Made by a program: the position numbers and the translations under genes. A model generated the notes under the pieces. The model saw only the letters and a list, made by a program, of their open reading frames with translations. It did no database searches and had not been told where the DNA came from. 32,399 nt of DNA from Sulfurihydrogenibium sp. (GTDB lineage: Bacteria; Aquificota; Aquificia; Aquificales; Hydrogenothermaceae). The stretch lies in NCBI GenBank assembly GCA_037442825.1, contig JBBIPN010000007.1, positions 1-32,399 on the forward strand, written 5' to 3'. Below are positions 1 to 32,399 of the stretch, piece by piece (within the stretch, counting starts at the first letter, position 1; every line of letters begins with the position of its first letter).

Positions 1-194
1 GATGTTATCACATCTATGCCAGTATTTAACATCTCTTCAAAAACAGATTTTGTTATTCCATTTCCATGGGCTAAATTTTCACCGTTTAAAACAATAAAGT
101 CTATCTTTAGGTCTTTTATAAGTTTAGGAAGAACTGTTTTCACAGCTCTCCTTCCTGTTTTACCTATAACATCTCCAACAGCTAAAAAATTCAT
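1..194 (-). CDS. ymdB: YmdB-family metallophosphoesterase, N-terminal part; runs off the window edge
   Basis: Not in the ORF track. Hand translation from ATG at 194 gives MNFLAVGDVIGKTGRRAVKTVLPKLIKDLKIDFIVLNGENLAHGNGITKSVFEEMLNTGIDVIT, with the GDxxG and NGEN motifs. Purine-rich RBS upstream; lies directly downstream of rny, a known synteny. Confidence 0.92.
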   Translation of the reverse strand, partial: MNFLAVGDVIGKTGRRAVKTVLPKLIKDLKIDFIVLNGENLAHGNGITKSVFEEMLNTGIDVIT

Positions 195-206
195 ACCTTC
201 CTCTTT

Positions 207-1901
207 TTATTTTGCAATCTCTATAAATCTTGATTCTCTTATTGTAACAACCTTTATTTGCCCAGGGAAATCTACTTCATTTTCTATTCTTTTTGCTATT
301 TCTTTTGTAAGTAGATAAGATTCTTCATCTGAAAGTTTTTCTGCATTTACAATTATCCTTACTTCTCTTCCTGCTTGAATAGCAAAAGATTTTTCCACAT
401 TTTCAAACGAGTTAACAATAGCTTCTATTTTTTCAAGTCTGTTTATATAAGATTGTAAAACTTCTCTTCTTGCTCCAGGTCTTGCTGCTGATAGTGCATC
501 TGCTGCAGCTACAAGTACTGCTTCTGGATATCTTGCAGGTTCATCTCCATGGTGATATAAAATAGCGTTTATAACATAATCAGGTTCACCATATCTTTTA
601 GCTATCTCTGCACCAACTTTTGAATGGGCTCCACCAACTTCATGAGATATAGCTTTCCCTATATCATGCATTAAACCACCTCTTTTTGCCATTTTCTCAT
701 CTAAACCAAGCATTGCTGCCATCATTCCAGCAAGGTAAGCCACTTCTTTTGTATGTAATAGTACATTTTGAGTATAAGAAGTTCTATAATTTAGTTTACC
801 AATGTAGTAGTAAAGTTCTGTATGTATATCTGTAAAACCAAGTTCTAAACATGTTTCTTCTCCAAGTTTTCTTATATGTTGGTCCATTTCTTCTTTAACT
901 TTTTCTACAACTTCTTCTATTCTACCTGGATGTATTCTTCCATCAGCTATCAATCTTTCTAATGACGTTTTAGCAATTTCCCTTCGTAAAGGATCGAAAG
1001 AAGATATAGTAACAATATCTGGCGTATCATCTATAATCAAATCAACACCTGTAGCAAGTTCAAAAGCTCTTATATTTCTTCCTTCTCTTCCGATAATTCT
1101 TCCTTTTATGTCATTACTTGGTAAATCTACTACAGAAACTGTATAAGATGTTGTTACTTCTGGAGCTAATCTTTGAATAGCAGTTAAAAGGTTCCATTTT
1201 GCTTCTTTTTCTGCTTGTTTTCTTGCTTCTTCTTCAATTTCTCTCATAAGTTTAGCAGCTTCAAGTTTTGCTTCTTCTTCTACTTTTCTCATAAGTTCTG
1301 CTTTTGCTTCTTCTTTTGTCATGCTTGCTATTCTCTGTAGTTCCAATATATAACGTTCTTCTGCAGATTTAAGTTTTTCTTCTTTTTCTTTTAAAACTTT
1401 CTCTACGTTTTTAAGTTCTATCTCAATTCTTTGTATATCTTGTTCTTTTTTGTTAATCTCTTCTTCCTTGTGTTCTAATCTTGCGAGTCTTTTTTCTAAA
1501 TGGGACTCTTTTAGCATAAGTTGTTTTTCTAAATTTTGAAGTTCTTCTTTTTTTTGTTTTAATTCGTTTTCAAGTTCTTGTTTTCTTTTTAAAAGTTCTT
1601 TCTCAATAATAAACTCTGCTTGTTCTTTTAATCTTTGAGCTTCTCTTTCTATCTCACTTGCTTTTATCTTTGCTTCTCTCTCATAATCTTTTAAGATTTT
1701 CTCAGCTTCTTTTTCAGTTTCTTTAATTATCTTTTCAGCTTTTTCTTTTGCTTGTTTTTCTATTTCCTCTTTTTTATCTAAAACAGATAAATACTCTCTT
1801 TCCTTTTCTTTAAGTTTTTTTTCAACTAATATTTTGCCTGTTATAAATCCAGCGCCACCTGCAATGACAGCTGACGATAATCCTATTAATATCTCATTCA
1901 T
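207..1901 (-). CDS. rny: Ribonuclease Y
   Basis: N-terminal TM helix, long E/K coiled coil, KH domain (KGRIIGREGRNIR) and HD domain (HDIGKA, ADALSAARPGAR). Confidence 0.97.
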   Translation of the reverse strand: MNEILIGLSSAVIAGGAGFITGKILVEKKLKEKEREYLSVLDKKEEIEKQAKEKAEKIIKETEKEAEKILKDYEREAKIKASEIEREAQRLKEQAEFIIEKELLKRKQELENELKQKKEELQNLEKQLMLKESHLEKRLARLEHKEEEINKKEQDIQRIEIELKNVEKVLKEKEEKLKSAEERYILELQRIASMTKEEAKAELMRKVEEEAKLEAAKLMREIEEEARKQAEKEAKWNLLTAIQRLAPEVTTSYTVSVVDLPSNDIKGRIIGREGRNIRAFELATGVDLIIDDTPDIVTISSFDPLRREIAKTSLERLIADGRIHPGRIEEVVEKVKEEMDQHIRKLGEETCLELGFTDIHTELYYYIGKLNYRTSYTQNVLLHTKEVAYLAGMMAAMLGLDEKMAKRGGLMHDIGKAISHEVGGAHSKVGAEIAKRYGEPDYVINAILYHHGDEPARYPEAVLVAAADALSAARPGARREVLQSYINRLEKIEAIVNSFENVEKSFAIQAGREVRIIVNAEKLSDEESYLLTKEIAKRIENEVDFPGQIKVVTIRESRFIEIAK

Positions 1902-1904
1902 CTC

Positions 1905-2444
1905 TTATTCCTCCTTTCTTGTTTTATAGATATTTTTAGGTGTGATAACATAATCCATTGGAACATCGTGTAAATCATGTTGAAAATCAACAATTTGAAA
2001 GTCGTAAGCAAAACCTACTTTAATACCAATTGTTTTAGATAAAAATCTGTCATAGTAACCTTTTCCATATCCTATTCGATATCCATCTGTGTTGAATGCT
2101 ACAGCTGGCACAACAATAACCTCAATATCTTTTGGATTAAATGATTCTCCAAAAGGTTCTTTTATTCCACCATATCCAATATGAAGATTGTCTAAATCTT
2201 TAATTTTAATAGGAATTAAATCTTGCCCTTTTACTTTTGGAAGGATAACTGTTTTTTCGGATTTTAGAAGATGTTGAATTAAAGATATTGTGTCTACTTC
2301 TTTTTTGTGTGGGTAGTAAAGCATGTAGATTTTTTTATTGCCAAAATAATATAAAAATGTCTCTGTAATCTTTTTGGAATCTAAGTCTGTATTTTGGTAA
2401 AGTTCTCTTTTAGCTAAAACATCTCTTCGAATTTTTTCTTTCAA
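1905..2444 (-). CDS. ygfA: 5-formyltetrahydrofolate cyclo-ligase (YgfA/Fau family)
   Basis: Motifs VPAVAF, GYRIGYGKGYYDRFL and HDVPMDYVITP. TTG start with GGAGG upstream; located downstream of 6S RNA. Confidence 0.95.
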   Translation of the reverse strand: MKEKIRRDVLAKRELYQNTDLDSKKITETFLYYFGNKKIYMLYYPHKKEVDTISLIQHLLKSEKTVILPKVKGQDLIPIKIKDLDNLHIGYGGIKEPFGESFNPKDIEVIVVPAVAFNTDGYRIGYGKGYYDRFLSKTIGIKVGFAYDFQIVDFQHDLHDVPMDYVITPKNIYKTRKEE

Positions 2445-2446
2445 TA

Positions 2447-2471
2447 TGACCTCCCAATTTTTGGAAGGTCA
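2447..2471 (-). promoter_or_regulatory. 11-bp hairpin sequestering the Shine-Dalgarno of the cyclo-ligase gene
   Basis: The minus strand reads UGACCUUCCAA-AAA-UUGGGAGGUCA, fully paired with one G-U. GGAGG lies in the 3' arm, and the stem ends 2 nt before the TTG start. Confidence 0.6.
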
Positions 2472-2481
2472 GGGCTGATAA

Positions 2482-2671
2482 AGGCTCCCACGAAGGCCGA
2501 TGGGATAATTAGCTACATCTGAGCGTAGCCCCAATAGGTGGGAGCTCTCAATGTAATCCTCTCGAGCCTTATAAAAGGCTACCTGGGATGTACAGGATAT
2601 TGAGCTCCCTTTTCGTTGTTTATAGCCCAGAAAAATCTACATTATCCCTGTCGAACCCTGCAGGTAAGCCT
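2482..2671 (-). ncRNA. ssrS: 6S RNA (SsrS)
   Basis: About 190-nt GC-enriched intergenic rod with nested arms (plus-strand coordinates): AGGCT/AGCCT at the ends, GGGATAAT 2502-2509/ATTATCCC 2641-2648, GGGAGCTC 2540-2547/GAGCTCCC 2602-2609, and apex AGCCTT-ATAA-AAGGCT 2565-2580. It has an A-rich central bubble and sits between pheT and ygfA, the classic ssrS context. Ends are approximate. Confidence 0.88.
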
Positions 2672-2727
2672 ATTAAAGTATTTATATAAAAAATTTTATA
2701 TACCAATTTCAGCTCCTGAGTCCTTCC

Positions 2728-5142
2728 TTACATTCTTAAACTAATATCAGGATAATATAATTTAAGCTTACTTAGTATATCTTCAACTAAAATGTTTAGT
2801 TCTTCATCAGAAAGGCTTTTTTCTGGATTATTAAACTCTACTTTAAAAGCTATGCTTTTTTTATCTTCATTAAGATAGTAAACATCAAAGAGTTTAATAT
2901 CTTTTATATATACAGAAGATTTTAAGATACTATCCTTTAATTCTCCTGCTTTTACCTCTTTATCTACTACAAAAGCTAAATCTCTGTATGCTGATGGGTA
3001 TTTAGAAAGTTCTCTAAATTTAGGTGTATCTTTTTCTAAATAGTAGGTATACAAATATCCTTCTTTTAAAGCTTCCGCTTCCTCTAATCCTCTTGAAACA
3101 TACCTTAATTTTAGTTCAAAAATAAATGTATCTTTTGGAATTTCTAACTTTGTTGCTATCTCTGGGTGAATTTTACCTATATATCCTACGTTGTTTCCTT
3201 TGACGTATATGTTTGCAGATATATAAGGATGTAGATAATTTTCTAAATTTGTGTCAGTAAAATCATGGTTTTTTATCCCTAAGTAGTCTAATAGATTAGA
3301 TAATACACCTTTTAATATTAAAAAGTCCCAATCTACATTTGTATTAAACTGTCTTTTTCCATCATTGTAAGAAAAACCATCTACAATTTTCCCAGAAACT
3401 AAACCACTTACTCTTATCTCTTCAAAATTTTGATAAAAAGCTGATGATAGTTCAAATATAGATAAATCCTTTCTTGAAAATCTTAAATTTTCTTTTAAGT
3501 TTTCAATTAAACTAACAGCAAGTCTATCTCTCATTACGCTGTGAGATTTTAAGATGTAGTTAACAATTTTTGTGTTTGGAATAGATGTTTTTAAAATACT
3601 ATAGATATCTTCACTTGTAAATGTGTAGTTTACTACCTCTGTAAAACCATTGTTTAAAAAGTATGTTCTTACTTTGTTATCAAAATGCCAGTATTTTGAT
3701 TTTTCAAAAGATGATACATCAATTTTTGGATATGTAGGATTAAAGTTATCATAACCATAAATTCTTGCAACTTCTTCAACTAAATCAATAGATCTTTCCA
3801 AATCGTAACTTCTAAAGGAAGGTATTTTAATGTTTAGAGTACCATTTTCTATAGTACAATCAATTTCTAATCTTCCTAAGATATCTTTAATTTCAGAATT
3901 ATCTAACTTTTCTCCTAAAATTTTTTCTACATAAGAGGATTTAAGTATAACAGTTTTAGGTTGGTATGGTTTTAAATAAATATCCTTGTAGGATTCAATT
4001 GTTGATTCTTTAGATAGATTTAATATTAAATCTGCAGCTTTACAAGAAGCGTTAAATGTGTTTTCTATATCTACTCCTCTTTCAAATCTGTAAGATGAAT
4101 CTGTTAGTATACCTAAACGTTTTGCTGTTTTTCTAACAGAAATTGGGTCAAATATAGCAGATTCAAGGATTATATGTTTTGTATTCTCATCAATTTTAGA
4201 ATTTTCACCACCTATAATTCCTGCTATTGCAACAGCTTTTTTACTGTCTGCTATTACTATATCTGTTGATGATAATATCCTTTCTTCCCCATCAAGTGTA
4301 ACTATCTTTTCTCCTTCCTTTGCATATCTAACAGAAAGATTTCCTTCTATCTTTTCATAGTCAAAAGCATGTAAAGGTTGACCTTCTTGAATCATTATGT
4401 AGTTTGTAATATCTACTATGTTGTTTATAACAGATATTCCAGATTTTAAAAGTTTTAATCTAATATCTAATGGGGAATCTTTAATAGTAATATTTTTAAT
4501 TAAAATTCCTACATATCTGTAAACTTTATCTGTTTGAATAGATATATCAAGACTGTTGGTAGGAAGTGTTATATTTGGTTTATAATCTTTTCTTTTTAAC
4601 CTAAAGATAGCAGCAATCTCTCTTGCTAAGCCTCTAACACTTAAAGCATCACCACGGTTAGGAGTAATTTCTATCTCTAATATATCTTCCCCAAGACCTA
4701 ATATATAGTTTGGATCAGCACCTATTGGGGTACCATGGTCTAAAATAAATATTCCTTCTGATTTATCTTCTATCTCAAGTTCCTCTAAAGAGACCAACAT
4801 TCCTTGAGATTCATAGGAGCCAAATTTGATAGGTTTTATCTCTTTTCCTAAGATTTTAGCTCCTACTTTTGCAAAGATAACAACATTTCCAGTTTTAACA
4901 TTATCTGCTCCAGTTACGACCTGGTAGTTGTTTATTCCATCACTAACTTGGCAGATGTATAATTTATCTTTCTCTGGGTGTTTTTCTACAGATAAGACTT
5001 TTACAGTTGTTAAATTGGGAGTGTATTTTCCAAATTTAGATACAGCAGTTTCAATACCTGAAATATTTAGTTTTTCTGCAACTATTTCAGCTGGTAAATC
5101 TAAATCTACAAACTCTTTTATCCACGAGTAAGGAACTTTCAT
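2728..5142 (-). CDS. pheT: Phenylalanine--tRNA ligase beta subunit
   Basis: MKVPYSWIKEFV start, EITPNRGDALS, RFERGVD, DLVEEVARIYGYD and C-terminal FDX-ACB domain (RDLAFVV). Confidence 0.97.
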   Translation of the reverse strand: MKVPYSWIKEFVDLDLPAEIVAEKLNISGIETAVSKFGKYTPNLTTVKVLSVEKHPEKDKLYICQVSDGINNYQVVTGADNVKTGNVVIFAKVGAKILGKEIKPIKFGSYESQGMLVSLEELEIEDKSEGIFILDHGTPIGADPNYILGLGEDILEIEITPNRGDALSVRGLAREIAAIFRLKRKDYKPNITLPTNSLDISIQTDKVYRYVGILIKNITIKDSPLDIRLKLLKSGISVINNIVDITNYIMIQEGQPLHAFDYEKIEGNLSVRYAKEGEKIVTLDGEERILSSTDIVIADSKKAVAIAGIIGGENSKIDENTKHIILESAIFDPISVRKTAKRLGILTDSSYRFERGVDIENTFNASCKAADLILNLSKESTIESYKDIYLKPYQPKTVILKSSYVEKILGEKLDNSEIKDILGRLEIDCTIENGTLNIKIPSFRSYDLERSIDLVEEVARIYGYDNFNPTYPKIDVSSFEKSKYWHFDNKVRTYFLNNGFTEVVNYTFTSEDIYSILKTSIPNTKIVNYILKSHSVMRDRLAVSLIENLKENLRFSRKDLSIFELSSAFYQNFEEIRVSGLVSGKIVDGFSYNDGKRQFNTNVDWDFLILKGVLSNLLDYLGIKNHDFTDTNLENYLHPYISANIYVKGNNVGYIGKIHPEIATKLEIPKDTFIFELKLRYVSRGLEEAEALKEGYLYTYYLEKDTPKFRELSKYPSAYRDLAFVVDKEVKAGELKDSILKSSVYIKDIKLFDVYYLNEDKKSIAFKVEFNNPEKSLSDEELNILVEDILSKLKLYYPDISLRM

Positions 5143-6173
5143 TCTATCCCCTTAAACTGTAGGTTAAATCTTAGGTCATTTGTAAATAAAAGTCTTATAT
5201 CTGTAATTTGGTATCTAAGCATAGCTATCCTTTCTATCCCCAATCCAAAAGCGAATCCGGTGTACTTTTGAGAGTCAATGTTTACCTCTTTAAATACATT
5301 TGGATCAACCATTCCACAACCTAATATTTCAAGCCATCCAGTATTTTTACAAACTTTACATCCTTTACCACCACATACAGTACAACCTACATCTACTTCT
5401 GCTGAAGGTTCTGTAAATGGGAAATAGCTTGGTCTAAATCTAATTGGAATATTTTTCCCAAATATGTTTTCTAAAAATATCTTTAGTATACCTTTTAAAT
5501 CTTTAAAAGTTATATCTTTATCTACCATCAAACCTTCTATCTGATGGAACATTGGAGAATGGGTAGGATCCATATCTTTCCTATAAACTCTTCCCGGTGC
5601 TACAATGGCTATAGGTGGTTTTCTTTTTAACATCGTCCTTATTTGAACTGGTGAGGTATGTGTTCTAAGAAGCATACCATTATTTAGATAGAAAGTGTCT
5701 TGCATATCTCTTGCAGGATGGTTTTCAGGTATATTTAGTTTTGTAAAGTTATACTCTTCAAACTCTATTTCTGGTCCACTTTCTATTGAAAATCCCATCC
5801 AGTTAAAGATTTCTGTTATCTCTTTTAGGGTAGTAATTACAGGATGAGGAGCTGAAGAATCAAACCACTGTTTTGGTAAAGTGATATCTATTTTTTCTTT
5901 TTTTAAAAGTTCTTCTAACTCTTTTTTTCTTAGGTTTTCTTCAATCTCTTTTATTTTTTCTTCTAAAAGCTCTTTTACACTGTTGGCAAGTTGCCCAACT
6001 TCTTTTCTTTCTTCTACAGATAAGCTACCTAAGGATTTTAGTACAGATGTTATCAAACCTTTTTTACCGAGGTATTTAATCTTAATATCGTTCAATGTTT
6101 TAACATCTGATATACTGTTAAGTTCTTTAGTAGCATCTTCTTTTATGCTTAGAAGTTGGGCTTTTATACTCAA
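5139..6173 (-). CDS. pheS: Phenylalanine--tRNA ligase alpha subunit
   Basis: HPARDMQDTFY, FRPSYFPFTEPSAEVD, GFAFGLGIERIAML; overlaps pheT by 4 nt (ATGA). Confidence 0.98.
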   Translation of the reverse strand: MSIKAQLLSIKEDATKELNSISDVKTLNDIKIKYLGKKGLITSVLKSLGSLSVEERKEVGQLANSVKELLEEKIKEIEENLRKKELEELLKKEKIDITLPKQWFDSSAPHPVITTLKEITEIFNWMGFSIESGPEIEFEEYNFTKLNIPENHPARDMQDTFYLNNGMLLRTHTSPVQIRTMLKRKPPIAIVAPGRVYRKDMDPTHSPMFHQIEGLMVDKDITFKDLKGILKIFLENIFGKNIPIRFRPSYFPFTEPSAEVDVGCTVCGGKGCKVCKNTGWLEILGCGMVDPNVFKEVNIDSQKYTGFAFGLGIERIAMLRYQITDIRLLFTNDLRFNLQFKGIE

Positions 6174-6183
6174 GTTTTACTCC

Positions 6184-6537
6184 TTAAGCTGCTAATGCTG
6201 CCTTTGCTGACTCAACTAATTTAGCAAATGTTTCTATATCATTTACAGCTATATCTGCAAGTACTTTTCTGTCAAGTTCTATACCAGCTTTTTTTAATCC
6301 GTTTATAAACTGGCTATAGCTTAATCCATTTAATCTTGCTGCAGCATTTATTCTGGTAATCCATAGAGCTCTAAACTGCCTCTTTCTGTCTTTTCTATCT
6401 CTGTAAGCATAGTTTAAAGAGTGCATTACTTGTTCTTTAGCTCTTCTGTAAGACCTATGCTTTTGTCCGTAGTACCCTTTTGCTAACTTTAAAATCTTCT
6501 TTTTATGCTTTTTAGATGATGGTCCTTTTACTCTCAT
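6184..6537 (-). CDS. rplT: 50S ribosomal protein L20
   Basis: [39 protein letters not shown]. Confidence 0.98.
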
Positions 6538-6561
6538 TAATCAATTACCTCCTTTTTATTT

Positions 6562-6768
6562 TTAAACATTGTTTGGTAAAAGTGCTTTAACTTTGTGTTC
6601 TAAGTTTGCTGGCACGTACTGTGACTTTCTTCCTTGTCTTTTTCTCTTTGAAGATTTTTTAGTGTTGTAGTGAGATACTCCACCTTTTGTGTACTTTACT
6701 TTTCCAGTTGCAGTAATTTTTAATCTTTTAGCAGCAGTTCTATTTGTTTTCATTTTAACCTTTGCCAT
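6562..6768 (-). CDS. rpmI: 50S ribosomal protein L35
   Basis: KMKTNRTAAKRLKITATGKV; basic 68-aa protein upstream of rplT with an AAGGAGG RBS. Confidence 0.95.
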   Translation of the reverse strand: MAKVKMKTNRTAAKRLKITATGKVKYTKGGVSHYNTKKSSKRKRQGRKSQYVPANLEHKVKALLPNNV

Positions 6769-6802
6769 AAAAAATCCTCCTTATCGAAAATTGTAAAAGA
6801 TA

Positions 6803-6843
6803 ATTATAACACATTTTAAAAATTTTTAAAATTATGGTATAAT
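6803..6843. promoter_or_regulatory. Back-to-back sigma70 extended -10 promoters for rpmI (-) and rplY (+)
   Basis: Plus strand: TTTAAA (6815-6820)-N17-TATAAT (6838-6843), preceded by TGn. Minus strand: TGTTATAAT (6811-6803). Confidence 0.7.
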
Positions 6844-6883
6844 GTTTGTTCGTTTAAATTTTGATAGAAGGAGGAAAGATTAA

Positions 6884-7471
6884 ATGATTCAGACAATACA
6901 ATGGAACGCATTAACAAGAAAAAAGACAACAAAAAGTGAAATTAAAAATTACAGAAAGCAAGGTTATTTACCAGCAGAACTCTATGGGAAAGGACATCCA
7001 AATATATCTGTCTATATTAGCAAAAAAGCTTTACTTTCCAGACCTCATGGAAACTTCCTTATAGACCTTGTTATAGAAGGCGAATCTGAATCAAAACTTT
7101 GCATATTGAAGGATATTCAATATAGCTACTTAGGTGATGACCCTATACATGTAGATTTATATGAAGTAACCCAAGGTGTAGAGTTCGATATAGAGGTTCC
7201 AATAGAGTTTAGTGGAAAAGCAAAAGGAGTAGAAAAAGGTGGAATATTTGAAGCTCATATTCACTTTGTTTTAGTAAGAACTACACCAAAAAATATACCA
7301 GAGAAAATAGTTGTTGATGTATCAAATCTTGATTTAGGTGAAGTTTTACACGTTAGAGATATTGTGCTAACAGAAGGTGTTAAGATTATGACTCCAGGAG
7401 ATGAAGTTGTAGCAGTAGTTTCTGAGCCAGAAGTAGAAGTAACTGAAGAAACAGAAGAGGAAGGAGCATAA
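6884..7471 (+). CDS. rplY: 50S ribosomal protein L25 / general stress protein Ctc (long form)
   Basis: RKQGYLPAELYG, PIHVDLY, GVEKGG, IVVDVSNL; acidic tail; upstream of pth. Confidence 0.95.
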   Translation: MIQTIQWNALTRKKTTKSEIKNYRKQGYLPAELYGKGHPNISVYISKKALLSRPHGNFLIDLVIEGESESKLCILKDIQYSYLGDDPIHVDLYEVTQGVEFDIEVPIEFSGKAKGVEKGGIFEAHIHFVLVRTTPKNIPEKIVVDVSNLDLGEVLHVRDIVLTEGVKIMTPGDEVVAVVSEPEVEVTEETEEEGA

Positions 7472-7477
7472 TCTTAA

Positions 7478-8047
7478 TTGATTAAGGCTATTATAGGTCT
7501 TGGGAATCCAGGAGAAAAGTATAAAAATACACGTCATAATGTAGGTTTTATGGTTTGTGATCTTTTACTGGATTCTCTAAGATGTAACAAAAAGTATAAA
7601 GAAAAAGCTTTTTCTCATATACATGAGTGTGAAGATCATGATTTAATGGTAGCAAAACCACAAACTTATATGAATTTAAGTGGTAATGCTGTTTTAAACA
7701 TTGTTAAAGATTTTAAAATAAAACCATCAGAAATATTAGTAGTTTATGATGATTTAGATTTACCACTTGGATCTTTTAGGTTAAGACTTAAAGGTTCCAG
7801 TGGTGGACATAACGGTATAAAATCAATAATTGGTATGTTAAAAACAGAAGAATTTCCACGTTTAAAAATTGGTATAGGAAGACCAGAAAGAAAGGAAGAT
7901 ATATCCGATTATGTACTATCACCTTTTACTAAAGAAGAGAAAATTATATTAGCTAAAGTTTTAGCTAATGCTAATGAATGTATTTTAAATGTGATAAAAT
8001 ATGGTGTAGAAAAATCTATGAATATGTGTAATAAAAATTTGATTTAA
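7478..8047 (+). CDS. pth: Peptidyl-tRNA hydrolase
   Basis: GLGNPG..Y..TRHNVGF, KPQTYMNLSG, GSSGGHNGIKS. Confidence 0.97.
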   Translation: MIKAIIGLGNPGEKYKNTRHNVGFMVCDLLLDSLRCNKKYKEKAFSHIHECEDHDLMVAKPQTYMNLSGNAVLNIVKDFKIKPSEILVVYDDLDLPLGSFRLRLKGSSGGHNGIKSIIGMLKTEEFPRLKIGIGRPERKEDISDYVLSPFTKEEKIILAKVLANANECILNVIKYGVEKSMNMCNKNLI

Positions 8048-8106
8048 CCCTTGCTTTCCAAATTAATTTGGAAGGCTGATTTATAAAAAATCATCCAAAA
8101 GGAGGT
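8048..8106 (+). promoter_or_regulatory. S6:S18 ribosomal protein leader (rpsF autoregulatory RNA)
   Basis: CCCTT (8048-8052) can pair with the AAGGAGG RBS. It encloses stem GCTTTCCAAA/TTTGGAAGGC, a small TGATTT/AAATCA stem, and an unpaired CCA just before the RBS, matching the CCR motif of known S6:S18 leaders. Confidence 0.72.
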
Positions 8107-8110
8107 ATAA

Positions 8111-8437
8111 ATGAGACATTACGAGTTGGTTTTTGTGTTGAAGCCGACTTTATCTGATGAAGAGATAAAGTCAAAAGTAGAATCAGTTAAACAACTGATT
8201 GTACAAAATCAAGGTGAGATTTACAATGAAGAAAACTGGGGAAGGAAAAACTTAGCTTATCCAATTCAGAAGTTTAACTCAGGTTACTACTTCCTCATAA
8301 ACTTTAAAACAGAAAATAGCAATCTTCCATCTCTTTTAGAGTATAATTTAAGAATCACTGAAGACGTTATTAGATTTTTAAATATGAAGATCAAATCTCC
8401 GAAAGAAGAAAATGAGGTAGCTGAAAATGCTCAATAA
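8111..8437 (+). CDS. rpsF: 30S ribosomal protein S6
   Basis: MRHYELVFVLKP, WGRKNLAYPI, VIRFL. Confidence 0.97.
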   Translation: MRHYELVFVLKPTLSDEEIKSKVESVKQLIVQNQGEIYNEENWGRKNLAYPIQKFNSGYYFLINFKTENSNLPSLLEYNLRITEDVIRFLNMKIKSPKEENEVAENAQ

Positions 8438-8837
8438 AGTTTTGTTGATAGGTAGATTAACAAAGGACCCAGAAGTTAGGTTTCTACCTAGTGGTATGCA
8501 GGTTTCCTCTTTTACTTTAGCTGTTAATAGAAGTTATAAGGATAAGTCTGGTCAATGGCAAGAAGAAACATACTTTTTTGATATAGAAACTTATGGAAAT
8601 TTGGCGGAAAGAGTAGGTAAGCAGTTTTCAAAAGGATATCAGATATATTTAGAAGGTTCTTTAAGGCAAGATAAGTGGGAAACACAGGCTGGAGAAAAAA
8701 GAAATAAAATAAAGATTGTGGCAGATAAAATTTCTCTCTTATCTAAACCTGGTGAGCAAAAGAATGTTGCTATGAAAGAAGAAGATTTATCTATACCGCC
8801 AGAAGATTTAGAATCTGATGATGAAATACCATTTTAA
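8427..8837 (+). CDS. ssb: Single-stranded DNA-binding protein
   Basis: MLNKVLLIGRLTKDPE; C-terminal DDEIPF; rpsF-ssb-rpsR synteny. Confidence 0.97.
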   Translation: MLNKVLLIGRLTKDPEVRFLPSGMQVSSFTLAVNRSYKDKSGQWQEETYFFDIETYGNLAERVGKQFSKGYQIYLEGSLRQDKWETQAGEKRNKIKIVADKISLLSKPGEQKNVAMKEEDLSIPPEDLESDDEIPF

Positions 8838-8859
8838 ATTTTAAAAGGAGGAATTAGAA

Positions 8860-9099
8860 ATGGCAAACGTTGTACAAAATAAACCTTATATACAAAAAAG
8901 AAAAAAATATTGTAAATTCTGTGCAGAAAAGAAGGAACCAAACTATAAAGATTTAGAAATATTAATGGAGTTTATTTCTGAAAGAGGAAAGATTGTTCCA
9001 AAAAGAATATCTGGTACATGTGCAAAACATCAAAGAAGACTTGCTGTTGAAATTAAGAAAGCAAGACAGCTAGCATTAATACCTTATGTTATCGTTTAA
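8860..9099 (+). CDS. rpsR: 30S ribosomal protein S18 (zinc-binding C+ form)
   Basis: CKFC...FISERGKI...CAKHQR. Confidence 0.97.
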
Positions 9100-9112
9100 G
9101 GAGGTGTAGAAT

Positions 9113-9556
9113 ATGAAGGTTATATTAGTTAAAGATGTTGAAGGTTGGGGAAGTTTAGGAGATACTATAGAAGTTAAAGATGGTTTTGCAAGAAACTATT
9201 TGATACCAAGAGGTTTAGCTTTACAATATACACAAGAAAATAAGAAGTTTATTGAAAATATATTAAACCAAAAAGCAAGAAAACTCGAAAGAGAAAAAGA
9301 AAAAGCTTTACAGTTAGCAAAACAGTTAGATGGTGTCGAAATAGAGATAAAAAGGCCTATTGGTGTTACTGGTAAGATGTATGGTTCTATAGGTACATCA
9401 GATATATCTGAAGCTTTAAAAGAAAAAGGTATAGATATAGAGAAGAGAAAAATAATGTTAAGAAGTCCTATTAGGAACCTTGGTAGTTATAATGTTCAAA
9501 TTAGATTGCACCCAGAAGTTTCAGCTACAATAAAAGTTCACGTTCAACCAGAATAA
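9113..9556 (+). CDS. rplI: 50S ribosomal protein L9
   Basis: MKVIL...VKDGFARNYLIPRGLA, GKMYGSI, LHPEV. Confidence 0.97.
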   Translation: MKVILVKDVEGWGSLGDTIEVKDGFARNYLIPRGLALQYTQENKKFIENILNQKARKLEREKEKALQLAKQLDGVEIEIKRPIGVTGKMYGSIGTSDISEALKEKGIDIEKRKIMLRSPIRNLGSYNVQIRLHPEVSATIKVHVQPE

Positions 9557-9568
9557 ATATTAAATTTT

Positions 9569-9596
9569 AGCAGGTAGGGTTTATCTTACCTGCTTT
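9569..9596 (+). terminator. Stem-loop after rplI; probable weak intrinsic terminator or processing hairpin
   Basis: AGCAGGTAGG(G)-TTTA-(T)CTTACCTGCT followed by only a short T tract. Confidence 0.6.
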
Positions 9597-9614
9597 AAAA
9601 ATGGTGTTGTAAAT

Positions 9615-11027
9615 ATGAAAGAAGATATTAATGATAGATCTCTTTTACCTCACGATGAAGAAGCTGAAAGGGCTGTCTTAGGAAGTTTAATAGTTCATAC
9701 AGAGTTCGTAGACTCTTTTTTATCTAAACTAAAACCTTACGATTTTTTTAATCAGAATAATAGAATTGTATACGAAGCTATCTTTGAAATTGCAAACAAT
9801 CGTGGACAATTAGATATTATTGTTATCAAAGACCTTTTATCTAAACAAAATAAATTAGATTTTATTGGTGGTTATAGTTATTTATTACAGTTGGCAGATG
9901 AAGCTGTACCGTTAGAAATAGCTTTTCAGCTTGTTTCTATTATTAAAGAAAAATCTACGCTAAGAGCTTTAATAGAAGCTTCTCAAAAGATAATCTCAAA
10001 AGCAAAAAAAGGTGATAGTGATATAAATACACTATTAGAGGAAGTAGAAAATATAATTTTTCAAATTACAGAAAATAAAGATAGTGTAGAGTACTATCAT
10101 TTATCTGAAGTTTTAAAAGATACATTAAGGATGATTAATGACCTTGCGAAAAAAGATACAGTTATCACTGGTATTCCTACAGGATTTTATGATTTAGATA
10201 GATTAACTACTGGATTTCATCCTGGGGATTTGGTTATTGTTGCGGCAAGACCAGGAATGGGTAAAACATCTTTTGCCCTTTCAATTGTTCACCATTTAGC
10301 TGTTGAAAATAATGAACCTGTAGCTTTTTTCTCTTTAGAGATGTCAAGACATCAGATAGTGATGAGATTGTTAGGTGAAGAATCAAAGATTCCATTGAAA
10401 AAGATAAGATCTGGTTTTTTAAACAATGAAGAGCTTACTAAATTAACAGAAGTTTCTATTAAAATGATTAAGGCTCCACTTTTTATAGATGATACAGCAT
10501 CTTTATCTATACTTGATTTAAAAGCAAAAGCTAGACGATTAAAAAAAGACCATAATATAAAACTGATTATAGTAGATTATCTACAATTGTTACATTCTCA
10601 TAGAAGGACAGAGAATAGACAGCAAGAGGTAGCTGAAATATCAAGAGGTTTAAAAGCTCTTGCAAAAGAACTTGAAATACCTGTTATAGCTTTAGCACAA
10701 CTATCAAGACAAGCAGAACTAAGGGCAGATAAAAGACCACAGCTTGCAGACTTAAGAGAGTCAGGTAGTATAGAACAAGATGCAGATTTAGTTCTATTTA
10801 TCCATAGACAAGAGTACTATAAGAAAAATCCATCCCCTCAAGAGGAAGGACTTGCAGAGATTATTATAGCAAAACAAAGAAATGGTCCGACAGGAACTGT
10901 CCATTTAGCATTTATTAAAGAGATAACAAAATTTGAAAATTTAGCCAAAACAAGTGATAATATTGATGAAGCTTTGGAAGAAGAAGAGTATTATGAAAAT
11001 GAATCTGAAGATGGAGTAGATTTTTAA
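9615..11027 (+). CDS. dnaB: Replicative DNA helicase
   Basis: AARPGMGKT Walker A, FSLEMS, DYLQL, LADLRESGSIEQDAD, AKQRNGPTG. Normal length, no intein. Confidence 0.97.
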   Translation: MKEDINDRSLLPHDEEAERAVLGSLIVHTEFVDSFLSKLKPYDFFNQNNRIVYEAIFEIANNRGQLDIIVIKDLLSKQNKLDFIGGYSYLLQLADEAVPLEIAFQLVSIIKEKSTLRALIEASQKIISKAKKGDSDINTLLEEVENIIFQITENKDSVEYYHLSEVLKDTLRMINDLAKKDTVITGIPTGFYDLDRLTTGFHPGDLVIVAARPGMGKTSFALSIVHHLAVENNEPVAFFSLEMSRHQIVMRLLGEESKIPLKKIRSGFLNNEELTKLTEVSIKMIKAPLFIDDTASLSILDLKAKARRLKKDHNIKLIIVDYLQLLHSHRRTENRQQEVAEISRGLKALAKELEIPVIALAQLSRQAELRADKRPQLADLRESGSIEQDADLVLFIHRQEYYKKNPSPQEEGLAEIIIAKQRNGPTGTVHLAFIKEITKFENLAKTSDNIDEALEEEEYYENESEDGVDF

Positions 11028-11771
11028 ATGGGCTGGTTGTTTAAATTAATAGAAAATACAGGGGAGATAACGCTATTTTTTATTAGGACGTTGATATCTT
11101 TTAAAAAACCTCCCAAGATAAAGCATATATTAAAGTATATGGAAGAGATAGGTGTAAACGCTGCACCTTTAATTATATTAACAGGATTTTTTACTGGTGG
11201 TGTTTTAGTTGTAGAAACATATCCTACCTTCCATAAGTTTAATGCAGAATTTTTGATGGGTGCACTAGTATCTCTATCTTTAGCGAGAGAGTTGTCACCT
11301 GTGCTTGTAGCTTTGTTAGTAATTGCTCGATCTGGTTCTGCTTTTGCTGCTAATATAGGAACTATGAGAATAACAGAACAGATAGATGCTCTTGAAGTTA
11401 TGGCTGTTGATCCACTCCGTTATTTAGTTACTCCAAGACTTATTGCAGCAATTTTGATGGTCCCAGCATTAACTGTTTTTTCTTATGTTAGTGGTGTTAT
11501 AGGTGGTTATTTTACTTCCGTTTATGTGTATGGTATTAACGAGTACATGTACTGGGAAAAACTTAAAGATTTTACGGAACTTAAAGATATATTTGGCGGT
11601 CTTTACAAATCTGCTGTTTTTGGAGCAATTTTAACAATTATTACTTCTTATTTTGGTTATATAACAAAAGGTGGTGCAGAAGGTGTTGGAAGGTCAACTA
11701 CTATAGCTGTGGTAGTAGCATCAGTACTTATTTTAATTCTTGACTACTTCCTAACAGCATTGATTTACTAA
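11028..11771 (+). CDS. mlaE: MlaE-family lipid ABC transporter permease
   Basis: RELSPVL, IGTMRITEQIDALEVMAVDP, GGAEGVGRSTT. Confidence 0.93.
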   Translation: MGWLFKLIENTGEITLFFIRTLISFKKPPKIKHILKYMEEIGVNAAPLIILTGFFTGGVLVVETYPTFHKFNAEFLMGALVSLSLARELSPVLVALLVIARSGSAFAANIGTMRITEQIDALEVMAVDPLRYLVTPRLIAAILMVPALTVFSYVSGVIGGYFTSVYVYGINEYMYWEKLKDFTELKDIFGGLYKSAVFGAILTIITSYFGYITKGGAEGVGRSTTIAVVVASVLILILDYFLTALIY

Positions 11772-12838
11772 TGAAAGTTTTAGATAGTTATGTATATAAG
11801 AAATTATTAGTTTATCTTTTTATAGTTTTTCCCTCATTCTCTCTTTTATCTATCCTTGTTGAGTTTATAGATATTTTAAGAAAAGCTAAAAATATAGAGA
11901 TTTCATCTATTTTAATATATATCTTAGCAAAACTGCCAGAAAATGCTTATTACATTATACCTATTTCATTACTTATAGCTATTTTCATACTTGTAAATGA
12001 TTTGGTTAAAAGCAGAGAAATATACCCTATTATATTAAATGGTTTATCTATATTTTACATTAATAAAAAAATAGTATTATTTTCTCTTGTTGTTATAGTA
12101 GTTCAAATTATAAATTTAGAGTTTGTTATACCAAAAACAAATAAGATATATCAAAGTGTGTATCAGAAATTAAAAAATCATAAAGAAGAAGATTTTAAAG
12201 GTATAGCTTATAATATGTGGTTAAAACTCGATAAAAATCGTTTTCTTTATTTTGATTTCTTAAATTTAGATAAAAAAGAAGGTAATAATATTATCTATGT
12301 GGTTTTTGATGATGAATTTAATCCGGTTGAAAGGATGGAAGCTTCAAAGTTTAAGATTTTATCAAATGAAATAGAAGTATACCAAGCTAAGTTTGTAGTG
12401 TTTAATGTATTAGATAGTATAAAGTTAAACCAATTTGATAGAAAAGTTGTACCTATATTTATTGATACAGAAAATATAAAACGATTGATAAAAGAGAGAA
12501 AACCTGTATCTATATCTCAACTTTACAAGGTTGCAAAAGTTTCTCAAAAATATGGGTATGAATCTTCCTATTTTTGGAGTAGATTCTATCAGAAAGTTGC
12601 AACTGTGGTTGCTCCCTTTGTACTTACTGTTTTTATAATTGGTTTTATCTGGAGTATGAATAAGATATATATTGGAATATCTTTTATATTAACTATTATT
12701 TATTGGTATGGAACTTCATTTATATCTTCAGTTGCTGAAGTAGGTAATATTCCTTACTACTTCATTTTTACTTTTGATGTTTTGTTTACTCTTATTGGGA
12801 TTTATAAAATGTTAAAAACAGAAATTAATTTAAGTTAG
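11771..12838 (+). CDS. LptF/LptG-family LPS export permease
   Basis: Three TM helices, a periplasmic beta-rich domain, then three TM helices; motifs LDSYVYK, IIPISLLIA and SREI...NGLS. Confidence 0.82.
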   Translation: MKVLDSYVYKKLLVYLFIVFPSFSLLSILVEFIDILRKAKNIEISSILIYILAKLPENAYYIIPISLLIAIFILVNDLVKSREIYPIILNGLSIFYINKKIVLFSLVVIVVQIINLEFVIPKTNKIYQSVYQKLKNHKEEDFKGIAYNMWLKLDKNRFLYFDFLNLDKKEGNNIIYVVFDDEFNPVERMEASKFKILSNEIEVYQAKFVVFNVLDSIKLNQFDRKVVPIFIDTENIKRLIKERKPVSISQLYKVAKVSQKYGYESSYFWSRFYQKVATVVAPFVLTVFIIGFIWSMNKIYIGISFILTIIYWYGTSFISSVAEVGNIPYYFIFTFDVLFTLIGIYKMLKTEINLS

Positions 12839-13914
12839 CCTGTTGCTTTTGGATAAGAACCTAATACTTTAAAGAAAGGTACATTGTTTTTAAACTCTTC
12901 TAATGTTTCTCTTATATTATCATATTCTACATGACCTTCTATGTCTGTAAAGAATATATAATCCCAAGCTTCCTTTTTCGAAGGTCTTGATTCAATTTTA
13001 GTCATATTTATTCTATTTCTATAAAGTGGTTCTAATGCTTTGTATAACGCTCCTACTTCATTTTTAACAGAAAAGATAAATGTTGTTTTATCATTTTTTG
13101 TTGGTTGTGGTATTTGGTTCCCTATTATTAAAAACCTTGTGTAGTTATGTAGATGTTTGTCTATTTTTCTTTCTAATATGTGAAGCCCATATATTTCTGC
13201 TGCAGATTCACTTGCAATTGCTGCAGATTCAAAGTCATCTTTTGCTATTTCTGCTGCTTTTGCTGTGCTTTCTACTTCAATAAGTTGAACATGGGGCATA
13301 TTTTTAAGAATCCATTCTCTACATTCAGCAATGGCAAATTTATGACTGTATATTTTTTCTATCTCATTTATATTTGGATTTATACTCATTAAGTGTAGTG
13401 ATATCTCAAGGATAACTTCCCCAATTATTTTTAAATCATACTCTAAAAACATATCAAGAGTGTAGTTAACTACACCTTCAATTGTATTTTCAACAGGAAC
13501 TACACCAAAATGTGCTTTTTTCTTTAAAATTTCTTCAAAAACATCTTTTATTGTTGAAACAGGTATATGTTCAACAGCATGTCCAAAATATTTTAAGCTT
13601 GCTTGATGTGTAAATGTTGCCTTTGGTCCAAGGTATACAACTTTTATATTTTCTTCTATACTTCTACATGCAGATATTATCTCTCTAAAGATATGTTTAA
13701 TTACATCGTTTGATAAAGGTCCATTATTTAACTTTTCTAATCTATTAAAGATCTCTTTTTCTCTACTTGGGACATATATAGGTAGATTGTTTTTTTTCTT
13801 TATCTCTCCAACTTCCTTTGCAAGTAATGCTCTTTTATTTAATAAATTTAGTATCGTTAAATCTATATTATCTATTTCATCCCTTAGTTTCTTAAGTTCT
13901 TCTTTATATTCCAT
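12835..13914 (-). CDS. pheA: Chorismate mutase/prephenate dehydratase (P-protein)
   Basis: N-terminal CM domain (LRDEIDNID), VPVENTIEG, NYTRF, and ACT domain (NMTKIESRPS). Confidence 0.96.
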   Translation of the reverse strand: MEYKEELKKLRDEIDNIDLTILNLLNKRALLAKEVGEIKKKNNLPIYVPSREKEIFNRLEKLNNGPLSNDVIKHIFREIISACRSIEENIKVVYLGPKATFTHQASLKYFGHAVEHIPVSTIKDVFEEILKKKAHFGVVPVENTIEGVVNYTLDMFLEYDLKIIGEVILEISLHLMSINPNINEIEKIYSHKFAIAECREWILKNMPHVQLIEVESTAKAAEIAKDDFESAAIASESAAEIYGLHILERKIDKHLHNYTRFLIIGNQIPQPTKNDKTTFIFSVKNEVGALYKALEPLYRNRINMTKIESRPSKKEAWDYIFFTDIEGHVEYDNIRETLEEFKNNVPFFKVLGSYPKATG

Positions 13915-13916
13915 GT

Positions 13917-14690
13917 TTATTCCTTGTGGTTAACTATTTTAAATAATGCATCGTATATATTTTTACTTCCTGCTACTATATTTCCAGATGATAGATCTTT
14001 TTCTCCATTAAAGTCAGAATATACTCCACCGGCTTCTTCAATAAGTAACACACCTGCTACTATATCCCATAATGATAGTTTCATCTCAAAAAATCCATCA
14101 AAAACACCTTCAGCAACCATTGCAAGGTCTATAGCAGCTGCACCTGGTCTTCTAACACCTGAAAAAGTAATCATCGCTTCCTTTAACATTTTAAGGTAAT
14201 CATCTAGTTCATCTGTGTATCTAAAAGGAAAACCAGTAGCTACTACAGATTGTTCAATAGGTCTGTTTGATACTTTAATCTTATCACCATTTAAGTAAGC
14301 ACCATAATCTTTAGCAGCCCAGTAGAGTTTATCTAGCATAGGTATGTATATACTACCTACTATAGGCATTTTTTTATCCATCAGTGCAACAGAAACAGCA
14401 AAAATTTCAAAACCGCAAATATAATTTTTGGTTCCATCAAGAGGATCTACTACCCAAACTAAATCGCTATATCCAAATTTTCCATCTTCTTCTCCTAAAA
14501 AAGCGTGATCTGGAAAATTTTTTAAGATATAACTTCTTATCCTTTCTTCAGACATTCTATCAACGTATGTAACAAAATCTTTTATACCTTTTGTTTCTAT
14601 GTCAGATTTTTTTAACTTTTTAAAGTTTTCTTTTAGGACGTTACCACCTATAATGGCTGCTTCTTTTGCAACTTGTATATACTTTTCCAT
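13917..14690 (-). CDS. suhB: Inositol monophosphatase family protein (SuhB / possible IMPase-FBPase)
   Basis: DFVTYVD, GEE, WVVDPLDGTKNY, WDIVAGVLLIEEAGG. Confidence 0.88.
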   Translation of the reverse strand: MEKYIQVAKEAAIIGGNVLKENFKKLKKSDIETKGIKDFVTYVDRMSEERIRSYILKNFPDHAFLGEEDGKFGYSDLVWVVDPLDGTKNYICGFEIFAVSVALMDKKMPIVGSIYIPMLDKLYWAAKDYGAYLNGDKIKVSNRPIEQSVVATGFPFRYTDELDDYLKMLKEAMITFSGVRRPGAAAIDLAMVAEGVFDGFFEMKLSLWDIVAGVLLIEEAGGVYSDFNGEKDLSSGNIVAGSKNIYDALFKIVNHKE

Positions 14691-14692
14691 AT

Positions 14693-15889
14693 TTAAACTC
14701 TTTTTGTAATAGCTTCAAGACATGGAAGTTGTTTTCCTTCCAATAACTCCAAAAATGCTCCACCACCTGTAGATAGATAGCTTATTTTATCTACAACACC
14801 TGCTTTATGTATTGCATAATCAGTATCTCCACCACCTGCTATTGATAATGCTGGAGATTGGGCAATAGTATGGGCAAGTTCAAATGTACCCATTTTAAAT
14901 TTATCTATCTCAAATACTCCCATTGGACCGTTCCATACAATTGTTTGGGCATCTTTTATAATCTCTTTAATTAGCATTACAGAAGCATGTCCTATATCTA
15001 ATCCTAACCATCCTGATGGTATCTCTTGCCATGCTACTTCTATAGCAGGTGTTTGCTCTGATACTGCTTGTCCACAGACAAAATCAACAGGTAGGTAAAA
15101 TTTAACGTTCTTTTTCTTTGCCTTTTCTATTATTTCTAAAGATTTGTTTAGCATATCGTCTTCGACAAGAGATGAACCTATGTTGTAACCAAGAGCTTTT
15201 ATAAATGTAAATGCCATTGCACCGCCAATAAATATCTTATCAACTTTATCAAGTAAAAACTCTATTACACCTAACTTTGATGAAACTTTTGAACCACCTA
15301 AGAATGCTATAACAGGTCTTTGAGGATTTAATAGAGCTTTCCTAAAATACTCTAACTCTCTCTCTAATAAAAATCCCATTACAACAGGTTGAATGTAATC
15401 TTTGATTCCATACATAGAAGCATGTTTCCTATGACATGTACCAAAAGCATCTATAACGTATATTTCTGTAAGTTTTGCTAAACTTTTTGCAAATTCTGGA
15501 TCATTTTTTTCTTCCTCTTCATGAAACCTAAGATTTTCAAGTAAAACAATATCTCCTTCTTTCATAGACATTACGGTTTTTTCTACATTTTCACCTACAC
15601 AATCAGGTAAGAATTTAACTTCTTTTTGTAATAATCTTTCTAATCGTTGTGCTACTGGATAGAGGGAATATTTTGGATTCGGTTTTCCTTTTGGTCTTCC
15701 TAAATGGGATGCTAAAATGATCTTTCCATTTTTATCAAGTAAATAGTTTATTGTAGGTATCGTTTCTCTGATTCTTACATCATCTTCTATATTTCCGTGT
15801 TCATCTAAAGGTACATTATAATCTACTCTAACAAAGACTCTTTTTCCTTTTACATCAACGTCTTTAAGTGTTAGGTAGTTATCAAACAT
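14693..15889 (-). CDS. pgk: Phosphoglycerate kinase
   Basis: RVDYNVP, SHLGRPKG, LENLRF, WNGPMGVFE, STGGGAFLELLEG. Start moved from 15904 to the ATG at 15889, which follows AAGGAGGAG. Confidence 0.96.
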   Translation of the reverse strand: MFDNYLTLKDVDVKGKRVFVRVDYNVPLDEHGNIEDDVRIRETIPTINYLLDKNGKIILASHLGRPKGKPNPKYSLYPVAQRLERLLQKEVKFLPDCVGENVEKTVMSMKEGDIVLLENLRFHEEEEKNDPEFAKSLAKLTEIYVIDAFGTCHRKHASMYGIKDYIQPVVMGFLLERELEYFRKALLNPQRPVIAFLGGSKVSSKLGVIEFLLDKVDKIFIGGAMAFTFIKALGYNIGSSLVEDDMLNKSLEIIEKAKKKNVKFYLPVDFVCGQAVSEQTPAIEVAWQEIPSGWLGLDIGHASVMLIKEIIKDAQTIVWNGPMGVFEIDKFKMGTFELAHTIAQSPALSIAGGGDTDYAIHKAGVVDKISYLSTGGGAFLELLEGKQLPCLEAITKRV

Positions 15890-15904
15890 AAACTCCTCCT
15901 TCAT

Positions 15905-16252
15905 TTATAATTCTTCTTCACTATCTCCATCTATACTATCAAATAAAGTAAATCCGTCTATATCTAACCCTTTAATTTTTAATGCAGTTTCTCTTAAAAG
16001 TTCTAAATATGATGCTATTTCTCTAAATGAATCAAGCATAGCAGAAAGTTTTAGTACCTCTTCTGGTGTTAATTTCTTTTCGTATATTTTTATAGCTTTT
16101 TTTATTGCAGCTTTGGTAACTACAATTTCTCCTGCTTTTTTTTGCCATTCACTCCAAAATTCGTTAGTTCCAAGGGGGCTTTTTATTATGAACCTATCTA
16201 AATTTGTTATTTCTTGTGCTAAAAGCATCTCAAAGTCTGTGAATTTTTCCAT
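15905..16252 (-). CDS. Hypothetical helical protein with acidic tail
   Basis: 115-aa ORF with a GAGG RBS that fills the gap between guaB and pgk in the same orientation; no family recognised. Confidence 0.8.
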   Translation of the reverse strand: MEKFTDFEMLLAQEITNLDRFIIKSPLGTNEFWSEWQKKAGEIVVTKAAIKKAIKIYEKKLTPEEVLKLSAMLDSFREIASYLELLRETALKIKGLDIDGFTLFDSIDGDSEEEL

Positions 16253-16270
16253 GTTTACTACCTCATAAAT

Positions 16271-17749
<1,479 letters not shown>

Positions 17750-17770
17750 CTAAGGATAATTTAAATTTAT

Positions 17771-17795
17771 ATTTTACCATATTTTGTGGTAAAAT
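17771..17795. promoter_or_regulatory. 9-7-9 inverted repeat forming divergent extended -10 elements (guaB / thrC-like)
   Basis: ATTTTACCA-TATTTTG-TGGTAAAAT; each arm reads TGnTAAAAT on its own strand. Confidence 0.6.
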
Positions 17796-17827
17796 TGATA
17801 TTATTTATTCTTTGGGAGGATTAATAA

Positions 17828-19057
17828 TTGGCGAAAGTAAAAGCTTTGAAATGTAAAGAATGTGGAGCTGAATATCCTGTAGAACCTATCCATGTTTGTG
17901 AATTTTGTTTTGGACCATTGGAGATTGTTTATGATTATGAAGAGATAAAAAAGAATATATCAAAAGATAAAATAGAGAAAGGTCCCAAAAGCCTTTGGAG
18001 GTATATAGACCTTCTTCCAGTTGAAAATCCTACAGTTGGTTTATCTGCTGGTTTTACACCACTTGTAAAAGCTGAAAATTTAGGAAAACTACTTGGATTA
18101 AACAATTTATATATAAAAGATGACTCAGTAAACCATCTAACATTATCCTTTAAAGATAGGGTAGTAGCTGTTGCTCTTTCGAAAGCAAAAGAGTTTGGTT
18201 TTGATACAGCAGCATGTGCATCTACTGGTAATCTTGCAAATTCTGTTTCTGCACATGCAGCAGCTGCTGGTATGAAATGTTATGTTTTTATACCTGCAAA
18301 TCTTGAGACAAACAAAATTATTGGTAGCTTAGTTTTTAATCCAGTTGTTGTAGCTGTTGATGGTAATTATGATGATGTAAATAGATTGTCTTCTGAAATT
18401 GCAAATGAATTTGGTTGGGCTTTTGTAAATATAAACGTTAGACCATTTTATTCAGAAGGTTCTAAAACACTTGCTTTTGAAGTTGCAGAACAACTTGGAT
18501 GGAAAACACCAGATGTTGTAGTTACACCTCTTGCTTCTGGTTCTCTTTACACTAAGATATGGAAAGGATTTAATGAACTTATAGAAGTTGGATTAGTGGA
18601 TGGAAAATTACCAAGGATGCTTGGAGCTCAAGCTGAAGGCTGCAGTCCAATATATCAAGCTTTAAAGGAAGGAAGAGATTTTATAAAACCTGTAAAACCA
18701 AATACAATAGCTAAGTCTATAGCTATAGGTAACCCTGCTGATGGTCCTTATGCAATAAAAGTTGCAAAAGAAAGCAAAGGAGATATACAGATAGCAACAG
18801 ATGAAGAAGTAATAGAAGGTATTAAGCTTCTTGCAAAAACAGAAGGCATATTTACAGAAACAGCTGGTGGTACAACTATAGCTGTACTTAAAAAGTATGT
18901 AGAGATGGGAATGATAGATAAAGATGAAGTAGTTGTTGCATATATTACTGGAAATGGCTATAAAACTATGGAGGTTTTAGAAGGAAAGTTGGAAAAACCA
19001 ATTCATATAAAACCATCTTTAGCTGAATTTAAAGAAAAAGTTATTAAAAAATCATAA
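17828..19057 (+). CDS. Threonine synthase-like PLP enzyme (fold type II), sulfur-carrier-associated clade
   Basis: N-terminal CKEC...CEFC Zn ribbon, PLP lysine motif TLSFKDR, ASTGNLA, EGSKTLAFE, ITGNGYK; followed by a ubiquitin-like sulfur carrier. Confidence 0.9.
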   Translation: MAKVKALKCKECGAEYPVEPIHVCEFCFGPLEIVYDYEEIKKNISKDKIEKGPKSLWRYIDLLPVENPTVGLSAGFTPLVKAENLGKLLGLNNLYIKDDSVNHLTLSFKDRVVAVALSKAKEFGFDTAACASTGNLANSVSAHAAAAGMKCYVFIPANLETNKIIGSLVFNPVVVAVDGNYDDVNRLSSEIANEFGWAFVNINVRPFYSEGSKTLAFEVAEQLGWKTPDVVVTPLASGSLYTKIWKGFNELIEVGLVDGKLPRMLGAQAEGCSPIYQALKEGRDFIKPVKPNTIAKSIAIGNPADGPYAIKVAKESKGDIQIATDEEVIEGIKLLAKTEGIFTETAGGTTIAVLKKYVEMGMIDKDEVVVAYITGNGYKTMEVLEGKLEKPIHIKPSLAEFKEKVIKKS

Positions 19058-19070
19058 GGAGGTTAAATAA

Positions 19071-19349
19071 ATGGCAGTTACTGTAAGAATACCAACAGCT
19101 TTAAGAAGAATAACACAAGGACAAGGAGAAGTCCAGATTGCAGGATCTAATATAGCTGAACTTATTGAGAATTTAGAAAAAGAGTTCCCTGGTATAAAAG
19201 AAAGACTTGTAGATGAAAATGGAGAAATAAGAAGATTTGTAAATTTCTTTATAAATGATGAAGACATTAGATTTTTAAATGGCAAGGATACACAACTAAA
19301 AGATGGAGATGTAGTTGCTATTATACCGGCAATAGCTGGAGGATTCTAA
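19071..19349 (+). CDS. MoaD/ThiS/CysO-family ubiquitin-like sulfur carrier protein
   Basis: VRIPTALR, RRFVNFFINDEDIRFL, C-terminal IIPAIAGG-F. Confidence 0.92.
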   Translation: MAVTVRIPTALRRITQGQGEVQIAGSNIAELIENLEKEFPGIKERLVDENGEIRRFVNFFINDEDIRFLNGKDTQLKDGDVVAIIPAIAGGF

Positions 19350-19350
19350 A

Positions 19351-19593
19351 ATGAACTCTATGAAAGTTAAACTTATCTATCCAGAAGATAAGATAAAGGA
19401 ACCTATTTTAAGTAAAGTATGTAAAACATTTGATGTAGACTTAAACATAAGAAAAGCAAATGTCCAAGAAAAAATAGGTTGGTTAGAGTTAGAGATATTA
19501 GGAAAAGAAGAAGAAATAGAAAAAGCTATAAACTTTTTAATTCAAAATGGTATCGAAGTCCAACCAATAGAAGGGCAGGTTTTTACTGAATAA
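19351..19593 (+). CDS. Standalone NIL-domain protein
   Basis: KLIYP...EPILSK....FDVDLNIRKANV....GWLELEI.G...AINFL...GIEV fits the NIL (MetN C-terminal, ACT-like) domain pattern. Confidence 0.82.
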   Translation: MNSMKVKLIYPEDKIKEPILSKVCKTFDVDLNIRKANVQEKIGWLELEILGKEEEIEKAINFLIQNGIEVQPIEGQVFTE

Positions 19594-20508
19594 ATGGCTA
19601 AAAAAATAGCTATAGTAGATATAGGAACATACTCTATACGAATGTTAATAGTAGCCATCCATAGTGATGGCTATTTTGATGAAATCCTTTCTTTAGGTAG
19701 GATTACAGCATTAGGTAGAAAACTTAAAGATACAGGATTTTTATTAAAAGAAGCAATGGAAGAAACCTTAGCTGTTTTAAAGGAGTATGTTTTAATAGCA
19801 AAAGAATATAAAGTAGATAAAATTATAGCGGTAGCTACACAAGCTTGTAGAGAAGCAAAAAATGCCGGTGATTTTATAGAAAATGTTATAAATTTAGGTA
19901 TAGATGTAAGAATAATATCTGGAGAAGAAGAAGCAAAACTATCTTTTTTAGCAACATCAAAAGCTTTAAATATAGAAGAAAACTTTACAGTTATAGATCA
20001 AGGTGGTGGAAGTACTGAATTTTCTTATGGGAATAAAGACAATATAATATACTCAATATCTTTTCCTTTTGGTATAGTAAATCTTACAGAAAGATTTATA
20101 AAATCAGATCCACCAAAACCAGAAGAACTTCAAAATATGAAAGATTTTATAAAAAATCAAATACAAACTGCATATGAAAACATGAAAGATACAAAAAAAC
20201 TTGTAGGACTTGGTGGAACTATTACTACAGTTGTTGCCCTTGAGTACAACATATACCCTTATGATTCAAAAAAAGTCCATGGTAAAACATTAACATACGA
20301 TACTATTACAAAATGGCTTGAAAAATTAGCTTCAATGACATTAAACAAAAGAAAAGCTATTCCTATGATAGAAGATAAAAGGGCAGAAGCTATAGTTTCA
20401 GGTATAGAAATATTCCAAACAGCTATGGAAGTGTTTAATAAAGATGAAATTACTGTAAGTGAGTGGGGATTAAGACACGGTATTGTTTTTGAAAATTTGA
20501 AGAATTGA
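19594..20508 (+). CDS. Ppx/GppA family exopolyphosphatase / pppGpp phosphohydrolase (short form)
   Basis: IAIVDIGTYSIR, ATQACREA, ISGEEEA, DQGGGSTE, GLGGT, GLRHG. Confidence 0.93.
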   Translation: MAKKIAIVDIGTYSIRMLIVAIHSDGYFDEILSLGRITALGRKLKDTGFLLKEAMEETLAVLKEYVLIAKEYKVDKIIAVATQACREAKNAGDFIENVINLGIDVRIISGEEEAKLSFLATSKALNIEENFTVIDQGGGSTEFSYGNKDNIIYSISFPFGIVNLTERFIKSDPPKPEELQNMKDFIKNQIQTAYENMKDTKKLVGLGGTITTVVALEYNIYPYDSKKVHGKTLTYDTITKWLEKLASMTLNKRKAIPMIEDKRAEAIVSGIEIFQTAMEVFNKDEITVSEWGLRHGIVFENLKN

Positions 20509-20523
20509 TATATCATATTTCCT

Positions 20524-22509
20524 ATGAAAAAAACATTTAATTTAAAATCAACATTTAAACCAACTGGAGACCAACCAAAAGCTATAAAACAGCTTTATGA
20601 AAATCTAAAATCTGGTGTTAATGAACAAGTTTTGCTTGGGGCAACAGGTACAGGTAAAACCTTTACAATAGCAAATCTAATTGAAAAGTATAGTAAACCA
20701 ACCTTAATAATATCCCATAATAAAACGTTGGCAGCTCAGTTGTATAGAGAAATTAAAGAGATATTCCCTGACAATGCTGTAGAATACTTTGTTTCTTATT
20801 ATGACTATTATCAACCAGAAGCTTACATACCACAAAAAGATCTATACATAGAAAAAGACAGTGCTATAAACGATTCTATTGACAGGTTGAGACACTCTGC
20901 TACAAGAAGTTTGATAGAGAGACAAGATACTATAGTTGTTGCTTCTGTATCTTGTATATATGGTCTTGGAACACCAGAATTTTATGAGAAACTTAGACTT
21001 CAAATATATAAAGGAATGGAGATAGATAGACAGACATTTTTAAAGAAACTTGTCGAACTTCAATATCAAAGAGATGACTTTTCATTAAAAAGGGGGACAT
21101 TTAAAGTAAAAGGGGATACAATAGAGATTTTACCAGCTTATACAGAAGACATTATTATAAGGGTTGAGTTTTTTGGAGATGAGATCGATTTTATCTCTGA
21201 GATAGATATATTTAATAGAGATATAAAAAGAAAATTAGATAGAACAGTTATATTTCCAGCAAGTCATTACGTAATTCCAAGAACAGATATGATTGAAGCT
21301 ATAAAACAGATACAAAAAGATTTAGAAAAAGAAGTAGAAGAGTTTAGAAAAGCTGAGAAAGAAATAGAGGCAAACAGATTATGGCAAAGGACAAACTATG
21401 ATATAGAGATGATGTTAGAAATTGGAACATGTAAAGGAATAGAAAATTATTCACGATACTTTGATAGAAGAAAACCAGGAGAGCCGCCTTACACACTTAT
21501 TGATTACTTTCCAGAGGACTTTTTACTTATAATAGATGAATCCCATGTTACTATTCCACAGATAAAAGCTATGTATAATGGAGATTTATCAAGGAAAGAA
21601 AACTTGGTTAAATATGGATGGAGAATGAAATCAGCTTATGACAACAGGCCTTTAAAATTTGAAGAATTTATCAGTAAAATACAGAAAGCTATTTATGTAT
21701 CTGCAACACCATCCCAATGGGAGATAGAAAAGTCAAAAGGCATTGTTGTTGAACAGATAATAAGACCAACAGGATTACTTGACCCCATAATTGAAGTAAA
21801 GAAAACAGAAGGACAGATAGATGACCTTATGTCAGAGATTTGGAAAATAAAAGAGAGAAATGAAAGGGCTCTTGTTATAACACTTACAAAAAAGATGGCA
21901 GAACATTTAGCAGATTATCTACAAGAGAGAGATATAAAAGCTGTATACCTTCATTCAGAGATTGATACAATAGAGAGAGTTAAGATTATAAAAGATTTAA
22001 GGGAAGGAAAGTATGATGTTATTGTTGGAGTAAATCTTCTAAGAGAAGGTCTTGATATGCCAGAAGTTTCCTTAGTTGCAGTATTAGATGCAGATAAACA
22101 AGGATTTTTAAGGTCTAAAACAGCTCTTATACAAACAATAGGAAGATCCGCAAGAAACGTAAATGGAAAAGCAATCTTATACGCTGATAAATTAACCCCA
22201 GCTATGATCGAAACAATAGAAGAAACAAACAGAAGGAGAAAGATACAGCAAGAGTACAATGAAAAACATGGTATAACACCAAAAACAGTATCAAAGGAAA
22301 TAAAAGACCTTATCTCTTTAGAAGAACTTGGAATATTAGAGTTATATCAACAACTGCCAGATGATATAACATCAGAGGAAGATTTATTAGAGAAAATATC
22401 TAAACTTGAAAAGCAGATGTGGGAATACGCTAAAAATTGGGAGTTTGAAAAAGCTGCAGAAATAAGGGATAAGTTGGAGAAACTTAAAAAGTTAGCTACT
22501 GTTTTATAA
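20524..22509 (+). CDS. uvrB: Excinuclease ABC subunit B
   Basis: [47 protein letters not shown]-terminal UVR domain (FEKAAEIRD). Confidence 0.98.
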
Positions 22510-22511
22510 AT

Positions 22512-22682
22512 TTAGATATAAATATCAATATGTCCATCACTTTCTTCTTTTTTTTCAACTTCTTCATTTTCAGATGTAGTTTCTCCTTTTTTCTTCTTTC
22601 TTCTTATAAACTCTTTTTTTATAATCTCTTTATCAGATATTGATTTAACCTCAAAAGTTCTTTCAATTTTAAAATCATCCAT
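22512..22682 (-). CDS. Small hypothetical protein (56 aa), not in the ORF track
   Basis: MDDFKIERTFEVKSISDKEIIKKEFIRRKKKKGETTSENEEVEKKEESDGHIDIYI*; AGGT upstream; purine-rich coding bias; stop lies 2 nt from the uvrB stop. Confidence 0.72.
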   Translation of the reverse strand: MDDFKIERTFEVKSISDKEIIKKEFIRRKKKKGETTSENEEVEKKEESDGHIDIYI

Positions 22683-22718
22683 AACACTTTACCTAAATTA
22701 GTTTTTGTTTTAAATTTA

Positions 22719-22727
22719 TGATAAAAT
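22719..22727 (+). promoter_or_regulatory. Putative extended -10 promoter for the DHQ synthase II operon
   Basis: TGATAAAAT about 28 nt upstream of the ATG, followed by an AAGGAG RBS. Confidence 0.45.
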
Positions 22728-22755
22728 TAAAAAAAAACAAATCAAAGGAGAAAAG

Positions 22756-23751
22756 ATGAAAGAGTTTATCCTTGACGCAAGAAATATACCTAAACATATA
22801 ATTACAACAGCTATAGAATCTGGTGTTGATTATATACTCATAGACGAAAATCAACAAAATGAGATAAAGAAATTAGGAAGAGTGAAACTTATTATTAAAG
22901 ACAAAGAGGGAAATTTAACAGAGGATTTTGTTATTGTAAAAATAGAAAATAAAGCAGATGAAGAAAAAGCTGCAAATTTAGCAAAAATGGGTAAAAAGGT
23001 TATTGTAGAAACTACAGATTGGACCATCATACCATTAGAAAACCTTATAGCACAATCACCAAATATTTATTCTATCGTAAAGAATGCTGAAGAAGCAAAA
23101 ACATCTGTTGGAATTCTGGAAAAAGGCATAAAAGGTGTTGTTTTAAAAACAGATAATATAAATGAAGTTAAAAAAGTTGCTAAAGTGTTAAAAGAAGAAA
23201 GTGAAAAATTGAATCTTGTAAAGGCTAAAGTTATAAAAATTGTTCCTATAGGAATGGGTGATAGGGTAGCTGTTGACACAACCTCTATCTTAAAACGTGG
23301 AGAAGGGATGTTAGTTGGAAACTCATCAGCAGGAATGTTACTTGTCCATGCTGAGACAGAAGAGTCTGAGTATGTTGCAGCAAGACCTTTTAGAGTAAAT
23401 GCAGGTGCAGTCCATATGTATACAAAAATACCAAATGGAAAAACTACATATCTAAGTGAACTTTCTGCTGGAAAAGAAGTTATAGTTTATGATTATCAAG
23501 GTAATGGTAGAGTTGTTTATGTTGGTAGGTCTAAGGTAGAAAGAAGACCAATGTTGTTAGTTGAAGCAGAGTATGAAGGTAAAAAACTCTCAGCAGTTTT
23601 ACAGAATGCAGAAACAATAAGATTAGTAAAACCTGATGGTAGCCCAATATCTGTTGTAGATTTAAGAGTTGGGGATGAAATTTTAGGTTATGTAGAAGAA
23701 GCAGGTAGGCATTTTGGTATGAAGGTAGAAGAAACAATATTGGAGAAGTAG
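22756..23751 (+). CDS. 3-dehydroquinate synthase II (archaeal-type AroB')
   Basis: DWTIIPLENLIA, GDRVAVDT, RPFRVNAGAVH, YLSEL, LQNAETIRL, GRHFGM, typical of the DHQS-II family. Confidence 0.92.
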   Translation: MKEFILDARNIPKHIITTAIESGVDYILIDENQQNEIKKLGRVKLIIKDKEGNLTEDFVIVKIENKADEEKAANLAKMGKKVIVETTDWTIIPLENLIAQSPNIYSIVKNAEEAKTSVGILEKGIKGVVLKTDNINEVKKVAKVLKEESEKLNLVKAKVIKIVPIGMGDRVAVDTTSILKRGEGMLVGNSSAGMLLVHAETEESEYVAARPFRVNAGAVHMYTKIPNGKTTYLSELSAGKEVIVYDYQGNGRVVYVGRSKVERRPMLLVEAEYEGKKLSAVLQNAETIRLVKPDGSPISVVDLRVGDEILGYVEEAGRHFGMKVEETILEK

Positions 23752-23753
23752 CC

Positions 23754-25301
23754 ATGAAAACATCTTACAAAGTAGGTTTATTTGTTCTTATAGTCTCAAT
23801 TGTTACAGGGTTTTTGATTATAAAGTTTAGTGGTAAAGAATTCGGACAAAGCTTTAAAAGTTATTATGTTTACTTAGATGATGCTCAAGGACTTTCAAAA
23901 GGTGCTGATATTCAAGTTAAAGGTGTAAAAGCTGGAAAAGTAGAAGATATAACTTTTGAAAATGGAAAAGTTAAAGTTTTACTTCATATTAAGGAAGAAG
24001 TTCCAGTATACACAGATGCAACTGTAACTATAAGAACATACGGACTTATGGGAGATAAGTATATATATATTGAACCAGGAAATTCCAAATCTGGTTTACT
24101 TGCAGAAAATCAGATTATACAAAGTACATCAAAAATAGCATCTACAGAAGAGATGGTTAATCAGGTCCAAATTTCTGCCCAAAAATTTACAGAGCTTATG
24201 GATAATCTAAATGAAGCAGTAGGAGAAGATAAATTAAAGAAACTTATAGAAGATTTTGATAAATTTGCATACAATGCAAATGATGTAGTAATAGAAAATA
24301 AAGAAGATATAAGACAAGCTATAGAAAACATAAGACAGATAACAGCAGAAATTAGAAAAGAACTTCCAAATATTGTTGAAAATTTAGATAAAACGTTGGA
24401 AAATACAAAAAATATTACAGCAGAAAATAGAGAAGATATTAGAAAGTTAATATCAAGCTTAAAAGATTTATCAATTTCTTTAAAAGAGAAAGCACCAAAA
24501 ACACTTGACTCTATAGATAAAGCTGCGTCGCAAGTAGAACAGGCAGTTGCTGAAAATAGACAAGATTTAAAAATCTCTATAGAAAACATAAGGAAAGCAT
24601 CTAATAACTTAAATCAGCTTCTTACTAAAATCAATGAAGGTAAAGGAACTCTCGGAAAATTAGTTAACCAAGATGACCTTTACGATAATGTAAATGAAGG
24701 TATAAAGTCTTTGGCTCAGCCTTTTAAAGTAGTAAAAGAATCAGAACTTGAAGTTATAATGCAAGGAGAAAAACATACAGGTAATGAAGATTCAAAAGCA
24801 GGGGTAGCATTTAGATTTATTCCATCAGATGATAGATACTATTATCTTGGTGTATTATCCAATTCTCAAGGTTATGTTGATAAAAAAGAAGAAGTTACAA
24901 ATACTGGTATAACTACAACCTATGTAACGAAAAAGTATGGTATTTTGTTTGACCTACAGTATGCAAGAAAAATACTAAACTTAGGATCTAATCAACTTTG
25001 GTTAAGATTTGGTATAAAAGATTCTTCTGCTGCAATGGGAGCAGATTTAGTAATATCTTCAAACTTAAAGTTAACATCAGATTTATATAGATTTAACAGA
25101 AAAGATTTAATAAATGAACCAAACAATCCACAGTTTGATATTGGATTTGAGTATAAGTTTAGTGGTTATCCTATCTTTGTTAAAGCTGGTACATCAGATA
25201 TACTCAATAGTTCTGTAAGAGGATTCTATATAGGTGGTGGATTTGTATTTACAGATAACTATCTTAAATATTTAATTGGAAGTTTGCCTAAAGTAAAATA
25301 A
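23754..25301 (+). CDS. mlaD: Long MlaD/MCE-family protein
   Basis: N-terminal TM helix (KVGLFVL), MCE domain (DAQGLSKGADIQVKGVKAGKV, GLMGDKYIYIEPG), helical region ending GKGTLGKLV, and a beta-rich C-terminal domain. Confidence 0.88.
   Translation: MKTSYKVGLFVLIVSIVTGFLIIKFSGKEFGQSFKSYYVYLDDAQGLSKGADIQVKGVKAGKVEDITFENGKVKVLLHIKEEVPVYTDATVTIRTYGLMGDKYIYIEPGNSKSGLLAENQIIQSTSKIASTEEMVNQVQISAQKFTELMDNLNEAVGEDKLKKLIEDFDKFAYNANDVVIENKEDIRQAIENIRQITAEIRKELPNIVENLDKTLENTKNITAENREDIRKLISSLKDLSISLKEKAPKTLDSIDKAASQVEQAVAENRQDLKISIENIRKASNNLNQLLTKINEGKGTLGKLVNQDDLYDNVNEGIKSLAQPFKVVKESELEVIMQGEKHTGNEDSKAGVAFRFIPSDDRYYYLGVLSNSQGYVDKKEEVTNTGITTTYVTKKYGILFDLQYARKILNLGSNQLWLRFGIKDSSAAMGADLVISSNLKLTSDLYRFNRKDLINEPNNPQFDIGFEYKFSGYPIFVKAGTSDILNSSVRGFYIGGGFVFTDNYLKYLIGSLPKVK
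24294..24610 (+). repeat. About 2.5 copies of a 129-bp (43-aa) coding repeat in MlaD
   Basis: ENKEDIR at 24294, ENREDIR at 24423 and ENRQDLK at 24552 are exactly 129 nt apart; Pro at position 25 of both full units. Confidence 0.8.
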
Positions 25302-25313
25302 GGAGGCCAAAGT

Positions 25314-26018
25314 ATGCGAAGAGATAAGGTTAATATAAATATTTCAGAAGAATTAAAGAAGATAGACATATTTAAAGAGTTAAAAGAAGAAGATTTAGAT
25401 AAAATAGAACGTTTCTTTGTAGCAAAACAGTATAAAAAAGAAGATTATATATTCTATGAAGGAGACAAAGAACCAGGTATTTACTTTATTATAGAAGGTC
25501 TTATAAAGCTGATAAAAGAAACAAATGAAGGTAAAACTGTTATCTTAAGATTAGCAACAAATGGAGAAAGTTTTGGATGGCTTATAATGAAAGATTCCAA
25601 ACCAACAAGTACATACACAGCTCAAGCACTTATAGATTCAAAAGTTCTATATATATCAAACCAAGATTTTTTGAAACTTCTTTTAATGTATCCAGCTTTA
25701 GCAGTTAGAATTACTTGTGATCTAACAAAGAAAATACTTGAAGCATACGATAGATTAAAAAGTTTAGCAGTAGAAAAAGTGGAAGGTAGGATAGCTACTT
25801 TACTATTGGAACTTGTAGATAAGATAGGTAAAAAAGAAGGGGATAATATTGTAATAAATGCTCCTATAACAAGACAGGATATAGCAGAGATGGCTGGAAC
25901 CACTGTAGAGACAACAATAAGAGTTATAAGTAGATGGAAAAAAGAAGGAATTTTAGATACAGAGAGGGGGAAAATAGAGATATTTGATATAGATTATTTA
26001 CAGGATATAATTAGCTAA
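25314..26018 (+). CDS. Crp/Fnr-family transcriptional regulator (no N-terminal FNR Cys cluster)
   Basis: cNMP-like domain (IFYEGD, GESFG) and HTH TRQDIAEMAGTTVETTIRVISRW. Confidence 0.92.
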   Translation: MRRDKVNINISEELKKIDIFKELKEEDLDKIERFFVAKQYKKEDYIFYEGDKEPGIYFIIEGLIKLIKETNEGKTVILRLATNGESFGWLIMKDSKPTSTYTAQALIDSKVLYISNQDFLKLLLMYPALAVRITCDLTKKILEAYDRLKSLAVEKVEGRIATLLLELVDKIGKKEGDNIVINAPITRQDIAEMAGTTVETTIRVISRWKKEGILDTERGKIEIFDIDYLQDIIS

Positions 26019-26047
26019 ATATCACCATCATCGCATTTTAAGTTTTT

Positions 26048-26078
26048 TGGTATAATAATATATTAATATTAATATATT
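26048..26078 (+). promoter_or_regulatory. Extended -10 promoter with overlapping palindromic operator
   Basis: TGGTATAAT (26048-26056) is immediately followed by the perfect 22-bp palindrome AATATATTAATATTAATATATT (26057-26078). Confidence 0.65.
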
Positions 26079-26103
26079 CTAATAATCTTATAAGAGGTAA
26101 GAT

Positions 26104-27492
26104 ATGAGAAAAAAATTATTAGTATTTTCTTTGGTTGCTTTTAGTAGTTCCTACGGAAAAGAAATAACACTAGAAGAAGCTATTAAAACAGGTGTTGAAA
26201 ATAATTATGAAGTTAAAGCTACGGAGAATTTACTAAAATCTAAAGAGTATCAATATGAAGCTGCCAAAGGAATGAGATGGCCTTCGATAAACTTCTCAGA
26301 GATGTTTATGAGAACAAATGAACCTGGATTTGCAATGTGGAATACTATGAGTCAAAAAAAGTTAGATTTTATGACTTCTTCAAAGTTTGTTGACATGACA
26401 GCATTAAGTCAGATGGGATTTCCGCCGTTACCACCGCCTTCATATCCAGAAATAAATGCTTGGAAAACTAAATTAGAGTTAACAGTTCCCATATATACTG
26501 GTGGAAAGTTATCAATAGGAATAGATATGCAAAGGAGAGATTATGAAGCTACAAAGAAAGATTTAACAAGGGCGAAAGAAAAGGCTATTTACGATATATC
26601 AAAAGCTTACTATGGAGCACTTCTTGCAAAAGAAGCTATAAACCTTGCAAACCAAGCTTACAAAGATGCAGAGAAACATTATAATACAGCAAAAAGTATG
26701 GTAAAAAATGGTTTAGCTATACCTGCCGATGAATTAAGAGCGAAAGTTTTTCTCTCAGATATGGCAGCAAAAATCAAAGAAGCAGAAAACAACTATATGA
26801 TTGCAAAAAGAGGTCTTTTACTTGCTATGGGATTAGATAAGACAGACCCTTCAGAAATAGATGTAGTAGGTCATTTAGTTTGTGAAGAAGTAAAAGAATC
26901 ATTGGAAAACTATCAAAATTATGCTATGTCTCACAGATCTGATTTAATAGCTGTAAAGGAAAAAGTGAAAATAGCAGAGAAAATGGTAGCTTTCAATAAA
27001 GCTGATATGTATCCAACAGTTGGAGCTTTTGCATCTTATGAGCTAAACGATGGAAAATGGGCCCTTGGTAATGAGGGAAAGTGGTGGATGGCTGGTGTAG
27101 CTTTAAACTGGAAGATATTTGATGGTTTGCAATCTTTTAATAGATATAAAAGTGCGAAAGAAAGTTATAACCAATACAAACAACAGGAAAAAGGATTTGA
27201 AGAATATATAAAATTTAGTGTATATAAAACTTATAGAGATTACAATACAGAAAAAGAAAAGTTAAAAACAGCTATAGATAATCTTAAGTATGCAGAAGAG
27301 ATACTAAAGATTACAGAAGTTAGATATAAAAACCAGCTTGCATCTATGATAGATTTACTTGATACGCAAACAATGTATAACAAAATAAAGTTTGATAAAT
27401 CCCAATCTGAGTATAACTGTAAGTTATCTGTTTTAGAGTTAAACTATCAAAGTGGGAAACTTATTGAAGAAAGCTTAAAGAGAGGAGAGTAA
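26104..27492 (+). CDS. TolC-family outer membrane efflux protein
   Basis: Signal peptide, ITLEEAI, WPSI, VPIYTGG, YPTV, WKIFDG, DLLDTQ; first gene of an OMF-MFP-RND operon. Confidence 0.92.
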   Translation: MRKKLLVFSLVAFSSSYGKEITLEEAIKTGVENNYEVKATENLLKSKEYQYEAAKGMRWPSINFSEMFMRTNEPGFAMWNTMSQKKLDFMTSSKFVDMTALSQMGFPPLPPPSYPEINAWKTKLELTVPIYTGGKLSIGIDMQRRDYEATKKDLTRAKEKAIYDISKAYYGALLAKEAINLANQAYKDAEKHYNTAKSMVKNGLAIPADELRAKVFLSDMAAKIKEAENNYMIAKRGLLLAMGLDKTDPSEIDVVGHLVCEEVKESLENYQNYAMSHRSDLIAVKEKVKIAEKMVAFNKADMYPTVGAFASYELNDGKWALGNEGKWWMAGVALNWKIFDGLQSFNRYKSAKESYNQYKQQEKGFEEYIKFSVYKTYRDYNTEKEKLKTAIDNLKYAEEILKITEVRYKNQLASMIDLLDTQTMYNKIKFDKSQSEYNCKLSVLELNYQSGKLIEESLKRGE

Positions 27493-27494
27493 AG

Positions 27495-28661
27495 ATGAAA
27501 ATGAATCAGCCTTTAAAGTTTATTCTCTTTTTTGTATTACCTATAACTGTTTTTATCTTATGGCTTGGAGGATTTTTATCCCATAGAACACCACCAGGAG
27601 AAAGTAAAGAAGTTAAAGTAGTATCAAACCTTCCTGTTATGGATGTTCAACTACAAGAAACACCAATTTACTACAAAGCAGACGGTATGGTATCAGCAGA
27701 AAATAATGCTAAAGTATCTACAAAATGGATGGGAAGAATACTAAAGATTAATGTTAAAGAAGGAGATTATGTAAAAGCAGGCCAAGTACTTGCAATTTTA
27801 GATGATGCTGAAATTAAGCAACAAAAAAATGAAGCTTTAGCAGGTTTTGAGGAACTTTCAAAAGCAAGAGAAGAAGCTTTAGCTGCAAGAAAGGCAGCAT
27901 TAGAAAACTATGAATTTGCAAAAAGAACATATGAAAGATTTAGAAATCTCTATCAAGAAAATGCAGTCTCAAAACAACAACTTGAGGAGATAGAAACAAA
28001 GATGATAGCTACAAAATCAATGGTAGAACAAGTTGATGCAAAACTTGCACAACTTCAAGCAAAAGAATCGCAGGTGAAATCTAAAATTGCTCAAGTTGAT
28101 ATAATGGCTGGATATGCTGTAATAAGAGCTCCTTTTGATGGTTATGTTTTGAAAAAGATGAATGATGAAGGTGATATGGCAGCTCCAGGTATGCCAATAT
28201 TTATAATAGGAGAGAAAAAGTTAGAATTTATAGCTAACTTAGATGAATCACTTTTAGATAAGGTAAAAGAAGGAGATAATGTAAAAGTAGATTTAAATGG
28301 AAAAATCATTGAAGGTAAAGTTATTGAAAAAAATCCTAATATAGACCCAATGAATAGAACATTTAAAGTAAAAGTAAGTATTGGATATAGTGAAAATCTA
28401 ACATCTGGAATGTATGGTAAATTGATTATACCTATTGAAAAATCTCAAAAAATAGTGATACCAAAATCTGCTATATTTAAATGGGGGCAACTTAATGCTG
28501 TATATGTTGTAGGAAAAGATAATATTATAAGATTGACATATGTGAAACTTGGAGAAGATTACGGTGATACTGTAGAAATAATATCTGGTTTAAAAACTGG
28601 AGATAAAATCATACAATCAAACATAGAAAAAGCTTGTGATGGCTGCAGGTTAGGAGGATAA
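27495..28661 (+). CDS. RND efflux periplasmic adaptor (membrane fusion protein)
   Basis: TM anchor, lipoyl halves (VKEGDYVKAGQVL, IRAPFDG), alpha hairpin, IDPMNRTF, VEIISGLKTGD. Confidence 0.93.
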   Translation: MKMNQPLKFILFFVLPITVFILWLGGFLSHRTPPGESKEVKVVSNLPVMDVQLQETPIYYKADGMVSAENNAKVSTKWMGRILKINVKEGDYVKAGQVLAILDDAEIKQQKNEALAGFEELSKAREEALAARKAALENYEFAKRTYERFRNLYQENAVSKQQLEEIETKMIATKSMVEQVDAKLAQLQAKESQVKSKIAQVDIMAGYAVIRAPFDGYVLKKMNDEGDMAAPGMPIFIIGEKKLEFIANLDESLLDKVKEGDNVKVDLNGKIIEGKVIEKNPNIDPMNRTFKVKVSIGYSENLTSGMYGKLIIPIEKSQKIVIPKSAIFKWGQLNAVYVVGKDNIIRLTYVKLGEDYGDTVEIISGLKTGDKIIQSNIEKACDGCRLGG

Positions 28662-28663
28662 TA

Positions 28664-31600
28664 ATGGAGAATCTTGGACTTGCAGGGAAAATAGCAAAGT
28701 ACTTTTTAAACTCAAAATTGACACCTCTACTTGTGTTGGCTTCTTTACTTCTCGGATTTTTTGCAGTTTTTACAACATCAAGAGATGAAGAACCTCAAAT
28801 CGTAGTTCCAATGATAGATATTATGGTACCTTTTCCAGGTGCAAAATCTCAAGAAGTAAACAACCTTGTTACAAAACCACTTGAAAAATTAATGTGGGAA
28901 ATACCAGATGTAGAATATGTTTATTCTTATGCAGGTGATGGTTTTGGTATAGTTACAGTTAGATTTAAAGTAGGAGCAAATCCAGAGGCTAGCTTAGTTA
29001 AACTTTATAGTAAAGTTATGTCAAACTACTACAGAATGCCTCAAGGAGCTATGGACCCTATAATAAAACCAAAATCTATAGATGATGTTCCTATACTTTC
29101 TATTACATTACATAGTTCAAATTACTCATCTTATGACCTAAGAAGAATTGCAGAAGTTGTTGAAGATGAGATAAAACAGCTATCAAACATTTCAGAAACT
29201 ACTATAATAGGTTCTAAACCAAAAGAAATAACTATTCACTTTGAACCTGCAAAATTAAATGCTTATAACATTATGCTTCCTCAAGTAATTCAAGCAATAC
29301 AAAATGCAAATGTTTCCTTACCTTCTGGAGAGTTTGATAAAGATAACTACAGATATAAAGTTAGAATAGGTCAGTTTTTAAGAAATAAAGATGACGTTGA
29401 AAATGTTGTAATAGCCGTTTATAACAACAGCCCTATAAGAATAAAAGATGTAGCCAAGGTAGAAGAAGGTGAATTTGAGATAGAAAACTATGTTCAGTTT
29501 GGTTATGGAGAAGCATCTAAAGATAAAAAAGATAATCCAGTCGAAAATGCAGTATCTATAGCAGTTGCTAAAAAAACAGGTAGTAACGCTGTTGTTGTTG
29601 CTGAAAATGTTATAGAAAAACTAAATGATATGAAAGGTAAAGTTATACCTTCTGATATAAACTTTACTATTACAAGAAACTATGGAGAAACAGCATCAGA
29701 AAAAGCAAATGAACTTATAGAACACTTACTTATAGCTACTTTTTCTATAGTTTTACTTATAGCTGTTACACTTGGATTTAAAGAATCATTAATAGTTGCT
29801 GTAACAATTCCTGTAACATTGGCAATAGCTTTATTTTTAAGTGAGATGTACGGATACTCTTTAAACAGGGTAACACTTTTTGCTCTTATATTCTCAATAG
29901 GTATTCTTGTAGACAACTCTATCGTTGTACTCGAGAATATACACAGATGGTTTTCTATGAGAAAAGTTTCTCAAGAAGATGCAGCTGTTATAGCTACAGA
30001 TGAAGTTGGTAATCCTACTATACTTGCTACCTTTGCTGTTATTGTTGCACTACTTCCTATGGCTTTTGTAACCGGTCTAATGGGGCCATATATGAGACCA
30101 ATACCTATAAACTCATCTGTTGCTATGTTTTTCTCAATGCTTTTAGCATTTATACTAACACCTTACTTAGCTTTAAGATGGTTGAAACATGATGAAAAGC
30201 ATGAAAGTCCAGAAGCTTTAGGAAAAGAAGATGAAGCAAGAGCTGGAGTTTTAGTAAAACTGTTTAACAAAATATATATGCCTCTATTCAATAGTAGAAC
30301 TAAAAGATGGCTTTTCCTTGGATTTGCTGGTGGTTTACTTGCTTTATCAGTTGTTTTACTTGTAACAAGGGCTGTTCTTGTTAAGATGTTACCTTATGAT
30401 AATAAAAGTGAACTTCAAATTGTCTTAGATATGCCTGAAGGAACTACTTTGCAAGAAACTTATAAAGTTACAAAACAGATAGCAGATTATATTAAAAATA
30501 TAAATGAAGTTAAGAATTATGTTATTTATGTAGGTCAACCTGCACCCTTTGATTTTAACGGATTAGTTAGACATTACTATTTAAGAGAATCTCCAAATTT
30601 AGCACAAATTCATATAAATCTTGTAGGTAAACACGATAGGAAAGCACAGTCTCATGAAATAGCTGAAAGGATAAGGGATGAAGTTGCCAAAATTGCTAAA
30701 ATGAATGGAGCTAAGTATGTTGCTGTAGTTGAACCACCACCAGGACCACCAGTTTTATCTCCTATTGTTGCAGAAGTTTATGGCCCAGATTATAAAGGTC
30801 AGTTAGCAGTAGCCAACGAAATAAAGAAAATATTTGAAAGTACACCAGGCATAATAGACGTAGGAATATATGCAAATTACTTTCAGAGAGAATACCAGAT
30901 AGATATCGATAGAGAAAAAGTTAAAAGATATGGACTATCTGAAGATGTAATTGTAAAAAAAGTTAGAATAGCTTTAGCAGGTCATAAAGTAGGCTTGATT
31001 CATTCTTCTGATGATATAAATCCAGTTTCTATTGTTGTGAGATTAGATGAAAAATATAGAAGTAGTATTGAAGATATTCTTTCTATGAAAATACCTACTC
31101 CTACAGGTGGTATTCCACTGAATGCTTTAGTAAATGTAAAACTATCAACATCAGAAAGTGATATATATAGGAAAAATTTACAACCTGTAGTTTATCTAAT
31201 AGCAAATGTTAACGATAAGGTAGGTAGTCCAGTGTATCCAATACTTGATTTATGGGATAAAATTAAAAACATAAAAACACCGGATGGTAAAGGTGTAGGA
31301 CAACTTTTAACACATCAACCAACATTTACAGATAGGTACTATCTAAAATGGGATGGAGAATGGCAAGTTACTTATGAGACATTTAGAGATATGGGTATCG
31401 CTTTTGCTGTAGCTATTGTAGTACTGTATATACTATTAGTTGGTTGGTTTAAATCTTTTAAAATGCCAGCTGTTATAATGTCACCTATTCCTTTTACATT
31501 AGTTGGTATAGTTCCAGGTCATCTTTTAATGGGAGCATTTTTTACGGCAACTTCTATGATAGGTTTTATAGCATTAGCAGGTATAATCCTAAGAAATTCT

Positions 31601-31912
31601 ATACTACTTGTAGAGTTTGCAGAGCAAAAACTAAAGGAAGGTTTATCTTTAGAAGAAGCTTTACTTGAAGCTGGAATTGTTAGAACAAGACCAATTTTAT
31701 TAACGGCAGCTGCTATTGTTGTTGGTGCATTTGTTATTATCTTTGACCCAATTTTTAATGGTCTTGCTATAGCATTAATATTTGGTACTATAGCATCTAC
31801 ACTTTTAACGTTAGTTGTTGTACCTGTTTTATACTATATGATAGTTGGAGAGGAAAGAAAATTACATCTATGTCCAGCAGTCCCGATAGATAGTAAAAAA
31901 GAAGAATGTTAA
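28664..31912 (+). CDS. RND efflux transporter permease (AcrB/CzcA superfamily)
   Basis: 1082 aa; SIGILVDNSIVVLENI, PPGPPV, RNSILLVEF, RTRPILLT. Confidence 0.95.
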   Translation: MENLGLAGKIAKYFLNSKLTPLLVLASLLLGFFAVFTTSRDEEPQIVVPMIDIMVPFPGAKSQEVNNLVTKPLEKLMWEIPDVEYVYSYAGDGFGIVTVRFKVGANPEASLVKLYSKVMSNYYRMPQGAMDPIIKPKSIDDVPILSITLHSSNYSSYDLRRIAEVVEDEIKQLSNISETTIIGSKPKEITIHFEPAKLNAYNIMLPQVIQAIQNANVSLPSGEFDKDNYRYKVRIGQFLRNKDDVENVVIAVYNNSPIRIKDVAKVEEGEFEIENYVQFGYGEASKDKKDNPVENAVSIAVAKKTGSNAVVVAENVIEKLNDMKGKVIPSDINFTITRNYGETASEKANELIEHLLIATFSIVLLIAVTLGFKESLIVAVTIPVTLAIALFLSEMYGYSLNRVTLFALIFSIGILVDNSIVVLENIHRWFSMRKVSQEDAAVIATDEVGNPTILATFAVIVALLPMAFVTGLMGPYMRPIPINSSVAMFFSMLLAFILTPYLALRWLKHDEKHESPEALGKEDEARAGVLVKLFNKIYMPLFNSRTKRWLFLGFAGGLLALSVVLLVTRAVLVKMLPYDNKSELQIVLDMPEGTTLQETYKVTKQIADYIKNINEVKNYVIYVGQPAPFDFNGLVRHYYLRESPNLAQIHINLVGKHDRKAQSHEIAERIRDEVAKIAKMNGAKYVAVVEPPPGPPVLSPIVAEVYGPDYKGQLAVANEIKKIFESTPGIIDVGIYANYFQREYQIDIDREKVKRYGLSEDVIVKKVRIALAGHKVGLIHSSDDINPVSIVVRLDEKYRSSIEDILSMKIPTPTGGIPLNALVNVKLSTSESDIYRKNLQPVVYLIANVNDKVGSPVYPILDLWDKIKNIKTPDGKGVGQLLTHQPTFTDRYYLKWDGEWQVTYETFRDMGIAFAVAIVVLYILLVGWFKSFKMPAVIMSPIPFTLVGIVPGHLLMGAFFTATSMIGFIALAGIILRNSILLVEFAEQKLKEGLSLEEALLEAGIVRTRPILLTAAAIVVGAFVIIFDPIFNGLAIALIFGTIASTLLTLVVVPVLYYMIVGEERKLHLCPAVPIDSKKEEC

Positions 31913-31921
31913 TTTGTAATG

Positions 31922-31946
31922 ACCGGTGGCTATAGCTACCGGTTTT
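31922..31946 (+). terminator. Intrinsic terminator of the RND operon
   Basis: ACCGGTGGC-TATA-GCTACCGGT followed by TTT, 9 nt after the stop codon. Confidence 0.75.
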
Positions 31947-32027
31947 ATCAGAAAGTTTTTGAAGAAGCTTGGTTTTTTTCTTTAAAATCCATTAGATCAA
32001 AAAATTAGTATTGAATGTGAATAAATG

Positions 32028-32270
32028 TAAGAATTAAAGATTGAAGATTGAAAATGAAAAATGCATTTTCATTTAATCTAATCCATCAAAAACGTTCTTA
32101 ATCTTCTATTCTTATTTTTAATTAGATAATTTTATCAAATCCATTACAAATCTCTATAAACCCTATAAACTCCATAAACCTTATAGATTATAGTGATTGT
32201 GAATATTAGATTATTTTAATTCAAAAATCAATTAAAAAGCCACTATCACATTTCACTGTCACTTCTAACT
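32028..32270. repeat. Cluster of degenerate 7-mer and 9-mer tandem repeats with inverted partners
   Basis: TAAGAAT/TAAAGAT/TGAAGAT/TGAAAAT/GAAAAAT (32028-32062) with inverted GTTCTTA/ATCTTCT/ATTCTTA (32094-32114); TAAACCCTA/TAAACTCCA/TAAACCTTA (32157-32183); TAGTGAT/TGTGAAT (32191-32204) versus CAC-periodic units (32241-32270). Confidence 0.6.
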
Positions 32271-32399
32271 AAATATTTTATATCTTTCAACTAGCTGGAA
32301 TTGATGTTAACTATATTCTATTAAAATAGAAAAAGTATCCTAATCTAAGCTATTAAAACCCTTTTCCTTTTATAGATAGAAGTGGTCAATTTATAACTC

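Follow-up and report, generated by a model that had tools for sequence, protein, structure and literature searches.

The window analysed here, 32,399 nucleotides of contig JBBIPN010000007.1 of Sulfurihydrogenibium sp. (assembly GCA_037442825.1), carries a threonine synthase-like gene which is followed by genes for a ubiquitin-fold sulfur carrier and for a small NIL protein, and the question that it raises is whether this enzyme makes threonine at all and what the two small proteins contribute. A preliminary description, made from the sequence alone, had proposed that the enzyme inserts sulfur in the synthesis of methionine (or cysteine) and had pointed to a homocysteine route of this kind in Streptomyces. 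That route is indeed published and has been built into GapMind 2026: the portion of GapMind 2026 available here treats the conversion of O-phosphohomoserine to homocysteine by the MetM, MetO, Mec and MoeZ proteins of Streptomyces albulus as backed by experiment, and notes that threonine synthase is a frequent misannotation of MetM. The S. albulus MetM/MetO pair is credited to Hasebe et al. (2024, Appl Environ Microbiol 90:e01247-24), as cited in excerpts of PMC13759103, PMC12172450 and bioRxiv 10.64898/2026.09.15.751699. The best explanation of the present locus, to which a probability of roughly 0.85 was given, is that enzyme and carrier are a MetM/MetO pair which makes homocysteine, with the NIL protein as a predicted methionine-sensing partner of the enzyme.

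Organisation of the locus

The three genes were found to be real open reading frames on the same strand, separated by gaps of 13 nt and 1 nt as first described (Table 1). Their placement behind one promoter fared less well: the candidate is an unproven consensus match (9 of 12 positions, with the TG present) at the level of chance, the scan having returned 20 sites against 24.1 expected. A similar TG-N-TAAAAT lies upstream of the enzyme gene in 9 of the 10 loci displayed. The carrier codons GGA-GGA (19338-19343) are positioned 7 nt ahead of the NIL start and could double as its ribosome-binding site. The ppx gene begins 0 nt past the NIL gene, uvrB follows 15 nt past ppx, and a scan of the window around the three genes found no terminator on the + strand; the three-gene unit is thus not bounded. 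There was no Rfam match in the window, and the Rfam scan gave no riboswitch either at this locus or at two sister-family loci.

Table 1. Positions of the features of the locus in the window.
Feature	Position	Strand	Remarks
MetM-like PLP enzyme gene	17828..19057	+	TTG start, 409 aa; four-Cys N-terminus, PLP Lys109
MetO/CysO-type ubiquitin-fold sulfur carrier gene	19071..19349	+	92 aa, C-terminus Gly-Gly-Phe
Stand-alone NIL gene	19351..19593	+	80 aa, homologue of MetN C2 regulatory domain
Putative extended -10 promoter, TG-N-TAAAAT	17766..17795	+	Within 90-nt gap, divergent from guaB
Shine-Dalgarno-like GGGAGG	17814..17819	+	Precedes enzyme TTG start; read from sequence

Among named homologues, the closest are proteins of Sulfurihydrogenibium (93%). 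The order enzyme-carrier-NIL was kept in 24 of the 30 best-scoring loci of the same family (the window's own genome counted); three held enzyme and carrier only, and three the enzyme alone within the locus, two of these ending at a contig edge.

The enzyme and the sulfur carrier

The assignment of the first gene product to the fold-type-II PLP enzymes was borne out by a PALP match of 231.8 bits (cut-off 35). Its Cys9, Cys12, Cys24 and Cys27, a putative metal-binding motif, are invariant in 120 of the 120 homologues listed; the Zn-ribbon motif was rejected as a diagnostic, as it is present also in unrelated ThrC-like proteins. The PLP lysine motif SFKDR is common to the window enzyme and canonical ThrC. 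The active-site motifs of the carrier-linked clade (STGNL and RP[YF]YxEGSK) differ from those of canonical ThrC (STGNT and NPxRxEGQK), and the window enzyme, which has neither STGNT nor NSxNPxRxEGQK, was placed outside the ThrC clade.

The phylogeny with ThrC and MetM proposed in the preliminary description, drawn here as an IQ-TREE quick search of 40 rows with long-branch outgroups, united the window enzyme with a Nonomuraea protein and carrier-linked proteins of many phyla in a clade of 28 rows (SH-aLRT 99), and set canonical ThrC apart in a clade of six rows (SH-aLRT 99). Four further long ThrC-like proteins fell outside both clades on long branches. The Nonomuraea protein served as a proxy for S. 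albulus MetM (UniProt A0A059WBP2), whose sequence was outside the comparison. In its locus, a SAM riboswitch (68.7 bits) is followed by the enzyme, which is 53% identical to the window enzyme, and then by the carrier, which is 47% identical to the window carrier. A protein named threonine synthase of A. aeolicus (P0061) is 82% identical to the window enzyme. Neither sequence search nor fold search found a MetM structure, and an ESM Atlas lookup gave generic names only.

The carrier scored above the cut-off of the ThiS/MoaD family, and its best solved relatives are 4n6e_B (a ThiS/MoaD protein) and 3dwg_C, which we take to be mycobacterial CysO, in agreement with its original description as MoaD/CysO-like. 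Since Phe92 stands beyond the Gly-Gly of its C-terminus, trimming would be needed.

Amino acid biosynthesis genes in the same genome

The genome is 99.16% complete in 137 contigs and was searched for the second, canonical thrC and for the missing methionine genes on which the proposed function had been made to depend. It encodes four PALP enzymes: the window enzyme, a canonical ThrC (C44:8326-9396; E 4e-184 to PDB 2zsj) which is 40% identical to the window enzyme, a CysM that exceeds the TIGR01138 cut-off, and a TrpB identified by its sequence. The window enzyme is therefore not its only thrC. ThrB and MetE are present, as are Mec, a JAMM protease (C60:1057-1476), and a single ThiF/MoeB on contig C25, a protein of 275 aa which scores below all full-length MoeZ/MoeB equivalog cut-offs. 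MetA, MetX, DUF39 and CysE were not found at this level of completeness, each family having been detected in control genomes, nor was a true MetB/MetY, the best match reaching 27.5 bits over 126 of 381 positions. The presence of MetE without MetA, MetX, MetB/MetY or DUF39 leaves a methionine synthase with no classical homocysteine source. The second ThrC and the missing methionine genes together support the original view of this "thrC" as a sulfur-inserting synthase for methionine rather than a threonine synthase.

Distribution in the Aquificota

The search was extended to 177 further genomes of the phylum, belonging to the window's own family (f1, 49) and to four others (f2, 90; f3, 8; f4, 2; f5, 28). 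Enzyme, carrier, Mec and stand-alone NIL co-occur across the resulting 178 genomes (Table 2). Members of the MetB family at E<=1e-40, with PRK08574 over its cut-off, were confined to f3 (8/8), and DUF39 to f4 (2/2) and f5 (28/28; 30/30 together). The three homocysteine routes (enzyme/carrier, MetB family and DUF39) are mutually exclusive among the families, a pattern which amounts to about two independent contrasts and not 177. As f3 keeps CysM without carrier, Mec or NIL, these three follow the window-type enzyme and not CysM.

Table 2. Genomes of each family in which a protein was found.
Protein	f1	f2	f3	f4	f5	Scope
Enzyme orthologue	48/49	79/90	0/8	0/2	0/28	Counted by hand, fragments included; 9 of 11 f2 misses are genomes <90% complete
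Carrier	47/49	82/90	0/8	0/2	0/28	
Mec	46/49	86/90	0/8	0/2	0/28	One protein as query
NIL	46/49	74/90	0/8	1/2	24/28	
CysM orthologue	34/34	55/58	6/6	0/1	0/18	Genomes >=90% complete

Neither the search of the phylum nor a follow-up search, run without a positive control, found NIL in G102, G044, G002 or G011, genomes of 91-99% completeness in which the enzyme is present. The enzyme, carrier and NIL genes are scattered in the sister family, where the neighbours of NIL gave no functional clue. The f2 NIL gene is unlinked from enzyme and carrier, yet its product is 51-61% identical.

Loci outside the Aquificota

A locus search was made with an alignment of carrier-NIL fusions, the broad NIL alignment being too variable for this use, and the best 80 of 601 confirmed stretches were read; this set selects for a carrier adjoining NIL and so gives no frequency. 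The window-type enzyme occurred in 71 of these 80, MoeB in 29, Mec in 28 and a CysM/CysK-type gene in 27, while a canonical ThrC lay directly after NIL in nine. Carrier, Gly-Gly and NIL ran on in one stop-free frame in 19 of the best 80, 18 of them beside a window-type enzyme and 14 with Mec. An Rfam scan of 47 of the 80, all outside the Aquificota, revealed a same-strand upstream SAM riboswitch in 16 and a T-box with a likely AUG specifier in one; many of these are related Verrucomicrobia.

The three-gene form is thus not specific to this lineage, as had been supposed, and occurs in many phyla. The suggestion that it is uncharacterised stands for the NIL protein, a role for which was not found among the papers searched, and falls for the core, as MetM, MetO, Mec and MoeZ are published. 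The literature search, made without the text of Hasebe et al. (2024), found no paper that ties NIL to MetM/MetO. Among the matches listed for "NIL domain" with homocysteine or methionine biosynthesis, only papers on the DUF39 route use the term, and among those listed for Aquifex, homocysteine and thrC, none concerns this module by title or abstract. In the GapMind 2026 supplements, the six terms used brought up no Aquificota names.

The NIL protein

The third gene product matched the NIL family at 65 bits (cut-off 24), and its description as an 80-aa NIL protein was correct. A profile of the Aquificales NIL proteins matches MetN C2 domains (E 7e-7), with Asn32 aligned to MetN Asn295 (N295) and Ala36 to MetN Ala299 (A299). 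Neither residue varies among 18 Aquificales NIL sequences; among 162 related NIL domains, the Asn32 equivalent is kept in 86% and the Ala36 equivalent in 91%. In MetN, according to the sections of PMC6233128 consulted, the bound methionine forms a hydrogen bond with N295 across the dimer of C2 domains, and the N295A substitution abolishes methionine binding. Methionine feedback through NIL has also been hypothesised for the DUF39 enzyme, as stated in an extract of PMC12068725.

When two chains each of enzyme and NIL were co-folded, the score was 0.59, against 0.02 for the best of three controls; the runs agreed in at least 58% of contacts, with a partner pLDDT of at least 73. This result was graded as weak support: of 157 solved complexes 116 reached the mark, as did 2 of 215 mismatches, but among those that reached it with a score of 0.60 or below were only 18 solved complexes and both mismatches. 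The enzyme alone was taken as partner. With the conserved asparagine, the co-folding makes a methionine-sensing regulatory partner of the enzyme the best guess for the window NIL, at slightly less than an even chance.

The main competitor accepts the MetM/MetO core and makes NIL a structural or adaptor partner in the carrier cycle, bound to the carrier, Mec or MoeB and, for example, gating maturation or charging. It draws on the fusions, the robust ones of which join NIL to the carrier and not to the enzyme: in addition to the 19 single-frame loci described above, 8 of 42 long NIL proteins scanned are ThiS+NIL (one further is a three-family chimera), and Mec-NIL (P0129), MoeB-NIL (P0241) and NIL-carrier (P0272) proteins exist as single cases. 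NIL-ferredoxin, moreover, works in the unrelated DUF39 route in f5. Set against this, a carrier-Gly-Gly-NIL link would have to be cut to give a working carrier, freeing NIL, and the methionine-contact asparagine is conserved; the co-folding passed, weakly, with the enzyme, the one partner folded. The adaptor role is accordingly credible but rather improbable.

The apparent fusions of enzyme and NIL in P0261 and P0273 were discarded, being probably frameshift artefacts, and P0216 and P0274 look chimeric. Together with the four enzyme-bearing genomes in which NIL was not found, this speaks against an essential role for NIL. A separate search for longer NIL proteins gave four matches, which count as weak evidence. 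In the 16 loci of f1 and f2 that were read, NIL stands by itself as a protein of about 80 aa; in the four f4/f5 loci read it measures 136-138 aa, and one of these longer proteins was shown to be NIL-ferredoxin. The carrier gene of the Nonomuraea locus has no NIL open reading frame after it.

Other functions for the enzyme

A second threonine synthase, or a threonine deaminase-like moonlighter with incidental neighbours, would account for the score against the thrC model TIGR00260 (295; cut-off 167) and for the AlphaFold model (pLDDT 83.7), whose best structural matches are threonine synthases. The TIGR00260 pass is not discriminating, however, because the Nonomuraea protein also exceeds that cut-off, with 270. 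Alignment pairs T88, F134, N157, R160 and Q164 of Thermus ThrC, where T88 and R160 are presumably phosphate-binding, with L136, Y181, R205, Y208 and S212 of the window enzyme, which recur in all 120 homologues listed and argue against a threonine synthase; a literature search on the phosphate-site residues of threonine synthase found nothing usable. A further point in favour of this reading comes from Microcystis, where, as far as the available part of PMC12172450 goes, a homologue that is 51.6% identical to MetM and adjoins a MetO-like gene worked in vitro as both threonine synthase and deaminase, and was considered by the authors not to function fully as MetM in the cell. This counts against the MetM reading of the window enzyme, tempered by the assay described there, which used Na2S and no charged carrier. 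With a canonical ThrC already in the genome, with SAM riboswitches ahead of its relatives, and with no detectable homocysteine route left to the organism if this reading were true, a threonine synthase or deaminase is very unlikely.

A cysteine synthase of the CysM/CysO kind, acting on O-phosphoserine, would suit the CysO-like carrier, the CysM/CysK-type genes in 27 of the best 80 carrier-NIL loci, and the failure to find CysE either in this genome or in any of 98 Aquificales genomes at least 90% complete. This "or Cys" alternative of the preliminary description is disfavoured by the dedicated CysM of the same genome, to which the window enzyme is 21% identical and which persists in f3 without the enzyme, carrier, Mec or NIL. 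No CysK/CysM model was among the 25 best NCBIfam matches of the window enzyme, and the enzymes that replace it in other families belong to homocysteine routes; a role in cysteine synthesis is thus highly improbable. A role as cysteate synthase, or in some other gamma/beta replacement that serves a cofactor or lipid, can practically be dismissed, as the likeness to TIGR03844 (89.6 bits; cut-off 324.9) and PDB 9k3c (21% identity) is weak and the homocysteine gap would be left unexplained.

Proposed pathway and comparison with known systems

It is very probable that the window enzyme and carrier are the Aquificales form of the published MetM/MetO homocysteine route. On the basis of homology and genome content, ThrB would supply O-phosphohomoserine from a pool shared with the separate canonical ThrC, Mec would remove Phe92 and expose the carrier Gly-Gly, and the single MoeB/ThiF would adenylate the carrier, a sulfur donor then yielding the thiocarboxylate. 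The PLP enzyme would eliminate phosphate, with addition of the carrier thiocarboxylate at the gamma carbon. In CysM/CysO, attack by the thiocarboxylate is followed by an S-to-N acyl shift; by analogy, a similar shift would give carrier-homocysteine, to be released by Mec and converted to methionine by MetE. High confidence attaches to these steps taken jointly. The last is more tentative, its chances lying a little below even: like MetN C2, NIL may form a dimer that binds methionine across the subunit interface and lowers the activity of the enzyme, which would steer phosphohomoserine between methionine and threonine.

As in the MetM/MetO system, a ThrC-homologous PLP enzyme adjoins a CysO-type carrier, the genome holds Mec, an E1 and ThrB without the classical MetA/X/B/Y, and the enzyme shares a clade with the SAM-riboswitch-led actinobacterial pair of Nonomuraea. 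Unlike that system, the window adds a stand-alone NIL and has no SAM riboswitch, its carrier has a C-terminal extension, and its E1, a MoeB of 275 aa, falls far short of the length of the MoeZ models (about 390 positions). Canonical ThrC (PDB 2zsj, 1uim and 6cgq) has in common with the window enzyme the fold type II, SFKDR and O-phosphohomoserine as predicted substrate; it differs in its identity of about 40%, its active-site motifs and its separate clade, and the N-terminal four-Cys extension is a feature of the window enzyme. A ubiquitin-fold thiocarboxylate as sulfur donor and trimming or release by a JAMM protease are features of CysM/CysO/Mec and of Wolinella, which reportedly makes methionine by way of a protein thiocarboxylate and O-acetylhomoserine; the PLP enzymes there are said to be of other families, with other substrates (phosphoserine and O-acetylhomoserine, respectively). 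The NIL fold is shared with MetN C2, along with the equivalents of N295 and A299, and with the NIL-ferredoxin of the DUF39 L-aspartate semialdehyde sulfurtransferase, whereas the window NIL is free, with no attached ATPase or ferredoxin.

Implications

The surprise is limited, since the core chemistry is in print, and the NIL partner makes the module a variant of it. The locus provides a concrete, testable candidate for the step to homocysteine that has been missing in Aquificales; according to the excerpt available of Price et al. (2018, PMC5764234), Aquifex aeolicus lacked every homocysteine route known in 2018. It also corrects a widespread "thrC" label and shows one phylum with three mutually exclusive routes to homocysteine.

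It is possible, if on balance doubtful, that the stand-alone NIL is a dissociable methionine-sensing subunit of MetM, exerting allosteric control of the methionine/threonine branch in Aquificales, where no SAM riboswitch was seen, and that in several other phyla a carrier-Gly-Gly-NIL polyprotein is cut by the JAMM protease to give one sensor per carrier. If NIL is such a feedback subunit, a pathway first described in 2024 would gain a regulatory layer, and the fusions of carrier and NIL would represent a ubiquitin-style polyprotein in bacteria. NIL would then serve as the methionine feedback element of two unrelated homocysteine synthases (MetM and DUF39) as well as of the methionine importer.

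Enzyme, carrier and NIL protein

The residue five positions ahead of the PLP lysine of the MetM-like enzyme is leucine (Leu104), while the equivalent position was found to be proline in 120/120 of the homologues listed in the alignment. Assembly error was weighed as an explanation; the leucine allele was present in contigs of runs X1 and X2 and the proline allele in those of X3 and X4, and Leu104 therefore looks like a strain variant instead.

The tail of the ubiquitin-fold carrier beyond Gly-Gly was freely variable, at 0 to 8 residues (window gene and related loci L014-L043 and L179-L186), as would fit an extension that is dispensable. Proteins with two NIL domains in tandem, 164-185 amino acids long, were also identified (P0123, P0124, P0125, P0127, P0134, P0138, P0145, P0173, P0177, P0212 and P0250); these look like a covalent form of the NIL dimer.

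Genomic context

The NIL gene is followed directly by ppx/gppA and then uvrB, and its adjacency to ppx is kept at loci L065-L067, where NIL lies apart from the enzyme gene. In an Armatimonadales genome the enzyme-carrier-NIL genes lie behind a T-box leader whose specifier is probably AUG. Elsewhere in the window, the 115-aa ORF between guaB and pgk had no match to Pfam or NCBIfam, and occupies the same position in relatives (61-71% identity). The window also encodes 3-dehydroquinate synthase II, an archaeal-type enzyme of the alternative shikimate entry.

Coordinates of features in the window, its genome and other genomes
Feature	Location	Strand	Remark
115-aa ORF	window 15905-16252	-	
Leu104 codon	window 18137-18139		
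Carrier	window 19071-19349	+	
ppx/gppA, uvrB	window 19594-22509		
3-dehydroquinate synthase II	window 22756-23751		PF01959 match
CysM	G000:C16:5715-6665		own genome
T-box leader	L174:2393-2662		Armatimonadales
Triple fusion	L177:2-2215		G034

Sulfur metabolism in related families

In genome G034, sulfite/nitrite reductase and APS/PAPS reductase are joined in a triple fusion that has a MoaD-like domain in its interior, and the carrier search of the phylum genomes returned long frames with similar matches in approximately 20 genomes of the sister family f2. Genes resembling a TauE-type exporter, CysG and ATP sulfurylase lie 3' of the fusion.

CysM was near-universal in Aquificales, while CysE was not found in any of the 98 Aquificales genomes at least 90% complete, which suggests that cysteine in this order is derived from O-phosphoserine, in family f3 without the carrier. 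A PRK08574-type cystathionine gamma-synthase family enzyme was present in family f3 (L051-L056), where the enzyme-carrier-NIL module is missing.
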